From: an uncultured Candidatus Saccharibacteria bacterium
Lineage (GTDB): Bacteria > Patescibacteriota > Saccharimonadia > Saccharimonadales > UBA4665
Assembly: GCA_964478195.1 (NCBI GenBank)
Contig: CAYZGW010000002.1
Span: forward strand, 1,109 to 65,108
Direction: 5' to 3'
DNA: 64,000 bases
Shown: piece by piece, positions 1 through 64,000 of the stretch
How positions within the stretch are numbered: the stretch's first letter is position 1
How the letters are laid out: each line of letters opens with the position of its first letter
Made by a program: the position numbers and the translations under genes
The notes under the pieces: generated by a model
Seen by the model: the letters and a program-made list of their open reading frames with translations, nothing else
Database searches by the model: none
Told to the model about the DNA's origin: nothing

Positions 1-2
1 CA

Positions 3-992
3 AATCAGGCAACGGTTGGTTTTGCACAACTGCATAAGATAGGGGGTAGTTCGACGGTTGTTGATACACTGCGCCGTAAATTTACAGCTGGCATACAGAG
101 TGCACTACCAGAACCGCTTGCTTCGTTTGGGTTAGGGCTCCTGATTGGGCAACGCAATACGTTGCCAGCTGCGCTTACGCAGGCGCTTCTTATGGTAGGC
201 CTCACGCACATTATTGCAGTGAGCGGATATAATTTAACGATCTTACTGGAAGCATGTAAGCGGCTAATTGGTGAGCGGTCCAAAGTGGCTTCAACGGTCA
301 CTGCGCTGACTTTAATTGGTGGCTTCCTGCTGATAGCTGGCACAAGCGCCAGTATCGTGCGTGCAGCGGTCGTTAGCGTACTAGGCTTAAGTGCTTGGTA
401 CTACGGACGCCAAGTTCGCGGAGTGTTGCTTATACTGTTAGCAGCCGCTGGTACGGCCTATGCTAACCCTGTGTATGTTTGGGCAGACATTAGTTGGTAT
501 CTGTCATTCCTGGCCTTTTATGGAGTGCTTGTGGTTGCTCCTGGTATTAAGCGTAGACTCTACGGGGAAAGGGAGCCTCAGTTACTAATACAGATAGCAC
601 TTGAGAGTGCTTGCGCGGAATTAATGACACTGCCGCTTATCCTACACATTTTTGGCCAGATGTCGCTGGTGAGTCTGCTTGCCAATATGCTGGTTGCAGC
701 TTTTATTCCGCTTGCTATGTTGCTGAGTTTTATAGCAGGTCTTGCAGGTATGCTAGTCGGCAGCATCGCCGGATGGTTGGCCTGGCCAGCACGGATACTC
801 CTTGCTTATATGGTGGATGTGGTAAATCTACTTAGCCATATACCACATGTCTTTCAGCAAAATAGGTATCTAACGGCGTTAGATACGGCATTGTTCTATG
901 GTTTTGTTATAGCCGTAACAGGTGTGTCGTATGTGTTCCAAAAACGAAGACGTCTTGTGGCTACGGCTACCGAAGTAGCGCGTGCGACCTAG
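3..992 (+). CDS. comEC: ComEC/Rec2 DNA-uptake channel protein, C-terminal part (5' end lies outside the window)
   Basis: The frame is open from position 3. The translation ...ASFGLGLLIGQRNTLPAALTQALLMVGLTHIIAVSGYNLTILL... is the conserved competence-domain core, followed by several hydrophobic TM segments. The ORF stops right after the TM region, with no metallo-beta-lactamase domain. Confidence 0.8.
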   Translation, partial: NQATVGFAQLHKIGGSSTVVDTLRRKFTAGIQSALPEPLASFGLGLLIGQRNTLPAALTQALLMVGLTHIIAVSGYNLTILLEACKRLIGERSKVASTVTALTLIGGFLLIAGTSASIVRAAVVSVLGLSAWYYGRQVRGVLLILLAAAGTAYANPVYVWADISWYLSFLAFYGVLVVAPGIKRRLYGEREPQLLIQIALESACAELMTLPLILHIFGQMSLVSLLANMLVAAFIPLAMLLSFIAGLAGMLVGSIAGWLAWPARILLAYMVDVVNLLSHIPHVFQQNRYLTALDTALFYGFVIAVTGVSYVFQKRRRLVATATEVARAT

Positions 993-1028
993 GGCTTTGG
1001 TAATTATCTGGCAGACGCTTATACTTAT

Positions 1029-1712
1029 GTGTGCATGAATGAGGAGCTGAAATTCGGAGCGTTTAAAAACCTACAGCCCAAAGGGGTAATTCGTCGGTTT
1101 TCCAAGAAGCGCACTATCTTATTCCAAGGCGAAGTGCCGCAAAGCGTGATGGTTTTGCAGGAAGGCCTCGCAAAAGTGTACGGCATAACTACTGGTGGCG
1201 ATCAGCGCACCGTTACGCTTTTGAGTGTCGGCGATATCTTTCCAGTAGAGTGTATATTTAATAAATCACGCGTAAGTTTATATTATTACGAAGCACTAAC
1301 TGATTGCTCGGCCCTTAGCTTACCTAAGGCGGTGTTCTTAGAGGCGCTAGAGTCGGACAAGGCATTAAAAAATCAGATCTTTGAGTCCTATATGGCGCAT
1401 TATACAAGCGCAACTATGCATATATATGCGCTAGAGCATTCACATGCTCAGGAAAAGGTGGTGTATATATTGCAGTACCTAGTGGCACGTTTTGGCGAAA
1501 AGCAGCCAAATGGATTTACTAAGATTGCACTGCGCTTAAGCCATCAAGATATCGCTGAAATGGTTGGTTTAACACGTGAAACAACAGCTGTGGAGCTGCA
1601 CCGATTAAAAGATAAAAAACTAATTGATTACCAGCGGTTTGCCTACTATGTAAACGTCTCGCTACTGATACAGGCTACAGGTAGTGATGAATTTGAGAAT
1701 GTTGCAGTGTAA
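1029..1712 (+). CDS. Crp/Fnr family transcriptional regulator
   Basis: N-terminal cNMP-binding-like barrel (RTILFQGEVPQSVMVLQEGLAKVY) and C-terminal HTH (LSHQDIAEMVGLTRETTAVELHRLKDKKLI). The ATG at 1035 may be the true start (GTG at 1029). Confidence 0.8.
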   Translation: MCMNEELKFGAFKNLQPKGVIRRFSKKRTILFQGEVPQSVMVLQEGLAKVYGITTGGDQRTVTLLSVGDIFPVECIFNKSRVSLYYYEALTDCSALSLPKAVFLEALESDKALKNQIFESYMAHYTSATMHIYALEHSHAQEKVVYILQYLVARFGEKQPNGFTKIALRLSHQDIAEMVGLTRETTAVELHRLKDKKLIDYQRFAYYVNVSLLIQATGSDEFENVAV

Positions 1713-1919
1713 GCACGCTGGTTCTGTTATTTGCTATTTTATACCTACTGATGCACAATGAAGACAAAGCTAGGTGTAGGGCAGTGGTCTAAGTAAAGTT
1801 TTGTGGCAGGTTGCACAGATAAACTGTAAAAGGTTGGCTCAAAGGTGTGCGTTGCCTTACAGACTAAAGTCAGAAAAACCACGTACAATAACAGGGCTAA
1901 AGGGGAATAAATAACAACT

Positions 1920-2324
1920 ATGGCCAACGCAAATGCCAAAAACGTCCAGGTTCTGATCATTGAAGATGAGCAGCTGCTGAACGAGGCATATGCTCGAGTG
2001 CTCACAGCTGCTAATATTTCGCTACTCCGTGCCTATAACGGCAAAGAGGCTCTTGAAGTTTTAAAGGCAGAAAAACCGGATATTATCTTGCTGGATCTTC
2101 GTATGCCGGTCATGGATGGCATTGAATTCTTGAAGCAGTTGCAACCCAAGAAACAACTGCCCAACACAAAGGTTATTGTTTTTAGTAATTACGATGATCA
2201 GCACGAAATTGATGAAGCCTTTGCACTCGGTGCTATGCACTATATGCTCAAAGCCTGGGCGACACCAAATGAACTGGTAAAGCTCATACACGAGGTAGCG
2301 GATAGTCCGCAGTTTGCTGCGTAA
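1920..2324 (+). CDS. Stand-alone response regulator receiver (CheY-like) protein
   Basis: VLIIEDE...PDIILLDLRMPVMDGIEF...KVIVFSNYDD...A...YMLK is the canonical REC domain pattern. There is no output domain. Confidence 0.85.
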   Translation: MANANAKNVQVLIIEDEQLLNEAYARVLTAANISLLRAYNGKEALEVLKAEKPDIILLDLRMPVMDGIEFLKQLQPKKQLPNTKVIVFSNYDDQHEIDEAFALGAMHYMLKAWATPNELVKLIHEVADSPQFAA

Positions 2325-2449
2325 GTTTTTCTTGAATTTATAAGATAAAGCTGCTAATTCTGCGGGTTTGTTTACAGCTTCATTGTTGCTGCGGTTGTAT
2401 AGTTTTCTTTAGCACCGAACCGCGGCGCGCTAGAGGCGAAAGGAATAGT

Positions 2450-2602
2450 ATGGACTCTAAGAATCTCGACCGAAAAATCAACAACTTTCTGCACCGAAAA
2501 GAGCTAGAGTTTCCTGGGTTGTCGTTGCTTGGCGGACATAACTACACCGCACGACAATATGAGCGGCGCTATGGTAACAGCCGACGGCCACTCTTGGGCT
2601 AA
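2450..2602 (+). CDS. Candidate 50-codon ORF in a long intergenic region (hypothetical)
   Basis: ATG preceded by AAAGGA 6 nt upstream. Product is MDSKNLDRKINNFLHRKELEFPGLSLLGGHNYTARQYERRYGNSRRPLLG. It is below the ORF-track cutoff and I recognise no family. Confidence 0.2.
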   Translation: MDSKNLDRKINNFLHRKELEFPGLSLLGGHNYTARQYERRYGNSRRPLLG

Positions 2603-2709
2603 CCCCCAAAAGTCTAGCGCAGAAACAGGTGTCTGCGTAGGGGCATCGGTTTCCTTTTTGTGCATAAATCTGGTATGATAACAGATATAGTTGGAGCAAA
2701 AGAGATACC

Positions 2710-3435
2710 ATGTCAGGACATTCAAAGTGGTCGACCATCAAGCGTGAAAAGGGGGCTAAAGATGCCGCTCGAGGCGCGGTTTTTACTAAATTGGGTAATA
2801 TGATCGCTATTGCAGCTCGTAGTGGCACTGACCCAGAAACAAACTTTGCACTACGTCTTGCTATAGACAAAGCCAAGGCAGCTAATATGCCAAGTGCCAA
2901 TATTCAGCGTAGTATTGATCGCATTAAAGACAAAGATGCCGCTCAGTTGCAGGAATTATTGTATGAAGGCTACGGTCCGGGGGGTGTGGCTATCTTGGTA
3001 GAAGTGGCAACCGACAACATTAATCGAACATACCCGTTGGTAAAACTGGCATTTAGTAAACATGGTGGCAATATTGCCGAAAAAGGTGCGGTGGCTTTCC
3101 AATTCGACCACAAAGGTGTGATTCGTGTAAAAGCAACTGGTGATGATCTGCTGCTTGCGGCTATTGATGCCGGTGCCGAGGATGTACAAGAAGAGGGCGA
3201 TGAAAGTGTGGTCTACACGGCCGCAACTGACCTTGCAAAAGTGCGGGACACGCTTAAGGAGGCCGGGCTAGAAATCACCGAAGCCGAGCTTACCTATGTG
3301 CCCAATACTACTATTGAAATTACCGACGAAGTAACCGCTGGAAAGATTATGCGTCTTATGGATGCGCTTGATGATGTTGATGACGTACAAAATACGCATG
3401 TTAACTTTGATATTGATGAGTCGCTGCTTGCCTAG
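2710..3435 (+). CDS. yebC: YebC/PmpR family DNA-binding transcriptional regulator
   Basis: N-terminus MSGHSKWSTIKREKGAKDAARGAVFTKL is the family signature; length 241 aa. Confidence 0.9.
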   Translation: MSGHSKWSTIKREKGAKDAARGAVFTKLGNMIAIAARSGTDPETNFALRLAIDKAKAANMPSANIQRSIDRIKDKDAAQLQELLYEGYGPGGVAILVEVATDNINRTYPLVKLAFSKHGGNIAEKGAVAFQFDHKGVIRVKATGDDLLLAAIDAGAEDVQEEGDESVVYTAATDLAKVRDTLKEAGLEITEAELTYVPNTTIEITDEVTAGKIMRLMDALDDVDDVQNTHVNFDIDESLLA

Positions 3436-3534
3436 CTAAAGAGCCCGAAGGGTTTTTGCTTCAAAGGTATTTAGCTATACTGCTTATATGCGTACAAGCA
3501 ACTGGATCACTCGATTTCTGCAGGTGTTAAGCTA

Positions 3535-4005
3535 ATGCGAATCTTAGGGATTGACCCGGGTACAGGGATATTAGGTTTTGGTATTATTGAAGCAGAGCGT
3601 GGCAAAAATTTACTGGTTGATGGCGGTGTAATACGCACGCCGGTGCACGAGGACGACGCAGTGCGTCTGCTTACGATTTATGAAGAGCTGACCGATATTA
3701 TTGCATCCACGAAGCCAACGATAATGAGTGTAGAAAAGCTATTCTTTGCTCGCAATGTAACCACTGCCATGACAGTGGCGCAGGCTCGTGGTGTGGTGCT
3801 GCTGTGCGGTATGCAGGCTGGCATGCAAATCTATGAGTATACGCCTATGCAGATTAAGCAGGCCGTAACTGGCTATGGTAAGGCTGATAAAAAGCAAATG
3901 CAGGAAATGGTACGAACCATCTTGGGCCTTAGTGAGATACCAAAACCCGATGACGCCGCCGACGCAATTGCAGCTGCCCTAACGCACGCCCAGTGTAATT
4001 TTTGA
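3535..4005 (+). CDS. ruvC: Crossover junction endodeoxyribonuclease RuvC
   Basis: MRILGIDPGTGILGFGIIE (catalytic Asp motif), KQMQEMV...PKPDDAADAIAAAL C-terminal motif; 156 aa. Confidence 0.9.
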   Translation: MRILGIDPGTGILGFGIIEAERGKNLLVDGGVIRTPVHEDDAVRLLTIYEELTDIIASTKPTIMSVEKLFFARNVTTAMTVAQARGVVLLCGMQAGMQIYEYTPMQIKQAVTGYGKADKKQMQEMVRTILGLSEIPKPDDAADAIAAALTHAQCNF

Positions 4006-4041
4006 CAGACTAACTCTTGATTATCGCAGTATATTGTATAG

Positions 4042-4638
4042 GTGGCTAATTTAGGTCCCGCTAATGTCCATGAGACATTAAATGTGTTCCGAAGCCTGAC
4101 AGAAGCGCTGATTGAGGTAGATCCGCTCGCTTCATCTCCGCTTGGTAGGGCTGGCTTGGAGTCGTATTTTCTAGCGCTGCAAGATATGGCCTGTTTGCAC
4201 GGTGGTGCTCTAGGGCAACGACAGCAGATTATTAGGAACCTCAGTAGTCCAGGCCATATTGAAGTAGGGCGCGCAGCTACGGAACAGACGGTGTCACTCT
4301 ATGCTACTGTTTTGGGCGAAACGGCGATCAGGGCGGCGTCTTTGGCGGTTGGCTTGGAGTATAATCGCTATAACGAGAGTCATCATGAGGGCTTTTATCC
4401 TAAAAGGGTCTCTACAATGCTTTGCTATGGTACGCCCGTGTCTTGGTATGTCTCGCTTAAGAACTGGCGGCCGCCGTTTGACGTATCTGAAACTGGCAGT
4501 GAGGGTCCGGGTATCGGGGCGGCTGCAAGGGCGGATTATGGCAGAAGTCTTGGAATAGTGTTGGGTGTTATCCGGCAATTTAATGCGATACTTACTCCAA
4601 TGGCTGGCGCTATTCATCCGGATCATTCGAGCGAGTAG
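4042..4638 (+). CDS. Hypothetical protein, paralog A of a tandem pair inserted between ruvC and ruvA
   Basis: 198-aa ORF with a GTG start and no SD. TATATT lies 6 nt upstream. It shares blocks with the next ORF (QRQQIIRNLSSPGHIEVGR vs ERQQTVMQGLENPKFVKVDR; YGRSLGIVLGVIRQFNAILTPMAG vs YERLGLGLALVHAVSEGILKPLASG). Confidence 0.6.
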   Translation: MANLGPANVHETLNVFRSLTEALIEVDPLASSPLGRAGLESYFLALQDMACLHGGALGQRQQIIRNLSSPGHIEVGRAATEQTVSLYATVLGETAIRAASLAVGLEYNRYNESHHEGFYPKRVSTMLCYGTPVSWYVSLKNWRPPFDVSETGSEGPGIGAAARADYGRSLGIVLGVIRQFNAILTPMAGAIHPDHSSE

Positions 4639-4699
4639 CTGATACAGATAGATAAAGCTTGCGCTTTGGACTGGCGCTAGGCTGTACTATATTGTATTT

Positions 4700-5302
4700 A
4701 TGGCAGAATCAATCTCATTCGTTCCCGCTACTTTACTGAGCACCTTTCAGAATCAAGCCGAGACTCTTTATAGGGCAGATAGGCTTGCTGTCTACCCGCT
4801 CCGAGGCATAGCGCCGGTACGTTTACGGGCAGCACTGGGGCGTATTGTTGCTCAGCATCTAAAAGGCGATGAAGAGCGGCAGCAAACAGTGATGCAAGGG
4901 CTGGAAAATCCTAAATTTGTCAAAGTGGATAGAACAGAACTTCACGACAGAAGGAACAGTAGTACGCTGCGTGTAGCGCTTCTGGGCGAGATGGCTGCAG
5001 AAGGAGGCTGGTTCGATACAGAAGTTACATATTCAGAATCTAAGAAACCAGGCACAAGGGGTTTACGGTTTTCAGGACTTACTACTTGCATCAATTCCGA
5101 GACCGGCGGAGAGAAGCTTGAAGACGATTGGAGAGCGCTTTACAGGCTTGCACTCGATTGTGGAGGCCTTAACGACCTAGACCCTATACCACTTGATGAT
5201 TCGAGGTACGAAAGGCTGGGGCTGGGTCTCGCGTTGGTTCATGCAGTTAGTGAAGGAATTCTCAAACCTTTAGCTAGCGGGGTGGTGTCCGCAGAACTTT
5301 AG
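4700..5302 (+). CDS. Hypothetical protein, paralog B of the tandem pair
   Basis: 200-aa ORF with an ATG start. TTGGAC-16 nt-TATATT promoter-like motif ends 6 nt before the ATG, with no SD. Paralogous to 4042-4638. Confidence 0.6.
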   Translation: MAESISFVPATLLSTFQNQAETLYRADRLAVYPLRGIAPVRLRAALGRIVAQHLKGDEERQQTVMQGLENPKFVKVDRTELHDRRNSSTLRVALLGEMAAEGGWFDTEVTYSESKKPGTRGLRFSGLTTCINSETGGEKLEDDWRALYRLALDCGGLNDLDPIPLDDSRYERLGLGLALVHAVSEGILKPLASGVVSAEL

Positions 5303-5361
5303 AAGGCCACTCTAGCACCGGAGTTATTGTTCCGCCGTGTACTACATGTCACAATAGAGTC

Positions 5362-5937
5362 ATGATTGCGACACTAAGCGGGGTGGTGAGCGAAAAGCTA
5401 GCCGATATGGTTGTGTTGGATGTGCGTGGCGTAGGCTACGGTTTACAAGTGACCGCTGAGGATTTTGGCCGATTACCCACTAGCGAAGCTGCTAAGCTCT
5501 ATGTGTATGAACATATCCGCGAACAAACCTACGATCTGTTCGGGTTTGTACAGCTGGATACCAAAAAATTGTTTGAACAACTGCTAGGTGTAAAAAATGT
5601 GGGGCCAAAAGTGGCGCTAGCTGTTTTGGATATTGGGACCGCACCTGCAGTGCGTGGTGCAATTGCAGCAGGCGACGTAAAGCTGCTGCAAAGCGCGAAA
5701 GGTGTAGGTAAACGTGCAGCCGAGCAGATTGTGGTGGAGCTGCGTGACAAAGTGGGCCTGAGTGCTAGCGATACTGCCGAAGGCATAGTGTCCCGCCCAG
5801 GCATTAATACGCAAGATGAAGCGGTGGAAGCGCTTATTTCACTGGGCTACACGCCGCAAGATGCGGCGGCGGCACTCAAAGATATTGACGCAGCACTTCC
5901 TAGTGAAGAACGCATAAAATTGGCGCTGAAGCGATGA
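5362..5937 (+). CDS. ruvA: Holliday junction branch migration complex subunit RuvA
   Basis: MIATLSGVV...VVLDVRGVGYGLQV, HhH motifs (LLGVKNVGPKVALAVL, LQSAKGVGKRAAEQIV), C-terminal domain III (ALISLGYTPQDA). Confidence 0.9.
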   Translation: MIATLSGVVSEKLADMVVLDVRGVGYGLQVTAEDFGRLPTSEAAKLYVYEHIREQTYDLFGFVQLDTKKLFEQLLGVKNVGPKVALAVLDIGTAPAVRGAIAAGDVKLLQSAKGVGKRAAEQIVVELRDKVGLSASDTAEGIVSRPGINTQDEAVEALISLGYTPQDAAAALKDIDAALPSEERIKLALKR

Positions 5938-6572
5938 GTATACGACCGATTGCGCCAAGGCTATCTGTCCAATTGAATGCTTGGGACAATGAGGTTGCTG
6001 ATTCGCTTGAGATTGATGATTCACTCGTGGAGCTAGCTGATTTTACTGGAGTGGTGCGTTTGCAAATTGATAGCTCAAAGCTAAGCGGCGTACTGCTAAC
6101 AGGTTTGGTGTTGGATAAATTGGAGCTAACTGATTCGCTAGGAACAAAGCTGGAAGCTGCAGCACTGCGTACTCACAAAGCGAACTTGCTGCGGGTAATA
6201 CTAACTGATTCTCGGCTGACTGGCGCAGAATTTGCCGAAGCCCACATCGAAGATTGTACCTTTAAAAATGTAAAATTTGATGAAGCTGGTTTTCGCTTTG
6301 CCAGTTTTAAGCGGGTGCGGTTTGAAGATTGCATACTACGTCAAGCAGATTTTAGTAGTGCTAGGTTTGAACAGGTACTATTTACCGGCTGTGATCTGGA
6401 AGCGACTAACTTTATGTCCGCTAACTGTAAGGACCTGGATGTAACTGCCGAAGACCTAACAGGCGTGAAGGGCATCTTAGGCCTAAAGGGCGCGACGATC
6501 TCTGAAGTGCAGCTGATGCAGCTAGCGCCGCTACTAGCAACAGAACTGGGCTTTCATATTAAAGAAATATAA
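5934..6572 (+). CDS. Pentapeptide repeat protein
   Basis: Runs of A(D/N)LxX-type pentapeptides (GAEFAEAHIEDCTFKNVKFDEAGFRFASFKRVRFEDCILRQADFSSARFEQVLFTGCDLEATNF). The start overlaps the ruvA stop (ATGA). Confidence 0.8.
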   Translation: MSIRPIAPRLSVQLNAWDNEVADSLEIDDSLVELADFTGVVRLQIDSSKLSGVLLTGLVLDKLELTDSLGTKLEAAALRTHKANLLRVILTDSRLTGAEFAEAHIEDCTFKNVKFDEAGFRFASFKRVRFEDCILRQADFSSARFEQVLFTGCDLEATNFMSANCKDLDVTAEDLTGVKGILGLKGATISEVQLMQLAPLLATELGFHIKEI

Positions 6573-6632
6573 ACCAATCTTACAACAAAAGTTTGCACAG
6601 TGCTTAAGCTTATTGCAGTATAATAGTGAACA

Positions 6633-7643
6633 ATGATAGAACGGATTGTTGGAGCAGCGCCGCAAGCGGATGATGAGGTCGAGCAGGAGCTGGAAAATAA
6701 ACTGCGTCCGCAAGACTTTGCGAATTACATTGGCCAGGACCGCTTAAAACAGAACTTGCAGCTGGCAATTCAAGCAGCCAAGAAACGCGGTGAGGCATTA
6801 GACCATGTACTGCTGTATGGCCCGCCGGGGCTGGGTAAAACTACCATGGCGAGTGTTATCGCCCATGAAATGGGTGCACAAATACGTATTACATCAGGAC
6901 CGGCGATTGAGCGGGCCGGTGATCTGGCAAGCCTGCTCACTAATCTGCAGGATGGTGACATCCTGTTTATAGACGAAATTCATCGCCTGCATCGCACGGT
7001 TGAAGAGGTGTTGTATAGCGCTATGGAAGATTACAAGCTGGACATCATGCTTGGTAAAGGCCCATCGGCGCGGAGTCTGCGGTTGGATTTGCCGCAGTTT
7101 ACACTTATTGGCGCTACTACACGTACGGGTGCTCTCGCTGCGCCACTGCGCGATCGGTTTGGGCACATTCATCGGCTCGAATTTTATACGCCCGAGCAGA
7201 TCTCTCAAATTATTACCCGGGCTGCCGGCATTTTAAACATCAAAATCGATATCTCAGCAGCTCTTAAGCTTGCTGAGCGTAGTCGGCTAACACCGCGTAT
7301 CGCCAACCGCTTGCTCAAACGAGTGCGTGACTACGCGGACGTGAATGGTGATGGTATTATTGACACTTCTATAAGCACTCGCGCGTTGGAGCTACTAGAA
7401 ATAGACAACCTGGGCCTAGATCCAGCTGATCGTATGCTGCTGGCGGCTATCATTGATAGTTATGACGGCGGACCGGTGGGTGTTGAAACTCTAGCGGCAC
7501 TTACAGCTGAAGAACGCAGTACCATCGAGGATTTTATTGAGCCATACCTGATGCAAATTGGCCTTTTAGAGCGTACACCGCGTGGTCGCAAAGTGACACG
7601 CAAAACGTACCAGCATCTTGGCAAACAAGCACCCAAGTCGTAG
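6633..7643 (+). CDS. ruvB: Holliday junction DNA helicase RuvB
   Basis: Walker [13 protein letters not shown], Walker [11 protein letters not shown], sensor GATTRTG, winged-helix C-terminus; 336 aa. Confidence 0.95.
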
Positions 7644-7724
7644 CCATCGGGCTTACTTACATTACAAACCTAGCTAACCTGCTATCCTCGATCTGTATGT
7701 AATGACCTCAAAGTGATGAGCCTA

Positions 7725-9194
7725 CTAAATCCTCTTGGTTTTTGGTTCCCCATCCGTAGGTAGTACTAATGTATGTCCACCGTAAACTAAGGCTTTTGGT
7801 TGTCTATTTAGATTTCTATCGACGGCCGTAGAACCGTATGACTGGACATACGCTCCCAGTCTTGCCGATTGTCCGGACGCAGGTGGCGTGGCTTTCGCAT
7901 CGTCAATTTGTGCCCCAGTAGGCCTGAAAGCAGACCATGTTTCTGTGCGGCGCATCCGTACCGCGCTACCTTCTCGTATTTCATCTCGTATTTCACTACG
8001 GTGCCGTGCTTTTTGCAAATCATGGCCTTGGTCGAGCATCTCGAGATCGTCACGACTTGGATCGGCGGCACGTAACATTTCATTCGTCCAGTCAAGGGCC
8101 GGTAGGCCGTATGCACCATGAATCGCCCGCTTTTTCACTGCCCACTCAACCCCTCTGCGGCTAAGCTTCTTAATGTCTCCCTCTTTGAGCTCTGCGATAA
8201 CCGCTTTCCATTCTTCGACTACGATCTTATCTTCAGCTGTTAGTAAGCCTCGCTCTGCCAATTCATGTGCTCTATCGATTAATGATTCGTGAGCATTAAT
8301 TGAGCTAATACCGGATATGGGTGCTGATAGGTCTCCATATGCGGTCCGCCACGCTAAGCGAAGAAGTGCCTCATTATTCAAGCTAATCGTTGGTGGTATT
8401 CCATTACTAATCATTTTAGCCACAAGAAGACCCGTGCCTCTGTCCATGAACTGGGCCCACGGTGATGTATGCGCATCCGGTGAAGTGTCACGCAGCATAG
8501 TTTTTAGCGTACCATCGGAAGGTAAGTTAGTACGTATGTCAACTAAGGCCGTAGGATTCATATACCCACCATAGATCTCTCTAATATGCGGGACCCTTTG
8601 ATGCCTTGCGTACGTTACCTGATTACGAGGATAGAAGACGCCGCCAGCTCCAAGAAATGAGGCGTTAGTGGCGCGGTGTAATGCAGCTAGGACTAAGGAT
8701 TCTGGGTTAAAGGCACCCGTTTCATTTCTAAACGGCACAATATACTTATTAGTGTATGTCCGTACTGCGTAGTCCCCGAAGCCTGGCAGGGATCTACCGA
8801 GGTCAGGTGTACTGGGGTCAAGTGATCGTTTGTGTAATGAATACGCAGCAATAGTCCCCTCATTGACCGCCCCATCAAACATATCAATAATATGTTGTTC
8901 ACCAGCCTGCTCCCCGACGACAGACTCCGTAGCTGTGGCGTACATCGGTGTATGGTACGTTATCGTTTGACCGTCGTATAGGGTAACATGTCCCCCATTT
9001 GACAGATAAAAGGTATGCGCCTGGTCGTGTGTTGGCGCTGGTTCATGCAACGTCGGCTTATCGGCAATCCAGGCTTGAAGTATTTCGCGCTGGAGGCCAT
9101 CACCAGGTAGGGTCAGGTCATCCTCGGGCGATTTGCTTACATACACAGAAAACTGTGTAGCATTTCCGACTTCATAAGCCGCATCTCTTGCCAT
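7725..9194 (-). CDS. Divergent Pup-ligase/deamidase (PafA/Dop) family homolog (carboxylate-amine ligase fold); function uncertain
   Basis: Blocks collinear with PafA/Dop: FYLSNGGHVTLYDGQTITYHTPMYATATE, FLGAGGVF, TALVDIRTNLP, GTGLLVAKMISNG, VEWAVKKRAI. Some catalytic-region motifs are degenerate. The ORF itself is solid (489 aa, no competing frame). Confidence 0.55.
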   Translation of the reverse strand: MARDAAYEVGNATQFSVYVSKSPEDDLTLPGDGLQREILQAWIADKPTLHEPAPTHDQAHTFYLSNGGHVTLYDGQTITYHTPMYATATESVVGEQAGEQHIIDMFDGAVNEGTIAAYSLHKRSLDPSTPDLGRSLPGFGDYAVRTYTNKYIVPFRNETGAFNPESLVLAALHRATNASFLGAGGVFYPRNQVTYARHQRVPHIREIYGGYMNPTALVDIRTNLPSDGTLKTMLRDTSPDAHTSPWAQFMDRGTGLLVAKMISNGIPPTISLNNEALLRLAWRTAYGDLSAPISGISSINAHESLIDRAHELAERGLLTAEDKIVVEEWKAVIAELKEGDIKKLSRRGVEWAVKKRAIHGAYGLPALDWTNEMLRAADPSRDDLEMLDQGHDLQKARHRSEIRDEIREGSAVRMRRTETWSAFRPTGAQIDDAKATPPASGQSARLGAYVQSYGSTAVDRNLNRQPKALVYGGHTLVLPTDGEPKTKRI

Positions 9195-9352
9195 TGGTTA
9201 TGTATAACAAGATTTTTACGTCTTTGCAACGTGAGCTAGGCACCTACTTGCTTACAGCAGAAGGGTCAAGAGGCAGTCCAGGGATGGGTATAGTGCTAAA
9301 AATCCTTGAGTATTAGGTCGTTATACGACAGAAGCGATATACTAGGTAATAT

Positions 9353-10138
9353 ATGCAAGTCACGCCTAAGGCCGATGCGGTCCTTCATCAGAAATTACCG
9401 ATTGATGCCGACGAGAAAATCCTAGCTGTATATAAACACCACTGGTTTGCTTATGCTAGCAGCTGGATGGTTGGCTTAGTGATAGCAGTTGCAGTGGTAG
9501 CACTCGCTGCTGCACTCACTGCCGTCGGTGGACCTGACGGTACGCTTGTACAGGATCGTTATCAAATTATAGCCGCAGCCAGCGTTTTTTCGCTACTAGT
9601 CCTGGCTGCTACCTGTATACCAGTATATCTGCGCTCACAGGAGCAGGTAGTGCTTACGGAAGAGGCATTGGTGCAGGTGCTGCGGCCAACACTATTCGCA
9701 AATAAGATTGATCAGCTAAGCCTAAGGCACATTAGCGACGTATCAGTAACTCAAGACTTCTTAGGCACTATGTTTGGTTTTGGTCATATTACGGTCGAGA
9801 CGCCGGGTGAGCAGAACAATTATCGTTTTTCTACCCTTACAGACCCCCATGAGTCGGCTCGGGAAATTATTGCCGCGCATGAAAACTTCGACGCCGCACT
9901 GCATTCTGGTCGTATGCCTACCACCATGGAAAGGGTCGCACAGCTACCGCCGCAGGTATCAACAATAGACCCCGAGCAATATCAGCAGTTTTTACAATAT
10001 CAGCAGATGGTCGCCCGTCAGCAGCAAGGACAACAATTTGGTGGTACCCCGCCTGCTGGCCAGCCGGGCGTGATGCCGCAGAACAACGCTCCTACAGAAG
10101 CTACCTTGCCGCCACAAGATCCCACGAGCCAACAGTAA
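9353..10138 (+). CDS. Membrane protein with bacterial PH (bPH_2, YdbS/YdbT-like) domain and Q/P-rich C-terminal tail
   Basis: DEKILAVYKHHWFAY followed by two TM helices, then ISDVSVTQDFLGTMFGFGHITVET, typical of bPH_2. The tail is low-complexity QQ/PP-rich and ends ...DPTSQQ. Confidence 0.6.
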   Translation: MQVTPKADAVLHQKLPIDADEKILAVYKHHWFAYASSWMVGLVIAVAVVALAAALTAVGGPDGTLVQDRYQIIAAASVFSLLVLAATCIPVYLRSQEQVVLTEEALVQVLRPTLFANKIDQLSLRHISDVSVTQDFLGTMFGFGHITVETPGEQNNYRFSTLTDPHESAREIIAAHENFDAALHSGRMPTTMERVAQLPPQVSTIDPEQYQQFLQYQQMVARQQQGQQFGGTPPAGQPGVMPQNNAPTEATLPPQDPTSQQ

Positions 10139-10157
10139 ACTCTACGGCTAGCTTGGG

Positions 10158-10466
10158 CTACTCGTGGAACGGATTTTGCCGTGCACTATCAAATAGCGAT
10201 TGCACGTTCACGCTATTATCTTGCAGGTTCTGAATCTTTTGCACGGTAGCTGCGTCGATATGAGGCTGGGCTACAGTTTGAGCGGACTCTTCGCTAGTAT
10301 TAGCAGGCGTATTGCTAAAAACGTTGATGCGCCACACGATAAAGCCATATAAGCTTGCGACCAACAAAAAGAAGATGAACGCCCGGTAGGCGTTTGCTTT
10401 GCGCGTGAGGCCCGCGAGCTGGCCCGGAATATCATTTACATTTAAGTGGATTTCACTGTTTTTCAT
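10158..10466 (-). CDS. Small single-pass membrane protein, last gene of the pilM-N-O operon
   Basis: 102 aa with one TM (AFIFFLLVASLYGFIVW). Its start overlaps the pilO-like stop by 4 nt. Confidence 0.5.
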   Translation of the reverse strand: MKNSEIHLNVNDIPGQLAGLTRKANAYRAFIFFLLVASLYGFIVWRINVFSNTPANTSEESAQTVAQPHIDAATVQKIQNLQDNSVNVQSLFDSARQNPFHE

Positions 10467-11065
10467 GGCTTTATAAACTCATTTATCACTAGGGTAAAAG
10501 CTACTTTGGCGGGACTTTTGGGGTCGGGGCTGACAGTGATGCCGCTTACTTGGGCGGTACGGCGATTTTGCTCGAGCTTATCCAGGAAAGCTAAGAACTG
10601 GCCGTAAGTGACCTCGTCGGCGCTGGCAACAGTTATAGTTAGTTGTAGCTGATAAACGCCAGCCATACCTTTTACAGGGGTTAACTGCGTGAGATTTGGA
10701 TTAGCTTTGACGGTTGGAGCGATTGTGCCGAGTGATGAAGTGGGGAAGGTAATCGATGATAGCTTTGGGATGCCACTCTGGGAAGCTAAGTTAACAATTT
10801 CGCGTACCGCCTCTGCCTGGTCTTTGTCTTGGGGCACAATGGTCTCAGCAATGGTATTCAAATCGCTGTATTTGGCAACATCTTGTTTATTTTTGATGAG
10901 CGAGGTTTGTAACGCATCTAAGGCGGCGCTGTCGCCGCGAAGTTTAGCGAGTTTTGTGGCTCGGCTGCTCATGAGTTTGTTGGCGCCGTATGCAACACCT
11001 AGGAAACTGCCAAACATTAAGACGAGTGAAACGCTAAGTACAAGATAGAGCTGCTTGGCCTTCAT
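10463..11065 (-). CDS. pilO: PilO-like type IV pilus assembly protein
   Basis: N-terminal TM, a coiled-coil segment, and its position after pilN with a 4-nt overlap. The sequence-level match is weak. Confidence 0.55.
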   Translation of the reverse strand: MKAKQLYLVLSVSLVLMFGSFLGVAYGANKLMSSRATKLAKLRGDSAALDALQTSLIKNKQDVAKYSDLNTIAETIVPQDKDQAEAVREIVNLASQSGIPKLSSITFPTSSLGTIAPTVKANPNLTQLTPVKGMAGVYQLQLTITVASADEVTYGQFLAFLDKLEQNRRTAQVSGITVSPDPKSPAKVAFTLVINEFIKP

Positions 11066-11667
11066 GATTTATTGCCCTTTACGTCATTGATGAACAGGAA
11101 GGGGTTGTTCTGAGCAAATAGCGCACGAAGAGTAACAGTGCAGGGGTAGGCAGTATTGCCGCCGCCTTCTGTCCCACCGCAAGATATACTCACAATATCA
11201 GCTTTGCTAAAGATCTGGTTTTTGGGATCGGCCAAGTTCACTTGCAGTTGTGTGGCAGTATTGTAATCAGTAGTTTGGGCTGTTATGTCGATTCCACCTT
11301 GTGTTTGAGTGATGGCTAAATTTGTAAGTATGGCGTTACTAGGCATGACGCTTGCTAATTGTTTAAGTAGCTTGGAAAAGAGAATCTCCTGAGATAATAC
11401 TTGTACGACCAGCTTTAGATTATTTGATATAGTGCCAACTTGCTTTTGTACGTTTGCGAGGTGCTGAACCGCCAGCAGTTTATTGGTGCTGTCGATTTGT
11501 TGGGACGTGCTATTAATAGAGTGATTGAGGTATAGATAGCCACCGCCGGCCAGAAGTATGCCACCGGTCAGCGTGATTATGCACGCTGTGCACCACCTAA
11601 GTAGCGTACGATTGCGTCGTGCATAGCGATAAGCAGCCTTGGTTTCGGGTGGCAACAAATTGATCAT
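11062..11667 (-). CDS. pilN: PilN-like fimbrial assembly protein
   Basis: MINLLPPETK...RRNR followed by a TM helix is the PilN N-terminal signature. It overlaps pilM by 4 nt. Confidence 0.65.
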   Translation of the reverse strand: MINLLPPETKAAYRYARRNRTLLRWCTACIITLTGGILLAGGGYLYLNHSINSTSQQIDSTNKLLAVQHLANVQKQVGTISNNLKLVVQVLSQEILFSKLLKQLASVMPSNAILTNLAITQTQGGIDITAQTTDYNTATQLQVNLADPKNQIFSKADIVSISCGGTEGGGNTAYPCTVTLRALFAQNNPFLFINDVKGNKS

Positions 11668-12740
11668 GCAAACACCTCTTGAGGACTGGTAGAGGCGAGT
11701 CCGGTAGCGGTTACATAGGACATACGCTCGGTTACGTTAAACGGCTGTAGATGACCAAAATCTAAGTATGAAGTAGGGTCAAACGCTCGGACGGCTAGGC
11801 GTACATTGCTGGTAAGGTACTCGACGAGTCCAGGCATGTTTGCGCCACCACCGGCAATAATGACCTGGGAGATTTTACGCTTATCATGAGCGTGTTCTTC
11901 GTAGTAGCGCACGGTGCGCTTGATTTCTTTGATCAAAAGACTAAGCGTTGGTGTTAGCGCCTTTTCTATCTGGGCTTGTTTTTTACTGAGGCCCAAGCCG
12001 TATTTTGCTTTTATGAGCATTGCTTCCTTTTCGGTAACTTTCAGCTCCTGAGCTATGGCAGCGGTAAGGAGGTCACTACCACAGGCTACGGTACCGCTAA
12101 TAGCCGGTCCATGGTCATACACGGTGATGTCGGCGCTATTACTGCCGAAATCAATTAGCAGTGACGGGATGTCGCTTTGCGCGTCACGTGCAAATAAATG
12201 AGCGCCGGCACCGCTGGAGGTCTGTATGGCTACGGCTTCTAGGCCTAAAAGATGGGGAAGCACTAAGTAGGAGTCAATAATGCGCTTAGGCATGGCAACG
12301 ATAAAAACATTAGTCTGGTCGTTATCAGTGCCAGCGCGAACGTAGTCTAGATACAGATCATCAAGTGCGGCTGGTACATATTGCTCGGCTTCATTTTGGA
12401 CGGCTTCAGCCAGCTCTTTATCGTTTAGTTTTGGCGTTTCCATAGAATGGGTAAAAGCTTGAGCTATAGGCACCGAAAGCACCACACGGTTAGTAGTAAT
12501 ATCGCCAATCAGATGATGCTTAAAAAGACCTAAAACTGCTTCGGCTATAACTTCGGGCGCTACAATAACACCATCCTTGATGGCATTTGAGTCAAAAGTG
12601 GTTTCCCCGTAGCCAACAATTTTTAAGCGTCGCTTGTCAGAGGTAAGCTGCATGACCCGAACTTTTCCATGGCCAATATCAAGCCCAAAGAGTGGCTTGT
12701 CCTCGAATAACAATGGTAGTTTGTTTGTCATCTTGCCCAC
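11664..12740 (-). CDS. pilM: Type IV pilus assembly protein PilM (actin-like ATPase fold)
   Basis: FGLDIGHGKVRVMQL, LLIDFGSNSADITVY and IIAGGGANMPGLVEYL are the PilM/FtsA-like phosphate motifs. Confidence 0.85.
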   Translation of the reverse strand: MGKMTNKLPLLFEDKPLFGLDIGHGKVRVMQLTSDKRRLKIVGYGETTFDSNAIKDGVIVAPEVIAEAVLGLFKHHLIGDITTNRVVLSVPIAQAFTHSMETPKLNDKELAEAVQNEAEQYVPAALDDLYLDYVRAGTDNDQTNVFIVAMPKRIIDSYLVLPHLLGLEAVAIQTSSGAGAHLFARDAQSDIPSLLIDFGSNSADITVYDHGPAISGTVACGSDLLTAAIAQELKVTEKEAMLIKAKYGLGLSKKQAQIEKALTPTLSLLIKEIKRTVRYYEEHAHDKRKISQVIIAGGGANMPGLVEYLTSNVRLAVRAFDPTSYLDFGHLQPFNVTERMSYVTATGLASTSPQEVFA

Positions 12741-12793
12741 ATTTTTAGCATAAGCTTTTTCCTAGTATAGCATTCAGGGGCAGTACAGGGGAA

Positions 12794-14218
12794 CTAAAGA
12801 ATTTGCTGATAGCTTGAAATGGTCCAGGTTTTAGAGCCAGACGATAGGGTGGTGCCAAACACTACGGTGCCTGCCCCCGAAAGGTCAACGGTTTGGCCGG
12901 CGGCTGCGCCCACGTTACCGCTGCCGGAGAGCGAAACCTTGCTCCAGTATGCATCAAATACCATGCCAGCCAGGTTGACGGCGCCACCAACACTAATGTT
13001 TTGCTGAATCTGAGAATTGTACAGGTTGGTGCCGGTTGGTGTCGACGCCGGATTGCCGGTGGCATTTTTAAAGCTCACGTAGTCAATACCTGCCCCGCTG
13101 GCATTGGCGATCATGCTGGCGGAGCCACCTACGCTAACAGTGCCGTCGACAACAATGATTGGTCTCGTGGTACCAACCCCATCAGCTACTTTGATCTTAG
13201 CGGCGCCACCAACAGAAAGGTTACCTGGAATGTAGATGTTACCCGAAACGATAAAGGTGCAACTGCTAGCCCAGCTTATGCTGGCGCCGGTTAGTTTGAT
13301 GTTTGCAGGAAGGGTAACCGTTTTGTTGCCGCTGCAAGCATAGCTACCACTGGTTCCCGACGCAGTAGTGGTCACGCCACCTATGATGCCCGAGCGATCG
13401 TAATATGGTTGTGAAACACTGGGTGCGGTACAGCCGGCCTTTAGTCCTTGCCCGGTACTACCACCTTGGATGTTATTATTCGGACCCGTGCTAGTTTGGC
13501 CGGTAGCACAGACCGAACCCCACATCTTGGTACTGTAAGCGAGAGATATTGGCTGGCTGCCATCTGTGCACACCGTAGGATAGGTTGACCCAGGGCTTGA
13601 TCCCTTTGGACAAGCGATATTGGCGACATCAACGGTAACTGGATTCGCTTGTGTGCCAATGCTGGCGGCTCCCGTCATGGTTATGGTGCCGTTTACGTAA
13701 ACACTAGAATTAGTAATTGATGCACTGCCGCCTAAAATTAAGCCACCCGGCCCCGTTGACACCGAGTACCCACCCGACGAGGTACCCACCACCGTTACTT
13801 TAACTTTGCGCATACTAACCGGGTGAGTAGTTTGGCCATAATGGTAGGTTGTGCCGATGGCAGTGATAATTTTGGCATTGGTATCATCAGGACTGGCCGC
13901 CACTGTTGCAGTAAACGTCCCGTAGCCCTGCGTAGTGTTATTGAATAAAGTCTGCGGTGTAGCGTAACCGGCAAAGTTATCGTTTTGGTTCAGTTGTTCT
14001 ACTGATTGCTCTACGCCGGCTTCAGCGGCCTGCAGGGAGTTGTTAACGTATACATCATCACTCGCTAGGCGGTATTGGCCCGCGACCGCACTAATCAAAG
14101 TAAAACCGATCACCATGAGCACGGTTGATATAATCAGTGCGCTTACCAAAATCATGCCACGATTGTTGAGTGGCTTCAGCGGCGCTTTGATGCGGGAAGT
14201 GGTGAATCTATTAGCCAT
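12794..14218 (-). CDS. Large pilus-associated protein with PilX-like N-terminal TM helix and G/S/T-rich repetitive body (putative tip/adhesin minor pilin)
   Basis: N-terminus NNRGMILVSALIISTVLMVIGFTLISAV...QAAEAGVEQ resembles the PilX N-terminal domain. The rest is Gly/Ser/Thr-rich with repeated GxxxIxxG-type segments suggesting a beta-helix. Confidence 0.55.
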   Translation of the reverse strand: MANRFTTSRIKAPLKPLNNRGMILVSALIISTVLMVIGFTLISAVAGQYRLASDDVYVNNSLQAAEAGVEQSVEQLNQNDNFAGYATPQTLFNNTTQGYGTFTATVAASPDDTNAKIITAIGTTYHYGQTTHPVSMRKVKVTVVGTSSGGYSVSTGPGGLILGGSASITNSSVYVNGTITMTGAASIGTQANPVTVDVANIACPKGSSPGSTYPTVCTDGSQPISLAYSTKMWGSVCATGQTSTGPNNNIQGGSTGQGLKAGCTAPSVSQPYYDRSGIIGGVTTTASGTSGSYACSGNKTVTLPANIKLTGASISWASSCTFIVSGNIYIPGNLSVGGAAKIKVADGVGTTRPIIVVDGTVSVGGSASMIANASGAGIDYVSFKNATGNPASTPTGTNLYNSQIQQNISVGGAVNLAGMVFDAYWSKVSLSGSGNVGAAAGQTVDLSGAGTVVFGTTLSSGSKTWTISSYQQIL

Positions 14219-14888
14219 TACGGAATACCATCCTTGTTGCGTATTGCGCGGTTATGTCATGGTTGTATTTATGCTGTAGTAAGGTAACGCTAAGCTGAAC
14301 AGAATGGGCAGTTGTGGGGGTTGCTACGGACCCATCGCTGCCATAATATTGCACCGCGAAGGAGCTAACATTGTCCAGCACATCGGCATCGGCGGGACAG
14401 GACGAATTAGCAGCACTAGGGGGGCAGGTAGTAACAGCAGCGTTGCCGCTATTCGGTGCGGCTAATATGCGGCGATATAGACTGCCGCTACTAACGTAAT
14501 AAACAACATTATTTTTAGCGCTGATATAGTCATGCGCATCATCAAAGATAATATTGTGACGACTATCTTGGGCGGCAATAGCAAGCACCAATGTGTTGCT
14601 ATTAGACTGCCAGCTTAGTTCGTCGCTGGGAGCGCCTGGCGCATGGGCGTCTTGCCAGCGGTTGTTATCATCGGCGGAAGTTGCCAGGCGAATATCATTG
14701 GCAACGCGGTTTAAACCTGTTTCGGCATTAGTAAGCAGGTCATATTTGACCGTCTGTTCGGAACTTTGCTGTAGCTTGTCTACCGAAAAGCCAATAATGA
14801 GTCCAGAGATGGCTGTGGTAAGCAGCAGGGCAATCAATAGCTCAACCAATGTAATACCGGCTTGGTTAAGTTGCTTAAGCTCGCTCAC
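14211..14888 (-). CDS. Prepilin-type N-terminal cleavage/methylation domain minor pilin (PilW-like)
   Basis: QAGITLVELLIALLLTTAISGLI is the class III signal/methylation motif; 225 aa. Confidence 0.75.
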   Translation of the reverse strand: MSELKQLNQAGITLVELLIALLLTTAISGLIIGFSVDKLQQSSEQTVKYDLLTNAETGLNRVANDIRLATSADDNNRWQDAHAPGAPSDELSWQSNSNTLVLAIAAQDSRHNIIFDDAHDYISAKNNVVYYVSSGSLYRRILAAPNSGNAAVTTCPPSAANSSCPADADVLDNVSSFAVQYYGSDGSVATPTTAHSVQLSVTLLQHKYNHDITAQYATRMVFRNG

Positions 14889-15274
14889 TGCGTAATTCCA
14901 ATCACACCGATGAGTGAGGTTAGCTCTACGTGACGGGTAGTGCCGTGATCACTGTACGAAATAGTTACGTCAACTCGTTTTAAACCTGTTTGTGGTTCGC
15001 TCACCGCAACGGTGCCCGTACGAGGTCCGGGCAGGGTGGTAGGCAGGCTGCTGGAAAAATCTATGTTTTGGCCGCTGGTCAGACCGTTATAGCTAGTATT
15101 ACGCAGGCTTTCTATTTCTGTTTGGGCGGCATGTGAAGCGCTCTGTAGCCATGCTGTCTGTTCCTGGAGCCTTTGAATGCTTAAATACACTTCCGTAATG
15201 CCAGCAACGGCAAAACCAAGAAACACGATAGTTATTATCACCTCAACAATCGTAAAGCCTGCTTGTTTTTGCAT
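14885..15274 (-). CDS. Prepilin-type minor pilin (PilV-like)
   Basis: MQKQAGFTIVEVIITIVFLG is the cleavage/methylation motif (G|FTxxE); 129 aa. Confidence 0.8.
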   Translation of the reverse strand: MQKQAGFTIVEVIITIVFLGFAVAGITEVYLSIQRLQEQTAWLQSASHAAQTEIESLRNTSYNGLTSGQNIDFSSSLPTTLPGPRTGTVAVSEPQTGLKRVDVTISYSDHGTTRHVELTSLIGVIGITQ

Positions 15275-15351
15275 AATGGCAGTTTGTACCGCTTATCCTT
15301 TGCTGCTCATTATAAAGAAACCTAAGGAGGATGTCTAAGGCAACTATGTCT

Positions 15352-15393
15352 GCTTACTAAATACGGGGCCAAAAGGCCCCGTATTTAGTAAGC
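15352..15393 (-). terminator. Perfect 19-bp-stem hairpin immediately downstream of pilA (putative terminator/attenuator)
   Basis: GCTTACTAAATACGGGGCC aaaa GGCCCCGTATTTAGTAAGC. There is no clear U-tract on the pilA strand. Confidence 0.5.
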
Positions 15394-15404
15394 ATGCGCA
15401 AGTG

Positions 15405-15869
15405 TTAACTGTTGCTGCTCTTGGTGTAGACCGTGCTGCTACCTTCTAGCTGGGCTGTCAGAGTAAAGGCTGTACAGTTGTTGGTTGAGCTGCTGGCTGC
15501 AGTGTTGTCGCAACTTGTACCGCTGGCTACATAACCATACGCTTCCTGTGAGGATGATGATGCGGTACCAAGGACTGATGCGCCCTTAGGGCTTACTAAT
15601 GCCTGTGGGTCAAGGCCCTTCATGCTGGCACTTAAGAACGAAGAGGTCTGTAGGTCTTTAAGTGTTGGATAGTAACCATTCTCGGCAAAGAATGCTTCAA
15701 GGTGACTATCAACCGCATTAATATCTGTTTGTCTTTGACTGTCGCGCGCTTTTTGCTGAATACCGGTGAAAGTCACGATAACCAGAGTCGCCAAGATCGC
15801 GATGACGACGATGACGATCAAAAGTTCCACAATCGTGAAGCCTTTTGACTTATTCTTCAGTGAAACCAT
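15405..15869 (-). CDS. pilA: Major type IV pilin PilA
   Basis: I prefer the internal start MVSLKNKSKG|FTIVELLIVIVVIAILATLVIV (class III leader plus methylation motif). AGGAGG lies at 15880-15885 on the minus strand, 10 nt upstream. The track ORF start at 15968 is an unlikely extension. Confidence 0.85.
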   Translation of the reverse strand: MVSLKNKSKGFTIVELLIVIVVIAILATLVIVTFTGIQQKARDSQRQTDINAVDSHLEAFFAENGYYPTLKDLQTSSFLSASMKGLDPQALVSPKGASVLGTASSSSQEAYGYVASGTSCDNTAASSSTNNCTAFTLTAQLEGSSTVYTKSSNS

Positions 15870-16083
15870 AAGGGCCCACCCTCCTATTTGATAATTTGTT
15901 ATGTTGATTTGCTCTTCGGATACCGCTAGACGCGACAACCACAGTAGCCTAGCGCTCATTATAACCATAAGCAGTGGAACGTCAAGACGGCACGAAATAC
16001 GGCTGCGGAAAGATGCCGGCCTTAAAAGAATGCCAGGATGGTATCAGGACGGATTGTCAATCTAGTGGTATAATGGCGGCACG

Positions 16084-16515
16084 ATGGAGCTTGAAATACG
16101 GGAATTAAACCGAAATACGCCTGAGGCATATGCTGCCGCAGCTATTTGTCAGGCCGAGATATATACAGACAGAGGTCCCTATAGGTTACGCTGGTATGAC
16201 GGCCAGGAAGTGTACGCGGCATTTATACAAGGTGACATGGTAGGCATGTCACAGGTATACCCAGATCCTGCAAATAGAAAAAGCTTCCACGTTGCGAGGC
16301 TGGCTGTTACTAGTGCATTTCAGAGGCAAGGCATCGGTACCGCACTAATTGCACATGCAGCCAATCTTGCTCGCGAACGAGGCTACGAAAAGCTCTCCAC
16401 ATATCCCATAACAGATAGAAGCGAACTATTCTATGCCTCTCAAGGTTTTGAGCAGAAGGATCCGGATGGGTATTTTAAGGATATGTTTCGAAACCTGATG
16501 CTAGACGATAGGTAG
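16084..16515 (+). CDS. GNAT family N-acetyltransferase
   Basis: Motif A LAVTSAFQRQGIGTALIAHAANLARERGY; 143 aa. It sits on the strand opposite the surrounding pil genes. Confidence 0.8.
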   Translation: MELEIRELNRNTPEAYAAAAICQAEIYTDRGPYRLRWYDGQEVYAAFIQGDMVGMSQVYPDPANRKSFHVARLAVTSAFQRQGIGTALIAHAANLARERGYEKLSTYPITDRSELFYASQGFEQKDPDGYFKDMFRNLMLDDR

Positions 16516-16528
16516 CTCTTACGTGCAA

Positions 16529-17749
16529 TTAGTTGCCAATGTGAGTGCTAAGGTTGGCAATCGGCCCCATAACACTTGCAGCAATCAGCCCTACGCCAGC
16601 ACCCATAAAGATAATCATAACCGGTTCGATAACTGAGGTCAGGCCATCAATAGCAACCGATACCTCTTCCTCGTAAAAATCAGCCACTTTTACTAGTACC
16701 ACGTCCGTTTTGCCAGTTTCTTCGCCCACCGCTAGCATTTGCGAAACGATGCGGGGGAAATGTGGACTAGTGGCTAGAACTTCAGAGAGCTGTTTGCCTT
16801 CTTTCACTTGCTGAGCAGCATTGGCCAGTTCCTGTTCAATCACTTTGTTGCCAATGGCACCGCCGGTTACTGCTAATGCGTCAAGCACTCCAACTCCTGC
16901 AGCCATAAGCGACGAGAAGGTGCGCGAAAACCGTGCGATAGCCACTTTGGTGATCAGAGTTTTTACCACTGGGATTTTAAGCATCAATGCGTGGAATTGA
17001 AACTTACCTTTTGGCGTTTTGATGTAACGCAGTACAAAATAGATAATGACGGCAAAAATAGGTAGCACAACCAGTGCGTAGTGCTGGCAGATATGGCTGA
17101 TTTCAAGCAACGCACGGGTGTAAATGGGCAGTTTTGCGCTGGGGCCGCCAAGCTGAGCAAAAATAGTAGCAATCTTGGGCATGACTCCCAGCATAATGCC
17201 AAAGAAGGCAATGATGGTGACACTTAAAATCACAATCGGATAGGTCATAGCGCTCTTGACCTTTTTCTTCATGCTGGCATTTTGCTCAACCTGCAGTGCT
17301 AGACGTTTCAAGATTTCGTCTAGTATTCCACCTTCTTCGCCAGCCCGGACCATATTTACAAACACTTCATCAAATACGCCTGGGAATTTGGCGAAGGCAT
17401 CAGCTAGCTGGGAGCCGCTTTCTACCTCTTTCGTAATAGTAGCCAAGACTTTACGGAAGTAAGGCGAGCTAGGGCTTTCTTGTAGCGTTGCTAAACCGCG
17501 GGCCAGCGGCACGCCAGCTGAAATCATAGTAGAGAACTGACGCACAAATATTACCAGATCAGAACTCTTAACCTTCTGGCCGAACTTTACTCCGCCGCCT
17601 AGGCCCTTTTTAGCACGAGTTTCTTTAACGACTAACGGATGTAAGCCTTGATGGGCAAGTGCGGTAATAGCTGCGGTATGATCGGCAGCTTCTATTGTGC
17701 CATGGATGCTTGAGCCGTCTGATCTGGTTGCCTTGTAGGTAAAATGCAT
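16529..17749 (-). CDS. pilC: Type IV pilus platform protein PilC (GspF/T2SSF family)
   Basis: Two T2SSF repeats (FVRQFSTMISAGVPL..., FSRTFSSLMAAGVGVLDAL...) and three TM blocks; 406 aa. Confidence 0.9.
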   Translation of the reverse strand: MHFTYKATRSDGSSIHGTIEAADHTAAITALAHQGLHPLVVKETRAKKGLGGGVKFGQKVKSSDLVIFVRQFSTMISAGVPLARGLATLQESPSSPYFRKVLATITKEVESGSQLADAFAKFPGVFDEVFVNMVRAGEEGGILDEILKRLALQVEQNASMKKKVKSAMTYPIVILSVTIIAFFGIMLGVMPKIATIFAQLGGPSAKLPIYTRALLEISHICQHYALVVLPIFAVIIYFVLRYIKTPKGKFQFHALMLKIPVVKTLITKVAIARFSRTFSSLMAAGVGVLDALAVTGGAIGNKVIEQELANAAQQVKEGKQLSEVLATSPHFPRIVSQMLAVGEETGKTDVVLVKVADFYEEEVSVAIDGLTSVIEPVMIIFMGAGVGLIAASVMGPIANLSTHIGN

Positions 17750-17763
17750 ACGTTTTTGCTCGG

Positions 17764-19578
17764 TTAACTTTCAGCGGTAACGCGCAAGATTTCTTCAATA
17801 GTAGTTAGTCCTCGGAGCGCTTTTACTAGGCCGTCGGTCTGCATGGCAATCATCCCCTCTTCCACGGCCTGCTTTTCAATATTCTCGCTTGGGGAAGTGC
17901 TGATAATAAGCTGTTGGACGCTAGTGCTGTTAGTGAGCACCTCATAAATCCCCATACGCCCGCGGTAGCCGCTGTGACCACAGTTTTCACAGCCATCATC
18001 ATGTGCTTTCCAGAGCCTGGTAATGGTTTTTTCGGTAGTTGATGGATCGGCCGCAGAAGACTTATTAACCTTGCTAGAAACTTTGGTGCCAATGTTGCCT
18101 TCTATAGCTTGCGCTTCTAATTTGTGCAGATGGCTCATCGCCTCGGTGTTTTGCAGTTTGAATGCCTTGGCGAGTCGCGTTAGCGTGGCGTTGTCCGGGG
18201 TAAACTCTTCGCGGCAATCGGGGCAGAGTTTGCGCACTAAACGTTGTCCGATCACGATGCGCACTGTGCTGGCGATCAAAAATGGCTCGATGTTCATATC
18301 AAGCAAGCGTGGTAGACAGGTAGCAGCATTGTTGGTGTGGAGCGTGCTGAACACGAGGTGGCCGGTAAGGGCTGCTTGTACGGCTAGGTCGGCTGTTTCG
18401 CCATCACGTATCTCGCCTACCATGATAATGTTAGGATCTTGACGAAGGAGTGCACGGAGACCGCTGGTAAAAGTCATGCCTGCTGTAGGGTTTACCTGTG
18501 TTTGGTTAGCACCGACTACCCGGTATTCTACTGGGTCTTCTACGGTGCTAATGTTGACGCCGGGGCTGTTTAGCATACTAAGTACGCTAAACAAACTGGT
18601 TGACTTCCCTGACCCGGTCGGTCCGGTAACCAGAACCATACCGTGCGGCTGAACGATAGCATGTTGTACGGCGGTAAGGGAGTTGCCCCAGTAGCCGAGC
18701 TCTTCAAGTGTTGCCGCTTTGCTAGACTCATCAAGGATACGCATCACCACTTTTTCGCCGTCCACAATCGGTAGCGTCGATACGCGTAATGCATAAATGT
18801 GGCCGTTAACCGATATCTTAAAGCGGCCATCTTGCGGCGCACGGTGTTCATCGATCTTGAGGTTAGCCAGGATCTTTATGCGGGAAATTAACGAGCTTAA
18901 TACCTTGCGCGGCAGTTTGTTAGCTTCACGCAAAATACCGTCGACGCGGTAACGCACTAGCACAAAGTTTTCTCTGGGCTCGATATGAACGTCGCTGGCC
19001 CCTGCCTTCACACCGTAGTCGATAATCAAGTTGACAGTCTGGGCGATGGGCGAGTCTTCGGCTACATCTTCCTCGTCAACCACTTCGTCTTCTAGCTCTT
19101 TGTCTTCGATAGCCATTACTCTGGCAAGCTCAGTGCCGACATTAGTGTCATCGTATAGATCGAGTGCGGCCTGAATATTGCTTTCAGTTGCAATATGAAC
19201 GCGTAGTGGTTGTCCGAGCTGTTTCTGCAAGAAACTGATGGCTGGGACGTCGTCGGGGTCTTCCATGGCCACATACACCACGCCGTCTTCATCAACGTCA
19301 AATGCTACTGTGTCATATTGTTTAGCGATACGCTCGGGTATCAGTTTTAAGATGTCTTTATGTAGTTCTTTGGGATCGATTTCCACAAACGGTACATCGA
19401 TTTCCTCGGCGTAGAGCTTAGTTAGCTCCTTTTCGCTCAAAGTGTTGGTGTTGACAACAATGTCCTGGAGCGCTTTTTTCTCGTTATTTTCCTGCTCGCG
19501 GAGCGCTTTTAGTTTGTCCTCGGTAAGTTTACCGGTTGCAATCAGCAACTTCTCCACTAAATCATCTGATATGCGCAT
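17764..19578 (-). CDS. pilB: Type IV pilus assembly ATPase PilB (GspE family)
   Basis: N-terminal T2SSE_N region, Walker A GPTGSGKST, Walker B IIMVGEIRD, His box GHLVFSTLHTN, tetracysteine CPDC...CENC. Confidence 0.9.
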   Translation of the reverse strand: MRISDDLVEKLLIATGKLTEDKLKALREQENNEKKALQDIVVNTNTLSEKELTKLYAEEIDVPFVEIDPKELHKDILKLIPERIAKQYDTVAFDVDEDGVVYVAMEDPDDVPAISFLQKQLGQPLRVHIATESNIQAALDLYDDTNVGTELARVMAIEDKELEDEVVDEEDVAEDSPIAQTVNLIIDYGVKAGASDVHIEPRENFVLVRYRVDGILREANKLPRKVLSSLISRIKILANLKIDEHRAPQDGRFKISVNGHIYALRVSTLPIVDGEKVVMRILDESSKAATLEELGYWGNSLTAVQHAIVQPHGMVLVTGPTGSGKSTSLFSVLSMLNSPGVNISTVEDPVEYRVVGANQTQVNPTAGMTFTSGLRALLRQDPNIIMVGEIRDGETADLAVQAALTGHLVFSTLHTNNAATCLPRLLDMNIEPFLIASTVRIVIGQRLVRKLCPDCREEFTPDNATLTRLAKAFKLQNTEAMSHLHKLEAQAIEGNIGTKVSSKVNKSSAADPSTTEKTITRLWKAHDDGCENCGHSGYRGRMGIYEVLTNSTSVQQLIISTSPSENIEKQAVEEGMIAMQTDGLVKALRGLTTIEEILRVTAES

Positions 19579-19637
19579 AATTACTTGCCATTATATACAA
19601 AAACCACAAGCAGCATAACCTCAATATGCTGTTGTAA

Positions 19638-19661
19638 TTTTGGGAGGTCTGTCCTCCTAAA
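19638..19661. repeat. REP-like palindrome, left copy
   Basis: TTTTGGGAGG tctgt CCTCCTAAA, a 9-position stem with one G-T pair. Confidence 0.6.
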
Positions 19662-19689
19662 GAATATAAATGTGGCGTAGTATAGAGAT

Positions 19690-20307
19690 ATGCCGCGGAG
19701 GAATGTTATAAAGCAAGATGTAGCCGATAGTTTTCAGCATGTCTATGCCCGGGGTCATAGCCGCCATAGAATCTTTGGTGATGAGCAAGATTACATTACG
19801 TTCCTGACGCTGCTGCAGCGTTATTTATCTGCCGAAGAAGTGCGTGATGCATACGGTGTTCCTTATCCTAATTTCTATAACAAGGTTGAACTACTGACCT
19901 TTGTGCTAATGCCAAATCACTTTCACTTGTTAATTTACCAGCATCAGCCCGGGGCTATGGCACAGCTTATGAAAAGCCTGCTCACAAGCTATAGCCGTTA
20001 CTTTAATAAGAAATATAAGCGTAGTGGCTCGCTGTTTGAATCGCGCTATAAGGCTTCTATGGTCAGCGACGATTCATATCTGGAGCATATTTCCCGGTAT
20101 ATTCACTTGAACCCGCGACAGTGGCGTGAGTATGAGTACTCCAGCCTGCCGTATTATTTGCAACGCGATGAAGTGTCGTGGCTACGCCCAAAACGTATTC
20201 TAAATTTATTTGAGAGCCCAGAGGAATATTTGGAATTTGTTTCGGATTATGTTGAACAAAAGAAGATGATGGACATTCTAAAGCAAGAGTTGGCTAACGA
20301 TTTATAA
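19690..20307 (+). CDS. REP-associated tyrosine transposase (IS200-like Y1 HUH transposase family)
   Basis: HVYARGHSR..., HUH motif LMPNHFHLLI, SGSLFESRYKA, catalytic Tyr region ISRYIHLNPRQ; 205 aa. Confidence 0.8.
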   Translation: MPRRNVIKQDVADSFQHVYARGHSRHRIFGDEQDYITFLTLLQRYLSAEEVRDAYGVPYPNFYNKVELLTFVLMPNHFHLLIYQHQPGAMAQLMKSLLTSYSRYFNKKYKRSGSLFESRYKASMVSDDSYLEHISRYIHLNPRQWREYEYSSLPYYLQRDEVSWLRPKRILNLFESPEEYLEFVSDYVEQKKMMDILKQELANDL

Positions 20308-20318
20308 GTAAGATATCG

Positions 20319-20341
20319 TTTGGGAGGTCTGTCCTCCCAAA
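20319..20341. repeat. REP-like palindrome, right copy
   Basis: TTTGGGAGG tctgt CCTCCCAAA, a perfect 9-bp stem. Confidence 0.6.
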
Positions 20342-20448
20342 ATAGATTGTACGTTGCTTTTGAGGGGCGGGCCGCGTATACCTGTAAATACAATATTATT
20401 TGATGCAGGTAGCAATCTTTAGCTGCCGTAGACGAAAGGACGAAGGAT

Positions 20449-21480
20449 ATGGCAAAGGCAACAACACCCAAGACTGAACCGACAAACATGGCTGAGGGCG
20501 AAGGCAAGAGTAAGGCGTTGGGCTTGGCACTCGAGACAATCGAGAAACAATTTGGTAAGGGCTCGATTATGAAGCTGGGCGAAGCTCATGCAGTCGATGT
20601 TGAAACGACACCAACAGGTAGTCTAAGTCTCGACCTAGCGCTTGGCGGTGGTATTCCGAAAGGACGTATTATAGAAATTTATGGCCCGGAAAGTTCCGGT
20701 AAGACTACGCTGACTTTACATGCGATTGCTGAGATACAAAAGGCGGGTGGTACGGCGGCATTTATCGATGCGGAGCATGCCCTTGACCCGGCATATGCCA
20801 AGCGTATCGGCGTAGATGTTGAAAATTTGCTATTGTCTCAGCCGGACAACGGCGAACAGGCTCTAGAAATTACTGAGACACTGGTTCGCAGCAGCGCAGT
20901 CGACATAATTGTGGTTGACTCGGTAGCTGCACTGGTGCCCCGCGCAGAAATAGAGGGCGATATGGGTGACCCACAAATGGGTCTGCAAGCCCGCTTGATG
21001 AGTCAGGCGCTTCGTAAGCTTACTGGCGTAATCAGCCGCAGTAAGACCACGGTTATCTTTATTAACCAGATCCGTATGAAGATTGGTGTCATGTTTGGTA
21101 ATCCCGAGACCACTACCGGCGGTAACGCGCTGAAGTTTTATGCCTCGGTGCGCATGGATATTCGCCGCATTTCGCAAATAAAGGCTGGCGACGCGGTAAT
21201 TGGCAACCGTGCCAAAGTTAAGGTGGTAAAAAACAAGATTGCGCCGCCGTTCCGTGAAGCAGAGTTCGACATTATGTATAACCAAGGCATTAGTACTGCC
21301 GGCGATATCCTGGACCTGGCGGTTAAGTACAACATTGTTGAAAAGGCTGGCGCCTGGTTTGCTTACGGGGGTGAAAAAATCGGCCAAGGTCGTGAAGCAG
21401 CTAAAACCTATCTGCAAGAGAACCCTGGAATTCAGGAAGAGGTAGCAGTAAAAGTCCGAGAGGCAGCAGGCAAGGAGTAG
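20449..21480 (+). CDS. recA: Recombinase RecA
   Basis: [23 protein letters not shown], Walker [21 protein letters not shown]2 loop [19 protein letters not shown]. Confidence 0.97.
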
Positions 21481-21483
21481 GCT

Positions 21484-21807
21484 ATGGCAGAGGACCGCGA
21501 CCCACAAGACAGATCGCTTGCCGGCTACCAGGCGTATGTGCGGCAAGTGACTCAACAGCGTGGCTTCGACCAGGAAACCGTTAGTCAGAAATTCATGCTT
21601 CTGCTAGAGGAGTCAGGTGAATTTGCAAAGGCGGCTCGCAAACGAGCAAATTTGGCACAAGCAACCGATGCGGCAATTGAAGATTGTAGTGATGCTGCAG
21701 CCGATGTGTTGGCAGTACTGCTGGATATCTGTAATCAGCTAGATATTAATCTAGAACAGGCATTTGTAAATCGCGAGCATAAGAACCAAACCCGGACATG
21801 GGAGTAA
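21484..21807 (+). CDS. MazG-like nucleotide pyrophosphohydrolase domain protein
   Basis: LLEESGEFAKAARK ... AAADVLAVLLDI is the EExxE...D helical pattern of small MazG-type NTP-PPases. It starts 4 nt after the recA stop. Confidence 0.6.
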   Translation: MAEDRDPQDRSLAGYQAYVRQVTQQRGFDQETVSQKFMLLLEESGEFAKAARKRANLAQATDAAIEDCSDAAADVLAVLLDICNQLDINLEQAFVNREHKNQTRTWE

Positions 21808-21941
21808 AAGGGCTATGGCCTGCATGATGATTTCATGTTTCTTTGACGAGACAAATGTGGAATCGTTAGAAACTACGAATGCTATGAAGGGCTGTTTTAG
21901 GCAAGCTTTGATTGCGGTAGGGCAGTTTTAGGGCGGGTAGT

Positions 21942-22544
21942 GTGATCATTACAGCCATCAAACAGCAGGAGCGACTCAAGGGACGCTACTCGATCTATGT
22001 TGACGGGAAGTATGCTTTTAGCTTGAGTGCCGATGTGCTGCTAGAGGAAAAGATTGTTATCGGCGTGCAGGTAGACGAACGTCAGCTGAAAGCATATCAG
22101 AAACTTTCAGCTGACGACAAAGCTTACGGACTGACGCTTGCTTATGCTGTCCGTCGGATGCGAAGCGAGTGGGAGTTGACAGAATATTTCCAAAGAAAAG
22201 GTTATGACGAAACATTGTCTCAAATGCTCTTAGAACGTCTAAGTAGACTTGGCTTAGTTGACGATGTCAGGTTCGCTGAGGCTTGGGTGCGTAATCGTCG
22301 GCAATTAAAATCGGTAAGCAAGCGACGCTTGCTACAGGAGCTTCGCCAAAAACACGTTGCCCCTGAAGTAATCGAGCAGACTCTCGACGATGACGAAGCG
22401 GATGAAGGCGCAGTCCTGAAAGAATTAGTGGCCCGCAAGCGCAAACAAGCACGATATCAAGATAATCTAAAGCTGATGCAATACCTGGCGCGTCAAGGGT
22501 TCGGCTACGATGATATTAAAAGTGCGCTAGCAAATGAGTCCTAA
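21942..22544 (+). CDS. recX: Regulatory protein RecX
   Basis: GTG start. RYSIYVDGKYAFSL N-terminus, three-helix repeat pattern (..AEAWVRNR.., LRQKHV.., LARQGFGYDDI), and recA-proximal location. Confidence 0.8.
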   Translation: MIITAIKQQERLKGRYSIYVDGKYAFSLSADVLLEEKIVIGVQVDERQLKAYQKLSADDKAYGLTLAYAVRRMRSEWELTEYFQRKGYDETLSQMLLERLSRLGLVDDVRFAEAWVRNRRQLKSVSKRRLLQELRQKHVAPEVIEQTLDDDEADEGAVLKELVARKRKQARYQDNLKLMQYLARQGFGYDDIKSALANES

Positions 22545-22581
22545 CGCATAATATACGTCTGCGAGGTGTTACTCTTGGGTG

Positions 22582-23112
22582 TCAAATAGCCATTCCTGCA
22601 GTGGCTGTGGTCCCCTTTAGCAACTCGTTTATAATTATCTTCCTATCAGTAATCTCGTTAATTTGATTACGGTCAATACCTAAATTGCCACCTGTGAGGT
22701 TTTTGAACATGCTCTGCGCCACGTAAATCTTCTGAATGTACATAGTTTCTACCTCGGTAGCGTAGTCGCTAACTTTCCCTAGCCGCTCTTTAGCAACGGT
22801 TACAACCGGTTTGCTAATTAATTTGAAGTTTATGTCCATGACATTTTTTAGACGCACCAGCTCTTCCGGAGGTGTCAATGCATCGTGGTCGTTTACTACA
22901 AATCCTTGGGCGACCACATCACGAATGTCCTGGTAGAGCAGCACAAGCTCACCCTTATTAAAACGGTCACTACAATAAAAACCTTCAATCTTCAGGTTGT
23001 TGGGATTGATAATGGGCTCCAAAATGGTACCAACTTGCTGGCCAGTGCGGAGACTCATTACAGGCCTGTTCAACAGACTACCGCTAAGTTGCAACATGCT
23101 TATAGTATACAA
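22582..23112 (-). CDS. PRC-barrel domain protein (two barrels)
   Basis: LLNRPVMSLRTGQQVGTILEPIINPNNLKIEGFY and KPVVTVAKERLGKVSDYATEV resemble PRC-barrel repeats. The start may be the internal MLQLSG (23097). Confidence 0.5.
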   Translation of the reverse strand: MYTISMLQLSGSLLNRPVMSLRTGQQVGTILEPIINPNNLKIEGFYCSDRFNKGELVLLYQDIRDVVAQGFVVNDHDALTPPEELVRLKNVMDINFKLISKPVVTVAKERLGKVSDYATEVETMYIQKIYVAQSMFKNLTGGNLGIDRNQINEITDRKIIINELLKGTTATAGMAI

Positions 23113-23231
23113 CCTCTAGTCATCGACATGTAGTTTGTTGTAAAAACTAAGGTAATAAAGTGCTCAAGCTTGCAAGGCGGATGAGCCTTCAGTAAACTCG
23201 CAGGTACATTCACATCTAAGCGAGGGTAACT

Positions 23232-24674
23232 ATGAGATTCCGCAATTTTTTCCTGCGGGTGGGACTCAGTGTATTACTAATCGGCTGCGCTACAGGTGCA
23301 ACGAATAAAGCTTTTGCGACGACACCCCCTGTACTTGTGCCGCCTGCTGGACTCGGCATAACTAAAATAAAGATGACGGGTGATGAGTTTATAACACTAC
23401 AAAATAACAGTAGTACGACTATCTCTGACCTCAGTAAATATTGGCTGTATGCGTTTAGTAAGACGAATCCGCTAGCAGTCGGTGCCACTAGTAGTGCTCA
23501 GCAGTTGCCTGCGGCTGCGTTGCCAGTCGGTGCCTCGCTGCTTTTAAGTGGCGGTGGTTCGACTTGCGGTGCAACGGTGACGACAAAATTATCACTGAGC
23601 TTAGGCGATAGCACAGGCGCGCTGCAGTTGCTAGGGAGTACTCCGGAGGGGCTGATTGTGCCAACGCCAATTGACGCAGTATCATGGAGTTCAGGCGCCG
23701 ATGGGGATATTGCCAATGTTCCTAAGAGTACTGTCGATAAACAAGCGGCCTACTATCGAATACAGGCGTCGGCAGGGTCACACAGCTGGCAGTTGGCCGA
23801 CGTGGCGGTAGATGCTGCTACTGGCGTTGCTAATCTTTGCCAGCTAAACGTTGGTACTGCAGGCCCCGTGCAACCTGTTTCAGATGGCGGCTTAATGCCA
23901 TCTGTCGAACCGACCGCAGTCATTATTGGCTTGGCAGATAGCTCAGTAGCACCTTCAGCAGGTGCAGTCTTACCGGTTGCAGATGTGGGGCTGGCGGCGC
24001 CACAGCTTACCGAGGTACTACCTAACCCGGTTGGTACTGGCACTGATGCATCAGACGAATTTATTGAGCTTTACAATGGCAACGCTACTACCTTTGACCT
24101 GAGCGGATTCACCTTGCAGACCGGTACTGCAATTAAGCATAGTTACGTATTCCCTGCAGGCACTATGCTGCCGGCCAAGGGCTTCGTGGCATTTTATTCT
24201 GCCAAGACGGGTCTAACACTTAGCAATAGTGGCGGTCAGACTGATCTGCTTGATCCGTTTGGCACTAGTCTGTCACATACGGATACATATGGCACTGCTA
24301 AGGATGGGCAAGCGTGGGCGCTGGCGAATGGTGTGTGGCGCTGGACAATTGAGGCTACCCCTGGAGCAACGAATGTCATTAAACAGCCGAGTAGTACTAG
24401 TGCGGTTAATAAAACATCTGGGAGGACTAGTAAGAGCACTACGGGAGTGAAAGGAGCGGCAACTACCAGCAGTATGAATACCGGCTCGGCCGTAGCCACA
24501 ACTCCTAGCACTACAACTGCGCCAATCCATCCCCTAGTGCTTGCCGCCGTTGCCGTACTCGCGGTAGGATATGGAATATATGAATACAGGCACGACTTGG
24601 CAAACCGAATCCATCAGTTCCGCGCAAACCGAGCAGCTCGCCGAAGCCCTCGGCCACAACCTGCGCGGCGGTGA
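23232..24674 (+). CDS. Secreted, C-terminally membrane-anchored lamin-tail-domain (LTD) protein
   Basis: Signal peptide MRFRNFFLRVGLSVLLIGCATG. LTD signature LTEVLPNPVGTGTDASDEFIELYNGNATTFDLSGFTL plus a weaker N-terminal copy (ITKIKMTGDEFITLQN). S/T-rich linker, a TM helix and a basic tail. Confidence 0.65.
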   Translation: MRFRNFFLRVGLSVLLIGCATGATNKAFATTPPVLVPPAGLGITKIKMTGDEFITLQNNSSTTISDLSKYWLYAFSKTNPLAVGATSSAQQLPAAALPVGASLLLSGGGSTCGATVTTKLSLSLGDSTGALQLLGSTPEGLIVPTPIDAVSWSSGADGDIANVPKSTVDKQAAYYRIQASAGSHSWQLADVAVDAATGVANLCQLNVGTAGPVQPVSDGGLMPSVEPTAVIIGLADSSVAPSAGAVLPVADVGLAAPQLTEVLPNPVGTGTDASDEFIELYNGNATTFDLSGFTLQTGTAIKHSYVFPAGTMLPAKGFVAFYSAKTGLTLSNSGGQTDLLDPFGTSLSHTDTYGTAKDGQAWALANGVWRWTIEATPGATNVIKQPSSTSAVNKTSGRTSKSTTGVKGAATTSSMNTGSAVATTPSTTTAPIHPLVLAAVAVLAVGYGIYEYRHDLANRIHQFRANRAARRSPRPQPARR

Positions 24675-25050
24675 GACGATTGAGCTGGTGAGCGATTTGG
24701 GCGGCGGTAAGACTACTTTTACCCGTGGACTGACACGTGGGGCGGGTAGCACGGATAGAGTAGGTAGCCCTACATTTACGCTCAGCCGAGAGTATAAAGC
24801 GCCTAAGTTTACCATTGCGCACTTTGATTTCTATCGTCTGGGCGAGGCGGGCATCATGGGTGACGAACTAGAAGAGCTCCTCGGTGACCCGGCATACGTA
24901 GCGGTAATAGAGTGGGGCGATATTGTGCATGATGTATTGCCCAAAATGAGGCTTACAGTGCAGATTGAGCAGACTGGCGACGACACCCGCTTGATCACCA
25001 TGGTGTACCCAGAGCAGCTCACTTATCTAGTGAAAGGGGTTAAACGATGA
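24571..25050 (+). CDS. tsaE: tRNA t6A37 biosynthesis ATPase TsaE
   Basis: LVSDLGGGKTTFTRGL (P-loop), SPTFTL, HFDFYRL, EWGD. The start (24571 or 24580) overlaps the preceding ORF by about 95-104 nt. Confidence 0.85.
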   Translation: MEYMNTGTTWQTESISSAQTEQLAEALGHNLRGGETIELVSDLGGGKTTFTRGLTRGAGSTDRVGSPTFTLSREYKAPKFTIAHFDFYRLGEAGIMGDELEELLGDPAYVAVIEWGDIVHDVLPKMRLTVQIEQTGDDTRLITMVYPEQLTYLVKGVKR

Positions 25051-25439
25051 TTATCCTAACGATTCGTACCGATAAACCCGAAGCCGAAATTGGTCTGTAC
25101 GACGGTGAAAAACAGCTGGCGTACGAAATATGGCAGGCTCACCGCGAACTGGCCGAGACATTACATCGCAAGATCGAAACACTGTTAACATCCCAAGAAA
25201 AAAGCTGGCCTGATATACAGGGAATCGTCTGTTTCCAGGGACCGGGAAGTTTTACAGGACTTCGTATCGGGTTAACAGTGGGTAACGCGCTAAGCAATAG
25301 CTACCATTTGCCAATTGTCGCCGAGCAGAATCCGGAGTGGTTAGAACACGGAATTAAACGACTCTTAAGCGGCAAAACCGACGAGCTCGCACTGCCATTT
25401 TATGGTGCAGACGCTCACATTACGCTACCTAAGAAGTAA
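25047..25439 (+). CDS. tsaB: TsaB-like protein, N-terminal domain only (t6A pathway)
   Basis: GPGSFTGLRIGLTVGNALS signature. At 130 aa it is about half of canonical TsaB. 4-nt overlap with tsaE. Confidence 0.75.
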   Translation: MIILTIRTDKPEAEIGLYDGEKQLAYEIWQAHRELAETLHRKIETLLTSQEKSWPDIQGIVCFQGPGSFTGLRIGLTVGNALSNSYHLPIVAEQNPEWLEHGIKRLLSGKTDELALPFYGADAHITLPKK

Positions 25440-25612
25440 TTGTTTGTTTGACGACATTACACGCAACAGCGTATATTTAAAACAGGAATTGTTGTTTTGG
25501 GACAAATCCAACCGGTACGATTTTTATTTGATATCCAGATTCTGCACATAAGGACTAGAGAAGTGATAGCGACGTCCTAGGGCTGTGATCTGTTAGCACA
25601 GAAAGGAAAAAT

Positions 25613-27127
25613 ATGGCAATAATTGCAGTGCTACTCGCTGTGGTTGGTTTAGGTGTGGGTTACGGCGGGAGTACGTATACCCAAAAACGCAAAAATGCTG
25701 CTGTAGAAGACAAGGCCGCAAAGGAGTTGTCAAGAGCTAAGAAAGAAGCAGATAAAATGCTACAAATGGCACGTGATGATGCCGCTCGCATAGCCGACGA
25801 TACACGAAAAGATGAGAAGGCTCGTCGCGGGGAGCTGAAAGACCTAGAAAACCGTTTGGTGCAGCGTGAATCAGCGCTCGATCGCAAACTAGATGAGCTT
25901 GACAAACGCACTGTGTCGCTCCGTAAAGGTGAGGACGAAGTAGAGCAGCTGAAGGGCGAGATTCGCGATATTCGCACTAAACAGCAAGAAAAACTTGAAA
26001 AGATTGCGAAGCTTAGCAAGGTTGAAGCTGCTGAAAAGCTAATGCAAATGACCGAGCGCGATATTCGTAACGACTTAACTGGCGTTATAGCAAAACTGCA
26101 GAACGAAGCCAGAGATAACGCCGAAGAGCAAGCCGGCCTGATTATCGCAACTGCCATGGAACGCATGGCCAGCGAAGTGACTGCCGAGCGAACCGTTACT
26201 AGCGTGAAGCTGGAAGACGAAGAAATGAAGGGCCGGATTATCGGTAAAGAAGGTCGCAATATTCAGGCGTTGCAACGTGCTACAGGTGTAGATATTATGG
26301 TCGACGACACGCCAGGCTACATTGTGCTGAGTAGCTTTGATCCGGTCCGCCGTGAGGTTGCCCGTATCGCATTGGAACTACTGCTTAAGGATGGCCGCGT
26401 GCATCCAGGCCGCATCGAAGAAGTGGTAGAGAAGGCACAAAAACAGGTAGAAAAAGATGTAGTACGTGCCGGCGAAGATGCTGCTCGCGAAGTGGGGGTG
26501 CTTGGTATACCAAAAGAGGTACTGCATTTGCTTGGTGAGCTAAAATACCGCACCAGCTACGGCCAAAATGTACTTAAGCACTCTACCGAGATGGCGCATA
26601 TCGCCGGCATGATTGCCGAGGAAATCGGTGCTAATGTAAAAACTGCCAAATATGCTGCGCTAGTTCATGACCTCGGCAAAGCACTGACGCACAAAATGGA
26701 AGGCAAGCACCATCACATTAGCGGCGAGATGCTACGTAAATATGGTGCGCCCGAAGCGGTGGCGCTGGCTGCCGAACAACACCATGACGACGTAGAAGCT
26801 ACCAGCACCGAAGCCCTGATTGTCCGCGTCTGTGATGCTATTAGTGCCTCGCGTCCTGGCGCCCGCAACATTAGTGCCGAAAACTTTGTGGAGCGAATGA
26901 AGGATCTCGAAAACATTGCCAACAGCTTCAAGGGCATTGATAAGTCATACGCTATTAGCGCTGGCCGCGAAGTTCGCGTGTTTGTGCGTCCGCAGCAAGT
27001 TGACGACCTGACGGCCATTCGTTTGGCGCGCGATATTGCCAATAAGATTGAGTCGAGTATGAACTACCCGGGAACAATCAAAGTAAACGTCATCCGTGAA
27101 ACCCGCGCTGTAGAGTTCGCCAAATAA
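25613..27127 (+). CDS. rny: Ribonuclease Y
   Basis: N-terminal TM, long K/E-rich coiled coil, KH domain (GRIIGKEGRNIQAL), HD domain (HSTEMAHIAG...VHDLGKA), C-terminal GREVRVFV. Confidence 0.95.
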   Translation: MAIIAVLLAVVGLGVGYGGSTYTQKRKNAAVEDKAAKELSRAKKEADKMLQMARDDAARIADDTRKDEKARRGELKDLENRLVQRESALDRKLDELDKRTVSLRKGEDEVEQLKGEIRDIRTKQQEKLEKIAKLSKVEAAEKLMQMTERDIRNDLTGVIAKLQNEARDNAEEQAGLIIATAMERMASEVTAERTVTSVKLEDEEMKGRIIGKEGRNIQALQRATGVDIMVDDTPGYIVLSSFDPVRREVARIALELLLKDGRVHPGRIEEVVEKAQKQVEKDVVRAGEDAAREVGVLGIPKEVLHLLGELKYRTSYGQNVLKHSTEMAHIAGMIAEEIGANVKTAKYAALVHDLGKALTHKMEGKHHHISGEMLRKYGAPEAVALAAEQHHDDVEATSTEALIVRVCDAISASRPGARNISAENFVERMKDLENIANSFKGIDKSYAISAGREVRVFVRPQQVDDLTAIRLARDIANKIESSMNYPGTIKVNVIRETRAVEFAK

Positions 27128-27732
27128 TGGATTTGCCTCAGGAAATCGAAGTCAAGTTTTTGCGGACTGACCACGACGAAGTTCGGGACAAGCTTAAGGC
27201 TGTCAGCGCTACACTCGTCCATCCTATGCGCATGATGCGCCGAAACTTGTTTGATCATCCGGATAGCCGTTACCAGAAGGCGTTTCAGCACGAAAAACTG
27301 CGCTTGCGCGATGAAGGCGATAAAGTTACCTGTAACTATAAAAAGAAAGCAGCTGACTCTCCTTATGTGCACGAGCTAGAGACTGCCGTCGGTTCCTACG
27401 AGGACATGAAGCAAATTTTGTTTGCCATTGGTTTTAAAACCTATAGCTATCAAGAGTCTAAGCGCGAAACCTGGCAGCTGGATGATGTAGAAGTGGTGCT
27501 GGATGAGTGGCCATGGCTAGATGCATATATAGAAATCGAAGGCCCTAGTGAAGCTGCTATTCAAGCGGCCGCCCACAAGCTTGGCTTTGATTGGACAGAT
27601 GCTTATTTTGGCAGTGTCGACACGGCTTACCGTGCACAATATCCTAAGATGACTGCCGAAGACAGTATTGCGAATGTGTCAGAAGTTCGCTTTGGCGACC
27701 CTTTACCGGAGTACCTAAAGAATTTACAGTAA
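27127..27732 (+). CDS. CYTH (triphosphate tunnel metalloenzyme / class IV adenylate cyclase-like) domain protein
   Basis: N-terminal EIEVKFL motif (ExExK), alternating charged beta strands; 201 aa. Its ATG shares one base with the rny stop (TAATG). Confidence 0.7.
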   Translation: MDLPQEIEVKFLRTDHDEVRDKLKAVSATLVHPMRMMRRNLFDHPDSRYQKAFQHEKLRLRDEGDKVTCNYKKKAADSPYVHELETAVGSYEDMKQILFAIGFKTYSYQESKRETWQLDDVEVVLDEWPWLDAYIEIEGPSEAAIQAAAHKLGFDWTDAYFGSVDTAYRAQYPKMTAEDSIANVSEVRFGDPLPEYLKNLQ

Positions 27733-27737
27733 GCTAT

Positions 27738-28535
27738 ATGAATATTCTCTACATTGGCGATGTGATGGGTGAAATGGGTCTGAAGGCTGTCGAGAACGTA
27801 TTACCAGATCTAAAACACGAACATGGCGTAGATTTTGTTGTAGCCCAGGCCGAAAATCTGAGTCTAGGTAAGGGGGTTTTGCCCGAAGATTTTACTCGTT
27901 TGCAGGCGGCAGGTGTAGATTTCTGTACTGGTGGCAACTGGACGCTGGCTCGCGATGAAATCTATCCTGCGCTTGATGATCCGGATGAGCCAATTATTCG
28001 CCCGGCAAACTATCCGGAAGGTACGCCAGGCCTGCGCTATAAATATGCCGAGACTTCCAAAGGGCAAGTACTATTGATAAGCCTGATGGGGCAGATTGTT
28101 GGCCGTGATGCCGAAAAAGAGGTGGATAATCCACTGCAAGTTATCGACAAGGTTCTGGCCGACGAAGCGCCCGATAAACGGATAGCAACAATCGTAAACT
28201 TCCATGGCGATTTTAGCAGCGAGAAGTTTATCATTGGTTATTATCTGGACGGTCGGGCAAGCATGGTGGTAGGCGATCACTGGCACATACCTACTGCGGA
28301 CGCTGATGTGCTGCCCAAAGGCACGGCCCATATGACGGACGTTGGGATGTGTGGCTCGCTTGATTCATCTTTGGGTGTGCAATTTTCCTCTGTGATTCCA
28401 CGTTGGCGCGACGGCTATCAAACTCGTAACGAGCTGGAAATCGCTGGTCGCATGCAGTTCAATGCACTACTAGTGGACGTTGATGAAACCACTGGCCGCG
28501 CCCGCTCGGCTCAACATATCCGTAAGGTCTGGTAA
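27738..28535 (+). CDS. ymdB: YmdB-like metallophosphoesterase (TIGR00282 family, 2',3'-cyclic-nucleotide phosphodiesterase)
   Basis: MNILYIGDVMGEMG, AQAENLSLGKG, GGNWT, NFHGD and GDHWHIPT are the calcineurin-like metal motifs of YmdB. Confidence 0.85.
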   Translation: MNILYIGDVMGEMGLKAVENVLPDLKHEHGVDFVVAQAENLSLGKGVLPEDFTRLQAAGVDFCTGGNWTLARDEIYPALDDPDEPIIRPANYPEGTPGLRYKYAETSKGQVLLISLMGQIVGRDAEKEVDNPLQVIDKVLADEAPDKRIATIVNFHGDFSSEKFIIGYYLDGRASMVVGDHWHIPTADADVLPKGTAHMTDVGMCGSLDSSLGVQFSSVIPRWRDGYQTRNELEIAGRMQFNALLVDVDETTGRARSAQHIRKVW

Positions 28536-28558
28536 TTCTCATAATTTTACCGTATAAT
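28530..28558 (+). promoter_or_regulatory. Sigma-70-like promoter for the element upstream of tRNA-Pro
   Basis: TGGTAA (28530-28535) - 17 nt - TATAAT (28553-28558). The ymdB TAA stop lies inside the -35. Confidence 0.45.
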
Positions 28559-28564
28559 CACCAC

Positions 28565-28743
28565 TGTTAATTCCCAGGGGTTTGCGGCTACGTATCCCTG
28601 GAAAAGAGCAGCCCGACAAAATGTGAGCCATTTTGTCGGTGCGATAGTTCAAACAAAAGTGAGAACTATAAACTAAGCCGAAAGAAATACCTTTCGTGCA
28701 AGGCTATATGAGAAAAACCGTAGGTTTGTCTCATATCCCTTTT
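28565..28743 (+). ncRNA. Candidate structured ncRNA / tRNA leader element, copy A (unknown family)
   Basis: It has no ORF and forms five hairpins, including an 11-bp perfect stem. It is homologous to a second copy at 34305-34472 (minus strand) that is likewise directly 5' of a tRNA. Confidence 0.45.
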
Positions 28744-28820
28744 CGGGGAGTGGCGCAGTTTGGTAGCGCGCGCGGTTTGGGACCGTGAGGTCGCAGGTTC
28801 AAATCCTGTCTCCCCGACCA
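28744..28820 (+). tRNA. tRNA-Pro (anticodon UGG), CCA encoded
   Basis: Manual cloverleaf: CGGGGAG/CTCCCCG acceptor, GCGC D stem, CGCGG-TTTGGGA-CCGTG anticodon arm, GCAGG-TTCAAAT-CCTGT T arm, A-CCA. Confidence 0.95.
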
Positions 28821-28834
28821 AATAGATCTGTTCG

Positions 28835-28873
28835 CACTGACCGAGAGCTTTGGTTCTCGGTCAGTGTCTTTTT
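28835..28873 (+). terminator. Rho-independent terminator after tRNA-Pro
   Basis: CACTGACCGAGA gctttggt TCTCGGTCAGTG followed by TCTTTTT. Confidence 0.7.
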
Positions 28874-28905
28874 AATCAGTTTCTGTGACACTTAGGTCGA
28901 TGTCC

Positions 28906-28950
28906 AAACCCCTAACAGGAACGTACCCAGGACGTTCCTGTTAGGGGTTT
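28906..28950. terminator. Perfect 19-bp inverted repeat, likely bidirectional terminator between convergent units
   Basis: AAACCCCTAACAGGAACGT acccagg ACGTTCCTGTTAGGGGTTT, with T-runs on both strands. Confidence 0.6.
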
Positions 28951-29090
28951 TCGCATGTAGGGCTGTTGCAACGAGCCATGGGCGGTATTTGTCTGCACAA
29001 CTATTCACAAGTGTAGTAAAAGTATAGTTTCCACATATTTCTTAGAATCATAGTAACCCACAGGTCTGGGTCTACAGAGTAATAGGGCTA

Positions 29091-29459
29091 CTAACTGCCT
29101 GAGGAGCTGTAAATAAGCTCAAAGAGCCCTCTAGCAATATTCTCCTCCCTGAGGTCTAAAAAGGCTTCTGCGGTATATAGGTTTGTGGGGTAAGCCACCA
29201 AGTCGCTACCGCTTGCACCGGTACGGAATGCCAATCGTTGTTCTGGCAATAGGACGTTGCTCTTTTCCAGAAGCCGTACAAGACTAGACAGGCTTTCCTT
29301 GCGCTTAAGCATGAGACCCGGGTATAAGATTTCGGCTCCGTTATCTATTAGTGCACCGTAAGTAGGCGCCGCTTCCGGTGTTGGACTGATGTTTTCTTGC
29401 CCACAAGCAATTTCAGGAATGGTTTCCAATATTCCTGCTGTCATAGAAACTCCTAACAA
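29091..29459 (-). CDS. Hypothetical protein
   Basis: 122-aa ORF (the start may be the internal MTAGILE). I recognise no motif. Confidence 0.45.
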   Translation of the reverse strand: MLGVSMTAGILETIPEIACGQENISPTPEAAPTYGALIDNGAEILYPGLMLKRKESLSSLVRLLEKSNVLLPEQRLAFRTGASGSDLVAYPTNLYTAEAFLDLREENIARGLFELIYSSSGS

Positions 29460-29554
29460 TTTGGGTATTTATACTGAAGTATTTTTTGGCAAAAGTAGAC
29501 TGCCTTTGTCGGCGGCTATAGTACACCTCTTACAGAGATGAAGTCAAGAAAATA

Positions 29555-30136
29555 GTGATCTTAGTCACAATAATGAGCGACAATCTGGAGGGGGTTGCTT
29601 ATTCATGGTTAGGTAGTGAGATCGGATGTGATAGTATAGGTGACATGCATGAGGTGGTCATTATTTTCGCGAAGTATGCAGTGGTTGCGCCGGTGCTAGC
29701 GCTAGCGTATATGTTTTTTAGACTTAGCCAACGACGTAAACTGGAAATGGCGGCCCTTTTGGCAGCAAGTGTAATGCTAGCTCTTTTACTTGCTAAGGTC
29801 GCTGCAGCACTGCATCAAGACCCGCGCCCTTTTGTACGTGATGGCGTGACGCCGTATTTTGCTCATGGGCGCGACAATGGCTTTCCGTCGGATCACACCA
29901 CCTACAGCGCGTTAGTTGCGTTTGTGTTGTTGCGCTACAGCAAATGGCTGGGTGCCACGCTGTTAGCCCTTTCACTGATGATTGGTACTGCCAGGGTAAT
30001 TGCAGGAGTGCATCATGGACAGGATATAATTGGTGGTTTTGTGATAGCGGCCGTGGGCGCTAGTCTAGGCTTTGCGGTGCTGTTGGGCGGCAAGGCTTTG
30101 TACGCTAAGCAAAAAAGTACCACACAGTCTGTCTAG
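29555..30136 (+). CDS. PAP2 family membrane phosphatase (undecaprenyl-diphosphatase-like)
   Basis: PAP2 motifs HQDPRPF (KxxxxxxRP-like), PSDHT (PSGH), ARVIAGVHHGQD (SRxxxxxHxxxD). Multiple TM helices. The start is probably an internal Met (MHEVVIIF...). Confidence 0.75.
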   Translation: MILVTIMSDNLEGVAYSWLGSEIGCDSIGDMHEVVIIFAKYAVVAPVLALAYMFFRLSQRRKLEMAALLAASVMLALLLAKVAAALHQDPRPFVRDGVTPYFAHGRDNGFPSDHTTYSALVAFVLLRYSKWLGATLLALSLMIGTARVIAGVHHGQDIIGGFVIAAVGASLGFAVLLGGKALYAKQKSTTQSV

Positions 30137-30195
30137 AGGTGTCCTTTATAACAGGGGACAAAACTGGTAAAATAGCCTCTAGTATTTCCGGTTAG

Positions 30196-30272
30196 CGGGG
30201 TGTAGCGCAGTTTGGTAGCGCGCAGCGTTCGGGACGCTGAGGTCGCCGGTTCAAATCCAGTCACCCCGACCA
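30196..30272 (+). tRNA. tRNA-Pro (anticodon CGG), CCA encoded
   Basis: CGGGGTG/CACCCCG acceptor, CAGCG-TTCGGGA-CGCTG anticodon arm, and a T arm GCCGG-TTCAAAT-CCAGT with one C/A mismatch. Confidence 0.9.
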
Positions 30273-30328
30273 TTCATTGCTTTTATCGGACCTTCCAGGG
30301 GCCTCTACTGAATCGTAAGGAGAAAAAT

Positions 30329-30931
30329 ATGGGCGACACAAACAGCACTACAGTACAATCATATGAAGATCATATTCAGGAATATATCGATGGTACGCCG
30401 CAAGAAGTTGAGGGCTTAGTAAAAGAGTGGCTTGATAGAGCTCTTGAGAATCTGCCGCAGGATGCCCGTATATTAGAATTTGGTAGTGCGTTTGGTCGAG
30501 ATGCGGCCTACGTTCAATCTTTAGGCTATACGGTCCAATGCACGGATGTGACAGAGGGTTTTGTCGCCCTCCTACGGCAAAAGGGCTTTAACGCGCGCAA
30601 GCTCAATGCTATTACTGAAGCAATTGAAGGCTCATACGATTTAGTTTTAGCGAATGCAGTGCTTCTGCACTTTACCCGCGAAGAAACGACCGCGGTACTG
30701 AAAAAGGTGCTTGGTTCCTTGAATGTAGGTGGTAGGTTTGCCTTTACGCTTAAGCAGGGCGAGGGTGAAAAATGGACAGAGGATAAGCTTAATGCGCCCC
30801 GTTACTTCTGTTTTTGGACTAAAGATCAAATTGCTGGGGCGCTAGCAGAAGCAGGCTATACTAATGTGCAAGTGGAAGGTGATAAAGAGCTAAAGAACGC
30901 CACCTGGCTACACATTATTGCGGGTAAATAG
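30329..30931 (+). CDS. Class I SAM-dependent methyltransferase
   Basis: Start moved to the ATG at 30329 (AAGGAG at 30317-30322), because the track ORF start lies inside tRNA-Pro. Motif I ILEFGSAFGRDA, motif II-like DLVLANAVLLHF. Confidence 0.8.
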   Translation: MGDTNSTTVQSYEDHIQEYIDGTPQEVEGLVKEWLDRALENLPQDARILEFGSAFGRDAAYVQSLGYTVQCTDVTEGFVALLRQKGFNARKLNAITEAIEGSYDLVLANAVLLHFTREETTAVLKKVLGSLNVGGRFAFTLKQGEGEKWTEDKLNAPRYFCFWTKDQIAGALAEAGYTNVQVEGDKELKNATWLHIIAGK

Positions 30932-32273
30932 GCCCAGCCGCTAGCGGTACCATATCACGCTCGACACCTTCTTGGGAGATACCATATCGCTCGGTTTGAC
31001 CCTTGCGTGGACCGCCGCGTATGGTGCGCTCCATAAGATAACCACCTTGCAAAATGGCTTGTAGCTCGCCCCAAGGCGCCATAAAGATGACATCTTCTGT
31101 AAGTTTTATCAGCCTACGCGGATCGTATCTGGGCCTAAACAGGCCGGGCGTATCTGGATCGGGTTCATATACGTCATTAAAGTCTGAAGGGCCTTTGTAT
31201 TCTTCGCCACTTACGCTACTGCAGACCCAGTCACCTGCATAGGCGGTATCGGTTGTAGCGCCAGATTTAACGGGCACAACTTCGCTTTGCCCGTCCGGGA
31301 TTTGCCTGGCGCGGATTGGGGTGGTCTTGACGTAGTAGGGTGCATCAGCGAAAAGCCGGTCGAATTCCGGATTGTTGAGATCAATACGGCGACAGTTGGC
31401 AATTTTTACTTCTTCAGGCGAAGTCCATAATACAACCAACTCGTGCGTATCCTCCGGGCGCTGGATGTGCTCGAGAAACGAGTCATCAAGTGTGCCATCA
31501 TTTCTCCAATGGGCGCCATATATACGTTGGCGTTGTTTAAGTATATCGGCAAACTTTTGGCGCTTGGCATCATCGGCAGCGGCGACGGCAGCTGCGAGCT
31601 TATCGCCTATTTCGCGGTCAAGCGCGCCATTGATAACTGCCCGGATAGCAGTGACATTCACACGGCCGCCTGGCGGAACACGGTTGCAATAATCAACCAT
31701 CTGACTGGCGGCAATCATGCCGGCAGCACCGACATAAAGCTGGCGGTAGTTCGGATAGGCAACGAGTAGATCTGACTGGGTGAAACGATTGTGGTCGCCA
31801 GGATAAACACCTCTTGGGAAGACAAACGTGTCAAAGGGGCGGCCAGTGGCACTCGTTAGATTTGAGCCTGGCACAGGAGGGTAGTACCAGTCAGCGGCCT
31901 GGGCGGCCATAAATGTCATATCGCCAGTTTCAACGCGGTCGCTAAACCTATCAAGCAGCCCGCCTGCAATGTGTCCAATATCTGGCTGTTCTGGATCATC
32001 GGGATCGCCATCATACATAACAACTACGGGGATTCCTTGCTCGTAGAGATGATCTAGGCGTGGAGTTAGCAAGTCAAGCACGTGATTCGCTGCGGCCGGG
32101 TGGATACCTCCGTTCTTACCCGCTCCACGTATGGTAAGCATCTCGCTGCCGCGACGCATGTGTAGTCTTGAGGCTATATCCCAAGCGGTTGCCATATCTG
32201 TGGCGGCGTGACCGAGTGTGGCTATATCAAGATCCCTGGGCGGTATAGACCCGCTAGTTTCGGCGTTTGTCAT
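30915..32273 (-). CDS. Hypothetical 452-aa protein; N-terminal Rossmann/SLOG-like region and C-terminal PGDYG-like region (tentative)
   Basis: Solid ORF. RFTQSDLLVAYPNYRQLYVGAAGMIAASQMVDY is reminiscent of the LOG/SLOG PGGxGTxxE region. C-terminal AYAGDWVC...YKGPSDFNDVYEP resembles the PGDYG-type small barrel. I could not run a database search. Confidence 0.6.
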   Translation of the reverse strand: MTNAETSGSIPPRDLDIATLGHAATDMATAWDIASRLHMRRGSEMLTIRGAGKNGGIHPAAANHVLDLLTPRLDHLYEQGIPVVVMYDGDPDDPEQPDIGHIAGGLLDRFSDRVETGDMTFMAAQAADWYYPPVPGSNLTSATGRPFDTFVFPRGVYPGDHNRFTQSDLLVAYPNYRQLYVGAAGMIAASQMVDYCNRVPPGGRVNVTAIRAVINGALDREIGDKLAAAVAAADDAKRQKFADILKQRQRIYGAHWRNDGTLDDSFLEHIQRPEDTHELVVLWTSPEEVKIANCRRIDLNNPEFDRLFADAPYYVKTTPIRARQIPDGQSEVVPVKSGATTDTAYAGDWVCSSVSGEEYKGPSDFNDVYEPDPDTPGLFRPRYDPRRLIKLTEDVIFMAPWGELQAILQGGYLMERTIRGGPRKGQTERYGISQEGVERDMVPLAAGPIYPQ

Positions 32274-32455
32274 TGGTTCTCACTACTAAACTTGATGTAT
32301 ATTTTATATCATATAGTTCTGGGTTTTACGATTTCCTTTTGCTATGGATTTACTACTAGTAGTACATAGCAAGTTTAGCCTTGTATGTAGTATGCGCAGC
32401 TTGGTTTGCTAAAATAGCAACTCTACGGGGCGGCCAAGGCGTACAATAAGTATGA

Positions 32456-33085
32456 ATGTATGCCCTACTAAGTGTTCTTGCAGTATTTTTGGTACTATCC
32501 ATAAGCGAATTTGGTTGGCGTAAACATTGGTTTGCTGGTGATTCTGAAATTGGCCGCAAGTTTGTACATATAACTGTTGGGTCGTTTGTAGCCTTTTGGC
32601 CATTTTTTCTAACATGGAACGAGATACGTTTGCTTAGTACGGCCTTTTTGGTCGTGGTGGTAGTGTCAGAGCGGTTTAAGGTTTTTCGGGCTATACATAG
32701 CGTGCAGCGTCCAACGTTTGGCGAAGCGTGCTTTGCACTGGTAGTGGGCGTATTAACCTTTATCACCCACAGTAAGGCTATTTATGCGGCTTCGCTTTTA
32801 CAGATGAGTCTTGCTGATGGATTAGCGGCCATAGTTGGAGTCCGCTATGGTCGTAACAATACGTACTATCTGTGGGGGCATGCTAAGAGCGTGGCGGGGA
32901 CGCTTACGTTTATAATTACTTCCTTAGCGCTGCTGGCTGGCTATAGTTTATGTGTAAGCCACCTCTCCATCCTCGTCATTAGCTTAGCCGCCCTACTCGC
33001 GGCACTGACAGAGAATATTGCGGTGCTTGGACTAGATAACCTTACTGTGCCGCTTTGTATTAGTCTGCTCCTGACCCATCTGTAA
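32456..33085 (+). CDS. Polyprenol/diacylglycerol kinase-like membrane protein (CTP-dependent dolichol/phytol kinase family, tentative)
   Basis: Multi-TM protein with RKFVHITVG, LADGLAAIVGVRYGR, KSVAGTLTF and ENIAVLGLDNLTVPL, the pattern of the CTP-transferase_1/dolichol kinase superfamily. Confidence 0.55.
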   Translation: MYALLSVLAVFLVLSISEFGWRKHWFAGDSEIGRKFVHITVGSFVAFWPFFLTWNEIRLLSTAFLVVVVVSERFKVFRAIHSVQRPTFGEACFALVVGVLTFITHSKAIYAASLLQMSLADGLAAIVGVRYGRNNTYYLWGHAKSVAGTLTFIITSLALLAGYSLCVSHLSILVISLAALLAALTENIAVLGLDNLTVPLCISLLLTHL

Positions 33086-33713
33086 CCTGCTTGGCCTGGA
33101 AATGCTGCCGTAACATTGAAGTGTATTTTTGGGCTACTATAATGATCAAGCTACTACCATAAAGCCACCAGATATCCCGAAACCAGCCGCTCTGCAGTTG
33201 TATTCCTAATCGTAGACTATGATAAAAAATAGCTATCATTGCCGCATCCGCTGCCATAGGAATGTATTTCCACCAGGTTGCAGTGCTAAACCATCGACGC
33301 AGTTCAAAGGCTAAAAAGGCAAGTAAGCTTGCAGTGCCTAGGAGTGTAACCCAGCCAAGCCCTGGCCCTACGAAATGTTCGTAGCTGCTTGGTGGTAGGC
33401 CGCGTCCATCGCGGAAAAGTTGGTATACAAGCAGTCCTGGATGTAGGACAATCGCCGCTAATACAATATAGCCGGTATAGCGGAAGTAAACAGCTAGATC
33501 TGCATCTTGCAGCCGCACTACGTGTTTCGTTGGCCCGACCACATACTGCGACCACATGATACTGTAGGCTAACAAGCCTAGTAACGGGAAAAATGCGTAG
33601 ATAGTAAGCGCCCGAAAACTCCAACCTAGACTTTGCGCCCAAGCGCATATGGCGAGCATACTTACGGTAGTGGTAAGCAACCAGGGAACGCTGATGCGCC
33701 ATGATTTATACAT
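33060..33713 (-). CDS. Integral membrane protein, unknown function
   Basis: 217 aa with about 6 predicted TM helices and conserved-looking His residues in the TMs (LHPGLL, FYHSL). Convergent 26-nt overlap with the previous gene. Confidence 0.5.
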   Translation of the reverse strand: MYKSWRISVPWLLTTTVSMLAICAWAQSLGWSFRALTIYAFFPLLGLLAYSIMWSQYVVGPTKHVVRLQDADLAVYFRYTGYIVLAAIVLHPGLLVYQLFRDGRGLPPSSYEHFVGPGLGWVTLLGTASLLAFLAFELRRWFSTATWWKYIPMAADAAMIAIFYHSLRLGIQLQSGWFRDIWWLYGSSLIIIVAQKYTSMLRQHFQAKQVTDGSGAD

Positions 33714-33733
33714 ACTGTTTTATACTATAGCGT

Positions 33734-34135
33734 ATGGGTCGGCGTACATCTTTTTTCTTAGCTCTTTTTATAGTTATAGTTGTTGGCCTTGCTTTAGTGA
33801 TTGGTCTTATGGGCGGGCGATCTGCCGGTAGTACGTGTAGGGGTGGTGGCGCTTCGGTTGGGCACCAAGTGGTTATTACGGGTAATAAGGTTAAGGTACC
33901 GGGTGACCAGATAGCAGGGAGACTATGTGATACGCTTACTATCACAAATGATGACACTGTCTCTCGTGAGATTGCCTTTGGCTTGCATGAGCATCACGAG
34001 CCATACAATGGCGTAACTGAACGAGTTCTTGGTAAGGGCCAGTCGTTTACTGTTACTATGGATGCACTAGGCAGTTTTCGTTGGCACGACCACATTCATG
34101 ACGAAGTACAGGGCTACTTCACCGTTTCTAAGTAG
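33734..34135 (+). CDS. Membrane-anchored small protein, possibly cupredoxin-like fold
   Basis: N-terminal TM FFLALFIVIVVGLALVIGL. Beta-rich body with His cluster HEHHEPY...WHDHIHDE. Fold assignment is speculative. Confidence 0.45.
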   Translation: MGRRTSFFLALFIVIVVGLALVIGLMGGRSAGSTCRGGGASVGHQVVITGNKVKVPGDQIAGRLCDTLTITNDDTVSREIAFGLHEHHEPYNGVTERVLGKGQSFTVTMDALGSFRWHDHIHDEVQGYFTVSK

Positions 34136-34226
34136 TGTAAGGCTCGGGGTTTGTCGCTGGCGAATCCCCTGCATCCCCTAGATACCATATATAAAAAGCC
34201 GAGACTTGTCTTCGGCTTTTTATATA

Positions 34227-34304
34227 TGGGGCGAAAGATGGGACTTGAACCCACGGCCTCCGGAGCCACAATCCAGCGCTCTAACCAACTGAGCTACTTC
34301 CGCC
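34227..34304 (-). tRNA. tRNA-His (anticodon GUG) with encoded G-1 and CCA
   Basis: Reverse complement G-GCGGAAG-TA-GCTC...CTGGA-TTGTGGC-TCCGG...GTGGG-TTCAAGT-CCCAT-CTTTCGC-C-CCA. The extra 5' G pairs with discriminator C. Confidence 0.95.
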
Positions 34305-34472
34305 AAGAAGGCATGAGACAAACCTACGGTTTTTCTCATATAGCTTCGCACGAAAGGTATTTCTTCCGGCTTAGCATACAGTTCTCACTTTCGTTTGAAC
34401 TATTGTGTGGACAAAATGGAATACATTTTGCCTGGGCTGCTCTTTTCCCGGACTGCAAGGGAAATAAAACAG
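34305..34472 (-). ncRNA. Candidate structured ncRNA / tRNA leader element, copy B (homolog of 28565-28743)
   Basis: By hand alignment about 120 of roughly 137 core positions are identical to copy A. The same hairpin series is kept, and it ends a few nt before tRNA-His. Confidence 0.45.
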
Positions 34473-34477
34473 AGGTA

Positions 34478-34506
34478 ATTATACTGGAGAGAGGGAGTTT
34501 TTACAA
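34478..34506 (-). promoter_or_regulatory. Sigma-70-like promoter for element copy B
   Basis: Minus strand TTGTAA (34506-34501) - 17 nt - TATAAT (34483-34478). The upstream gene's TAA stop lies inside the -35, as in copy A. Confidence 0.45.
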
Positions 34507-35499
34507 CCCAGCTGCAGGAGTGTGGAAAGTGACGTCGATCTCTTCTTCGGGCTTGGGGCGATACGCTTCTTTTTCGGCGTAAAGGCGGAAGGCTTTTTTA
34601 TCGGCTACGGTAGTTGGTTTTTGGGTAAGACTACGCGGCCAGAGCTTGTAAGTATGTACCACATTTATTTCTATAGCATACATGAGTACTTGGGCCTGCA
34701 AATAGATCCAGAATAAAATAGCGAGCACAAGAGCAAATTGACCGTATAGACCCCGCAGATTGTGTAGCTGGTGTGTAATCAGATAGCCGCCGACTGCCTG
34801 TAGCAGGAGCAGGCCAATACTGGCAGTAATAGCGCCTAGGCGAATATCTTTGCGCGGATGTCTTCGGGAGCTGCCAATTAGAAATATATACATAAAAATC
34901 AGGTACAGCAGACTGACGTTAATCAGTATCGGCACAATACGCAGTACTGGTGCGCGACCTACCGCAGCCAATGCGTAGCTGGCCAAGCCGTTAGTGAGTA
35001 GCAGCCCCAGGCCCCCACCAAGAAGCAGCCCCAGACTTTTTAAGATGTTTTTAGGAAACCCACTACGCCGGGTGCGCGGAATTGCCCAAGCATGGTCAAG
35101 TGCGTTGCGCACCGCATCTGCTATGCCGCGCGCACCGTATAGAGCGAATAACAGCCCGGCAATAAGTGCGGGTCCAGTTTTGTTGCTGTGGACGCTGGAC
35201 TGCAGCTGCTCGCCCACAATCGGGAAATAGCTGTTTATATCAGCCACCAAGCGGGTGTGTAGCTCGCTACTACGCCTGGCTACCGAATCTATTATTGAAG
35301 TCGCCGCCAAAAGTAGCGGAAAGAGCGAGAGGAATCCATAGTACGTAATAAGTGCTGCTTGATGACCGGCATCGTCGTCACCATATTTCTTAACGACTGC
35401 ATAGGGAAAACTCAGTGCGTGATGCTTCTGCTGTAACTTATCAAGCCAGATAGCTAAACGATCAAAAGGGTTACCCTTTGCTGTTGCAGATTGCGTCAT
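34501..35499 (-). CDS. YihY/BrkB family membrane protein
   Basis: GHQAALITYYGFLSLFPLLLA signature and six TM helices. I prefer the start at MTQSATAKG (35499) to avoid overlap with rdgB. Confidence 0.8.
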   Translation of the reverse strand: MTQSATAKGNPFDRLAIWLDKLQQKHHALSFPYAVVKKYGDDDAGHQAALITYYGFLSLFPLLLAATSIIDSVARRSSELHTRLVADINSYFPIVGEQLQSSVHSNKTGPALIAGLLFALYGARGIADAVRNALDHAWAIPRTRRSGFPKNILKSLGLLLGGGLGLLLTNGLASYALAAVGRAPVLRIVPILINVSLLYLIFMYIFLIGSSRRHPRKDIRLGAITASIGLLLLQAVGGYLITHQLHNLRGLYGQFALVLAILFWIYLQAQVLMYAIEINVVHTYKLWPRSLTQKPTTVADKKAFRLYAEKEAYRPKPEEEIDVTFHTPAAGL

Positions 35500-35575
35500 G
35501 AATCCTATTATACCCTGCCGTGCTGTCCGTGATCCTAACGGTAATGCACAAACCGAAAACTGAAGAGTGCAGTTA

Positions 35576-36124
35576 TCAGGCAGCAACCATCTGGGTCAAT
35601 TTTTCTGAAAGCAAAGCGGCCGCTTTGCGGCGGTGGCTAATAGTATTTTTGGTGTCCAGACCTAGCTCAGACATAGTTTTGTCATAGCCGTCGGGTATGA
35701 ATACAAAATCAGACCCAAAGCCTTCGCCGTCTCGGGCTGCAACGATGCGGCCGTCGAGTGCTCCGTCAACAATAAGTTCATGTGTTCCATCGTAGTAGCC
35801 CATGCAGCAAATAACTTTGGCACGTGTTTCGCCCGCTAGCATAAAGAGTGCGCCCTTACCAAGCCGCTCTTCAAAAAACTTAACAAACGGTCCGGGCAGG
35901 CCATTCAGCGCGTCTAATTCAGCTGATACATCCTCAACAATCACTGGACCGTGTATTGCTTCGTATGCTTGGTGCAATTTATGGCGAACAATCTCATGTA
36001 AATCAAGTGATTGAATTTCATCAAGGTTAAGCTTTGTGGTGCTTAGTGGTATCTCTGCGGAAAATACTTGCTGTAGCTCTGCTAATTTATGCGGATTGCC
36101 TGTAACGATGGTAATTGGCTTCAT
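35576..36124 (-). CDS. rdgB: Non-canonical purine NTP pyrophosphatase (RdgB/HAM1 family)
   Basis: ITIVTGNPHKLAEL, EDVSAELDALNGLPGPF, GFGSDFVFIP, ISHRRKA. Confidence 0.85.
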   Translation of the reverse strand: MKPITIVTGNPHKLAELQQVFSAEIPLSTTKLNLDEIQSLDLHEIVRHKLHQAYEAIHGPVIVEDVSAELDALNGLPGPFVKFFEERLGKGALFMLAGETRAKVICCMGYYDGTHELIVDGALDGRIVAARDGEGFGSDFVFIPDGYDKTMSELGLDTKNTISHRRKAAALLSEKLTQMVAA

Positions 36125-36135
36125 AAGAATATATT

Positions 36136-36212
36136 TGGTGCCCTGGGTTGGACTCGAACCAACGACCTTAGGCTTAGAAGTCCTCTGCTCTATCCATCTG
36201 AGCTACCAGGGC
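36136..36212 (-). tRNA. tRNA-Arg (anticodon UCU), CCA encoded; weak anticodon stem
   Basis: GCCCTGG/CCAGGGC acceptor, GCTC-AGATGGATA-GAGC D arm, loop CTTCTAA, GTTGG-TTCGAGT-CCAAC T arm. The anticodon stem GAGGA/GCCTA has only 3 Watson-Crick pairs. Confidence 0.75.
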
Positions 36213-36272
36213 GCGCACCGATCTGGCTACATTATACCGTAACAGATGAAATTGCTATACTAACAGGTAGCT

Positions 36273-37076
36273 ATGCAAAATGGACCATATATCAAAGCCC
36301 GGACATTACCGGAGATAATTCGTAGCATCTGCCGTAACCAGGGCATCAACTTCCAATCCTTTTCAAACGACTGGGTACTGAGATTGGAAAAAGACAATAC
36401 GGTGCGCTGGATTGTCGGCTATAAATTTGACGTTAATTTGGCTGCATCCGGCCAACTCGCCCAAGATAAAGTAGCGACCTATATGGCGTTGCGTGCTGCA
36501 AGTGTACCAGCGATTGAGCACTACTTAGTACGTTCTATGCCGCATGATCCTACGCAATGGCACCTAAATTTACCTGATTTAGATGATCAACCAGTAGTGC
36601 TCAAACCGCTGGATGGTACTGGCGGGCGTGCTGTTGAACGGTTTGCATCACTTGCTGAAGCCATCCAGACAGCACAGTATAGCGGTGAGCCCGCTTGGGC
36701 CGTCTCGCCACATTACGATTTGCAATCAGAATACCGGCTAGTAATGTTGGACGGCAGGCTGCTACTATCGCTTGAAAAAACACAGCCCACTACGCGCGGC
36801 GACCTCAAGCTGTTTAATCTTGGATTTGGTGCAGTAGCGACGGATATCATCGACACATCATTACTTACTGATCTTACGAATATTGCAGGGCAGGTAATGC
36901 GCGTGTTGTCATTGCGTCTAGCTGCAGTTGATATTGTCCGTACTGCGGATAATATATTGCGGGTACTCGAGGTTAATGATGGGATTACTCTGGAACACTA
37001 CGCAGCGCAATCGACAGAATACCAGAAACGCGTTAAGGCTGTTTACGATGCGATTACGATAGCTCTGTTTGCCTAG
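36273..37076 (+). CDS. ATP-grasp fold ligase (RimK-like core, no pre-ATP-grasp domain)
   Basis: DKVATYMALRAASVP, VVLKPLDGTGGRAVERF, EYRLVMLDGRLL and AAVDIVRTADNILRVLEVNDG match ATP-grasp central and C-terminal motifs. Confidence 0.65.
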   Translation: MQNGPYIKARTLPEIIRSICRNQGINFQSFSNDWVLRLEKDNTVRWIVGYKFDVNLAASGQLAQDKVATYMALRAASVPAIEHYLVRSMPHDPTQWHLNLPDLDDQPVVLKPLDGTGGRAVERFASLAEAIQTAQYSGEPAWAVSPHYDLQSEYRLVMLDGRLLLSLEKTQPTTRGDLKLFNLGFGAVATDIIDTSLLTDLTNIAGQVMRVLSLRLAAVDIVRTADNILRVLEVNDGITLEHYAAQSTEYQKRVKAVYDAITIALFA

Positions 37077-37104
37077 GGACTCCCCAATGCTATAGTGGGC
37101 GTAT

Positions 37105-37938
37105 ATGTTTGAAATCTTAGACCGAACAGATAACGACGCCCTGCCTGAAGAGCCAGAAATGAATCATGATCCCGAAGTCCATCCTTTTGATAATCCGGAT
37201 CTAACTGAGGTATTTCTAGAGACCTATGGTGTTTCTAAAGACATTCTAGATGCTGCTAAGCGGCCAGGGCTAAGTGCTGAACCTGAGCCGAAGGAACTAG
37301 GCGAAGCTGAAATGCTCCGCGAGCGCATGAAGCGCTTTCCAGGAGAAGGGGCTGCTCCCTATGCGCGGCGTATTCTCTATGAGGGAGTATTTGCGGCGGT
37401 CGGAGCTGTTACGCCCGGGGGACTTGCTTCGCATGGGTACTACCAAGGTTATGTGGACCATAAAACTATCGAGCAGCTTGCGGAAAGCAAGGTCTACGCT
37501 CCGCCGAGTCCCGATGGTTTATCCCAAGATGACAGGAGACTACTGAGTCAGCTTGGTGGAATGACAGCTAATCAGGAAGGGATTGGGTTTATGTATCGGA
37601 CCCTCCACATGCTCCATATTGTGCCCGAGATGACGGAGCCGGCTAATCGAGAATTAGCAGGACTATTTGTTCCCGAACGGCGTCTTGAAGCTGATCAGCC
37701 AGTGAGTAGGACCGAGCTTATGTTTCATGCTTGGGGGCAGGGACGAAGCTTCTTTGACGCTAATGGGTATCGACCTAATATAGAAAATGATCCTGAAGTT
37801 ATTGCTGCGACTCATAACCTGGCGCTACTGCGTACACATCCTGATATGCAAGTATTCTTTGAGTACTTGTCGCCGTATGCTTATGATAAACGCTCCTTGA
37901 GTGTAGGCGAATCGTCGCCCGATGCCTTTGAACAATAA
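37105..37938 (+). CDS. Hypothetical protein with acidic N-terminus
   Basis: 277-aa ORF 28 nt downstream of the ATP-grasp gene. No recognisable motif. Confidence 0.55.
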   Translation: MFEILDRTDNDALPEEPEMNHDPEVHPFDNPDLTEVFLETYGVSKDILDAAKRPGLSAEPEPKELGEAEMLRERMKRFPGEGAAPYARRILYEGVFAAVGAVTPGGLASHGYYQGYVDHKTIEQLAESKVYAPPSPDGLSQDDRRLLSQLGGMTANQEGIGFMYRTLHMLHIVPEMTEPANRELAGLFVPERRLEADQPVSRTELMFHAWGQGRSFFDANGYRPNIENDPEVIAATHNLALLRTHPDMQVFFEYLSPYAYDKRSLSVGESSPDAFEQ

Positions 37939-38002
37939 AGGTGTAGCGATTTGGTTAGAAGAAAAAGAGTTTCAAAAACACTTTAGTATACTGCTGAATT
38001 GG

Positions 38003-38077
38003 TGGTGCGGGTGCGGAGAGTCGAACTCCGATCACCAGTTTGGAAAACTGGGATAATAACCGCTATACGACACCCGC
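38003..38077 (-). tRNA. tRNA-Gly (anticodon UCC), CCA encoded
   Basis: GCGGGTG/CACCCGC acceptor, CCAGT-TTTCCAA-ACTGG anticodon arm, CGGAG-TTCGACT-CTCCG T arm. Confidence 0.9.
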
Positions 38078-38153
38078 GCAAGCTAACTTATTATATCATC
38101 TCTGTATATGGGCGACTTTGACAATTATGTTGTAAAAATGTATAATTTGTGTA

Positions 38154-39272
38154 ATGCACATCAGGGTCTGGTCTGCGGGTCGTTTAAGAACCCTCCTTAC
38201 TATTTTTGCTATCAGTGCCACTATGTTAGCGGCATACTTAGGCCGTAGTATGTCCTCACTGCATAGTAACGTCGTGTCACATAACCTGTTGGCTAGTATG
38301 GTGCCTCGGCCTGCGAATATGAGTGAGGCCGCAGACCCTCAGCTCAGACGCTTGTTTCAATATGAACATGTGTTGCAGTATCGGTTTACCAGTGAAATGC
38401 TTTTTATTGCTACTCCTCGCACAGCTAGCGAAGGGCAGGCGGAAGCCGAGACGCTAGCAGTTACGCTAAAAGAGTATCAAAAGTACAATCTTGTGCCTTT
38501 AATAATCATTGAGCCTACTGATAATGGTGCTCTGATTGACCTACGCCAGCTGCACACGGCCCCTTATACTGCAGCGCTAGAAAGCTTATGCAGTAATTTG
38601 AAGCGCGCCGGTATCACTGATGCTCAGATGGGCACGGTTGTACCGCTACCAGAGGCAGATCTACCAGATTGGGGTGGCGCTAGTACAGATCCGTCATTAT
38701 TCGCACAGAATTATATGGTGGTGAGTAATGTGTTCGAACAATCGTTCCCGCAAATACATTTCTCGATGCTACTCGATAGCACTGTATATCCAAGTGGCGA
38801 TACAAAGCATCTTGATGGTGATGTATCGGCAAGTGCGCTCCTGCGTTATGTAAACGCCATAAAGCAAACCCCAGGTATGCCCACTATTGATTCGCTAGGC
38901 TTCCAAGGGTTCCCATGGACTGTTGGTGACAGCGCCTCGGACTACTTAAATGAAGCTACGGCACAAGCGTTGGCTCGAACACTCGGCACTCGTACCATCT
39001 GGTTTAATACAGGTACGGCTCGGTCGTATGGCGGTACGGCAGTTCCTGACGCCGTTCGTAAAAAGCAGCTCTTCGGAGAGCTTGCGCAGGCGCAGGTTTT
39101 ACAAGGTTCTGGATTTACGGTACGCATGAATATTTTTGGCTTTATCGATACTGATACGGACTGGACGTATCCGCTAAGCACTGGTAGCCAGGCGACAAGG
39201 TCGCTAGCCGCGTTCATGCAAGACGCACATATGCAAGGCATAGAGACGAGCCTGTTTGCCTCTGGTAGATAA
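38154..39272 (+). CDS. Secreted/anchored protein of unknown family, paralog 1 (possible glycan-active enzyme)
   Basis: N-terminal TM/signal. Shares collinear blocks with 40553-41896 (KxYxxYxxxPLxxxEP, AGITDxxMG, LPExxxPxW, LLDSxxYPS, DSxGxQGFPW, IWxNTGT, AQAQxLQxxGF). Confidence 0.6.
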   Translation: MHIRVWSAGRLRTLLTIFAISATMLAAYLGRSMSSLHSNVVSHNLLASMVPRPANMSEAADPQLRRLFQYEHVLQYRFTSEMLFIATPRTASEGQAEAETLAVTLKEYQKYNLVPLIIIEPTDNGALIDLRQLHTAPYTAALESLCSNLKRAGITDAQMGTVVPLPEADLPDWGGASTDPSLFAQNYMVVSNVFEQSFPQIHFSMLLDSTVYPSGDTKHLDGDVSASALLRYVNAIKQTPGMPTIDSLGFQGFPWTVGDSASDYLNEATAQALARTLGTRTIWFNTGTARSYGGTAVPDAVRKKQLFGELAQAQVLQGSGFTVRMNIFGFIDTDTDWTYPLSTGSQATRSLAAFMQDAHMQGIETSLFASGR

Positions 39273-39341
39273 CGGGCGTAGTGAGGCAGTAGAGATCTAA
39301 CAAAGTTGACGTATATCCAATTTGGGTATATAATATAAACT

Positions 39342-40445
39342 ATGTTGAGTCTGGTCCGGCGGAGTGTGTCGCTGCCTATTACTCGGGCACTGCAAGTAGA
39401 CGAATTGTTTACTACGATTAAGCATAAGCTTCGTAGTGTGTTTGCTCGTGCTGCTTTTCCGGTAATAGGTATCACGGTTCTTGCAAGTGGTGCTACGCTT
39501 ATGTTTGCCACTGCGGGTGTGCAACCCGTGCATGTTCCAGCAGTAAACCACCATTCAAAAGCAAAAAAAACGCTTGCCGCAGCGCCGGCGCAAAAAACTG
39601 TCGCATCTGTGGCTGCGGCAAGCTGCTTGGGCTCGGATAGTCAGTCGACAAACATTTTTGCAGCTTGTCCTAGCTTTGAACTGCAATACGCAGGTAAGCG
39701 TACTGGAAGTGTTGATGCAAACGTACTCAATGCGTACGCCGGCGCGCCAGAAGCAAACAACGAAGCGCAGCTATATACTAACGGCAGCCGCAACTTACGT
39801 GTTGAGAATGGCGCTTTGGTGCTTGAGGCGCAAAACGAAGCGCAGCAAGGCTTTAACTACACCTCTGCCCGTATTGATACCAAGGGTAAGGAAGATTTTT
39901 TGTATGGACGTATAGTAGTGCGTGCAACGCTGCCGAGCGGCGTTGGTACGTGGCCGGCTATATGGATGCTGCCAAGCGAGTCAAGATATGCGAACTTGAG
40001 TCCAGCCACTGATCTCCATCGCTACCTCAACGACGGCGAAATTGATATTGCCGAAGCGGTTGGCACCGATCCACATACGATTTATGGAATTGCCCACTCG
40101 CTCGCCTATCCAGAAGATGGGAAGAACCGCAATTATTTCAACACAATACGAGTGCGTGATAGTAGTGCAGTAGCCCACGACTATGAAGTTGATTGGACAC
40201 CAACCAATCTGACATTTCGTGTTGATGGTAATCCATTCTTTTCTATCGACAAAAGGCCCGGAGCAGACTACCACTCTTGGCCGTATGATCAACCCTTTTA
40301 TCTTATTGTAAATCTAGCACTTGGTGGGAGCTGGGGTGGCACTGATACAGCTGATTTTCCCGGGGATGGGGTCGATAAAGCTGCTTTACCTGCCACGCTT
40401 ACGGTACAATCCATACGATACTATCCCTACATTGGACAAAAGTAG
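39342..40445 (+). CDS. Glycoside hydrolase family 16 (beta-1,3(-1,4)-glucanase/laminarinase-like)
   Basis: GRIVVRATLPSGVGTWPAIWMLP and the catalytic motif GEIDIAE, then PFYLIVNLALGGSWGG. N-terminal TM anchor. Confidence 0.85.
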   Translation: MLSLVRRSVSLPITRALQVDELFTTIKHKLRSVFARAAFPVIGITVLASGATLMFATAGVQPVHVPAVNHHSKAKKTLAAAPAQKTVASVAAASCLGSDSQSTNIFAACPSFELQYAGKRTGSVDANVLNAYAGAPEANNEAQLYTNGSRNLRVENGALVLEAQNEAQQGFNYTSARIDTKGKEDFLYGRIVVRATLPSGVGTWPAIWMLPSESRYANLSPATDLHRYLNDGEIDIAEAVGTDPHTIYGIAHSLAYPEDGKNRNYFNTIRVRDSSAVAHDYEVDWTPTNLTFRVDGNPFFSIDKRPGADYHSWPYDQPFYLIVNLALGGSWGGTDTADFPGDGVDKAALPATLTVQSIRYYPYIGQK

Positions 40446-40552
40446 GGTATTGCGCGCCGGGGTCCTATGGCCTTGGGGAGTTTGAAAGCGCCCGATTATA
40501 CATAAGCACTATACTAACAACATGAAATTGCGCTGAAACCAACTTATACCGT

Positions 40553-41896
40553 ATGATACCTGTAATGGTATACAGAATGGGACGTCGTACGCGGTTTTAT
40601 AAGCTCCGTCATTCGCACTTCTATTGGCCTGTGCAGTCTATTGTAATGGTGATCGGCCTTTGTCTTATTAGTGGCTTGGGCATGGCAGCGAGTGATCCGC
40701 AGCAGGCATTATACTTGGTAGGTATGCATGTTCCAGAAATACGTGGGGCCGCCATTAAAGCCAATCATGCAAATGCCCCCCATACTGCTACGGGGAGCAG
40801 TAAGCAGCCGCCTAAGAGTGCTGTTATAGCCAGTGCCCCTGCGGCACCACTAGCGGCCGATGGCTTGCGCGTGCTTGGCTGTTCAGGATTCCCAGCTAGA
40901 ACGCCTGGACTCGCGGATGCTGCAAACTCGGAACTCCGCAAGCTTGCGGAGTACGAGCAGGCATGTAATGGGCAGTTGGCTGAGCGTTCTTCGTTTTTTG
41001 TGCCTACTCCAGCAACCACAGATCAAGCGCAAGACTATGCTAACGATGTCGTCGTTAGTCTAAAAACATATGCTCAGTACGGTATCAAGCCCTTAGTATT
41101 TATGGAACCAAATAGTGCGGTGGGTGACGACCTAGATTTAGTGCAGTATCAGGGCGGTGCGTATGATGCTGCCCTAGATGCGTATTTTGCAGCGATTAAG
41201 TCAGCGGGAATTACCGATGGCATGATGGGTATGTGGGTAATGTTGCCGGAGGGGAACATTCCTTCCTGGACCAGTGTTGATCCTAACGTCTTTGCGGCTG
41301 ATGTTACTAAGACAGCACAGTTCCAGAAGAAATATTTTCCAACCAGCCAGACGACAATTTTGCTAGATAGTGAGACCTATCCTTCTGCTAGTTCGTGGAA
41401 TGGTGGTACTTACGTGAGCCTACTTCCATATGTACAGAATATACCTAAGGGATTACTTGATAGCTTTGGATTGCAGGGCTTTCCCTGGTCTCCGCCAGCA
41501 AATCAAAGTGGTCCAAGTTTGTCCAACCCTAAAACGTATCTTAGAGTTGACTTTGCGGCTGCTGCAGCCCGGTCACTTGGTGTCTCAAAAATCTGGCTCA
41601 ATACCGGCACCTTTTCCCAGGCGTATGCGAATAGCCCCGCAGAGCGAGTTACGGATTCCGCGCTGCAGCGTCAGACGATGTTGAACGGCGTGGTAGCTCA
41701 AGCACAAAGCCTGCAGGCACAGGGCTTTGGCGTTAGCGTTCATCTGTTTGCGCAAGATAAGTCAGCAACCACGGAAGCGATTAATTGGTCGTATTGGCGC
41801 ACACCTGGAGATGGCACAGACACAGCAGTGTTCACGACATTTGTGCATGATATAACAAACAGCCACATTTCTTTGTGGCTGTTTGACACGTTCTAG
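40553..41896 (+). CDS. Secreted/anchored protein of unknown family, paralog 2
   Basis: N-terminal TM, an Ala/Pro-rich linker, and a body paralogous to 38154-39272. Confidence 0.6.
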   Translation: MIPVMVYRMGRRTRFYKLRHSHFYWPVQSIVMVIGLCLISGLGMAASDPQQALYLVGMHVPEIRGAAIKANHANAPHTATGSSKQPPKSAVIASAPAAPLAADGLRVLGCSGFPARTPGLADAANSELRKLAEYEQACNGQLAERSSFFVPTPATTDQAQDYANDVVVSLKTYAQYGIKPLVFMEPNSAVGDDLDLVQYQGGAYDAALDAYFAAIKSAGITDGMMGMWVMLPEGNIPSWTSVDPNVFAADVTKTAQFQKKYFPTSQTTILLDSETYPSASSWNGGTYVSLLPYVQNIPKGLLDSFGLQGFPWSPPANQSGPSLSNPKTYLRVDFAAAAARSLGVSKIWLNTGTFSQAYANSPAERVTDSALQRQTMLNGVVAQAQSLQAQGFGVSVHLFAQDKSATTEAINWSYWRTPGDGTDTAVFTTFVHDITNSHISLWLFDTF

Positions 41897-41903
41897 ATGC
41901 CGT

Positions 41904-44090
41904 TTACTGGAGCTGAGCCGTTACTTCGGCAAAGGCGGCAGCCTGTGTTTTGACTGCAATACCCGAGGTCTTTATATAGCTGAGCTCGGTGTTTAGGTTG
42001 GCGGTTTTTACGGCGTCCGTGTCGCCAGCTGCGATCGTATTTTCAACTTGATGGTATACCAATACGAGCCAGGTCTTTTGTGTTTGAGCCTGCTGTACCC
42101 ACGCTTTCACTTGGGCAACAGTGGTGGTAGCCGTAACGTTTTGTACGACAATGTTATATGGGTTAAAGTTGTCTTTACTGTTAAATCCAACGTCGGTCGA
42201 GCGATGAGAGACGTAGTATTTCTTTACCGCAGTAAGAACTGTGTCGTTGTAGCTACCATAGGGAGTTGCAAATTCGCTGGCGACGCTACTACCGAAGTTG
42301 CTGCGAAGCGTAGCTTGCGACTGGCTGAGTTCGGTGTTTAGCTGTGCGGCGGTAAGGGTTGTAAGGTCGGCATGATCTACTGTATGCGAGCCAATTTCGC
42401 TACCTTGTGTTTGAAAAGCTTTAATTTGCGCCTTGGTCATATAGCCGGTAGTACCGATGTTACCGCTAATGATGTACTGTGTCGATGGCAAGCCGTATTT
42501 TTGGAGCAGGGGAAGACCGTTGGTGTATATATTTTTCCAGCCATCATCAAAGTCGATGCTGACCAAACCTTCACTGAAACCGGTAGGGTTGTAGGTTGTT
42601 AAATTGTAGTCGTCGGTTTCAACCCAACCAGCATTTGAAATCAACAGGTATACAGTAGCGTCTTGAGCGCCGGTAGGAGCGGTGAAGCTGCTGGTGTACT
42701 GTGTCCAGTTCGTGCTAGTGACGCCAAGGGGCAGAGCCAGTGTTTCGTAGCTGGTTGAGCCATCCTTCATAGTAAAGGCGGCAACTGCATGTACCTGAGT
42801 ACTGGCCTTAATCCAGGCTGAAAAATGGTAGCTGTCCCCGTCCTTTAGGCCGGTTACTGGGTTAAAGTACCATTTGGCATCCCCGTCAGTATAGCTCCCG
42901 ATAACCGCCTTAACGCTTTTATTACCCGTGTGTGCGTCGCTACTGTATGAGAAACTGGCGTCATTAGTGCCCCAGCTACTTGGTATCCAACTGTCAGGAG
43001 TGGTGCCATCGCTGGAAGTCTCAACTGATGGGTTCGCAATAGCCAGCGGCGTTGACTGCGGAGGAGGGGTAGTTGTACTAGTCACTAAGCTAACGTCATC
43101 AAGGCTCAGGCTGCCTAAAGCACTAAGTAAATGGTAGAGCGTTACAGATTTGGCGTTAGCGGGCGCGGTGAAAGTTGCCGTATAGTTCGTCCAAGTGCTG
43201 GTTGCAGCGGCAAGTGGCAGCTCGGCGTAGGCGGTGGTGTCATCAGTACTGGTGTATGCTGCTACAACATGCGTTGCTACGCTTGCAGTATAGAAGTCGC
43301 TATATGTGTAGGCCTGGCCAGCGGTAATGGCGGCTGGGTTAGCATACCACTTAGCGTCGCCACTTGTGTAGCTGGTAATTGTAACACGGGCGCTCTTGCT
43401 GCCAGTATGGCCAGTTTGATCGTAACTAAAGCTGGCGTCATTAGTGCCCCAGCTACCATTCTGCCAGTTGGCTGGCAAACTGCCATTTGCCGTTTCAAAA
43501 GAAGGGTTCGCAATTAGATTACCCGCAGCGGGTGGGGTAACTGGTGTTGTAGCTGCACTGCTAAGGCTAGCGTCATCAATGATTAGGTTACCAGCAGTAG
43601 CCAGAATATGCATAACTGCTACTTTGGTCGCGCTAGCCGGAACCGTAAAGGTAGCATTTGCCTGTTGCCAGCTGCTCGCGGCTGCTGTGGCGGTAATGTA
43701 CCCGTAGCTGACAGCTCCAGATGCATCAATATATTCTGCATCGAGCTCAGTCGGCACACTCGCTTGGTAAAAATCACTGTATGTATATTGCTGGCCACCT
43801 GTTACTGCTACTGCATCAGGAACCCACTTAGCGTCGCCACTAGTACGTGCAGTGCTAGTGATGGACAGGGCTTCGCTACCGCTGTGCGCATTACTGGTCA
43901 GCTGCAATGTAGTGCTGCTAGTGCCCCAGGTGTTGGCTGTCCAACCTGTGGGCTGTCCGCTTACAATTGCTTCTGCAGAAGGGTTGCTAATAAGGTTTGG
44001 GCTGTCCGCAGCGACAGTTAGGTATAGGCTATTTGCTACAGTAGTGGTAAGTAGAACTATAGCTACTAGGAATGAGAACAGACGCTTCAT
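41904..44090 (-). CDS. Secreted protein with three tandem CBM-like modules and a C-terminal polysaccharide deacetylase (CE4/NodB) domain
   Basis: Start at MKRLFSFLVAIV (44090) with GGAGAGGAG upstream. Three ~145-aa repeats, each containing NPSxE...W...SGDAKW...Y. CE4 motifs SIDFDDGW and GSHTVDH. Confidence 0.8.
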   Translation of the reverse strand: MKRLFSFLVAIVLLTTTVANSLYLTVAADSPNLISNPSAEAIVSGQPTGWTANTWGTSSTTLQLTSNAHSGSEALSITSTARTSGDAKWVPDAVAVTGGQQYTYSDFYQASVPTELDAEYIDASGAVSYGYITATAAASSWQQANATFTVPASATKVAVMHILATAGNLIIDDASLSSAATTPVTPPAAGNLIANPSFETANGSLPANWQNGSWGTNDASFSYDQTGHTGSKSARVTITSYTSGDAKWYANPAAITAGQAYTYSDFYTASVATHVVAAYTSTDDTTAYAELPLAAATSTWTNYTATFTAPANAKSVTLYHLLSALGSLSLDDVSLVTSTTTPPPQSTPLAIANPSVETSSDGTTPDSWIPSSWGTNDASFSYSSDAHTGNKSVKAVIGSYTDGDAKWYFNPVTGLKDGDSYHFSAWIKASTQVHAVAAFTMKDGSTSYETLALPLGVTSTNWTQYTSSFTAPTGAQDATVYLLISNAGWVETDDYNLTTYNPTGFSEGLVSIDFDDGWKNIYTNGLPLLQKYGLPSTQYIISGNIGTTGYMTKAQIKAFQTQGSEIGSHTVDHADLTTLTAAQLNTELSQSQATLRSNFGSSVASEFATPYGSYNDTVLTAVKKYYVSHRSTDVGFNSKDNFNPYNIVVQNVTATTTVAQVKAWVQQAQTQKTWLVLVYHQVENTIAAGDTDAVKTANLNTELSYIKTSGIAVKTQAAAFAEVTAQLQ

Positions 44091-44382
44091 GAAACTCCTC
44101 TCCACGAGCAAGGTTAGTACGAACGTTAATCAGTATTTAGAATACAACTTTACCTAAGTATAGTCAAGTCTCTTAACAGATAGCACTAGTGTTTATTTAT
44201 ACATGATATTTACAAAACCACACATATAGTGTAAAATGAGCCTAGATTTGAGCTCGACTCTGCCTGCGGACATATATTCCTATGTACAGCGCCGATACAA
44301 ATTGAGGTAAATTGGGGATCTGTTTTTGTTAACCGCAGGAACGGTGTCCTTTTAAGTGTGTAGTTTGTAAGGAGTGTCTATA

Positions 44383-44553
44383 ATGTACGGAAAAGGCCTT
44401 GGTACAGTCAATGTTGCTACCGGTATCTCGCTGCTCACGCCTCAGCATGACCACGTGCTGTTTCTCATTGGTGCGACTCTGCTGGTGAGCGGTTTAGTAA
44501 TCCTAACAGCTTCATTTGTGGCTGGCCGCCGCAGGCACGCTGCAGCCGAATAA
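44383..44553 (+). CDS. Small (56 aa) membrane protein, not in the ORF track
   Basis: AAGGAG 7-12 nt upstream of the ATG. One TM (VLFLIGATLLVSGLVILTASFVA) followed by a basic tail GRRRH. A terminator follows. Confidence 0.4.
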   Translation: MYGKGLGTVNVATGISLLTPQHDHVLFLIGATLLVSGLVILTASFVAGRRRHAAAE

Positions 44554-44572
44554 GTGCGGTCAAGAATTTAGT

Positions 44573-44603
44573 AAAAACGATGGTTTAGCGACCATCGTTT
44601 TTT
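44573..44603. terminator. Bidirectional Rho-independent terminator
   Basis: AAAAACGATGGT ttagcg ACCATCGTTTTTT, lying between the convergent small ORF and the GT2 gene. Confidence 0.7.
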
Positions 44604-44621
44604 GTAACTCTTCTTGGCTTT

Positions 44622-45890
44622 TTAAGCAATGTCTTTTAGTGCGGCCGCATTTAGCGCGTAGCGACGACCTTCTGTAGCCCAGCCCTTCACTTCTTCCTGG
44701 AACTTATGTAAGACTAGAATTTCAAACCCAGACCACAGGTAAATACTGATCTCTATCCAGCGTAAAAAGTAGAAATATGGCAGTGCACCAAGCAGGTTCC
44801 AGCGACGAGCTACCACTGATGCCCAGGCGGCGATAAGACTGTTTAAAATAAAGTCAACGGTTATAGCTACTGGCACGTACATAAAGTCGTGACGGAGCCA
44901 GACGATTAGCGGAATGAGTATCAAAAGCTGGAGCATAAAAAATGCCGTCTGGAGCATTTGAAAGCCCAGGCTAATGTCGATACGCTGGCTATGTAAACCG
45001 ATTCGATATTTCTTGACCCCCTGGAAGAAGCCGCGTTGCCAGCGTTGGGTTTGCTTGCAAAAGTCCTTTAGCGTCTGTGGATCTTGGGTGTAGTTAACTG
45101 CTTGCGGGATATAAAGGATCTTGCCCAAATTGTAACGGTGGACCTGAAGCGTTATATCAAAGTCTTCGGTCATGGTTTTGGCCTCAAAATCAAGCTTTGA
45201 TAAGATGTCTGTTCGGAAGCAGGTGATAGGTCCTGGGAAAACAGATATCATGCCAAGCTTTGACTGGATGCGACGGTTTATGTGTTGGCTAAACGTGTAT
45301 GAAAGTGCACGGTAGGTGCACAGCCAGTTACCGCGCAAACTCTGCACAAAACCAACGGCAACCGCATATTTCTTGTGATCAAGCTTGCGGCGGTAGATTC
45401 TAAAGTAGTCGGATGAGAAGATGCTGTCTGCATCGGCAACGTGCAGCCATTGGTAGTGCTGTTCAATCTTAAACTTCTTTATTGCCTTTTTAACGGCTAA
45501 CGCCTTACCGCTACGTTTGACTGTTAGTACGTTCTGTTTTCCAAGCAGGCTAATAGCGATTTCGCGCGTCTTGTCGTCTGATGCATCGTCAACAACGTAT
45601 ATGTCACGCTTATTTTGACCTGCTACAATTGCCGATCTGATTGTGGTGGCGATAATGAGCTCTTCATTGTGGCCCGGCAAGAGCAAGGCTAGTTTCTTAC
45701 GGGCATGGCGGTGTGAGGTAGGCATGTTATTGTGACTTGTCTTTGAAGCTGTGGCCGCAGGCCGTTCTATAAGCATAATCGGTCGACGCTGATAATCTAG
45801 GGCAGTGTCAACGGCCTGAATTTCAGTAGTGCGGTGCAGATACGTTGCATCGCCCCTAGATTTAATAGCAGCTGGGGTAGTCGGCCTCAT
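44622..45890 (-). CDS. Processive family-2 glycosyltransferase (cellulose/chitin/PNAG synthase-like)
   Basis: YVVDDASDD, HVADADS (DxD), MTEDFD (TED) and QTQRWQRG (QxxRW), with TM helices at the C-terminus. The true start may be an internal Met. Confidence 0.85.
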   Translation of the reverse strand: MRPTTPAAIKSRGDATYLHRTTEIQAVDTALDYQRRPIMLIERPAATASKTSHNNMPTSHRHARKKLALLLPGHNEELIIATTIRSAIVAGQNKRDIYVVDDASDDKTREIAISLLGKQNVLTVKRSGKALAVKKAIKKFKIEQHYQWLHVADADSIFSSDYFRIYRRKLDHKKYAVAVGFVQSLRGNWLCTYRALSYTFSQHINRRIQSKLGMISVFPGPITCFRTDILSKLDFEAKTMTEDFDITLQVHRYNLGKILYIPQAVNYTQDPQTLKDFCKQTQRWQRGFFQGVKKYRIGLHSQRIDISLGFQMLQTAFFMLQLLILIPLIVWLRHDFMYVPVAITVDFILNSLIAAWASVVARRWNLLGALPYFYFLRWIEISIYLWSGFEILVLHKFQEEVKGWATEGRRYALNAAALKDIA

Positions 45891-46030
45891 TAGTAATTCT
45901 CCGGCTATTATATTATCATAAAATATGTATATTTACAAATATATTTTCTGGAGATTAGTTTATTGTGAGGCAGAAGGGCGGTGCACTATTAAAATGATAT
46001 GTTTGTCTGAGCTTGAAAAGGCTACTCTAG

Positions 46031-46618
46031 CTAGACTAATGCCACAATGCGCTGGACGATAGTTTCTACGGCTGCCGTAATGTCGCCATCACCCTCTATC
46101 TCTACGACGTTGTAGCCATCATTCGCAAAGGTTGTATAATCATTCACGAACCGGCTGAAAGTGTTCTCAGAGGGTCCATGGCCACCTTGTTTCTTGCGTT
46201 CTTCAACCCGTTGCTTGGCTATCTCTGGAGCGATGTTTACCTCGACCACCAGGATGGGCAGCGTAACATGGCATTCTTCGGCGTGCTCTTTAAACCGGTC
46301 GACCATCTTATTGAAGATTTCAAGATTGGTAAAGGGCTGATTCCACATCACAATCTTGTGGTCGGCAATGCCCTGATAAGCTTTACCCCGTGAAAAGCGG
46401 TAAGCGTGCAGTGCAGGGTCAACGCCTTCAGCGATTTGGGCTGCGACATGGTCTTTATATTCCTGGCTTTCGTAGTCAATTGCATCAGGGTCAAGCATAA
46501 TGGTCACATCTTTGCCAAGAGCTTCTACGAGCTTAGCTGCAAGGTACGACTTTCCACTACCGGGTAGGCCGCGGATTAGGACAATAATAGGGTGTTGCAT
46601 GGTTTCGTATAGAGTCAT
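46031..46618 (-). CDS. P-loop kinase-like ATP-binding protein (AAA_33-like)
   Basis: Walker A IRGLPGSGKSYLA; 195 aa. No substrate-specific motif recognised. Confidence 0.7.
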   Translation of the reverse strand: MTLYETMQHPIIVLIRGLPGSGKSYLAAKLVEALGKDVTIMLDPDAIDYESQEYKDHVAAQIAEGVDPALHAYRFSRGKAYQGIADHKIVMWNQPFTNLEIFNKMVDRFKEHAEECHVTLPILVVEVNIAPEIAKQRVEERKKQGGHGPSENTFSRFVNDYTTFANDGYNVVEIEGDGDITAAVETIVQRIVALV

Positions 46619-46755
46619 ATGGGTTTCCTAAATTGATCTTTAAGCAATGATATATGCTTTTGAAATGAAAAGCTACGCCTGGACAAGGGTTTGATGGGTA
46701 ACTTACATGACGTGCTACACTTGAACATAAGTATCCACTTAGATTAAAGGAATAT

Positions 46756-47781
46756 ATGGTAGCACTTGATCACTTTTCAGATAAAACAACTATTACGCTG
46801 CTGCTCAGTTTCGTGTCGTTTTGTATAGCGATGCTGCTGACGCCGGTGTATACGCATTTTGCGTATAAGTACAAATGGTGGAAACGGCCGCGCACGCATG
46901 ATGCTAACGGTCAAGAGCTCAAGGTAATCAATGCACTGCGTATTAAACGTACTATTCCACGCATGGCAGGGATGGTGACGATACTGGCCGTTGCTATTGT
47001 AACCCTTGTCTTTAACTTGAATCGTCATCAGACGTGGCTACCGCTAGCCTCGCTTGTGGGCGGTGGGTTACTCGGGTTGATTGACGATATCATAAATGTC
47101 AGTGGTCGTGGCGGAAAAGTAGCTGGGCTTCGTGCGCCCCTCAAGCTTGCGCTCATTACCATCATTGCCGCTGCCGGTGCCTGGTTCTTTTATTACAAAC
47201 TTGGCTACAATTCGGTACGCGTACCGTTTGCCGGCGATTTCAATCTTGGCTGGTGGCTCGTCCCACTCTTTATGCTAGTTGTGGTGAGCACCGGGAATGC
47301 CGTAAATATTACTGACGGCGTTGACGGGCTAGCCGGCGGATTATTGGCCACTGCCTATGGTGCCTATGGTGTAATTGCCCTGTTTCAGCATAACTATGGC
47401 ATTGCCGGCTTTTGTACGACGGTAGTTGGCGCGTTGCTATCTTATCTATGGTTCAACATTGCTCCGGCCCGCTTTGTGATGGGGGACATCGGCTCATTTG
47501 GACTTGGTACGGCACTTGGGGTGGTCGCGATGCTTACCAATACATTGCTGCTGCTGCCGCTTATTGGCCTGGTATTTGTGGCGGAGGCCGGCTCGAGTCT
47601 AATCCAGATCTTGTCTAAAAAGTTCTTCCATCGCAAGGTCTTTATCGCTGCACCGATTCACCATCATATCGAAGCCAAAGGCTGGGAAAAAACCAAGATC
47701 ACTATGCGTTTTTGGCTGCTTGGCGAGATGTTCGCCATTGCCGGCTTGATCATTGCATTCCTGGGCGGTTACGTTAAGTAG
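46756..47781 (+). CDS. mraY: Phospho-N-acetylmuramoyl-pentapeptide transferase MraY
   Basis: GLIDD, NAVNITDGVDGLAGG, GDIGSFGLG, APIHHHIE; about 10 TM helices. Confidence 0.9.
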   Translation: MVALDHFSDKTTITLLLSFVSFCIAMLLTPVYTHFAYKYKWWKRPRTHDANGQELKVINALRIKRTIPRMAGMVTILAVAIVTLVFNLNRHQTWLPLASLVGGGLLGLIDDIINVSGRGGKVAGLRAPLKLALITIIAAAGAWFFYYKLGYNSVRVPFAGDFNLGWWLVPLFMLVVVSTGNAVNITDGVDGLAGGLLATAYGAYGVIALFQHNYGIAGFCTTVVGALLSYLWFNIAPARFVMGDIGSFGLGTALGVVAMLTNTLLLLPLIGLVFVAEAGSSLIQILSKKFFHRKVFIAAPIHHHIEAKGWEKTKITMRFWLLGEMFAIAGLIIAFLGGYVK

Positions 47782-47860
47782 CGCGCCTGCTGCCTTCCTC
47801 TAAAACTATCTTCTCCGCCGTGTTAAGTAAACGATTATAATTGCGCTGCTGGTCAGGCTA

Positions 47861-47889
47861 TTGACAAGTGGAGGCGGGCTCCGTATATT
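47861..47889 (+). promoter_or_regulatory. Near-consensus sigma-70 promoter
   Basis: TTGACA (47861-47866) - 17 nt - TATATT (47884-47889), about 50 nt upstream of the 47941 ORF. Confidence 0.55.
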
Positions 47890-47940
47890 CGTAAGCGGAG
47901 CTATACTCCACTTTATAGTCAAAAAAGGGAGATTCTTCAG

Positions 47941-48609
47941 ATGAGTGAACAGTATGCACGTACAAATGATTACCCTGAGCTCGGGATTGTTCCCGATCCA
48001 CAAGTCGCCTGGCAAGCGCACGCGGAAATGCCGACATCTAAGATTGACGAGGCCTGGGAATGGATAAGTCGCCTGGGACTAGTGGGTGATGAAGTTGCAG
48101 GCGGCGAAAATGCGGCCGGCTGGGGTCTTCCTGATAGTAGATGGGTACCCAAAACGCTACGATCTCCAGCTACACTTGAAGGTACAAGAGTCTTAGAAGC
48201 GGGCATGAAGGTGCGAGATGCACTCGAAGGCTCTTATGCTGAGGTAATTGAAATTGATCACGATAGAAAGACGGTACTTTTCAAAAGTGATTGGCCTCCA
48301 AAGAGTCCAGGCGAACCGCCAATGTTATATACCTATCGAATAACCTTGGAGCCAGGCTGGAGGGGGGATAATGCAATTATAACAACAGATATGCGTGCCA
48401 CAAACGTACGGCATCCGCGGCTGATGCAACGATTTGGTCCGAGTCTGGACCAGAAGGCGATGGAGGTCTTTGCTCGGGGGCTCGCTAGACGTGTTGATCC
48501 TGAACAAGCTGGAATTGCCGATAAGGCTAAGGCTAGAAAGCATTTAGGGTACGCAGCGGCGATTGGTGTTGGGGTTGCAGGGTGGAAGCTGGCACGGCAT
48601 AGAAATTAA
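47941..48609 (+). CDS. Hypothetical tail-anchored protein
   Basis: 222 aa with GGGAG 7 nt upstream and a C-terminal TM (AAAIGVGVAGWKLA). Family unknown. Confidence 0.55.
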   Translation: MSEQYARTNDYPELGIVPDPQVAWQAHAEMPTSKIDEAWEWISRLGLVGDEVAGGENAAGWGLPDSRWVPKTLRSPATLEGTRVLEAGMKVRDALEGSYAEVIEIDHDRKTVLFKSDWPPKSPGEPPMLYTYRITLEPGWRGDNAIITTDMRATNVRHPRLMQRFGPSLDQKAMEVFARGLARRVDPEQAGIADKAKARKHLGYAAAIGVGVAGWKLARHRN

Positions 48610-49240
48610 GGCGAGTGTCACGCCCAGTCGGCGGTCAGTTGAGGAAGCGGCTAATACAGCGGTTGTAACGCAGCCGGTTGAGGCTTCGCTGGGTAGTTAT
48701 ATAGCCGGCAGAGGTATTAAAGGCTACCAATTGTGGGCAGAAAATAATCCGCTTCGAGCTACCACTCTTGAAACCATTGCAGCCTATGTAGTGCGCAAGG
48801 CTGGCAATCAGCATGGTCTGCATCTTGGGAATGGTCATACGCGGGATCTCATTGATAAAGCAGCAGGCCACCCGTTACTGGCGATTATTGGAACGACAGC
48901 GGTGTCGCCCATCGGTGAAGAATGGGTGAATCGTCGACTCATTCCTTCAATCCTAAAAAGACGATTGGGTGCCGAAGAGCAATCTTCCGCTACTCAACTA
49001 GCAGAACAGATGGCAGTGGTTTTATTTGCTGCAAGACACGCCGGCAATCCCTTTACACAGAAAGGGAGAGGTAACATGGCAATCCCGATTACGCCATTTT
49101 TGATGGGAGAGCACTTTCAGTATATAGCAAAGAAGCGAGGACTTGGCTACAGCATTGTTTCTCATGCAATTAACAACACGTTGGGCGCAGTTGAAGGCGC
49201 TCCGCAAGTGATACGTGTACGAAACCATTCTAGGCGGTAG
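48563..49240 (+). CDS. CPBP (CAAX protease/bacteriocin-processing)-like protein, atypically polar; start uncertain
   Basis: Three CPBP-like motifs in order: SPIGEEWVNRRL (EExxxR), VLFAARHAG (FxxxH), SHAINNTLG (HxxxN). The track start is TTG and overlaps the upstream ORF by 47 nt. Confidence 0.45.
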   Translation: MVLGLQGGSWHGIEIKASVTPSRRSVEEAANTAVVTQPVEASLGSYIAGRGIKGYQLWAENNPLRATTLETIAAYVVRKAGNQHGLHLGNGHTRDLIDKAAGHPLLAIIGTTAVSPIGEEWVNRRLIPSILKRRLGAEEQSSATQLAEQMAVVLFAARHAGNPFTQKGRGNMAIPITPFLMGEHFQYIAKKRGLGYSIVSHAINNTLGAVEGAPQVIRVRNHSRR

Positions 49241-49259
49241 TGGCTTAAACTGCCTCGCT

Positions 49260-50780
49260 CTACAGATCTTGGAAGATAGTGACCTGTGCGCCCAAGCTGT
49301 TCAAACGCTCGGCTAGGTCTTCATAGCCTCGGTTGATTGTGTAGATGTTGCGGAGCGTACTAATGCCATCAGCAGCCAACATACCAATTAGCAGCAAACT
49401 AGCAGGGCGCAGAGCCGGAGGGCATACCACATCGGCTCTAGTGAACTTGGATGGCCCTAGTACGTACAAACGGTGTGGGTCGGCCAGTTCTACCTGAGCG
49501 CCAATCTTGGTGAGTTCGGTGTAGTAAATAGCGCGGTTTTCGTAAATCCAGTCGTGGATAAGGGTGCGACCCTTGGCCAGACAGGCAACCAGTACGAAGT
49601 AGGGCAGGTTATCTGGGTTAATGCCAGGGAATAGGTTGGGATGTATCTTGTCGATAAGGGCTAATAGTTTGTGGTTATGCTTGTGTACTGTTATGTCGGC
49701 TAGGTCAATCTGACCGTTTTCGGCCTTGTAGGGCTCGCTCATGGTAAACTGCAAACCCATCTTCTTAAGCTTCAGTAACTCAAGAGCAATCCAGCGATAA
49801 GGAACGCGCTCAATAGTGATTTCCGAGTTAGTAACAGCGGCCGCGGTAATGAAGAACATCGCTTCAATAGGGTCCTCGGTGGGTGAGTAGGTGATGTTTT
49901 TCTTGATGAACGATACGCCAGTGACACGAACAAATGGAGTACCAATGCCTTCAATCTTGACGCCCAGTTTCTGTAAGAAATAGCAGAGATCCTGCACCAT
50001 GTAGTCGCCACTAACGCCTTGAATGAATACCGGACTGTCGGTACGGGCTGCCGCCATAAGCGCGTTGTTGGTAGCAGTGTTACTCTGCTCGTACAATGTA
50101 AATTCTTTGGGTGCCTTTTTGTCGACAGTGACGTTATAGTGACCTTCGGTAGCTACAATATCAACACCAAATTGCTCAAGTGCAAACAGGTGTGGCTCTA
50201 CGGTACGCTCCCCTAGCTTACAGCCGCCAGCGTAAGGAATCTTAAATTCCTCATAGTCGTGCATCAGGCTGCCCATTAGCATCAGTACGGAGCGGGTTTT
50301 ACGGGCCGCTACTTTATCCATTTTTTCAAGATTGAGTTTCTCTGGTCGGCGGATCTCTAGGTCATTGCCATTATGCCATTTGGTTTGTACGCCAATGCTG
50401 TTTAGCACTTCAATAATGCGGTTGACTTCCTCGATATGCGGGAAGTTGCGAAACTTGGTTACGCCATAGTTAAGTAAACTAGCGCACAATAGTGCTACCG
50501 CAGCATTTTTGCTAGTTTTAAGCTGGATATTGCCGCTTAGCTCATGTCCGCCCTCGATGCGTAGGTTTACGCTGCCACTACCCAGTGAAATGATCTGTTT
50601 GTTGAGTGCTTCGCTAAGGCGCCCGAGCGTCTCTAGGCTCAAGTTTTGCTTACCTTTTTCGATCCGGTTGACAGCGGATTGGGAAGTCCCAAGCCGTTCA
50701 GCGAATTCAGCCTGTGTCATGCCGCGTTCCTGTCGTACGCGAGCTATAAAATCGCCTATTTTTTCGTTGGTTGTTGCCAT
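49260..50780 (-). CDS. murA: XRE-family HTH domain fused to UDP-N-acetylglucosamine 1-carboxyvinyltransferase (MurA)
   Basis: Residues 1-66 form an HTH_3 domain (RQERGMTQAEFAERLGTSQSAVNRIEKGKQN). The remainder is a full EPT fold with KTSKNAAVALL, YAGGCKLGERTVEP, GINPDN, PPALRPAS and TINRGYEDLAERL. Confidence 0.85.
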   Translation of the reverse strand: MATTNEKIGDFIARVRQERGMTQAEFAERLGTSQSAVNRIEKGKQNLSLETLGRLSEALNKQIISLGSGSVNLRIEGGHELSGNIQLKTSKNAAVALLCASLLNYGVTKFRNFPHIEEVNRIIEVLNSIGVQTKWHNGNDLEIRRPEKLNLEKMDKVAARKTRSVLMLMGSLMHDYEEFKIPYAGGCKLGERTVEPHLFALEQFGVDIVATEGHYNVTVDKKAPKEFTLYEQSNTATNNALMAAARTDSPVFIQGVSGDYMVQDLCYFLQKLGVKIEGIGTPFVRVTGVSFIKKNITYSPTEDPIEAMFFITAAAVTNSEITIERVPYRWIALELLKLKKMGLQFTMSEPYKAENGQIDLADITVHKHNHKLLALIDKIHPNLFPGINPDNLPYFVLVACLAKGRTLIHDWIYENRAIYYTELTKIGAQVELADPHRLYVLGPSKFTRADVVCPPALRPASLLLIGMLAADGISTLRNIYTINRGYEDLAERLNSLGAQVTIFQDL

Positions 50781-50956
50781 ATTGCTTATCTAGTATATCA
50801 CAAAATGCATACAAACAAGTTAGTGGCGTTGTAATTTCTTTAAAAGCTATAGTTAGTATAGTCGGGCTCTTGCCAAAATGCTAGACTAACCACTATGGTG
50901 TAATATCTCTGCTCCACTGGTTATACTAAGATGTGAAGAAATGAGGAGTAGGGGTA

Positions 50957-52249
50957 ATGGCAATGATGATTGACGAGGAAATTGCACGGCTGATAGCCGC
51001 TGAAGAGCAGCGCCAGCGTGAGGGCTTGGAGTTAATCCCGAGCGAAAACTATGTGAGCCGTGATGTGCTTACTGCTATGGGTAGCGTGTTTACTAACAAA
51101 TATAGCGAAGGTTATCCGGGCAAACGCTATTACGGTGGACAGGAAAACACCGACCAGGTAGAACAAATTGCTATCGACCGGGCCAAGAAACTTTTTAAGG
51201 CAGATCATGCTAATGTGCAACCGCACTCTGGTGCTCCAGCTAATGAGGCGGTATACAGTGCTTGGCTAGAGCCGGGTGATACTGTGCTGGCTATGGACCT
51301 TTCTCATGGTGGTCACCTTACCCACGGTGCGCCAGTGACGCGCAGTGCTAAGCTGTATAATTTTATCCGCTACAAAATGAAAGATCCGGCCACGGGTGAG
51401 ATCGATTACGAAGAGCTTCGAGAATTGGCAAAAAAACACCAACCCAAGATTATTCTGGCTGGGTTTAGTGCGTATCCGCGGGAGCTTGATTATGCTAAAT
51501 TCGCCGCCATTGCCCAAGAAGTGGGCGACGAATGTTTACTTATGGCCGACATGGCACATATAGCCGGGCTAATTGCAGGCGGTGTTGCTAAAAACCCCTT
51601 TGACTATGGCTTCCATGTTATTACCACTACTACACACAAGACCTTGCGTGGTCCGCGGGGTGGGCTGATTCTTTCAAAAGGTATTGTAGGTAATCCGCTG
51701 AAGGCTCCGGAAAAAACCCTAGAAAACATCCCGACGCTCATTGATCGAGCAGTATTCCCGGGGATGCAAGGCGGTCCGCACGAACACACGATTGCTGCCA
51801 AAGCTGTAGCGTTTGGTGAGGCATTAAAGCCAGAATTTAAGCAGTACGCTCAGCAAATCATTAAAAATGCTGCCGCATTGGCTGAAGCTTTGCAGCAGCG
51901 TGGTTTCCAGCTAGTAACTGGTGGTACTAGTAACCACCTTATCCTTGCCGATGTCTACCAAAGCTTTGGTTTGGATGGCAATGTCGTGGAAACGGTGCTG
52001 GATAAAATTGGCCTAACGCTTAACAAAAACGCCGTAGCCAACGATCCACTGCCACCATTTCGTCCAAGCGGTATTCGTCTGGGTACGCCGGCTATTACCA
52101 CCCGTGGTCTTACGGAAGATGAGATGGAGCAAATTGCCGACTGGATGCATCAAGCGATTGAGCATCGCGAAGATGATGCTCGGCTTGAAGAGCTGCGCAC
52201 TGCGGTTCGTGAGTTTGCGCTCAAGTATCCATTGCCAAGTGATAAGTAA
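50957..52249 (+). CDS. glyA: Serine hydroxymethyltransferase
   Basis: LELIPSENY, SHGGHLTHG and TTTTHKTLRGPRGG (PLP-Lys). Confidence 0.95.
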   Translation: MAMMIDEEIARLIAAEEQRQREGLELIPSENYVSRDVLTAMGSVFTNKYSEGYPGKRYYGGQENTDQVEQIAIDRAKKLFKADHANVQPHSGAPANEAVYSAWLEPGDTVLAMDLSHGGHLTHGAPVTRSAKLYNFIRYKMKDPATGEIDYEELRELAKKHQPKIILAGFSAYPRELDYAKFAAIAQEVGDECLLMADMAHIAGLIAGGVAKNPFDYGFHVITTTTHKTLRGPRGGLILSKGIVGNPLKAPEKTLENIPTLIDRAVFPGMQGGPHEHTIAAKAVAFGEALKPEFKQYAQQIIKNAAALAEALQQRGFQLVTGGTSNHLILADVYQSFGLDGNVVETVLDKIGLTLNKNAVANDPLPPFRPSGIRLGTPAITTRGLTEDEMEQIADWMHQAIEHREDDARLEELRTAVREFALKYPLPSDK

Positions 52250-52260
52250 GGGGGAAACCT

Positions 52261-52740
52261 ATGGCCGATCGATTTGTAACTCGGCAAGCGGTATTTTGCG
52301 TTGTCCGAAACGAAAAAGGCGAGATTTTATTGCAACAGCGCTCAGGCACTGGTTATCTTGACGGCTATTGGGACTTGCCAAGCGGCCACCTGGAGCATGG
52401 TGAAGCTATGCAGGTATCAGCCGTGCGCGAATTGAAGGAAGAGACGGGCATTATTGCAGAGCCTGAAGCATTAAGGCTAATTCATATCGATCAGTACTTT
52501 TTGAATAAAGACTACACGAACTTTGTATTCGAAGTTGACGTCTGGCGTGGTGAGCCTAAGATTTGCGAACCAGAAAAATGTAGCCAAATAGGTTGGTTTA
52601 CGCCGGGCAACTTCCCTAAAAGGTGTGTAAATGTAGTACGGGTAACAGAGCGTGGTGGTTTTGGCGGTGAGCTTACCTATTCGGTAACTGATCGTGCGTC
52701 ATACGCTGAGATTATGGGTGAGCCGTTTGCCGATAAATAA
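52261..52740 (+). CDS. NUDIX hydrolase
   Basis: Nudix box GHLEHGEAMQVSAVRELKEETGI. Confidence 0.85.
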   Translation: MADRFVTRQAVFCVVRNEKGEILLQQRSGTGYLDGYWDLPSGHLEHGEAMQVSAVRELKEETGIIAEPEALRLIHIDQYFLNKDYTNFVFEVDVWRGEPKICEPEKCSQIGWFTPGNFPKRCVNVVRVTERGGFGGELTYSVTDRASYAEIMGEPFADK

Positions 52741-52749
52741 CGCTTAAAG

Positions 52750-53133
52750 TCAGCTCTTGCGGCGTACAAATTGTAACGCTGACCACGTATCGTCAAGTGA
52801 CGCAACTTTTACGTCAACCCAGCGTAGCGGTAAGATAGCGCTGCGTAACAGGTTATCGCTCAAATCTGTTTTAACGCCACTAGCTTGCTTGGGCCAACTG
52901 ATCCATAACGACTTTTCAATGTCTTGTAAGCTATTGTTATCCAAAAAATCAGCCAGATCGGCCGCACGCTCGCAAAATAAGTGAACATGCGTGGCGGGCA
53001 GTCCTGCTTCAAGCTCCACACCTGCACTATCTGCAAAGTTGCTATACCAAGCGGGGGTTGTTTCTACGAAAACCGTATCTCCAGCAGCAAAACCTAATTT
53101 TTCTGCTAAGCTTTTTTCAGAAGGTGTATCCAT
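52750..53133 (-). CDS. Hypothetical protein (DUF3052-like, tentative)
   Basis: 127 aa. LAEKLGFAAGDTVFV ... LWISWPKQ pattern recalled from DUF3052-type proteins. Confidence 0.45.
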   Translation of the reverse strand: MDTPSEKSLAEKLGFAAGDTVFVETTPAWYSNFADSAGVELEAGLPATHVHLFCERAADLADFLDNNSLQDIEKSLWISWPKQASGVKTDLSDNLLRSAILPLRWVDVKVASLDDTWSALQFVRRKS

Positions 53134-53171
53134 GTGTATTCAGTATACGCGGGGTTTTAAGGCGAAGCTAG

Positions 53172-54206
53172 CTAGTGAGGTAATAGTTCTGGCTCTTGCA
53201 CGAGTGTTATGCCAAACTTCTGTTGAACGGCGTCCACGATACGCTGTTTAAAATGCAGTAAATCGTCGGTTGTCTTGGCATGTTCGTTGACTAGCACAAG
53301 CGCATGATTGTCCCAGGTGGCCATACCGGTTTCGGGATCGTGAAAACCCTTTAGCCCAACGCTTTCGATTAGCCAAGCTGCCGGAATTTTGTAGGTGCCA
53401 TCATCACCTGGCCAACAGGGCATTTCCGGAAAGTTTGCCTGGAGTTCTTGTGCTGTGTTGGCGTTCACAATGGGGTTTGCAAAAAAAGAGCCATTGTTGG
53501 CGACCTTAGCTGGGTCGGGCAGTTTTGACTCACGGATTGCAATAACTATCTTGCGGAGTTTTGCTGGTGTCATTGCCCCTTCTACGGGGTGTTTTTGCAG
53601 GTAAGCTTCAATGGCCATATAATAGGGCGGCTCTGGGTTACCTTCTTTAAGGCGGAGTGTGATGGAAGTAATCAGAAAACGACCCTGGTCAGTAGTTTTA
53701 AAGCGTGATTCGCGGTAGCCAAATGCACAGTCAGCTTCGGTAAGCGTTACAAAGCTACCTGTTTGTAGGTCAAATGCCTCAAGCGAAGCCAAGATGCGGC
53801 TGATACGCTGGCCATAAGCTCCAACATTCTGAATGGGGGTGCCTCCGGCAGAACCAGGTATCAGGCTCAGTGCTTCCATGCCAGTCAGGCCCGCCTCAGT
53901 ACTGCGAGCAACCACATCGTCCCATACTTCTCCAGCGCCAATAATTAACAGATGACTGCCATCAGCTTGTAATTCGTCCTTATAACCTGCAATCTTATTA
54001 ACCATTACTAACCCACGAAAGCCGTCGTCACGCCAGTAAATGTTGCTGCCGCCGCCGATCATAATGACGGGTAACTTGCGGGCATTTGCCCAAAAGACTG
54101 CCTCGGTAAGTTCTGATTTACTGTGGATTTCTACTAGATAATCAGCAATGCCACCGAGTCGCATGGTTGAGTAATTGCTAAGGCGAACGTCTTTCTGGGG
54201 ATTCAT
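53172..54206 (-). CDS. murB: UDP-N-acetylenolpyruvoylglucosamine reductase MurB
   Basis: Start at MNPQKDVRLSNYSTMRLGG (54206). FAD-binding GGGSNI, GIPGSAGGTPIQNVGAYG, NGSFFANP. Confidence 0.9.
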   Translation of the reverse strand: MNPQKDVRLSNYSTMRLGGIADYLVEIHSKSELTEAVFWANARKLPVIMIGGGSNIYWRDDGFRGLVMVNKIAGYKDELQADGSHLLIIGAGEVWDDVVARSTEAGLTGMEALSLIPGSAGGTPIQNVGAYGQRISRILASLEAFDLQTGSFVTLTEADCAFGYRESRFKTTDQGRFLITSITLRLKEGNPEPPYYMAIEAYLQKHPVEGAMTPAKLRKIVIAIRESKLPDPAKVANNGSFFANPIVNANTAQELQANFPEMPCWPGDDGTYKIPAAWLIESVGLKGFHDPETGMATWDNHALVLVNEHAKTTDDLLHFKQRIVDAVQQKFGITLVQEPELLPH

Positions 54207-54283
54207 TCTGTAGCAAGTATACCTTATCGCCTTATACTCTTTGCTTGCACGCACGTCTCAACAGAGGTAAAATAGCGTTTGTA

Positions 54284-54826
54284 ATGAGCGACAAGAACAA
54301 GCAACTGCCGTATGAGTCTTTGGGTGCGCAATTGCGCCGCCTGCGTGAGCGTAGTCGTGAATCGCTTGCCGAGGTTTCCGGCGCTGTAGAAATCGACGAA
54401 AAAGACCTGACGCTTATCGAATCGGGTACCGAACGACCTAGTGAGGACATACTTTTGCTGCTTATCAGTCACTTTGCCGTAGAAGACGATAAGGCAGCCG
54501 AATTGTGGCAGCTAGCTGGGTATGACAAACAATCGGAAGATGACACGCATGAGCATGAACCGGCTTCGCGACAAAGCCGCCAGCAACAAACGCTGATGGT
54601 AATGATTGACCCGCGTGTCATGTATAGCGATTCCGTAGAGGTAATCGGCGGCATGGAAGGTGTAGTATTAAATTTCTCGCAAAACGCTGGCCAGCACGGG
54701 CAACCACTTACGGTATCGCGCATTGGTATGAGCCGCGAACAGGCCAAAATGTTAATGGGCGCCTTACATCAGGCGCTGTATGACATTGATAACCCAGGTC
54801 ATAAGCGCTTGGGCGACGGCAAATAA
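54284..54826 (+). CDS. XRE-family HTH protein with C-terminal DUF3467-like domain (tentative)
   Basis: Start at MSDKNK (54284). HTH LGAQLRRLRERSRESLAEVSGAVEIDEKDLTLIESG. C-terminal MYSDSVEVIGGMEGVVLNFSQ...REQAKMLMGALHQAL. Confidence 0.7.
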   Translation: MSDKNKQLPYESLGAQLRRLRERSRESLAEVSGAVEIDEKDLTLIESGTERPSEDILLLLISHFAVEDDKAAELWQLAGYDKQSEDDTHEHEPASRQSRQQQTLMVMIDPRVMYSDSVEVIGGMEGVVLNFSQNAGQHGQPLTVSRIGMSREQAKMLMGALHQALYDIDNPGHKRLGDGK

Positions 54827-54891
54827 GCATCTTGTATAACAGCTGATGAATAGGCTAGGTTGACCGATTGCCGGAAAATGCCTAGGCTAAA

Positions 54892-56220
54892 GTGATGATA
54901 AGAAAAACAAAAAAGACCGCCAAAACCGCTGAAAACATGGCAACCAGAATATCGCGTCAAGTAGTGAATGCAGCCACAAAGTTGCCGCCCTTGCGTCGCC
55001 GTTCAGAGCTTACGCCCGCGGAGGTGCAGGTGGCTCGGGACTATATTCGTACATTTTGGCCTCGTCTGGAGCGATTTCATCCCAGGGATGACGAAAGTTT
55101 GCTAGGTTTGCCAAAGCCATACTTGGTGCCGAGCTATCAAGAAGGTGCCGGGTTTGACTATAACGAGCTGTATTATTGGGACAGCTTCTTTATGGTGCAA
55201 GGTATGTTAAGCTCCAAGGAAAATCCTGAGCTAGTGCAGGGGATTCTAGAAGATTTACTGAGCCTGTTTAAGCGTTACAAGATTATCCCGAACGGCTCGC
55301 GCACATTCTTGATGGGGCGCTCGCAGCCGCCATTTTTAACCACCTTAATTCTGGATGTCTATACTACTTATGGCAAGGACAAGGTCTGGCTTAAGGCGGC
55401 CATGGAGGTTGCGGAGCAGGAATATCAGACAGTGTGGCTTGGTCAGAAAAAGCCGAATGAGCGCCTAGTATACAGAGGTCTGAGTCGGTATTACGATATA
55501 AACTATCTGCACGATTTGGCCGAAGCGGAAAGCGGCTGGGATATGACGCCACGGTTTAACCGTCATGCGCTCAATTATTTACCGGTAGACTTAAACGCGC
55601 TGCTTTATAAATACGAAATGGACTTTGCCCGAGCCGCACGGCTGTTCGACGATAAACGCGAAGCTGCTAAGTGGGAACAGGCCGCCGAGGCCCGCAAAAT
55701 GGCAATGGACGAACTGATGTGGGACCGCGTACGGGGCATATACTATGACTACAATTATGTCAAAGAAAGACGAGGCAGTGTCAGTAGTTTGGCTGCATAC
55801 TTCCCGATGTGGGCCGGCATGGTTAGCGAAAAACGAGCAGCTCAACTAGTTAAGGCACTGCGCCGCTTTGAAAACGAAGGTGGTCTGGCAACTACCAATG
55901 CACAGCCGCTTGGTCGGTATGTACCCGGTAGTATGCCAGTGCAATGGGCGTTTCCAAATGGCTGGGCACCCCTGCACTTTATTGTGGTAGAAGGCTTGCT
56001 GCGCTATGGTTACCGCGAAGATGCTAAGCGCATTGCTGTAAAGTGGCTTAAAACCAATCTAGGTTGGTTTACTGTACACGGCGTATTCTTAGAAAAATAT
56101 AATGTTGTTAACCCTGATAAGCCACCACAAAAGGGAGTCTATCCCAGCCAGACTGGTTTTGGCTGGACTAATGCCGTATTTGAGCGCTTCTGTCAGCAAT
56201 TTGTTGATCGGCAGCCGTAA
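54892..56220 (+). CDS. treA: Alpha,alpha-trehalase (GH37)
   Basis: GFDYNELYYWDSFF (trehalase signature 1 region), RSQPPFL, ESGWDMTPRF, QWAFPNGWAPLH (signature 2 region). Confidence 0.85.
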   Translation: MMIRKTKKTAKTAENMATRISRQVVNAATKLPPLRRRSELTPAEVQVARDYIRTFWPRLERFHPRDDESLLGLPKPYLVPSYQEGAGFDYNELYYWDSFFMVQGMLSSKENPELVQGILEDLLSLFKRYKIIPNGSRTFLMGRSQPPFLTTLILDVYTTYGKDKVWLKAAMEVAEQEYQTVWLGQKKPNERLVYRGLSRYYDINYLHDLAEAESGWDMTPRFNRHALNYLPVDLNALLYKYEMDFARAARLFDDKREAAKWEQAAEARKMAMDELMWDRVRGIYYDYNYVKERRGSVSSLAAYFPMWAGMVSEKRAAQLVKALRRFENEGGLATTNAQPLGRYVPGSMPVQWAFPNGWAPLHFIVVEGLLRYGYREDAKRIAVKWLKTNLGWFTVHGVFLEKYNVVNPDKPPQKGVYPSQTGFGWTNAVFERFCQQFVDRQP

Positions 56221-56225
56221 ATCTA

Positions 56226-56534
56226 CTATGAATAGTGCACGATGCCAATTACAATGGCGATCTCGATAATTTCGTACAAGACAGTGGTGAGCAAAAGTGG
56301 CCACTCTTTTTTTCGTAAAGCATAGAATATCCAGACCAGATTATCGACGCAAAAGAATGCCCAGGTTGTTAGAGACACGTGCTCGGCGCTGTGGCTAGAG
56401 TAGATATCCCACAATTGTGGCAGTTCAAACAGCGGGGTTACGATGCCAAAGAAGTATATTATGTAATCAAACGGGTCTCGTGGTTTATGGAGAGTCTTTT
56501 GAAAGCGTTTGCGATGTTTGTGTCTGCCGGTCAT
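56226..56534 (-). CDS. SemiSWEET-type (PQ-loop, 3-TM) sugar transporter
   Basis: 102 aa with three TM helices and a PQ motif in TM1 (TPLFELPQLWDIY). Confidence 0.7.
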   Translation of the reverse strand: MTGRHKHRKRFQKTLHKPRDPFDYIIYFFGIVTPLFELPQLWDIYSSHSAEHVSLTTWAFFCVDNLVWIFYALRKKEWPLLLTTVLYEIIEIAIVIGIVHYS

Positions 56535-56588
56535 GGTTTGCTGCTATTGTAGCATTTCATGCATAGGTCTAGAGGTATACTACTGCTT

Positions 56589-56762
56589 ATGGACGTTCTG
56601 GAACCAACTCCGCTCCCTTGTGCCGATAAGCTATCTTTTGATACGCCAGAAGCCGCACAGGCTACAGCGATCGTCAGCGAGCATTATTATGGCAACAAGC
56701 TTAAGGTCTACCGGTGTCGCTATTGCCAGCTATATCACCTATCAAGTGATTACGAAACGTAG
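56589..56762 (+). CDS. Small Cys-containing hypothetical protein
   Basis: MDVLEPTPLPCADKLSFDT...YRCRYCQLYHLSS. Possible Cys3/Cys4 knuckle. Convergent 13-nt overlap with the trmB-like gene. Confidence 0.35.
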   Translation: MDVLEPTPLPCADKLSFDTPEAAQATAIVSEHYYGNKLKVYRCRYCQLYHLSSDYET

Positions 56763-57514
56763 GGGCTCGCTGCCCACGAGCTTTCAAACATCGCACGCTG
56801 GGCGCTAGACAGTTGTTCGCTTTCAATGATGATGCCAATGATGTCTTGATTGTAGTCAAGCATCGCGATCTTATGGTCGTACAAATAGGTTTCGGCGCTA
56901 AATTCGAGGCCTGGGTTGAGCAACCGGGTGCTGCGCAAAAGCTCGTGATCGGTATCTTGCAAGCGTTGTCCGGCCATATTGTGCACCGCCAGGACTCGGA
57001 TCTGTAGGTTACGCTCGCAGCGTTCCCGAATGAATTGGTTATGTTGGGCTAGGCTAAAGAGCTTTACTTCAGTGGCCTGGTTGGTCCACAATAGTAGTCC
57101 ACTCTGCGCCGTTAAAATGTCGCGCCAAACACTGAGCAGGCCATTCGCGCCTTGAAATGTACGCACGCGCGGTCGCACTACGCTGGTCTGGTGCATGGCT
57201 TGCAGCAGTCCCAGATTCTCTTCCAGCTCAATCCGCTGCCGCCCAAGTTGCCTCTGGCGATTAGCGACCAAACGCATGAGTATCTCGGGTTCGGTCGCAC
57301 TCAATGATTTACCGTAAGCTTTGTGATCTTCAATCAAAAGCCCTTTATCGAGTAGTGATTTTGTTACCAGATAGGCCGTAGAGCGGCGCAACCGGGTGCG
57401 GACAATGAGGTCGCTGAGCGGGGCGGTGCCGTGCAAGTAAGCTGCTAGGTACAACTTGATTTCTTTGTCGTCACAGCCAAGTGCTACAAGCGCGCCGCGT
57501 AAAATCTTTTCCAT
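56750..57514 (-). CDS. TrmB family (sugar-responsive) transcriptional regulator
   Basis: Start at MEKILRGALVALG. Winged HTH LGCDDKEIKLYLAAYLHGTAPLSDLIVRTRLRRSTAYLVTKSLLDKGLL plus a TrmB-like C-terminal domain. Confidence 0.75.
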   Translation of the reverse strand: MEKILRGALVALGCDDKEIKLYLAAYLHGTAPLSDLIVRTRLRRSTAYLVTKSLLDKGLLIEDHKAYGKSLSATEPEILMRLVANRQRQLGRQRIELEENLGLLQAMHQTSVVRPRVRTFQGANGLLSVWRDILTAQSGLLLWTNQATEVKLFSLAQHNQFIRERCERNLQIRVLAVHNMAGQRLQDTDHELLRSTRLLNPGLEFSAETYLYDHKIAMLDYNQDIIGIIIESEQLSSAQRAMFESSWAASPYVS

Positions 57515-57655
57515 ATGATACAAGAGTAGCAGGCTATAGAGATTATGTCTATTATATCTAGACGACGTATTGCTGTATCTATAGCAACAGATTAGATAAT
57601 TGTATGGACTTGTACATAATTATTAGAAATTTCCGCAATAATGCATACTGGAAGC

Positions 57656-58621
57656 ATGAAAGTAGCATTAGACAAGGAAAAACAAGAGCGTGTTCTAATC
57701 CTGGAAGGTGGCCCAAGCAGTGAGCGAGCCGTGTCACTTCGTTCGGCGGCGCATGTGGCCGACGCGCTCAGAAAAGCCGGCGGTAGTGTCATAACTGCTG
57801 ACCCAGCTGAAGCGGGGTTTGATCTTACAGGTATGGCTCAGAAGGTTGACGTAGTTATTCCTATGGTTCACGGCGAGGGCGGCGAAGACGGCGTATGCCA
57901 GCAGAGCCTTGAAGCCATGGGCAAACCATTCTTAGGGTCTGATTCAGCCGCTTGCGCGCTAACTTTTAACAAAGCACTATATCGTGATTTTATGACCACG
58001 CACGATGTACGCATGGCAGCCGGTGAGATGGTTTCCTGGCGGTTGTTTAAAAAATCCAAGCTCCGGCAAGCTCCGTATGTGCTTAAGCCAATAGATGGCG
58101 GCTCTAGCATTGATACGGTAATCGTACGTGATATGAGTCATGAGCCAAACGGTGAGTATTTTAGCGAACTGTTTGCTCGTCACAAGCGGATGCTGCTTGA
58201 GCAGTTGATTGTCGGGCAAGAAATTACTGTTGGCATTCTGGGAGGTGAAGCGCTGCCGGTCATTTTGATAGTTCCGCCAGAGGCTGGTGAGTTTGATTAT
58301 GAAAATAAATATAATGGTGTCACACAAGAAATAGTGAACCCAACGCAGATCCCTGTGCGGATCCAACAGGAGGCTCAGAAGCTAGCGCTAAAAATACACC
58401 AGCTTACTGGATGCCGACATTTGTCGCGTACCGATATGATCGTGACGCCGGAAGGCAAGATATACGTGCTGGAAACCAATACGCTGCCCGGAATGACTGC
58501 CGAAAGCCTATTTCCTAAGGCCGCAGCGGCCGCTGGCATTAATATGCCGACACTAGTGCGGCGTTTTCTGGACATGGCATCAGAAGGCATGAGGTTTCAG
58601 GAAGATGCCCCTAAGGGATAG
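57656..58621 (+). CDS. ddl: D-alanine--D-alanine ligase
   Basis: Start at MKVAL. GGPSSERAVSLRS, HGEGGEDG, ATP-grasp core PYVLKPIDGGSSID, and C-terminal YVLETNTLPGMTAESLFPK. Confidence 0.9.
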   Translation: MKVALDKEKQERVLILEGGPSSERAVSLRSAAHVADALRKAGGSVITADPAEAGFDLTGMAQKVDVVIPMVHGEGGEDGVCQQSLEAMGKPFLGSDSAACALTFNKALYRDFMTTHDVRMAAGEMVSWRLFKKSKLRQAPYVLKPIDGGSSIDTVIVRDMSHEPNGEYFSELFARHKRMLLEQLIVGQEITVGILGGEALPVILIVPPEAGEFDYENKYNGVTQEIVNPTQIPVRIQQEAQKLALKIHQLTGCRHLSRTDMIVTPEGKIYVLETNTLPGMTAESLFPKAAAAAGINMPTLVRRFLDMASEGMRFQEDAPKG

Positions 58622-59314
58622 CCTCAGAAGTCTTACATGGAAGCCTTTGCTTTTATCGAATATGCTAGGCTACCGTATCTTAAATCATCAAGTGCCAAAG
58701 CGATTTGTTCTAGACGACGTACCCTATTTTGCGCAATGGGAGTCACGTGAATTGGTGATGTCGATACTGCGCAGGAGCACTAAAGCAGAGGATGACCCAA
58801 ACTGGAAAGCTTCAGGCGCAACCTCGAGGTTAGAATACGCTTCTTGGAGTTGGACTGGTTGCGGGATGGCTTGTCTTAAGATGATCTTAGCTCACCGATA
58901 CGGCAAAGAGTTGCCGCTCGTTACTTTAGGTAAACAATGTGCGGCATATGGTGGATATGATATGCCACTTGAAGAGTCGGTAGGACTCAAATATAAACCG
59001 TTTGCACAGTTCGTTAAAATTGAGTTTGATATACCCACAAAACCAGTGGTGCCGTTAGTTCGATCACGGATAATACATGAATTAGCACAGCAGAAGTATG
59101 TAATAGCTTCGGTAAGCCCCATGATTCGCGATGTGGCCACGAGGCCAACAAGCAAAGGCGGCCATTTGGTGCTTGTAGTAGGGACGACCTAGAAAGGAGA
59201 GAGTTTTATCTACATAACCCTTCGGGCGGATCAGTTTTGGCAGAAGCATATGCAGCTGTATCGTTTAAAGATTTTCGGAAATTCTTTGCTGGTCGGGGGA
59301 TCGTCCTGGGCTAA
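58605..59314 (+). pseudogene. Peptidase C39-like (C39_2/BtrH-like) gene interrupted by a 1-nt frameshift at a G-run
   Basis: Frame 1 ends ...KGGHLVLVVGTT* at 59192. A shift at GGG 59181-59183 continues as DDLERREFYLHNPSGGSVLAEAYAAVSFKDFRKFFAGRGIVLG* (stop at 59312-59314). The catalytic-Cys region WTGCGMACLKMIL is present. Confidence 0.55.
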
Positions 59315-59349
59315 CAGGGCGTATGCTATAATCCTATCTTGAACTTCCA

Positions 59350-59426
59350 GGGTGATTAGCTCAGCTGGCTAGAGCGCAGCATTCACATTGCTGAGGTCAT
59401 AGGTTCGAGTCCTATATCACCCACCA
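59350..59426 (+). tRNA. tRNA-Val (anticodon CAC), CCA encoded
   Basis: GGGTGAT/ATCACCC acceptor, CAGCA-TTCACAT-TGCTG anticodon arm, ATAGG-TTCGAGT-CCTAT T arm. Confidence 0.95.
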
Positions 59427-59427
59427 A

Positions 59428-59467
59428 GAAAAAGAGCCTGTTGGTAATCGACAGGCTCTTTTTCTTT
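59428..59467 (+). terminator. Rho-independent terminator after tRNA-Val
   Basis: AAAGAGCCTGT tggtaatcg ACAGGCTCTTT followed by TTCTTT. Confidence 0.75.
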
Positions 59468-59529
59468 AGAAATAACTTGTACAATCTGCCGCTTCGCTTG
59501 TAAAATGCTTGTGGTAAAGCAGAAAGCTT

Positions 59530-60255
59530 ATGTCTCATAAAATCACCCAGTTCAACTGTTTTTCACCACCAGTGATGTTGGCGACGTTTGCTATTGAAAC
59601 TATCTTGGCCGCATACACAGTAGTGCGGTACAAACTGGATACGCTAGGGCGACTCTCTGTAATGATGCTTCTAGCACTGGCAGCCTTTCAGCTGTGTGAA
59701 TATCATGTTTGTGGTGGTTGGGGTGTTCGGGCAAGCGAATGGTCGCGAGCTGGCTATGTTGCGATTACGTTACTGCCACCTCTGGGACTACATATGCTTC
59801 ATGTTTTGGCTGATAAGCCAAAACGCCGCCTAGTGCTACTTGCCTATCTGACGATGATGGCATTTATTGCTTACTTTACGATTGTACCGCACGTTTTTCG
59901 CGGCTACGCCTGCACTGGTAACTATGTGATATTCCAGATAGGTACGCGGCCCGCCATAGCCTATGGTGTGTATTATTACGGTTGGATCCTAACGGCGATC
60001 GCGCTAGGAGTTCGCTGGGCTAGCATGCTTAGAAAGAAAGGTGCCAAAGCAAGATCTCGTATGTTTGGAGCGCAGGCTTTGGTGGTGGGTTACTTGATAT
60101 TCTTGGTACCAACAGCGCTTGCTAATAGCGTTAAGCCGGAAACCCGCCGAGGCATCCCAAGTATTATGTGTGGCTTCGCAGTCCTATTTGCACTGATTTT
60201 GGCGCTGTATATATTGCCGATGCTCGGCAAGCGTCGCGTAGCAGGCAAACATTGA
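59530..60255 (+). CDS. Integral membrane protein, unknown function
   Basis: 241 aa with about 7 TM helices. No catalytic motif recognised. Confidence 0.5.
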   Translation: MSHKITQFNCFSPPVMLATFAIETILAAYTVVRYKLDTLGRLSVMMLLALAAFQLCEYHVCGGWGVRASEWSRAGYVAITLLPPLGLHMLHVLADKPKRRLVLLAYLTMMAFIAYFTIVPHVFRGYACTGNYVIFQIGTRPAIAYGVYYYGWILTAIALGVRWASMLRKKGAKARSRMFGAQALVVGYLIFLVPTALANSVKPETRRGIPSIMCGFAVLFALILALYILPMLGKRRVAGKH

Positions 60256-60315
60256 GATTGCGCCTAGATAGGCTAGCGCCGTACAATACCAGCATAACGT
60301 AAAGGGAGAGGCTGT

Positions 60316-61074
60316 ATGGGCGGACTCGTAGCACTACTTGTGATCGTGCTTATTGTCATTGCGAATGGAGTCAGAATCATCAACCAGTACGAACGGGGTG
60401 TGGTGTTTCGGCTAGGTAGAGTTCGTGATGGTGTTAAAGAGCCGGGCCTGCGGCTGATTATCCCAATCGTCGACCAAATGCGTAAAGTTAGTATGCAGAT
60501 TGTGACGTTACCTATTGATAGCCAAAAGATTATCACCAAAGACAATGTGTCAATTGATGTTGCCGCTGTTGCGTACTACCAAATTACCGACCCAACAAAA
60601 GCTGTTGTAGAAATCCAGAATGTGGTTTCAGCGATTTATCAAGTTGCTCAGACTACACTTCGTAATATTGTGGGCCAAAGCAGTCTTGACGACGTACTGG
60701 GCCAAACTGCCAAGATTAATGACGCGGTTAAAGACATTTTGGACGAGGCAACTGCCAAGTGGGGCGTCTATGTTTCGAGCGTGAATCTAAAGGATATCCA
60801 ACTACCTGATAGTATGCAGCGGGCTATGGCCAAGCAAGCCGAAGCAGAACGTGAAAAGCGGGCTAAGATTATTGCCGCTGAAGGTGAACAGTTAAGTGCG
60901 ACTAAGCTTGGCGAAGCGGCCGATATAATTGCGGCGCATCCGATTGCGTTGCAGCTACGTAACTTGCAGGTACTTTCGGATATCGCCGTTGAAAAGAATA
61001 GTACCATTGTGTTTCCAGCACAGTTTATGGACACGGTAAAATCAATTAAAGATTTTATGGCTAAAGAGCAGTAG
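60316..61074 (+). CDS. SPFH/Band 7 (stomatin-like, slipin) protein
   Basis: N-terminal [30 protein letters not shown], and an [17 protein letters not shown] coiled coil. Confidence 0.9.
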
Positions 61075-61116
61075 AGTTCGTAGCAAGCTTCCCATATTTG
61101 CTATACTAAAAGTATC

Positions 61117-61509
61117 ATGACAGAACTAGCTGACTTTTTAGGACGATGGCGCTGCACCTATTGGTTCCCTAGTAATACGTTTGTGGGTGAAGAGCCCAGC
61201 CAATATACAATGGTAGCTCGCCAGGAAGGTGACGAGTTGGTGCTCGAAAGTGAGCCAAACGCAGAGAAGTCGCATTTGCTGGTTCGACTGACACTGCACG
61301 ATGACATTGCCAGCGGCACTTGGCACGAAATTACCTCGCCAACCGGGGAGTTTAAGGGCGCACTATACGACGGCAGCGGACAGCTAGTGATAGATGCTAA
61401 AACACATTTTATGGAAGGCAAGTGGGCTGGCGCGGGCTTTGACCGCAAGCTCCAGAAAAAGCGGATTTATAGTGGCAACTGGGAGATCGTCCCAATAACA
61501 GATAATTAA
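61117..61509 (+). CDS. Hypothetical protein
   Basis: 130-aa ORF, beta-rich. No recognised motif. Confidence 0.5.
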   Translation: MTELADFLGRWRCTYWFPSNTFVGEEPSQYTMVARQEGDELVLESEPNAEKSHLLVRLTLHDDIASGTWHEITSPTGEFKGALYDGSGQLVIDAKTHFMEGKWAGAGFDRKLQKKRIYSGNWEIVPITDN

Positions 61510-61512
61510 ACC

Positions 61513-62214
61513 ATGGCGAATACACAAGAAGTCGAACGGGCGAGCACTAGTACACTAAACTGGCTACGGGCAGCGGTACTTGGCGCTAATGACGGTATTG
61601 TGTCGGTTTCAAGCATTATTTTGGGTGTAGCCGGCGCCACTAGTGCACGGCACACTATTTTTATCGCTGGCCTTGCTGGTTTGGTGGCTGGTGCTTTTAG
61701 TATGGCGGTTGGTGAATATGTGTCTGTTAGTAGCCAGCGCGACACCGAACGGTCTTATATCCGGCGGGAAAAACGACGGCTGCGTGAACACCCAGAGCAT
61801 GAGCTGGAAGGTCTCGCTGCAGTATACGTAGAAAAAGGTCTTAGTCGTAAAACGGCCATGCAGGTAGCGCGTGAGCTAACAGCTGAGGATGCGCTAAAGG
61901 CGCATCTGGAGGCTGAGCTACAGCTTGATGAAGAGGATCTGAATAATCCGCTGCAAGCGGCACTTGCTTCTATGGTGGCATTTACCGCTGGCGCGCTTGT
62001 ACCTCTGGTTGCAATGCTGGCTGCATCAAAACAGACACGCGTAGCAGTGACGTTTGTGGCCGTTCTACTAGCGTTAACTATAACCGGCTATGCTAGTGCT
62101 ACAGTAGGGAGCGCTTCGAGAAAGCGCGCCATTTTGCGCGTAGTACTCGGTGGCGCGGCAGCTATGGCGGCCACGTATCTGGTAGGCCATTTGTTTGGTA
62201 CGGCCGTTAACTAG
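61513..62214 (+). CDS. VIT1/CCC1 family iron/manganese transporter
   Basis: LRAAVLGANDGIVSVSSIILGVAGA, an E-rich cytoplasmic helix region, and C-terminal TM helices. Confidence 0.85.
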   Translation: MANTQEVERASTSTLNWLRAAVLGANDGIVSVSSIILGVAGATSARHTIFIAGLAGLVAGAFSMAVGEYVSVSSQRDTERSYIRREKRRLREHPEHELEGLAAVYVEKGLSRKTAMQVARELTAEDALKAHLEAELQLDEEDLNNPLQAALASMVAFTAGALVPLVAMLAASKQTRVAVTFVAVLLALTITGYASATVGSASRKRAILRVVLGGAAAMAATYLVGHLFGTAVN

Positions 62215-62284
62215 TAGTACTCGCCAGCCCACCCCTTGTTTCCAGGGGTGTTTTACCGTAAAATACCCTTTGTCTTAGCAATAT

Positions 62285-62360
62285 GGCGCTTTAGCTCAGT
62301 TGGTAGAGCAGAGGCCTGAAGAGCCTTGTGTCCCCAGTTCGAGTCTGGGAGGCGCCACCA
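62285..62360 (+). tRNA. tRNA-Phe (anticodon GAA), CCA encoded
   Basis: GGCGCTT/AGGCGCC acceptor, GAGGC-CTGAAGA-GCCTT anticodon arm, CCCAG-TTCGAGT-CTGGG T arm. Confidence 0.95.
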
Positions 62361-62375
62361 AGATAGGATTTGTAG

Positions 62376-62399
62376 TAGCCGAGCTGAAGAGCTCGGCTA
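62376..62399 (+). terminator. Hairpin downstream of tRNA-Phe (possible terminator)
   Basis: TAGCCGAGCT gaag AGCTCGGCTA. The T-run (TTTTTT) is about 15 nt further on, so the terminator call is weak. Confidence 0.4.
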
Positions 62400-62516
62400 T
62401 ACCTGTTATTAGGGCCTTTTTTAGTTCTTTGACTTTCCTTGACATGATCCAAAAAGACGACTAGGGCAGGTCCGGTAGTGTGCCACTAGTTCAGGCGAAG
62501 ATCTGACTCATGCCGC

Positions 62517-64000
62517 TCATGGTGCGCCAACCATCTGTTTATCAAAATTCCGTAGCTCTACTTCCGACACGGTGCTGCGCGTTACGATGCCATTATTCAG
62601 CTCGACCTCGATAGCCGCTAGTAGCTCTTGCATGTCATCAAGATCACTGATTTCTTGTCTGGACACACTAAAGTGAAAACCACGGGACGTAGGTTTAAGC
62701 TGGATACCGTCTGGCGCACCATAAATCTTGACCCTAGAGCTGCTACCGCTCTCTTTCAGACTCTCGGCCAATCCGCTTACCACAGAAGCCTTGTGGAGTT
62801 TTAGTTCTTGACCTGTATCGTCCAAATCTGTGACGGTTCCCTCGACACCCATGTTACATGAGGTGAATACGACCTTTTTTATCCCAACGTCCTCATCAGG
62901 GTCATCAATACCTCTGCTTGGTTGCATCCATTCATCTACCATGCGAGCAAATCCACGCATATCGTCGATTGCAAAACCTTCAAAGCCCTTTTCGCTACCC
63001 AGTGTCTTGTTTATCTTGTCAACAAAGGTTCGGGTGTGAATCGTCGCGATGTCTATAGGGTGCTCCTGACCCTCAAAATCAGGCTTTCTAGAGACGATAA
63101 ACTGTCCAGGCGCGCTATGGGCAGCAGGAACAATAGTAGACGGCAGAATGTTTAGAGCGTGTAGTTTTTGCAATGATCTATACACATCTGTCAGGCTTTG
63201 AATTTCAAAAATGATTGTCCTCTTGTGTGCATCATCAATCTGTTCGGGTAGAGTGTGTAGTATGTTATTGTGATCACCCATTTTGTTACTTAGGATTACT
63301 ATAACGTCATGCTCTTGCAAGTATGCTATCTCTTCCGGGTCTCCTTGAGCTAACCGCGCCATACGTTCGAGCTGGTCAGGGCTATAGTCATTTAGGGCGC
63401 AGTTGCGAGAAAAATCACGTATGGTTGCCAATTCTTGTATGCCTATACTATTGATCTTATCGATGATATCCGCAGCCGAAAATTCCCAATCGAACCCCGT
63501 GTTGCGTGAAGCGGCAAACACGTAATCATCCGCGATTTCAGGATCGTCGATGTCCGTTGCACGTAGCACAATTTCGCGCATCCACTCTCGATTTATAGCC
63601 TGCTGTTCTCTATAGCGCGGCGGGTCATGTCGATCCCATTTTGAACTGACCTCGGCATAGTACATGTACTTTAATACATTACCGTTAACGAGTTGGTGGC
63701 GCATGGCTAGGGTATTTGCGTTGTCATCTACATGGGGCTGCAGTAGATCGGTGGGATGCTCCGTGCCGTACATGGCTTGGAGAAAATCTACAGCAGCTCC
63801 AATGCTACCAAAGGATGTCGATTGATCAGTAAGTACGTCATATACCGCTCGATGTAAAGACCCTTCCTCGTCCTCCGCAAAGAAAGCCTCACGTAGAGAC
63901 TCATCACTTAATGTAGTTTGAAAATGGGCTAACTCTTGGCTACTTTCAATTTTGCTCCTTGCAAACGAGTTATAAACTCGTACGGCCTGTCCTCTTAGGG
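62517..64000 (-). CDS. Large hypothetical protein, N-terminus outside the window (>494 aa)
   Basis: The minus-strand frame has no stop from 63774 to the window end and reads as protein (...SLREAFFAEDEEGSLHRAVYDVLTDQSTSFGSIGAAVDFLQAMYGTEHP...). The track ORF (Met at 63773) is therefore a truncation. Confidence 0.65.
   Translation of the reverse strand, partial: LRGQAVRVYNSFARSKIESSQELAHFQTTLSDESLREAFFAEDEEGSLHRAVYDVLTDQSTSFGSIGAAVDFLQAMYGTEHPTDLLQPHVDDNANTLAMRHQLVNGNVLKYMYYAEVSSKWDRHDPPRYREQQAINREWMREIVLRATDIDDPEIADDYVFAASRNTGFDWEFSAADIIDKINSIGIQELATIRDFSRNCALNDYSPDQLERMARLAQGDPEEIAYLQEHDVIVILSNKMGDHNNILHTLPEQIDDAHKRTIIFEIQSLTDVYRSLQKLHALNILPSTIVPAAHSAPGQFIVSRKPDFEGQEHPIDIATIHTRTFVDKINKTLGSEKGFEGFAIDDMRGFARMVDEWMQPSRGIDDPDEDVGIKKVVFTSCNMGVEGTVTDLDDTGQELKLHKASVVSGLAESLKESGSSSRVKIYGAPDGIQLKPTSRGFHFSVSRQEISDLDDMQELLAAIEVELNNGIVTRSTVSEVELRNFDKQMVGAP

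Follow-up and report, generated by a model that had tools for sequence, protein, structure and literature searches.

A degenerate member of the Pup-ligase family in a Candidatus Saccharibacteria bacterium, probably a pseudoenzyme that has kept its fold

The window (the whole stretch of DNA analyzed, 64 kb in length) comes from an uncultured Candidatus Saccharibacteria bacterium and contains a gene for a 489-aa protein related to the Pup ligases. A sequence-only reading of this DNA had given the position of the open reading frame (ORF), set it between ruvB and a divergent membrane-protein gene, and called the genome CPR-like, and all three points hold. The ORF list gives an unbroken frame at these coordinates (Table 1), ruvB is convergent with it across an 81-bp gap, the divergent gene encodes a bPH_2 membrane protein and begins after a gap of 158 bp, and two adjacent genes of the window have counterparts of 60-65% identity in a Saccharibacteria MAG (L017). 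A candidate promoter, guessed by eye, consists of TTGCAA (9229-9224) and TATACA (9206-9201) separated by 17 nt and ends 6 nt before the ATG; the site is weak and is absent from the output of a consensus scan. No Shine-Dalgarno sequence was seen by eye before the ORF, and a transcript from this promoter could be leaderless. The Rfam scan returned seven tRNAs and nothing else, and a PADLOC scan of the gene and five neighbors gave no matches.

Table 1. Features of the gene and its surroundings, in coordinates of the window
Feature	Coordinates	Strand	Details
Complete CDS, 489-aa degenerate Pup-ligase-family protein	7725..9194	-	ATG start; stop codon 7725-7727
Intergenic region shared with the divergent bPH_2 membrane-protein gene	9195..9352	.	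Sequence read by eye
GNATQ, residues 10-14, degenerate GhExE	9153..9167	-	Dop Glu8/Glu10 to Ala12/Gln14; MAFFT A1, A3
Strands 2-3, residues 69-84	8943..8990	-	Dop Arg90/Tyr92/Asp94/Glu99/Glu104 to His69/Thr71/Tyr73/Thr79/Met84; hmmalign, intact-member HMM + Acidothermus Dop
TYTNKY, residues 146-151, degenerate GxHENY	8742..8759	-	Dop His155/Glu156 to Thr148/Asn149; alignments
Residues 221-240	8475..8534	-	Dop His231/Arg239/His241 to Pro225/Met233/Arg235; Arg221 kept; Asp240 of [QH]x4D kept
C-terminal domain typical of PafA/Dop, residues ~400-489, poorly conserved	7728..7997	-	Alignments
Perfect two-copy 12-nt tandem duplication (adds EIRD)	7972..7995	-	Single-copy in second sample

The protein had been taken for a divergent homolog of PafA and Dop from motifs matched by eye, and profile and structure comparisons support this assignment. 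Pfam family PF03136 (Pup_ligase) is matched at 38.6 bits (gathering score 25) with an E value of 8.4e-10, and positions 69-381 of the 441-position profile align with residues 57-385 of the ORF. An exhaustive HMMER search of 1.84 billion representatives yielded 129 relatives at E<=1e-3, and the ORF scores 183 bits (E 1e-57) against an HMM built from 39 intact relatives alone. The NCBIfam equivalog models for PafA (TIGR03686; 17.7 bits, cut-off 551.3) and Dop (TIGR03688; 17 bits, cut-off 492.3) do not recognize the protein, and a single-sequence phmmer search of the PDB gave no matches, the PDB being reached only with a profile of alignment A1.

The AlphaFold2 model (pLDDT 82.7, pTM 0.88) has the two-domain PafA/Dop fold, with a glutamine synthetase (GS)-like beta-cradle followed by a C-terminal helical domain. 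Foldseek places Dop (7oxy, 4b0r, 5lrt) and PafA (4bjr) first, at E values near 1e-18 and TM scores near 0.7, an agreement that is partly by construction since the model was fed by an alignment of intact relatives. Every one of the first 11 PDB matches is either Dop or PafA. Dop of Acidothermus cellulolyticus (4B0R; also 5LRT and 7OXY) is the best of them (E 2e-18, TM 0.68-0.72) and is collinear with the query over ~470 residues, but the two are only 15% identical in the structural alignment and the query has neither an adjacent pup gene nor the long Dop-loop; 51 residues separate its strand-1 motif from its SNG motif, compared with 76 in the Acidothermus protein. PafA of Corynebacterium glutamicum (4B0T, 4BJR) has the same fold (E 3e-17, TM 0.67) and a similar length, and its N-terminal region is short as in the query. 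YbdK/GCS2 and the glutamine synthetases share the GS-type beta-cradle but are weaker matches (E 1e-5 to 1e-3, TM just 0.3-0.45) and lack the PafA/Dop C-terminal domain, while the query lacks the Ex[EH] metal motif of their superfamily.

In Dop, Mg2+ is held by Glu8, Glu10, Tyr92, Glu99, His155, and His241, Asp94 activates the hydrolytic water, Arg90 contacts the alpha-phosphate, Arg227 is a further phosphate contact, and His231 and Trp453 belong to the nucleotide pocket (PMC8599861). All six Mg2+ ligands are replaced in the query (by Ala12, Gln14, Thr71, Thr79, Thr148, and Arg235, respectively), as are the catalytic aspartate (Tyr73), Arg90 (His69), and His231 (Pro225), and the position of Trp453 is occupied by Gly472 or a gap. 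Of the motifs that define the carboxylate-amine ligase superfamily (PMC2588565), the strand-1 GhExE motif reads G10-N-A-T-Q14 and the strand-4 [HQ]x[NH] motif Thr148-Asn149-Lys150; the acidic residues of strands 2 and 3 are also missing, and in the strand-6 [QH]x4D motif (His241 to Asp246 of Dop) Arg235 replaces the histidine that contacts metal and phosphate and only Asp240 stays. Only the two arginine fingers survive, one in the loop before strand 5 (Arg200) and one on strand 5 (Arg221, equivalent to Dop Arg227). The query differs from PafA in the loss of the GhExE, acidic strand-2/3, HxN, and [QH]x4D elements, and its neighborhood has no Pup, Mpa, or proteasome gene. Toward the C terminus, the PPxxTRAxxR motif has become PPASGQSARL, and the model is helical over residues 399-453 with low pLDDT beyond residue 460.

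The residue-level alignments to Dop and to intact members bear out the degeneracy of the catalytic motifs that had been read by eye, including the GIETE and HENY blocks, and the other proposed motif correspondences agree with the computed alignments as well. The exception is the N-terminal register. Glu8 of the query had been matched to the leading Glu of GIETE, and this pairing was dropped in favor of the register bridged by P0002, a relative in which QNVAEYSI aligns with GIETEYGIS of Dop and which sets GhExE against G10-N11-A12-T13-Q14. Glu99 and His155 are invariant in all 39 other aligned members that cover them, the remaining positions showing only isolated substitutions elsewhere, and Asp94, Glu99, His155, Arg227, and Arg239 are kept in 19 of 19 homologs from genome loci. 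The crystal complex of PafA with Pup (4BJR) was obtained with D64N, a variant of the residue equivalent to Asp94. This substitution was presumably picked to stop turnover.

P0002 is the single close relative of the query; it is full length, 35% identical, and also degenerate. Both proteins carry Thr71, Tyr73, and Asn149, and so share the Tyr-to-Thr and Asp-to-Tyr changes. Since P0002 is degenerate too and has changes in common with the query, the loss must be old, and inactivation, as far as the residues tell, predates the split between the two proteins. At the other lost positions they differ (Thr vs Arg, Met vs Ile, Arg vs His), which argues against a new active site shared by the pair and points to a pocket that has been relaxed. 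P0002 has Tyr215 in place of the Arg227 equivalent and Lys in place of the strictly conserved loop Arg. Both retain 26 of the 61 comparable columns that are highly conserved in the family, mostly structural ones, and their frames are open over 475-489 codons; by a rough estimate, the chance of one such open frame is (61/64)^489, or 6e-11. The clade is very small and is represented by two sequence clusters among 5.8 billion proteins. Neither the query nor a query-P0002 profile retrieved anything but P0001 and P0002 in word-indexed protein searches, and a genome-contig search with the query alone gave no matches, relatives on contigs being found with an alignment of a 12-member sub-cluster. Locus L002 and the P0002 locus (L021) share no neighbors with the window.

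The gene had also been called an orphan, with neither Pup nor proteasome genes nearby, and this is correct for the window. No Pup-like ORF ending in G[EQ] occurs in the 64 kb, tblastn with three Pups from CPR and other bacteria was empty, and a phmmer --max search of the six-frame window ORFs with the Mpa, PrcA, and PrcB proteins of L015 produced no match to these proteins, RuvB surfacing only through weak, general AAA+ similarity. Among all greedy-called window ORFs of 107 aa or more, Pfam scans detected no Pup, proteasome, or Mpa family, there is no second Pup_ligase copy or fragment in the window, and linked mpa/arc and prcA/prcB genes are likewise missing there. A pup gene (50-90 aa, with a G[EQ] C terminus) adjoining the PafA-family gene has been described as invariable (PMC2588565); none adjoins it in the window or was found around P0002 (L021). 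Two ORFans between ruvC and ruvA (4042-4638 and 4700-5302) were considered as proteasome-like or partner proteins and rejected after a negative comparison with PrcA and PrcB. Pfam is empty for both even at E 10, neither has a homolog outside the window's own contig of about 66 kb, and their AlphaFold model (pLDDT 42) is unusable.

A second sample has no substitution in the 1,470 bp of the gene, the sole difference being one in-frame 12-nt indel, which corresponds to the tandem duplication of Table 1 and sits in a low-confidence, disordered loop of the model. The samples differ by four substitutions in total, three of them in the 158-bp intergenic region, and at this number the comparison has no statistical power.

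Taken together, the protein is best read, with a probability of about 0.6, as a pseudoenzyme from a rare branch of the Pup-ligase family that has been kept full length for a non-catalytic role, which may be binding of a regulatory or sequestering kind. An ancestral single-copy enzyme of CPR bacteria would have lost its Mg2+/ATP site and catalytic aspartate and kept its two-domain fold. With the site and the aspartate lost, the protein is predicted, from its residues, to be unable to phosphorylate a C-terminal glutamate, to ligate it to lysine, or to hydrolyze the resulting bond. The inactivation would have preceded the split from P0002, and the frame would have been held open at full length since then, presumably by selection for the non-catalytic role. 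The beta-sheet cradle and the surrounding surface may let a former partner dock, whether a Pup-like tail, a one-time substrate, or a paralog that is still active, and the outcome of docking would be regulation or sequestration.

That the gene is instead a decaying remnant with no function, left over from an enzyme that is no longer needed and whose ORF has not yet been disrupted, is unlikely but has evidence in its favor. The catalytic positions have eroded, and have done so differently in the two degenerate proteins; the clade is rare enough to represent a slowly dying gene; partner genes were not found nearby; the C-terminal domain has lost its motif and is modeled at low confidence; and CPR genomes are undergoing reduction. 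However, streamlined genomes are usually quick to delete dead genes, and here full-length frames are open in two lineages of just 35% identity, the conserved columns kept by both are mostly structural, the score against the family HMM is still 183 bits, and the sole length polymorphism is in frame.

It is distinctly improbable that the protein remains enzymatically active with an altered chemistry, either as a repurposed carboxylate-amine ligase, which the sequence-only reading had suggested, or as a metal-independent hydrolase or transferase working in the same cradle. The model predicts that fold and cradle are retained, the query keeps Arg200, Arg221, and Asp240, and Thr71, Tyr73, and Asn149 are shared derived residues of the pocket. 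Against this, the Mg2+ ligands and the residues that contact the nucleotide (the equivalents of Arg90, His231, and Trp453) are gone, which makes ATP-dependent chemistry implausible, and most pocket positions are unlike between the query and P0002. Since P0002 is without both arginines, those kept by the query are not conserved within the clade. A repurposed ligase is unlikely, because the residues that define its chemistry are gone and not just altered.

The alternative origin put forward earlier, transfer from an actinobacterial host, is unsupported. The sequences closest to the query are the single-copy homologs of Saccharibacteria and Patescibacteria MAGs (P0003-P0045; L004-L013 and L017), which are 25-33% identical at E values down to 1e-17. 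In Saccharibacteria they are, like the query, lone genes with neither a Pup next to them nor conserved neighbors. They differ from the query in that the catalytic constellation is kept, the query and P0002 standing apart as a degenerate pair. A neighbor-joining tree places this pair among the single-copy CPR forms and outside the Dop/PafA clade. A recent gain of an actinobacterial pafA or dop that is now degenerating in an epibiont would fit the association of cultivated Saccharibacteria with Actinobacteria, on which they live (PMC10633639), and the typical occurrence of pupylation in Actinobacteria (PMC7947786), but it is very hard to reconcile with this placement, with the weak response to Dop (E 3e-4) and PafA (E 0.05) probes from the canonical-type locus L015, with equivalog scores of only 17-18 bits, with the missing Dop-loop, and with native codon usage (rank 10 of 23 window genes) and GC content (49.5%, the mean being 50.0%). 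An actinobacterial host is thus probably not where the gene came from, and the best explanation is descent from a single-copy Pup-ligase-family enzyme that Saccharibacteria and other CPR bacteria have as a native gene.

For the pseudoenzyme favored here, one specific role is a long shot, namely that of a non-catalytic reader or decoy of Pup-like tails in which the dead PafA/Dop fold still binds a disordered tag whose last residue is Glu or Gln. If this were true, the protein could control a Saccharibacteria tagging system that works without a proteasome or, more speculatively, engage Pup or pupylated proteins of the epibiont's actinobacterial host, and the pupylation family would gain its first natural pseudoenzyme. 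The literature searched contained no catalytically dead member of PafA/Dop. There is also a consequence for annotation, since the PF03136 match leads to the automated label of Pup ligase and from there to metabolic reconstructions that assume pupylation, which the residue-level test indicates to be wrong.

The intact Pup-ligase background in CPR bacteria may matter more than the dead copy. Many Saccharibacteria have one intact gene of the family that adjoins neither a Pup nor a proteasome gene, and in one Patescibacteria genome a single homolog is paired with a Pup whose end is GGQ. This suggests that CPR bacteria have a tagging system, unstudied so far, that does not depend on a proteasome. 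The binding surfaces of such a system could be probed with the dead copy, and genetic tools for Saccharibacteria exist (PMC10633639). The homolog at L010 differs from the query in adjoining a 67-aa Pup that ends in RGGQ.

The 489-codon target begins with ATG, is uninterrupted, and belongs by descent to the Pup ligase family (PF03136), but it is neither a PafA (Pup ligase) nor a Dop (depupylase/deamidase). The Pfam model matches residues 57-385 (E 8.4e-10; 38.6 bits, gathering score 25). The PafA and Dop equivalog models of NCBIfam, whose cut-offs lie near 500 bits, give it only 17-18. Searched exhaustively with HMMER, 1.84 billion cluster representatives yielded 129 relatives at E<=1e-3; P0001 is near-identical, P0002 is 35-36% identical and the others are 25-33% identical. 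A PDB search with the single sequence gave zero matches; a profile of the query and 40 relatives matched Dop (4B0R/5LRT, E 2e-93) and PafA (4B0T/4BJR, E ~1e-86). The AlphaFold2 model, which rests on the alignment of the query with 40 relatives (pLDDT 82.7, pTM 0.88), has Dop and PafA as its nearest PDB structures (E 2e-18 to 2e-16, TM 0.66-0.72), followed by YbdK/GCS2 and glutamine synthetases. Given these Pfam, HMMER, profile and structural results, the PafA/Dop homology and motif pairings drawn by eye in the sequence-only reading, which had proposed the Pfam scan and the structural comparison as checks, are correct and far beyond chance.

The best-supported reading is that the target is a pseudoenzyme with a PafA/Dop fold that is stripped of catalysis and would be retained for a noncatalytic role. 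In Acidothermus Dop, Mg2+ is coordinated by Glu8, Glu10, Tyr92, Glu99, His155 and His241, Asp94 serves to activate the hydrolytic water, Arg90 makes contact with the alpha-phosphate, the phosphate is held by Arg227, and the nucleotide pocket has His231 and Trp453 as its stacking residues (PMC8599861). The family signature comprises GhExE in strand 1, acidic residues in strands 2 and 3, [HQ]x[NH] in strand 4, [QH]x4D in strand 6 and two arginine fingers (PMC2588565). Dop residues 2-459 were reconstructed from the HMMER output of the PDB profile search, and Dop, the query and P0002 were aligned to an HMM from 39 intact relatives only. By this alignment the query has lost Arg90 (His69), Tyr92 (Thr71), Asp94 (Tyr73), Glu99 (Thr79), Glu104 (Met84), His155 (Thr148), Glu156 (Asn149), His231 (Pro225), Arg239 (Met233) and His241 (Arg235), and keeps Arg227 (Arg221). 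A MAFFT alignment, with the strand-1 register set by P0002 (QNVAEYSI on Dop GIETEYGIS), places Ala12 and Gln14 at Glu8 and Glu10 and Gly472 at Trp453; the loop arginine is kept (Arg200). Glu99, His155 and Arg239 are invariant in all 39 other aligned sequences, the remaining positions showing isolated substitutions only, and Asp94, Glu99, His155, Arg227 and Arg239 are kept in 19 of 19 homologs from genome loci. The PafA-Pup crystal complex 4BJR was made with a D64N variant, altered at the aspartate equivalent to Dop Asp94, presumably to block turnover. Of the family's five catalytic signatures the target lacks four and, because these residues are replaced, would be incapable of the ATP- and Mg2+-dependent chemistry of the family.

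P0002 (475 aa), 35% identical to the target over its full length, is likewise degenerate. At Dop Glu8, Glu10, Arg90, Tyr92, Asp94 and Glu99 it carries Val, Glu, Val, Thr, Tyr and Arg, respectively, and at Glu104, His155, Arg227, Arg239 and His241 it carries Glu, Arg, Tyr, Ile and His. Since Thr71, Tyr73 and Asn149 (query numbering) are derived states common to both proteins, inactivation probably preceded their split. Both frames remain open (475-489 codons), and the two proteins jointly retain 26 of 61 comparable highly conserved family columns. That two lineages so deeply diverged both keep the frame open at full length speaks for selection on the protein; a slowly decaying relic is an unlikely alternative. 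A second independent assembly (Logan SRR9179560) carries the gene with 0 substitutions across its 1,470 bp. The single difference inside the gene is 12 nt, in frame: the window has a tandem duplication (unit TCTCGTATTTCA) that adds EIRD, is single-copy in the second assembly and falls in a low-confidence loop of the AlphaFold2 model. This is an in-frame slippage polymorphism. Outside the gene, the 158-bp intergenic region upstream of it has three substitutions and the neighbouring gene a single synonymous one, differences too few for statistics.

That the protein is an enzyme with new chemistry is less probable still, as the query and P0002 differ at most of the other lost positions, so that the pocket looks relaxed rather than rebuilt into a new common active site. 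A pseudoenzyme would most plausibly bind a former partner, which could be a tail resembling Pup, a substrate of the ancestral enzyme, or an active paralog encoded elsewhere in the genome.

Acquisition from an actinobacterial host, which the sequence-only reading had offered as one origin, is unsupported and very improbable: the query pairs with P0002 among single-copy CPR forms in a rough NJ tree, apart from a clade that contains Acidothermus Dop together with the Dop/PafA pairs found in L011, L015 and Sungbacteria, and both its codon usage, ranked 10th among 23 long genes, and its GC content (49.5%, mean 50.0%) are native. Because the tree is distance-based and star-like, deep placement is uncertain. 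When species-representative genomes were scanned with a sub-cluster of 12 of the nearest intact relatives, 17 loci came up, labelled Saccharibacteria/Saccharimonadales/Saccharimonadaceae (11), Patescibacteria (1), Sungbacteria (2) or unlabelled (3). The organism is a Saccharibacterium, which bears out the CPR-like character of the genome: two window genes share 65% and 60% identity with genes that are adjacent in a Candidatus Saccharibacteria MAG (L017), and competence genes, type IV pili and reduced metabolism also fit. In L017 these counterparts flank an intact Pup_ligase homolog; at that position the window has no homolog and carries a 130-aa uncharacterized ORF, a VIT1-family gene and tRNA-Phe.

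Positions of features in the window and of loci on other contigs (prefixed)
Feature	Position	Strand	Remark
ORFan, ~200 aa	4042-4638	+	Between ruvC and ruvA
ORFan, ~200 aa	4700-5302	+	Between ruvC and ruvA
Pentapeptide-repeat gene	5934-6572	+	Between ruvA and ruvB; 4-nt overlap with ruvA stop
ruvB	6633-7643		Convergent with target; gap 81 bp
Target	7725-9194	-	Pup_ligase family
Tandem duplication	7972-7995		Perfect, two copies of 12 nt
bPH_2 membrane protein, 261 aa	9353-10138	+	Divergent from target; gap 158 bp
IS200-like Y1 transposase	19690-20307	+	Beside recA
tRNA-Pro(CGG)	30196-30272		
Methyltransferase	30212-30931		Longest-ORF call
ATP-grasp R2K clade, family 3	36273-37076	+	Peptide or amino-acid ligase type
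Zeta-toxin/AAA_33-type kinase	46031-46618	-	No evident antitoxin partner
HTH_3-EPSP_synthase fusion, 506 aa	49260-50780	-	
241-aa protein	59530-60255		65% identical in L017
SPFH/Band-7 protein	60316-61074		60% identical in L017
Counterparts of 59530-61074	L017:9992-14273		
Pup and single homolog	L010:3719-5280		Patescibacteria
AAA, Dop-like, Pup, PafA-like	L018:13-5137		Sungbacteria
mpa-dop-pup-prcB-prcA-pafA	L015:2785-9065		Same order in L011
Acidic ORF and 520-aa protein	L021:13279-15123	-	Near P0002

Pfam scans of all greedy-called ORFs from 107 aa upward identified comEC, crp, a response regulator, yebC, ruvC, two ORFans, ruvA, the pentapeptide-repeat protein and ruvB; then the target, the bPH_2 protein and a type IV pilus cluster (PilO/N/M, minor pilins, PilC, PilB); and recA, recX, RNase Y, ymdB, cell-wall genes (murA-like, murB, ddl, mraY-like), glycosyltransferases, SHMT, trehalase and the SPFH protein. 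None of them belongs to a proteasome, AAA+ Mpa/ARC or Pup family. When Mpa, Dop, Pup, PrcB, PrcA and PafA of L015, which has the complete canonical gene order, were searched against all six-frame window ORFs (phmmer --max), Dop and PafA matched the target alone and the other probes gave nothing beyond a weak match of generic AAA+ type to RuvB. The window contains no ORF of Pup-like length and acidity with a G[EQ] end, no tblastn match to three Pup sequences and, by the family HMM, no second copy or fragment. The claim that Pup and proteasome genes are missing nearby thus holds across the 64 kb. PADLOC returned zero matches for the target and its neighbours. The bPH_2 protein has a Gln/Pro-rich, low-complexity C-terminal tail ending in DPTSQQ. 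Gene context offers no hint of function: P0002 sits on L021, a metagenome contig of 189 kb, beside MarR, an MFS transporter, DUF218, EamA and others, sharing no neighbours with the window and having no Pup or proteasome. Near P0002, a 91-aa acidic ORF directly 5' of a 520-aa protein that shows weak asparagine-synthase-like similarity resembles peptide-modification loci; its weak tblastn match to a Pup helix (E 0.005) is probably spurious.

Neither a natural PafA/Dop homolog that is catalytically dead nor pupylation genes in CPR are described in the searchable literature. The UBact paper (Lehmann et al. 2017) reportedly describes related systems for some candidate phyla. The list of phyla known to have homologs includes no CPR (PMC7947786). 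Intact single-copy Pup_ligase homologs without an adjacent Pup are common in Saccharibacteria: nine loci (L004-L009, L012, L013, L017) each have one, with no Pup-like ORF within up to 10 kb in any of the nine and no conserved neighbours across them. These are an exception, since Iyer et al. found PafA-family genes and pup to be genomic neighbours in all lineages examined (PMC2588565). In a Patescibacteria locus, the single homolog directly follows a 67-aa Pup ending in RGGQ. A Sungbacteria locus encodes AAA, a Dop-like protein, Pup (GGE) and a PafA-like protein, with no proteasome genes within its 7-kb contig, and L011 and L015 have the complete order. Together these arrangements hint that CPR bacteria have a proteasome-independent tagging system, and this may merit more attention than the dead copy itself.

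Elsewhere in the window, the ruvCAB cluster is twice interrupted by unrelated genes, the tandem ORFans and the pentapeptide-repeat gene. The ORFans are weak, collinear paralogs of each other (BLASTP E 0.002) with no Pfam match and, among 5.8 billion proteins, no homolog outside the window's own contig; their AlphaFold model has pLDDT 42. The methyltransferase call overlaps tRNA-Pro(CGG), so its true start is probably further downstream. After the ATP-grasp gene comes a 277-aa ORF that lacks any Pfam match. The 506-aa protein unusually joins a DNA-binding domain (N-terminal, Cro/C1-type HTH_3, residues 12-62) to a cell-wall enzyme fold (a full EPSP_synthase/MurA-type domain, residues 76-493).

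Follow-up and report, generated by a model that had tools for sequence, protein, structure and literature searches.

Between ymdB and tRNA-Pro(UGG), the Saccharibacteria genome fragment analysed here (64,000 nt, called the window below) carries a long leader with several hairpins, which a preliminary description had proposed to be a new tRNA-linked RNA family of about 175 nt. What is this leader: a gene for a small RNA, a part of the tRNA precursor, or an element that has come from elsewhere?

Structure of the tRNA-Pro and tRNA-His leaders

The leader of tRNA-Pro(UGG) contains the copy referred to as copy A. The features of this locus are:

27738-28535, plus strand: ymdB ORF (YmdB Pfam match; the stop codon lies within TGGTAA)
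28530-28558, plus strand: tRNA-Pro(UGG) promoter (TGGTAA 28530-28535, 17-nt spacer, TATAAT 28553-28558)
28559-28568: conserved start region CACCACTGTT, directly 3' of the promoter -10
28571-28603, plus strand: P1 hairpin, TTCCCAGGG...CCCTGGAA (MFE fold), flank, outside the conserved unit
28597-28736, plus strand: copy A, composite form (BLAST against copy B, family boundaries, covariance-model matches)
28600-28613, plus strand: 5' motif GGAAAAGAGCAGCC, purine-rich and single-stranded (invariant in alignment A2)
28613-28639, plus strand: P2 hairpin, subtype 'a', apex CAAAATG / CATTTTG (MFE fold, covariance model, covariation)
28644-28705, plus strand: P3 and P4, a lineage-specific addition between P2 and P5
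28706-28736, plus strand: P5 hairpin, core UGAGAAAAACC GUA GGUUUGUCUCA, with an A.G mismatch (MFE fold, alignment, covariance model, covariation)
28744-28820, plus strand: tRNA-Pro(UGG) (tRNA annotation, Rfam)
28834-28867: terminator-like hairpin after tRNA-Pro(UGG)

The coordinates proposed earlier for the promoter, the ymdB stop codon, the hairpins and the tRNA all agreed with the sequence. The promoter had been called near-consensus, which holds for its perfect TATAAT and the 17-nt spacing but not for the weak -35, TGGTAA, which is identical to TTGACA at 3 of 6 positions; the promoter was absent from the output of the consensus promoter scan. The orthologous loci L001, L003, L005 and L006 retain both the -10 and the spacing, with the element present or not. 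P1 overlaps the beginning of the 5' motif with its 3' strand, and the ends of copy A coincide with the boundaries of the family described below (5' GGAAAAGAGCAGCC, 3' GTCTCAT). A 7-nt single-stranded linker separates P5 from tRNA-Pro. CCCTTTT stands directly 3' of P5 in this copy.

As had been described, a second copy (copy B) precedes tRNA-His on the minus strand. Its features, together with one further gene of the window, are:

34478-34506, minus strand: tRNA-His promoter TTGTAA-17-TATAAT (promoter scan, 10/12 consensus matches)
34311-34451, minus strand: copy B, composite form (homology to copy A, fold, covariance model)
34449-34435, minus strand: 5' motif of copy B
34432-34409, minus strand: P2 of copy B
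34403-34378, minus strand: P3 of copy B
34370-34348, minus strand: P4 of copy B
34339-34313, minus strand: P5 of copy B
34303-34227, minus strand: tRNA-His(GUG), with a genome-encoded G-1 at 34304
19690-20307: Y1_Tnp transposase gene, syntenic

The tRNA-His promoter is conserved in L003, L005, L006 and L010, and TACCTCTGTT lies directly downstream of it. BLAST aligned 28597-28734 of copy A with 34451-34313 of copy B at 87.05% identity over 139 nt, i.e., about 121 of 139 positions, in agreement with the earlier hand count. The homology stops exactly where the information content places the boundaries of the family. No U-run was found 3' of P5 in copy B.

The MFE fold of copy A reproduced all five hairpins, P1 to P5, at the positions where they had been drawn by eye. 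It was far more stable than the shuffled sequences (-69.2 kcal/mol vs -37.3 ± 4.1 kcal/mol, z = -7.85); the z value of copy B was -5.13, and none of 200 shuffles folded as stably as either copy. P3 and P4 were seen in no copy other than the two of this genome. With the covariance model, 28656-28736 scored 39.4 bits as a complete unit, and 28596-28650 scored 20.5 bits as one that lacks P5. P3-P4 is possibly a degenerate second half-unit of 5' motif plus hairpin, which would make the composite form a tandem '1.5-mer', and this form would have been copied as one unit between the Pro and His leaders. A candidate third copy in the window at 58898-58967 (covariance-model E = 0.13) was dismissed because the motifs of the element could not be recognised in it.

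A dispersed unit of about 78 nt

The statement that the element matches no known RNA was borne out by Rfam 15, which gave only tRNA matches in the window and nothing meaningful for either copy, both at gathering thresholds and at E ≤ 10. No Rfam family was assigned to the module at 20 loci with canonical copies. A search for homologues and covariation had been suggested as a check, and both were found: further copies are present in Saccharibacteria, and the stems covary in the covariance model. The part that is conserved, however, is not a tRNA-linked leader of about 175 nt. It is a unit of only about 78 nt (the module) composed of the purine-rich 5' motif AGGGAAAAGAGCAGCC, P2, the linker GCGCGA and P5 (UGAGAAAAACC-GNA-GGUUUGUCUCA).

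At least 163 distinct copies of the module were found on Saccharibacteria contigs. The genome scan gave 20 Saccharibacteria loci, every one before a tRNA (His, Pro-UGG, Pro-CGG, Met, Gln or Arg-CCT). The metagenome scan gave at least 120 loci with at least 126 matches, in a sample drawn by a 22-nt exact pattern, which makes the family look more conserved than it is and overlooks decayed copies. Across 116 copies the information content falls to zero 5' of AGGGA and 3' of GTCTCAT. The 5' motif was found in all family members, P5 is the most sequence-conserved part, and a near-identical P2 apex, CAAAATGTATTCCATTT, occurs at 10 unrelated loci. The family consensus has no U-run downstream of P5. 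Upstream of the module, some copies show an excess of TTCCC and CTGCT complements. We regard it as almost certain that copies A and B belong to one dispersed family found across Saccharibacteria.

Several sources of the sequence were considered and rejected. A phage origin had no viral-contig match (0), and mimicry of rRNA was set aside because comparison of the consensus with core rRNA gave no meaningful similarity. A boxA was considered because it is similar to the complement of the 5' motif, but the 16S leader at L068 lacks a boxA-like TGCTCTTTRA, and this pattern is almost absent from the 154 loci. With up to 2 mismatches, the complement was not found outside the elements, including in 16S, 23S and 5S rRNA. 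A description of the module was not found in the searchable literature (full text, including literal sequence strings). Apparently it is an undescribed dispersed RNA element, of a class, dispersed structured repeats, that is already known.

Covariation of the two stems

Among 123 covariance-model matches, 97.4% of cells form a pair. Double changes were found in 18 of the 20 pairs (323 cells), while controls with slid pairing gave at most 75 cells and none of 500 shuffles reached the observed value. The covariation score was 0.347, compared with at most 0.056 for slid controls and at most 0.095 for shuffles, in an alignment that is fitted to the model and whose variation lies partly between a few subfamilies. 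Both stems of the module are maintained via compensatory change. G.U and A.C pairs numbered 29 and 14; because the ratio is only 29:14, a role of the RNA strand is not proven over one of single-stranded DNA.

Genomic context and orientation

The module had been viewed as specific to tRNAs, and its distribution contradicts this. At 66 of the 163 listed sites it lies a few nucleotides before a tRNA, with 20 anticodon types represented, and in 61 of these 66 cases the tRNA starts 2-16 nt past the end of the model. Elsewhere it occurs within 23S rRNA and rRNA spacers, at junctions of ribosomal-protein genes and upstream of many other genes. The rRNA copies occupy 23S variable regions, the position before 23S and the 23S-5S spacer, and those at L035, L055, L069, L094, L099 and L110 lie in sense orientation within LSU rRNA. 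Downstream genes among the listed copies include those for ribosomal proteins L2 (4), L4 (2) and S3 (2) and for RNase III (2), as well as L14, S10, S13, S17, L23 and EF-Ts. The two copies directly before the RNase III gene are on diverged contigs.

Module and downstream neighbour share a strand at 112 of the 163 listed sites (66 tRNA, 46 CDS) and lie on opposite strands at 21, and about 85% of the copies are in sense orientation relative to the downstream gene. The configurations were same-same in 75 cases, opposite-same in 25 and opposite-opposite in 15, and about 12-15 copies are antisense to their neighbours. The replication strand was rejected as the cause of this orientation, since local GC skew (a rough proxy) follows the genes and not the module: the skew was negative in 9 of 12 antisense cases and split 37 to 24 in the sense class. 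Most copies are internal to operons or precede a tRNA by 2-16 nt, and they lack a terminator of their own. A promoter and a terminator belonging to the element, as expected of an independent sRNA gene, were not found at most copies, and the copies of the window use the tRNA promoter.

Constraint at shared junctions and the bridging mini-ORF

Copies at the same junction in different genomes are 67-92% identical (pattern-forced positions excluded), whereas third codon positions of the adjacent genes are 37-58% identical, and these copies often keep the identical P2 subtype. Judged from these alignments, the rate of change of same-junction copies in diverged genomes is below that of synonymous sites, which are near saturation. 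Gene conversion among copies could mimic purifying selection here.

Of 21 tight CDS-CDS junctions, 15 have an open mini-ORF that bridges the module, compared with about half of the copies elsewhere; at tight junctions its start and its end overlap the neighbouring genes in TAATG or ATGA. Since the mini-ORF is kept open at these junctions, the mRNA would be translated through the intact module. A small protein of about 32-39 amino acids (M..REKSS.S.RI[YH]....RDEKNR..CL..) could be read from this frame, and the open frame and the overlaps would suit it. We consider such a gene highly improbable: stop codons interrupt the frame in about half of all copies, the length of P2 (31-34 nt) lacks 3-nt periodicity, the middle of the peptide varies along with the covariation of the stems, copies lie in tRNA leaders and rRNA, and no Pfam match was obtained.

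Probable insertion footprints and decay

Direct repeats of at least 11 nt flank 15 of 155 copies but only 1 of 155 controls, with duplicated gene ends included. These flanking duplications, seen in about 10% of copies, vary from 11 to 44 nt in length and lie 3-22 nt away from the core. Part of the module is duplicated in tandem in L006, L026, L030 and the window. Close relatives either carry or lack the module in their orthologous Pro and His leaders; the leaders of the nearest relatives are 15-140 nt long, and the module in them is shorter or missing. The Pro leader of L003 and both leaders of L005 have no module, and P5 in the His leader of L003 has degenerated. The decay and loss in L003 and L005 indicate that the module is dispensable in the clade of the window.

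Terminal inverted repeats were not found, the best ungapped comparison of the 5' end with the reverse complement of the 3' end giving 9/25, nor was a conserved target sequence, with zero information content outside the unit. Hence the module does not have the features of a MITE, since terminal inverted repeats are missing and the target duplication is not of fixed length. Flanks of a donor copy carried along were not seen, and near-flank sharing was limited to orthologous sites. In-frame insertions within long genes were also not seen; 19 copies overlap long ORFs, and nearly all of these ORFs are spurious, lying within rRNA or on the opposite strand. No partner insertion enzyme or trans-acting factor was found. 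From the flanking repeats, the presence/absence differences at orthologous leaders, the P2 subtypes shared by unrelated loci and the A/B homology that ends at the family boundaries, we consider it very probable that the family spreads by insertion or duplication.

Comparison with known elements

Rickettsia palindromic elements (RPE) are hairpin-forming dispersed repeats of about 100-150 nt from a reduced-genome bacterium, without terminal inverted repeats. They occur in RNA genes as well as in protein genes or close to them, can accommodate an open reading frame, and typically lie in-frame inside protein-coding genes. Compared by feature descriptions, the module resembles RPEs in having one open frame (the bridging mini-ORF) and in occurring inside 23S rRNA. 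Unlike in RPEs, its insertions into long ORFs appear negligible, so that the in-frame location is lacking, and its strongest association is with tRNA 5' ends.

REP/REPIN-RAYT elements and the palindrome-associated elements derived from IS200/IS605 are short hairpin repeats that lie outside genes, are transcribed together with them and lack terminal inverted repeats. A Y1 transposase is encoded in the window, which is a likeness to REP/RAYT, but this gene is flanked by an unrelated hairpin, GGGAGGTCTGTCCTCC, and not by the module. REP/REPIN units are imperfect palindromes of 20-40 nt, whereas the module, at about 78 nt, has two unlike hairpins and a single-stranded motif. It further differs from IS200/IS605-type elements in having no conserved flanking target of 4-5 nt, in the occurrence of long duplications, and in an orientation that tracks genes and not the replication strand (local GC skew as a rough proxy). 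Y1 transposition is not known to make long target duplications.

Correia elements of Neisseria, ERIC of enterobacteria and BOX and RUP of pneumococcus are dispersed, co-transcribed, RNA-folding repeats of about 100-150 nt that can alter the processing or stability of neighbouring transcripts. The terminal inverted repeats and the short target duplication of fixed length that Correia and RUP possess are both missing from the module. Unlike all four, it is concentrated at translation-apparatus genes.

The E. coli 3'ETS-leuZ fragment derives from a tRNA precursor spacer and can act as an sRNA sponge. Copies A and B would be similar to it as by-products of tRNA maturation that RNase P releases and that could persist; the module differs in that it is not tied to tRNAs and that complementarity to a target was not found. 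Among rRNA insertions of Saccharibacteria, 64 of 66 are short and not introns, and many of the short ones are at known RNase III IVS sites (PMC11270868). Several copies of the module are such short insertions in 23S variable regions, which likens it to 23S intervening sequences, although it is also present in tRNA leaders and mRNAs. Finally, the module shows compensatory pairs beyond those of the controls and strand-specific placement, both of which are expected of structured cis-acting RNAs in general.

Proposed explanation and alternatives

We propose that the module is insertion-derived and sense-transcribed, that it has been retained as a cis element, and that it is removed with the pre-tRNA leader by RNase P (probability about 0.55). 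Each copy of the window would be transcribed from the tRNA's own promoter, make up the bulk of a 5' leader of about 180 nt and fold independently of the tRNA, leaving a single-stranded linker of 7-9 nt for RNase P, and it would then be cut off with the leader. Transcription, processing and stability of the module RNA are inferred from the DNA sequence, and release of the window copies from the tRNA precursor by RNase P may reasonably be expected. The invariant 5' motif and P5 would be the place where a conserved host factor docks to act on precursor transcripts, in their processing, stability or coordination; for this reason we view the module as a retained cis element and not as a free-standing sRNA gene. 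Whether it has a cis-RNA function at the level of the host is, in our judgment, evenly balanced. A broader version, held only tentatively, is that the module is a common cis element of translation-apparatus transcripts (tRNA, rRNA and ribosomal-protein transcripts and those of rnc, tsf, ssb and jag), read through the invariant 5' motif and P5 by one conserved factor that would coordinate processing or expression of the entire set, and spread by an unusual form of insertion. That version would involve an insertion route without terminal repeats that leaves long variable target duplications.

It is also possible, though we lean against it, that the module is a purely selfish or neutral small mobile DNA, similar to REP, MITE or RPE and without host function, which inserted where it was tolerated: leaders removed by RNase P, variable loops of rRNA and gene junctions. 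Its hairpins would then be needed solely for mobilisation or harmlessness. The discrete unit, subfamilies common to unrelated loci, target duplications around some copies, presence/absence and decay among the close relatives of the window, the tandem partial duplications and the existence of some antisense copies are consistent with this. It is opposed by same-junction copies that have persisted, in many cases with their P2 subtype unchanged, well after synonymous sites came close to saturation, by a sense bias of about 85% that tracks genes and not GC skew, and by the lack of terminal inverted repeats, fixed target duplication, conserved target and partner enzyme.

A processing cassette like a 23S intervening sequence is a further candidate: RNase III or some other endonuclease that recognises structure would cut the module out of rRNA and separate the units of polycistronic precursors. 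In its favour are the copies in and around 23S rRNA, two copies immediately upstream of the RNase III gene on diverged contigs, and the short non-intron rRNA insertions of Saccharibacteria, many of which are at known RNase III IVS sites. We consider this unlikely, because each stem has only about 11-12 bp with mismatches, below the typical length of an RNase III substrate, and because a mini-ORF that preserves coupling is maintained across the module at operon junctions. The original proposal, a dedicated sRNA of about 175 nt that RNase P releases from the tRNA and that acts in trans, gains from its own promoter, the very stable fold abutting the tRNA, the second copy at tRNA-His and the precedent of 3'ETS-leuZ. 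As the main identity of the element it is nevertheless very unlikely, because the unit of about 78 nt also occurs at non-tRNA sites, including the inside of mRNAs and 23S rRNA where no release by RNase P is expected; in addition, the 175-nt form is present only in this genome, the same tRNAs of the nearest relatives having leaders of 15-140 nt, and no conserved complementary target was found in the sequences examined. The least probable of all is a riboswitch or attenuator that controls tRNA transcription. The long structured leader from promoter to tRNA and the CCCTTTT after P5 of copy A might suggest one, but the U-run after P5 is missing from the family consensus and from copy B, the module also lies inside rRNA and between coupled cistrons, and neither a conserved alternative pairing nor an Rfam match was found.

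Implications for Saccharibacteria

The genomes of Saccharibacteria and other CPR bacteria are tiny and their spacers very short, and a conserved insert of about 80 nt that recurs at tRNAs, rRNAs and ribosomal-protein operons is therefore unexpected. With the module, long tRNA leaders and some of the short rRNA insertions have an explanation, and the common cis-element reading, if true, could account for part of the phylum's unexplained short rRNA insertions. In practice, the module creates spurious small ORFs in annotations, and it can break assemblies and mislead synteny analysis and primer design. Covariance model R1 could seed an Rfam family. If the module is functional, it would add a layer specific to this lineage, in which RNAs of the translation machinery are processed or coordinated, in organisms whose RNA biology has hardly been described. 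If it is selfish, it would be mobile DNA that is unusual both in its choice of targets and in the footprints of its insertion.

Leaders of tRNA-Pro(UGG) and tRNA-His

Two copies of the element were located in the window, and no additional convincing copies were found there:

28597-28736, + strand: copy A, before tRNA-Pro(UGG)
34311-34451, - strand: copy B, before tRNA-His

The preliminary description had proposed a promoter directly after ymdB, a leader of five hairpins (P1 to P5), a tRNA-Pro(UGG) 5' start at 28744 and a second copy on the minus strand directly 5' of tRNA-His. The sequence agrees with the promoter hexamers, their 17-nt spacer and the ymdB stop within the -35, and with the tRNA start; copy A has a weak -35 (3/6), and a promoter scan picked up the promoter of copy B only. 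The MFE fold reproduced all five hairpins at their proposed positions, and none of 200 shuffled sequences was as stable (z = -7.85 and -5.13 for copy A and B, respectively). The aligned stretches (28597-28734 and 34451-34313) are 87% identical over 139 nt. The G-1 of tRNA-His is genome-encoded at position 34304. In a comparison with Rfam, at gathering and permissive thresholds, the tRNAs were the sole matches. In front of the five remaining tRNAs in the window, only about 15-20 nt separate the -10 box from the mature 5' end, which makes these two long leaders exceptional. Strong terminator-like hairpins were observed immediately 3' of tRNA-Pro(UGG) (28834-28867) and tRNA-His (~34186-34228), and therefore each leader with its tRNA resembles a self-contained monocistronic unit.

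YmdB homologues assign the window to Saccharimonadia. Syntenic loci were taken from genomes with YmdB identities of 75-91%, and these relatives carry the same tRNA-Pro(UGG) and tRNA-His genes behind leaders of ~15 to ~190 nt. TATAAT followed by [C/T]ACCNCTGTT was kept in all of these leaders, some retained only GGAAAAGAGCAGCC with P2 and/or a P5-like hairpin, and none contained P3-P4. In two relatives (L005 and L010) the element is missing at both tRNAs. Decay and loss occur in the window's own clade, and the leaders of the close relatives show that the conserved unit is not the ~175-nt leader.

Extent and structure of the family

A scan of one genome per GTDB species, in which RAGCAGCC had to follow the promoter-start motif, gave 23 loci. 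At the 20 Saccharibacteria loci each match closely precedes a tRNA (His, Pro-UGG, Pro-CGG, Met, Gln or Arg-CCT); the remaining three were chance matches without a model hit. The compact consensus of the Saccharibacteria loci is AGGGAAAAGAGCAGCC, P2, GCGCGA and UGAGAAAAACC-GNA-GGUUUGUCUCA. A metagenome scan that used the 5' motif and the P5 5' strand as its sole anchors returned at least 126 matches at at least 120 loci. Directly outside AGGGA...GTCTCAT the information content is zero, which delimits the module as a discrete ~78-nt unit.

A covariance model built from 30 copies gave 123 hits at 100 loci, and 97.4% of the cells in that alignment pair. Two-sided changes occurred in 18 of 20 pairs (323 cells), well above slid controls (at most 75 cells) and matched by none of 500 shuffles, in an alignment fitted to the model and with P2 variation lying largely between a few subtypes (a-d). 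These subtypes recur at unrelated loci. An A.C mismatch is conserved in P2, whose outer pair alternates between C-G, G-C and A-U. P5, with its internal A.G mismatch, is nearly invariant in sequence and shows compensatory changes only occasionally. The excess of G.U over A.C pairs (29 vs 14) is a weak hint that the folded strand is the sense strand.

The homology between copies A and B runs from GGAAAAGAG to GTCTCAT and so coincides exactly with the family boundaries. On copy A, the model identified a unit without P5 (28596-28650, 20.5 bits) and a full unit with a degenerate 5' part (28656-28736, 39.4 bits), and likewise on copy B. We read the window copies as composites of the 5' motif and P2, an extra segment (P3 and P4), possibly a second half-unit, and then P5, which would have been transferred between the Pro and His leaders as one piece. 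Partial tandem forms of a similar kind were found at four other loci (L006, L026, L030 and L032).

Genomic context and orientation

Among the loci listed, 163 distinct sites were identified by an HMM search. At 112 of them the element and its downstream neighbor (66 tRNA, 46 CDS) share a strand, and at 21 they lie on opposite strands; the neighbor configurations were same-same (75), opposite-same (25), opposite-opposite (15) and same-opposite (4). Where copies are antisense, local GC skew tracks the genes rather than the element, and replication-strand bias therefore fails to account for the orientation. The tRNA starts 2-16 nt past the model end in 61/66 cases, covering 20 anticodon types. 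Rfam annotation placed sense copies within 23S, just upstream of it and in the 23S-5S spacer. Among 36 downstream proteins scanned with Pfam were ribosomal proteins L2 (4), L4 (2), S3 (2), L14, S10, S13, S17 and L23, together with EF-Ts, RNase III (2), SSB (2), R3H/Jag (2), ATP synthase gamma (2), MnmA and ArgRS. These tRNA, rRNA and protein-gene contexts show that the family is concentrated at translation-apparatus genes.

The sense bias has an orthologous exception: on two contigs (L080, 7538-7616; L101, 9214-9291, within the 16S-23S spacer), an antisense element lies between tRNA-Ile(GAU) and tRNA-Ala(UGC). At L055 1796-2054, a Saccharibacteria-type 23S gene that also bears an element copy contains a group I intron (RF00028, 63 bits).

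Evidence for insertion

Exact direct repeats with a minimum length of 11 nt (the longest, 44 nt) flank 15/155 copies, compared with 1/155 mismatched controls. They duplicate gene ends or starts, and both adjacent genes remain intact; duplications were found at a trmD-like end (L145), L053, recX (L023), the msrA start (L066) and the L3-L4 junction (L073 and L095). The element has no terminal inverted repeats, and information content revealed no conserved target sequence outside it. The GCGAAGC heptamer is an unusually stable DNA mini-hairpin, and a hairpin of this type follows P5 in ~10% of copies (13/139; 0 controls), e.g., at L044, L065, L066, L075 and L145. In a further subset, the upstream flank includes an arm complementary to GAGCAG. 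The flanking repeats, the presence or absence at orthologous leaders and the shared subtypes together show that new sites have received copies of the unit.

At L029 (3445-3560, - strand), the element is followed by a duplicated 18-nt tRNA-His 5' fragment, an inverted D-arm fragment and an intact tRNA-His, a local rearrangement adjoining the element.

Constraint and alternative explanations

The module is discrete, structured, sense-oriented, insertion-derived and concentrated on translation genes. That it is purely selfish DNA is a serious rival reading. Seven junctions (before L4, L2, S3, rnc, ssb, jag and atpG) carry the element on at least two diverged contigs. Adjacent proteins are 57-92% identical there and third codon positions of conserved residues only 37-58%; the elements are 80-96% identical, or 67-92% excluding 22 pattern-forced positions. 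The frame AGG GAA AAG AGC AGC is open in 15/21 copies at tight CDS-CDS junctions vs about half elsewhere. The slow change and the open frame favor selection acting on the RNA or on translation, with ascertainment bias and gene conversion as alternatives.

At the tight junctions, the mini-ORF (32-39 aa) begins and stops on TAATG or ATGA overlaps, and translational coupling is thus preserved. The pattern M..REKSS.S.RI[YH]....RDEKNR..CL.. was observed between coupled genes at L038, L044, L046, L057, L058, L073, L095, L112, L115, L118, L122 and L146. A small protein gene is nevertheless an unlikely account of the module, given the frame elsewhere. The preliminary description had proposed an undescribed tRNA-linked sRNA or leader family. 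The window copies do adjoin tRNAs, but a tRNA is next downstream in only ~1/3 of the metagenome matches listed, and the others lie at ribosomal-protein gene junctions, within 23S rRNA, before 5S, between tRNAs or before other genes; a dedicated tRNA-linked sRNA is therefore unlikely. A riboswitch or attenuator, which might be considered for a folded leader, is likewise improbable. The element is apparently undescribed, as the literature searched, also with literal sequence strings, gave no account of it, and neither did Rfam 15.

Known elements and neighboring features

The element resembles the dispersed structured repeats REP/REPIN, ERIC, BOX, Correia and RPE. It failed the defining tests for MITEs, RAYT-linked REPs and IS200/IS605-type elements. 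Short 23S insertions in Saccharibacteria have been reported as uncharacterised (PMC11270868), and some copies are, by position, insertions of this kind.

The window also contains a transposase gene:

19690-20307, + strand: Y1 transposase gene, IS200-like (PF01797), in region 19641-20343 with hairpin GGGAGGTCTGTCCTCC on both sides

This hairpin is unrelated to the element. The position of the gene between the T2SSE ATPase and recA is constant in five relatives, which suggests that the gene and its hairpins may be a domesticated RAYT-like unit.

On two contigs, L034 (~5400-5840, CP064992.1) and L062 (~4480-4750), tRNA-Pro(GGG) appears to be split right after the anticodon region by ~200 nt (GGCTGGG, then TGAGGWCTGCCAGTGGC...). 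ARAGORN reported 'tRNA-???' in one contig, and in the other it placed the tRNA 204 nt downstream. The interruption looks like an intron; a scan of L034 gave no Rfam family above the gathering threshold there. A local duplication was also seen in L034.

Proposed role

The window copies would be transcribed from the tRNA promoters, and the element would fold independently within the leader, leaving a single-stranded linker of 7-9 nt for RNase P and being removed with the leader. The invariant 5' motif and P5 form a putative recognition site of a conserved factor, and processing, stabilisation and coordinated control are candidate roles. At coding junctions, the bridging mini-ORFs are likely to be annotated as hypothetical proteins by gene callers.

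What the first reader, a model, noticed from the sequence alone, without database searches (positions are those of the whole stretch)
49260..50780. MurA fused to an N-terminal XRE-family helix-turn-helix domain
Residues 1-66 are a textbook Cro/C1-type HTH (IGDFIARVRQERGMTQAEFAERLGTSQSAVNRIEKGKQNLSLETLGRLSEAL). They are joined through GSGS to a full-length enolpyruvyl transferase that retains the MurA catalytic equivalents:
- Lys in KTSKNAAVALL
- Cys in YAGGCKLGERTVEP
- Asp in GINPDN
- Arg in PPALRPAS
- the C-terminal RGYEDLAERL

It is the only MurA candidate in the window, and the other peptidoglycan genes (mraY, murB, ddl) are scattered singly. A DNA-binding domain on the first committed enzyme of peptidoglycan synthesis implies either autoregulation that couples enzyme level or substrate state to transcription, or nucleoid tethering. 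This is not the canonical MurA architecture.
Basis: partly seen in the sequence, partly recalled or inferred. Interest (0 to 1): 0.6.

Follow-up and report, generated by a model that had tools for sequence, protein, structure and literature searches.

The report
MurA enzyme with built-in repressor domain
The only MurA (first enzyme of cell-wall synthesis) of this Saccharibacteria genome carries a conserved DNA-binding domain, and in relatives a matching palindrome sits on the gene's own promoter, so the enzyme most likely represses its own gene, a control circuit not described in the papers searched.

Summary
Window 49260-50780 (-) is one 506-codon ORF: an XRE helix-turn-helix (HTH, residues 8-62), a disordered linker, and a complete MurA with all catalytic residues. 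It is the genome's only enolpyruvyl transferase.

The fusion is the norm in Saccharimonadales: all 55 murA genes detected in 61 genomes have it. It also occurs in 45 of 401 sampled Patescibacteria.

A 16-bp dyad, ATAYCA-N4-TGRTAT, overlaps the extended -10 box 11-13 nt before the ATG.
- At one mismatch or fewer it is present in 35 of 57 HTH-bearing loci and 0 of 38 HTH-less loci.
- It is lost wherever the HTH was lost.
- It is unique or nearly unique in the genomes checked.

The best reading is a bifunctional enzyme-repressor that shuts off its own promoter.

Two caveats:
- In this window's own sub-lineage the left half-site is degenerate, and the assembled genome holds no canonical site. The HTH is nevertheless under strong purifying selection (dN/dS about 0.02).
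- The same dyad also occurs at 5S rRNA promoters (6 of 30, mostly as tandem pairs), around tRNA-Val/nrdR, and once at murB. The regulon may therefore be wider than autoregulation.

DNA binding is inferred, not shown. The scan noted this fusion before in other genomes, and one follow-up reached the same reading.

The parts
49260..50780 (-). Whole HTH-MurA gene, 506 codons plus stop
   Evidence: ORF list and translation show no internal stop. It is the only PF00275 match in the genome.
50595..50759 (-). XRE/Cro-C1-type helix-turn-helix domain, residues 8-62
   Evidence: Pfam HTH_3 covers 12-62, E 7.5e-17. AF2 predicts helices 2-18, 23-30, 34-41 and 49-59. R16, E41 and G43 are invariant. Q23, T32, S33, Q34, S35, R39, Q45 and N46 are 96% or more conserved in 123 proteins. 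dN/dS is about 0.02 in the own sub-lineage.
50565..50594 (-). Flexible linker, residues 63-72 (includes GSGS)
   Evidence: pLDDT is about 51 and falls below 50 at residues 64-68. It is the most variable stretch, with column entropy 1.85 against 1.03 for the HTH and 1.12 for MurA.
49263..50564 (-). Complete MurA (UDP-GlcNAc enolpyruvyl transferase) domain, residues 73-506
   Evidence: NF006873 scores 319 bits against a cut-off of 297. The best solved match is MurA 5ujs, E 4e-55, covering residues 70-503. K91, N92, R163, C187, R192, D390, R416 and R458 are invariant. The AF2 fold has pLDDT above 90.
50795..50810 (-). Operator-like dyad remnant ATGCAT-TTTG-TGATAT at -30 to -15 from the ATG. The right half is canonical and the left half is degenerate.
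   Evidence: It occupies the same position as the canonical ATAYCA-N4-TGRTAT of relatives. It has 4 mismatches to the strict consensus and 3 to the degenerate one. The altered left half (ATNCAY) is shared by the 9 closest species.
50792..50800 (-). Extended -10 box TGaTATACT of the murA promoter. 11 nt separate it from the ATG, which implies a near-leaderless mRNA.
   Evidence: Read directly from the sequence. The same geometry holds in 107 relatives: the site's 3' end lies 11-13 nt from the ATG in 75 of them.

Best explanation
The gene encodes the genome's single, catalytically intact MurA with an XRE-type HTH domain tethered to its N-terminus by a flexible linker.

Across the clade, the HTH most likely binds as a dimer to a 16-bp dyad, ATAYCA-N4-TGRTAT. 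The dyad covers the spacer and the extended -10 box of the gene's own near-leaderless promoter. A bound dimer would keep RNA polymerase off the promoter, so the enzyme would set its own level by negative autoregulation.

In subsets of genomes the same dyad also sits at 5S rRNA, tRNA-Val/nrdR and murB promoters. The protein may therefore control a small growth-related regulon.

Shown here:
- the domain architecture and the intact catalytic residues;
- purifying selection on the HTH;
- the dyad, its fixed position, its rarity in genomes, and its gain and loss together with the HTH.

Inferred:
- that the fused HTH is the protein that binds the dyad;
- that binding represses transcription;
- that the protein dimerises;
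- any dependence on MurA ligands.

In this window's own lineage only the right half-site is intact, so repression here is probably weaker or altered.
For: Architecture and enzyme.

Selection on the HTH:
- It is as conserved as the enzyme, and its recognition helix is nearly invariant.
- In the own sub-lineage dN/dS is 0.020 for the HTH against 0.063 for MurA.

The dyad at murA:
- At two mismatches or fewer it is present in 107 of 123 fusion loci, with its 3' end 11-13 nt from the ATG in 75 of those.
- At one mismatch or fewer it is present in 82 of 123.
- Symmetric variants such as ATACCA...TGGTAT keep the dyad symmetry.

Association with the HTH:
- At one mismatch or fewer it is present in 35 of 57 HTH-bearing loci and 0 of 38 HTH-less loci. 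The chance expectation is 0.003 per upstream window.
- On the MurA-domain tree, HTH-less forms are interspersed among fusions, with at least 7 state changes on well-supported branches. The operator goes the same way in about 5 of 7 independent pairs and never the opposite way.
- L053 keeps a decaying remnant that resembles its HTH-bearing sister's site.

Rarity and specificity:
- The strict exact dyad (ATATCA-N4-TGATAT) is unique in three genomes (G396, G010, G357), and in each it lies at murA.
- The exact degenerate dyad lies 12-19 nt before murA in 14 order genomes.
- The N4 spacing gives 84 sites against 31 for N5 in the same 61 genomes.
- It is not a generic promoter feature: none of 29 murB promoters has it.
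- Sites in 10 HTH-less genomes look like chance: 6 of 9 lie in ORFs and one is a terminator hairpin.
- The own genome has no close HTH paralogue that could be the binder instead.

The nearest solved HTH relatives are dimeric, palindrome-binding repressors: HipB, C-proteins, 434 repressor and SinR.
Against: - No binding experiment exists, and the identity of the binder is inferred from co-occurrence.
- In this window's lineage the left half-site is degenerate. The assembled genome has no canonical site at any promoter, yet the HTH is strongly conserved. In this genome it must therefore act on a weak site, on unassembled DNA (the rRNA region is missing), or in some other way.
- About 37 excess dyads per 61 genomes lie away from murA, so another factor with the same specificity cannot be excluded.
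- The independent-pairs sign test reaches only a median p of 0.06, because there are only 7 pairs.
- About a third of fusion loci have no site at one mismatch or fewer.
Confidence: 0.62

Rival explanations
1. The dyad is bound by a different, stand-alone regulator. The HTH fused to MurA does something else, for example protein-protein contact, dimerisation of the enzyme, or low-specificity DNA association.
For: The dyad also occurs at 5S rRNA, tRNA-Val/nrdR and other intergenic sites. The window's genome keeps a strongly conserved HTH without a canonical site. Other XRE genes exist in these genomes at 31-44% identity.
Against: The murA site is lost each time the fused HTH is lost. HTH-less orders have no promoter-type sites: 0 of 30 5S loci, and 9 chance-like sites in 10 genomes. 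No close paralogue carrying the same recognition helix was found in the own genome.
Confidence: 0.15
2. The HTH tethers MurA to the nucleoid or uses DNA as a scaffold. It would localise or modulate the enzyme rather than regulate transcription.
For: The flexible linker would allow it. The own genome lacks a canonical operator.
Against: A tether needs no specific site. Yet a position-fixed dyad on the -10 box is conserved across genomes whose intergenic DNA is otherwise unrelated. The recognition-helix residues are nearly invariant, which fits sequence-specific reading.
Confidence: 0.08
3. The palindrome is only a promoter architecture, an extended -10 box with a mirrored upstream word, and has no dedicated binding protein.
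For: The right half of the dyad is itself the TGnTATAAT-type -10 box. Several sites sit at strong stable-RNA promoters.
Against: N4 is 2.7-fold enriched over N5 with the same half-site words. Symmetric compensatory variants occur. It is absent from 29 murB promoters, which also have TATAAT boxes close to the ATG. It is absent from the HTH-less murA and 5S promoters examined. The 5S sites come as pairs spaced 32-34 bp.
Confidence: 0.05
4. The fusion is an artefact: two genes joined by a sequencing error or a missed stop.
For: None found.
Against: The ORF is continuous. The same architecture is found in more than 120 clusters, in 80 named loci, and in 55 of 55 murA genes detected in the order sample. 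Apparent 'HTH-only' or partial hits (G186, G411, G416, G424) are cut by contig ends.
Confidence: 0.01

Closest known systems
BirA of E. coli (biotin protein ligase and bio-operon repressor)
   Same: One polypeptide combines an N-terminal HTH with a metabolic enzyme. It represses the promoter of its own pathway by binding a palindromic operator that overlaps the core promoter. This rests on established knowledge of BirA. PMC8449670 (abstract seen, not read) reports on the BirA protein of Clostridium ljungdahlii.
   Different: BirA has a winged HTH, not an XRE type. It regulates the biotin biosynthesis operon rather than its own gene, and its dimerisation is driven by the reaction intermediate. 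Here the enzyme is MurA, the main target is its own promoter, and ligand dependence is unknown.
Other bifunctional enzyme-regulators: NadR, PutA, and archaeal RbkR (riboflavin kinase/regulator, PMC5397151)
   Same: A DNA-binding domain is fused to an enzyme of the pathway it controls. RbkR was likewise predicted by comparative genomics from conserved operators before it was tested (abstract).
   Different: They belong to different enzyme families and pathways, and none acts in peptidoglycan synthesis. No MurA-HTH fusion is described in the papers searched.
Small XRE-family dimeric repressors: 434 repressor/Cro, SinR, HipB, and restriction-modification controller C-proteins
   Same: They are the closest solved sequence relatives of the HTH module. 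They bind dyad-symmetric operators as dimers, and C-proteins bind adjacent operator pairs, as at the 5S sites here (established knowledge).
   Different: They are stand-alone regulators of 60-110 residues, or they carry small oligomerisation domains. None carries a 430-residue enzyme.
Known MurA control in Firmicutes: ClpCP proteolysis with ReoM/ReoY and PrkA
   Same: It serves the same purpose, which is limiting the level of the first committed peptidoglycan enzyme (my own knowledge, not checked here).
   Different: That control is post-translational and acts through partner proteins. Here control would be transcriptional and built into the enzyme itself.

Membership tests
MurA (UDP-N-acetylglucosamine 1-carboxyvinyltransferase) | Enolpyruvyl transferase fold (PF00275) over the full length | tested here: met
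   PF00275 covers residues 76-493, profile positions 2-417 of 417, E 1.2e-43. The AF2 fold has pLDDT above 90.
MurA (UDP-N-acetylglucosamine 1-carboxyvinyltransferase) | Score above the curated MurA family cut-off | tested here: inconclusive
   Subfamily NF006873 scores 319.2 against a cut-off of 297 (met). Equivalog TIGR01072 scores 300.3 against 392.7 (not met), and NF009470 scores 219.9 against 552 (not met). It is a divergent MurA. AroA models score far lower (72 bits).
MurA (UDP-N-acetylglucosamine 1-carboxyvinyltransferase) | Catalytic residues equivalent to E. coli K22, C115, R120, D305 and R397 | tested here: met
   K91, C187, R192, D390 and R458 align with the corresponding motifs of solved MurAs and are invariant in 62 fusion proteins. 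The E. coli numbering is from my own knowledge.
MurA (UDP-N-acetylglucosamine 1-carboxyvinyltransferase) | Fills the MurA step of a complete peptidoglycan pathway | tested here: met
   It is the only PF00275 gene in the genome. murB, mraY and ddl are present nearby.
MurA (UDP-N-acetylglucosamine 1-carboxyvinyltransferase) | Enolpyruvyl transfer from PEP to UDP-GlcNAc | not testable with these tools
   Needs an enzyme assay or complementation of a murA depletion strain.
XRE / Cro-C1 HTH_3 DNA-binding domain | Match to PF01381 above the gathering score | tested here: met
   61.6 bits against a cut-off of 23, residues 12-62.
XRE / Cro-C1 HTH_3 DNA-binding domain | Compact helical bundle containing the helix-turn-helix | tested here: met
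   AF2 predicts four helices at 2-18, 23-30, 34-41 and 49-59, with pLDDT 76-87.
XRE / Cro-C1 HTH_3 DNA-binding domain | Sequence-specific binding to a dyad-symmetric operator as a dimer | not testable with these tools
   A candidate operator was found by comparison. The homodimer prediction could not be run because the server was unavailable.
Bifunctional enzyme-repressors (BirA, NadR, PutA, RbkR kind) | Enzyme and DNA-binding domain in one polypeptide, both under selection | tested here: met
Bifunctional enzyme-repressors (BirA, NadR, PutA, RbkR kind) | Operator at a promoter of its own gene or pathway | tested here: met
   This holds for the clade and for murB in G028. In this window's own genome only a half-canonical site is present.
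Bifunctional enzyme-repressors (BirA, NadR, PutA, RbkR kind) | DNA binding modulated by the enzyme's substrate or product | not testable with these tools
   Needs EMSA with and without UDP-GlcNAc, PEP and UDP-MurNAc.

The most novel reading that the evidence does not exclude
HTH-MurA is more than an autoregulator. It would be a growth-coupling transcription factor whose DNA binding depends on the ligand state of the MurA domain (UDP-GlcNAc, PEP, UDP-MurNAc). Through one dyad it would tie cell-wall precursor supply to stable-RNA synthesis (tandem operators before 5S rRNA, and sites at tRNA-Val) and to the nrdR neighbourhood. This would operate in tiny-genome epibionts that have few regulators.
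Probability: 0.2. Interest if true: 0.85.

Novelty: new variant of a known kind. Interest (0 to 1): 0.62.

Why it matters
MurA is the first committed step of peptidoglycan synthesis and the fosfomycin target. How cells set its level is an active question, and the answers known so far are post-translational.

Here a whole bacterial order builds a repressor into the enzyme itself, and the predicted operator sequence is known. The circuit can therefore be tested directly with a gel shift and a reporter.

It also offers a rare handle on gene regulation in Saccharibacteria and other Patescibacteria, which have very few transcription factors and almost no characterised promoters.

If the sites at 5S rRNA and tRNA genes are bound by the same protein, it would link wall synthesis to ribosome production in these reduced genomes.

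Tried and rejected
- A three-copy 11-mer (TAGTATAACCA, TAGACTAACCA, TATACTAACTA; window 50850-50928) in the glyA-murA spacer looked like an operator. It is absent from relatives at 73% identity or below. It is only partly conserved as blocks within the closest 9 species. It is not the shared site.
- A split or stand-alone HTH next to HTH-less murA genes was not found. The apparent HTH-only hits G186 and G411 are contig-end truncations.
- murB as a general second target is rejected: none of 29 order genomes has the dyad there. Only G028 does.
- The own genome was scanned for the dyad. There are no exact strict sites, and 7 one-mismatch sites against 6 for the control. There are two exact degenerate sites, one inside an ORF and one 19 nt before a response-regulator gene. 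No tRNA has one upstream, and 5S rRNA is not assembled.
- The homodimer prediction (residues 1-500, two copies) could not be run. The server was unavailable five times, so there is no result either way.
- No Rfam family was found at the dyads downstream of tRNA-Val or at the G433 tandem pair.
- Literature searches for the fusion, and for leaderless promoters in Saccharibacteria, found nothing relevant.

Full report
**The observation**

Window 49260-50780 (-) is one open frame of 506 codons with no stop.
- Pfam finds HTH_3 at residues 12-62 (E 7.5e-17) and the enolpyruvyl transferase domain at 76-493 (E 1.2e-43).
- NCBIfam places the enzyme part in MurA. Subfamily model NF006873 scores 319 bits against a cut-off of 297. 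The strict equivalog TIGR01072 is missed (300 against 392.7), so this is a divergent MurA. AroA models score only 72 bits.
- The best solved relatives are MurA structures (5ujs, E 4e-55). These residues (K91, N92, R163, C187, R192, D390, R416, R458) are invariant in 62 fusion proteins.
- The genome is 1.24 Mb in 64 contigs and 94% complete. This gene is its only PF00275 match, so it is the only MurA and there is no aroA.
- murB, mraY and ddl lie within 12 kb but in separate transcription units.
- AlphaFold2 with a 62-sequence alignment gives a confident model (pLDDT 90.8). It shows a four-helix HTH module, a disordered linker (residues 61-70) and a complete MurA fold.

**Who has the fusion**

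- The closest homologues (77-96% identity, more than 120 clusters) all carry both domains. Sources name them as Saccharibacteria or Saccharimonadales MurA.
- Eighty named genome loci at 69-94% identity are all full-length fusions.
- In a sample of 61 genomes of the same GTDB order, all 55 detected murA genes are fusions or contig-end fragments of fusions.
- In 401 genomes sampled across the phylum, 45 carry the fusion. These include lineages that NCBI labels Uhrbacteria and Paceibacterota.
- Most other Patescibacteria have an ordinary MurA at 25-37% identity.
- G028 carries the fusion while its family-mate G055 has only a distant plain MurA, which suggests horizontal transfer.

**Selection on the HTH**

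- Over 123 fusion proteins the HTH is at least as conserved as the enzyme: mean column entropy is 1.03 against 1.12, and the linker is at 1.85.
- The start of the recognition helix and its neighbours (T32, S33, Q34, S35, R39, E41, G43, Q45, N46) are 96-100% conserved.
- Within the nine species closest to the window, dN/dS is 0.020 for the HTH and 0.063 for MurA. dS is saturated, so these ratios are rough.

**A conserved dyad on the gene's own promoter**

- A k-mer count over the upstream regions of 44 fusion loci pointed to a near-palindrome just before the ATG.
- It resolves to ATAYCA-N4-TGRTAT.
- Symmetric variants such as ATACCA...TGGTAT occur, so the dyad symmetry itself is preserved.
- Of 123 fusion loci, 107 have a site at two mismatches or fewer and 82 at one or fewer.
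- The site's 3' end lies 11-13 nt from the ATG in 75 of the 107.
- The right half plus the next three bases form an extended -10 box (TGnTATAMT) that ends about 9 nt before the ATG. This implies leaderless or near-leaderless mRNAs, and murB promoters show the same short distance.
- A dimer bound here would occupy the core promoter.

**Specificity controls**

- The background rate of sites at one mismatch or fewer outside murA upstream regions predicts 0.003 per window.
- The strict exact dyad (ATATCA-N4-TGATAT) occurs once in each of G396, G010 and G357, every time at murA.
- Across 61 order genomes the exact degenerate dyad lies 12-19 nt before murA in 14 of them.
- With an N5 spacer the same half-site words give 31 sites against 84 for N4.
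- None of 29 murB promoters has the dyad.

**Link to the HTH**

- A MurA-domain tree of 95 sequences shows a well-supported clade. HTH-less forms are interspersed among fusions, with at least 7 changes forced by well-supported branches.
- At one mismatch or fewer the dyad is present in 35 of 57 HTH-bearing loci and 0 of 38 HTH-less loci.
- In phylogenetically independent pairs the operator goes the same way as the HTH in about 5 of 7 and never the opposite way. The median p is 0.06, limited by the number of pairs.
- L053 (HTH-less) keeps a decayed copy resembling its HTH-bearing sister's site.
- HTH-less genomes have no stand-alone copy of this HTH beside murA. Elsewhere they hold none (three genomes) or only generic XRE matches at 32-39% identity (two genomes).

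**More than autoregulation?**

About 37 N4 dyads per 61 genomes are in excess of the N5 background after the murA sites are removed.
- Of 21 non-murA sites sampled, 8 lie in ORFs and 13 are intergenic.
- Several of the intergenic sites sit by stable-RNA genes.
- 5S rRNA: 6 of 30 loci in the fusion order have a site at one mismatch or fewer within 300 nt upstream. Five of them carry two sites 32-34 bp apart. None of 30 loci in an HTH-less order has one.
- tRNA-Val(gac): 5 sites lie upstream and 4 just downstream in 30 loci, where about 0.25 is expected in each zone. nrdR lies a few hundred bases further on.
- G028: the only other strict exact dyad in the genome overlaps the start of murB.
- The nine exact sites in ten HTH-less genomes are mostly in ORFs, or form a terminator hairpin, and none shows promoter geometry.

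These extra sites therefore track the fusion as well. That favours a small regulon over a second, unrelated factor, but it does not prove it.

**This window's own lineage**

- The own site (50795-50810) reads ATGCAT-TTTG-TGATAT. The right half and the -10 box are intact, and the left half is degenerate.
- The nine closest species (83-94% identity) share this altered left half, ATNCAY.
- The own genome has no exact strict dyad. Its one-mismatch count (7) equals the control (6).
- Its two exact degenerate sites are not at convincing promoters.
- No tRNA has a site upstream, and the 5S region is not assembled.
- The HTH here is identical to the consensus at the recognition positions and is under strong purifying selection.
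- It is therefore still in use. It could act on a weakened operator or on DNA missing from the assembly.

**Comparison with what is known**

- Enzyme-repressor fusions are a known kind (BirA, NadR, PutA, archaeal RbkR; for RbkR and BirA papers).
- The HTH module is an ordinary XRE domain whose nearest solved relatives are dimeric operator-binding proteins.
- I found no paper describing an HTH-MurA fusion.
- Earlier notes of this scan flagged the same fusion in at least seven other genomes, and one follow-up reached the same autoregulation reading.

**Verdict**

The fusion is real and is the standard MurA of Saccharimonadales. The best-supported mechanism is negative autoregulation through a dyad on the -10 box (confidence about 0.6). 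A wider regulon is possible. DNA binding, dimerisation and ligand control remain to be shown. The homodimer prediction could not be run.

Noticed in passing
L240 (G186) 512-560; L236, L242, L247, L259 likewise: Two ATAYCA-N4-TGRTAT dyads 32-34 bp apart lie 58-172 nt upstream of 5S rRNA, inside an unusually long 23S-5S spacer. This is seen in 5 of 30 Saccharimonadales genomes (a sixth has a single site) and in none of 30 genomes of an HTH-less order. It implies a separately regulated 5S promoter.
   Followed up: partly
L062 2077-2092 (G028:C6:40976-40991): In G028 the only strict exact dyad besides the murA one overlaps the ATG of murB. G028's family-mate G055 lacks the fusion, so G028 probably acquired the gene and its operator by transfer and then extended control to murB.
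   Followed up: partly
L294, L306, L297, L302 and others (tRNA-Val(gac) loci): Dyads recur on both sides of tRNA-Val(gac), with nrdR a few hundred bases downstream. Two downstream sites (L297, L314) are followed by the same 'acagggaatag' sequence, and no Rfam family matches there.
   Followed up: partly
window 50850-50928: The glyA-murA spacer holds three copies of an 11-mer (TAGTATAACCA type) in mixed orientation. Parts of them are conserved blocks among the nine closest species only. They may be the glyA promoter or binding sites for another factor.
   Followed up: partly
L068-L097 (murB loci) and murA loci: TATAAT-like boxes sit only 5-10 nt before the ATG of murB and murA in many Saccharimonadales, with no Shine-Dalgarno sequence in between. 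Leaderless or very short-leader mRNAs may be common in this order.
   Followed up: no
L214 1083-1130 (G433:C6:42282-42329): A tandem pair of dyads 32 nt apart lies in an intergenic region with no called gene or Rfam match immediately downstream. The target is unknown.
   Followed up: no
L222 1142 and 4449 (G407:C23): An identical dyad, with at least 25 nt of identical flank on each side, occurs twice 3.3 kb apart. It looks like a repeated element.
   Followed up: no
window 50957-52249 (+): glyA is the divergent neighbour of murA in 19 of the 61 loci then held, all fusion-bearing. murB lies a few kb further on the murA strand in several of these genomes, so the neighbourhood is conserved.
   Followed up: partly
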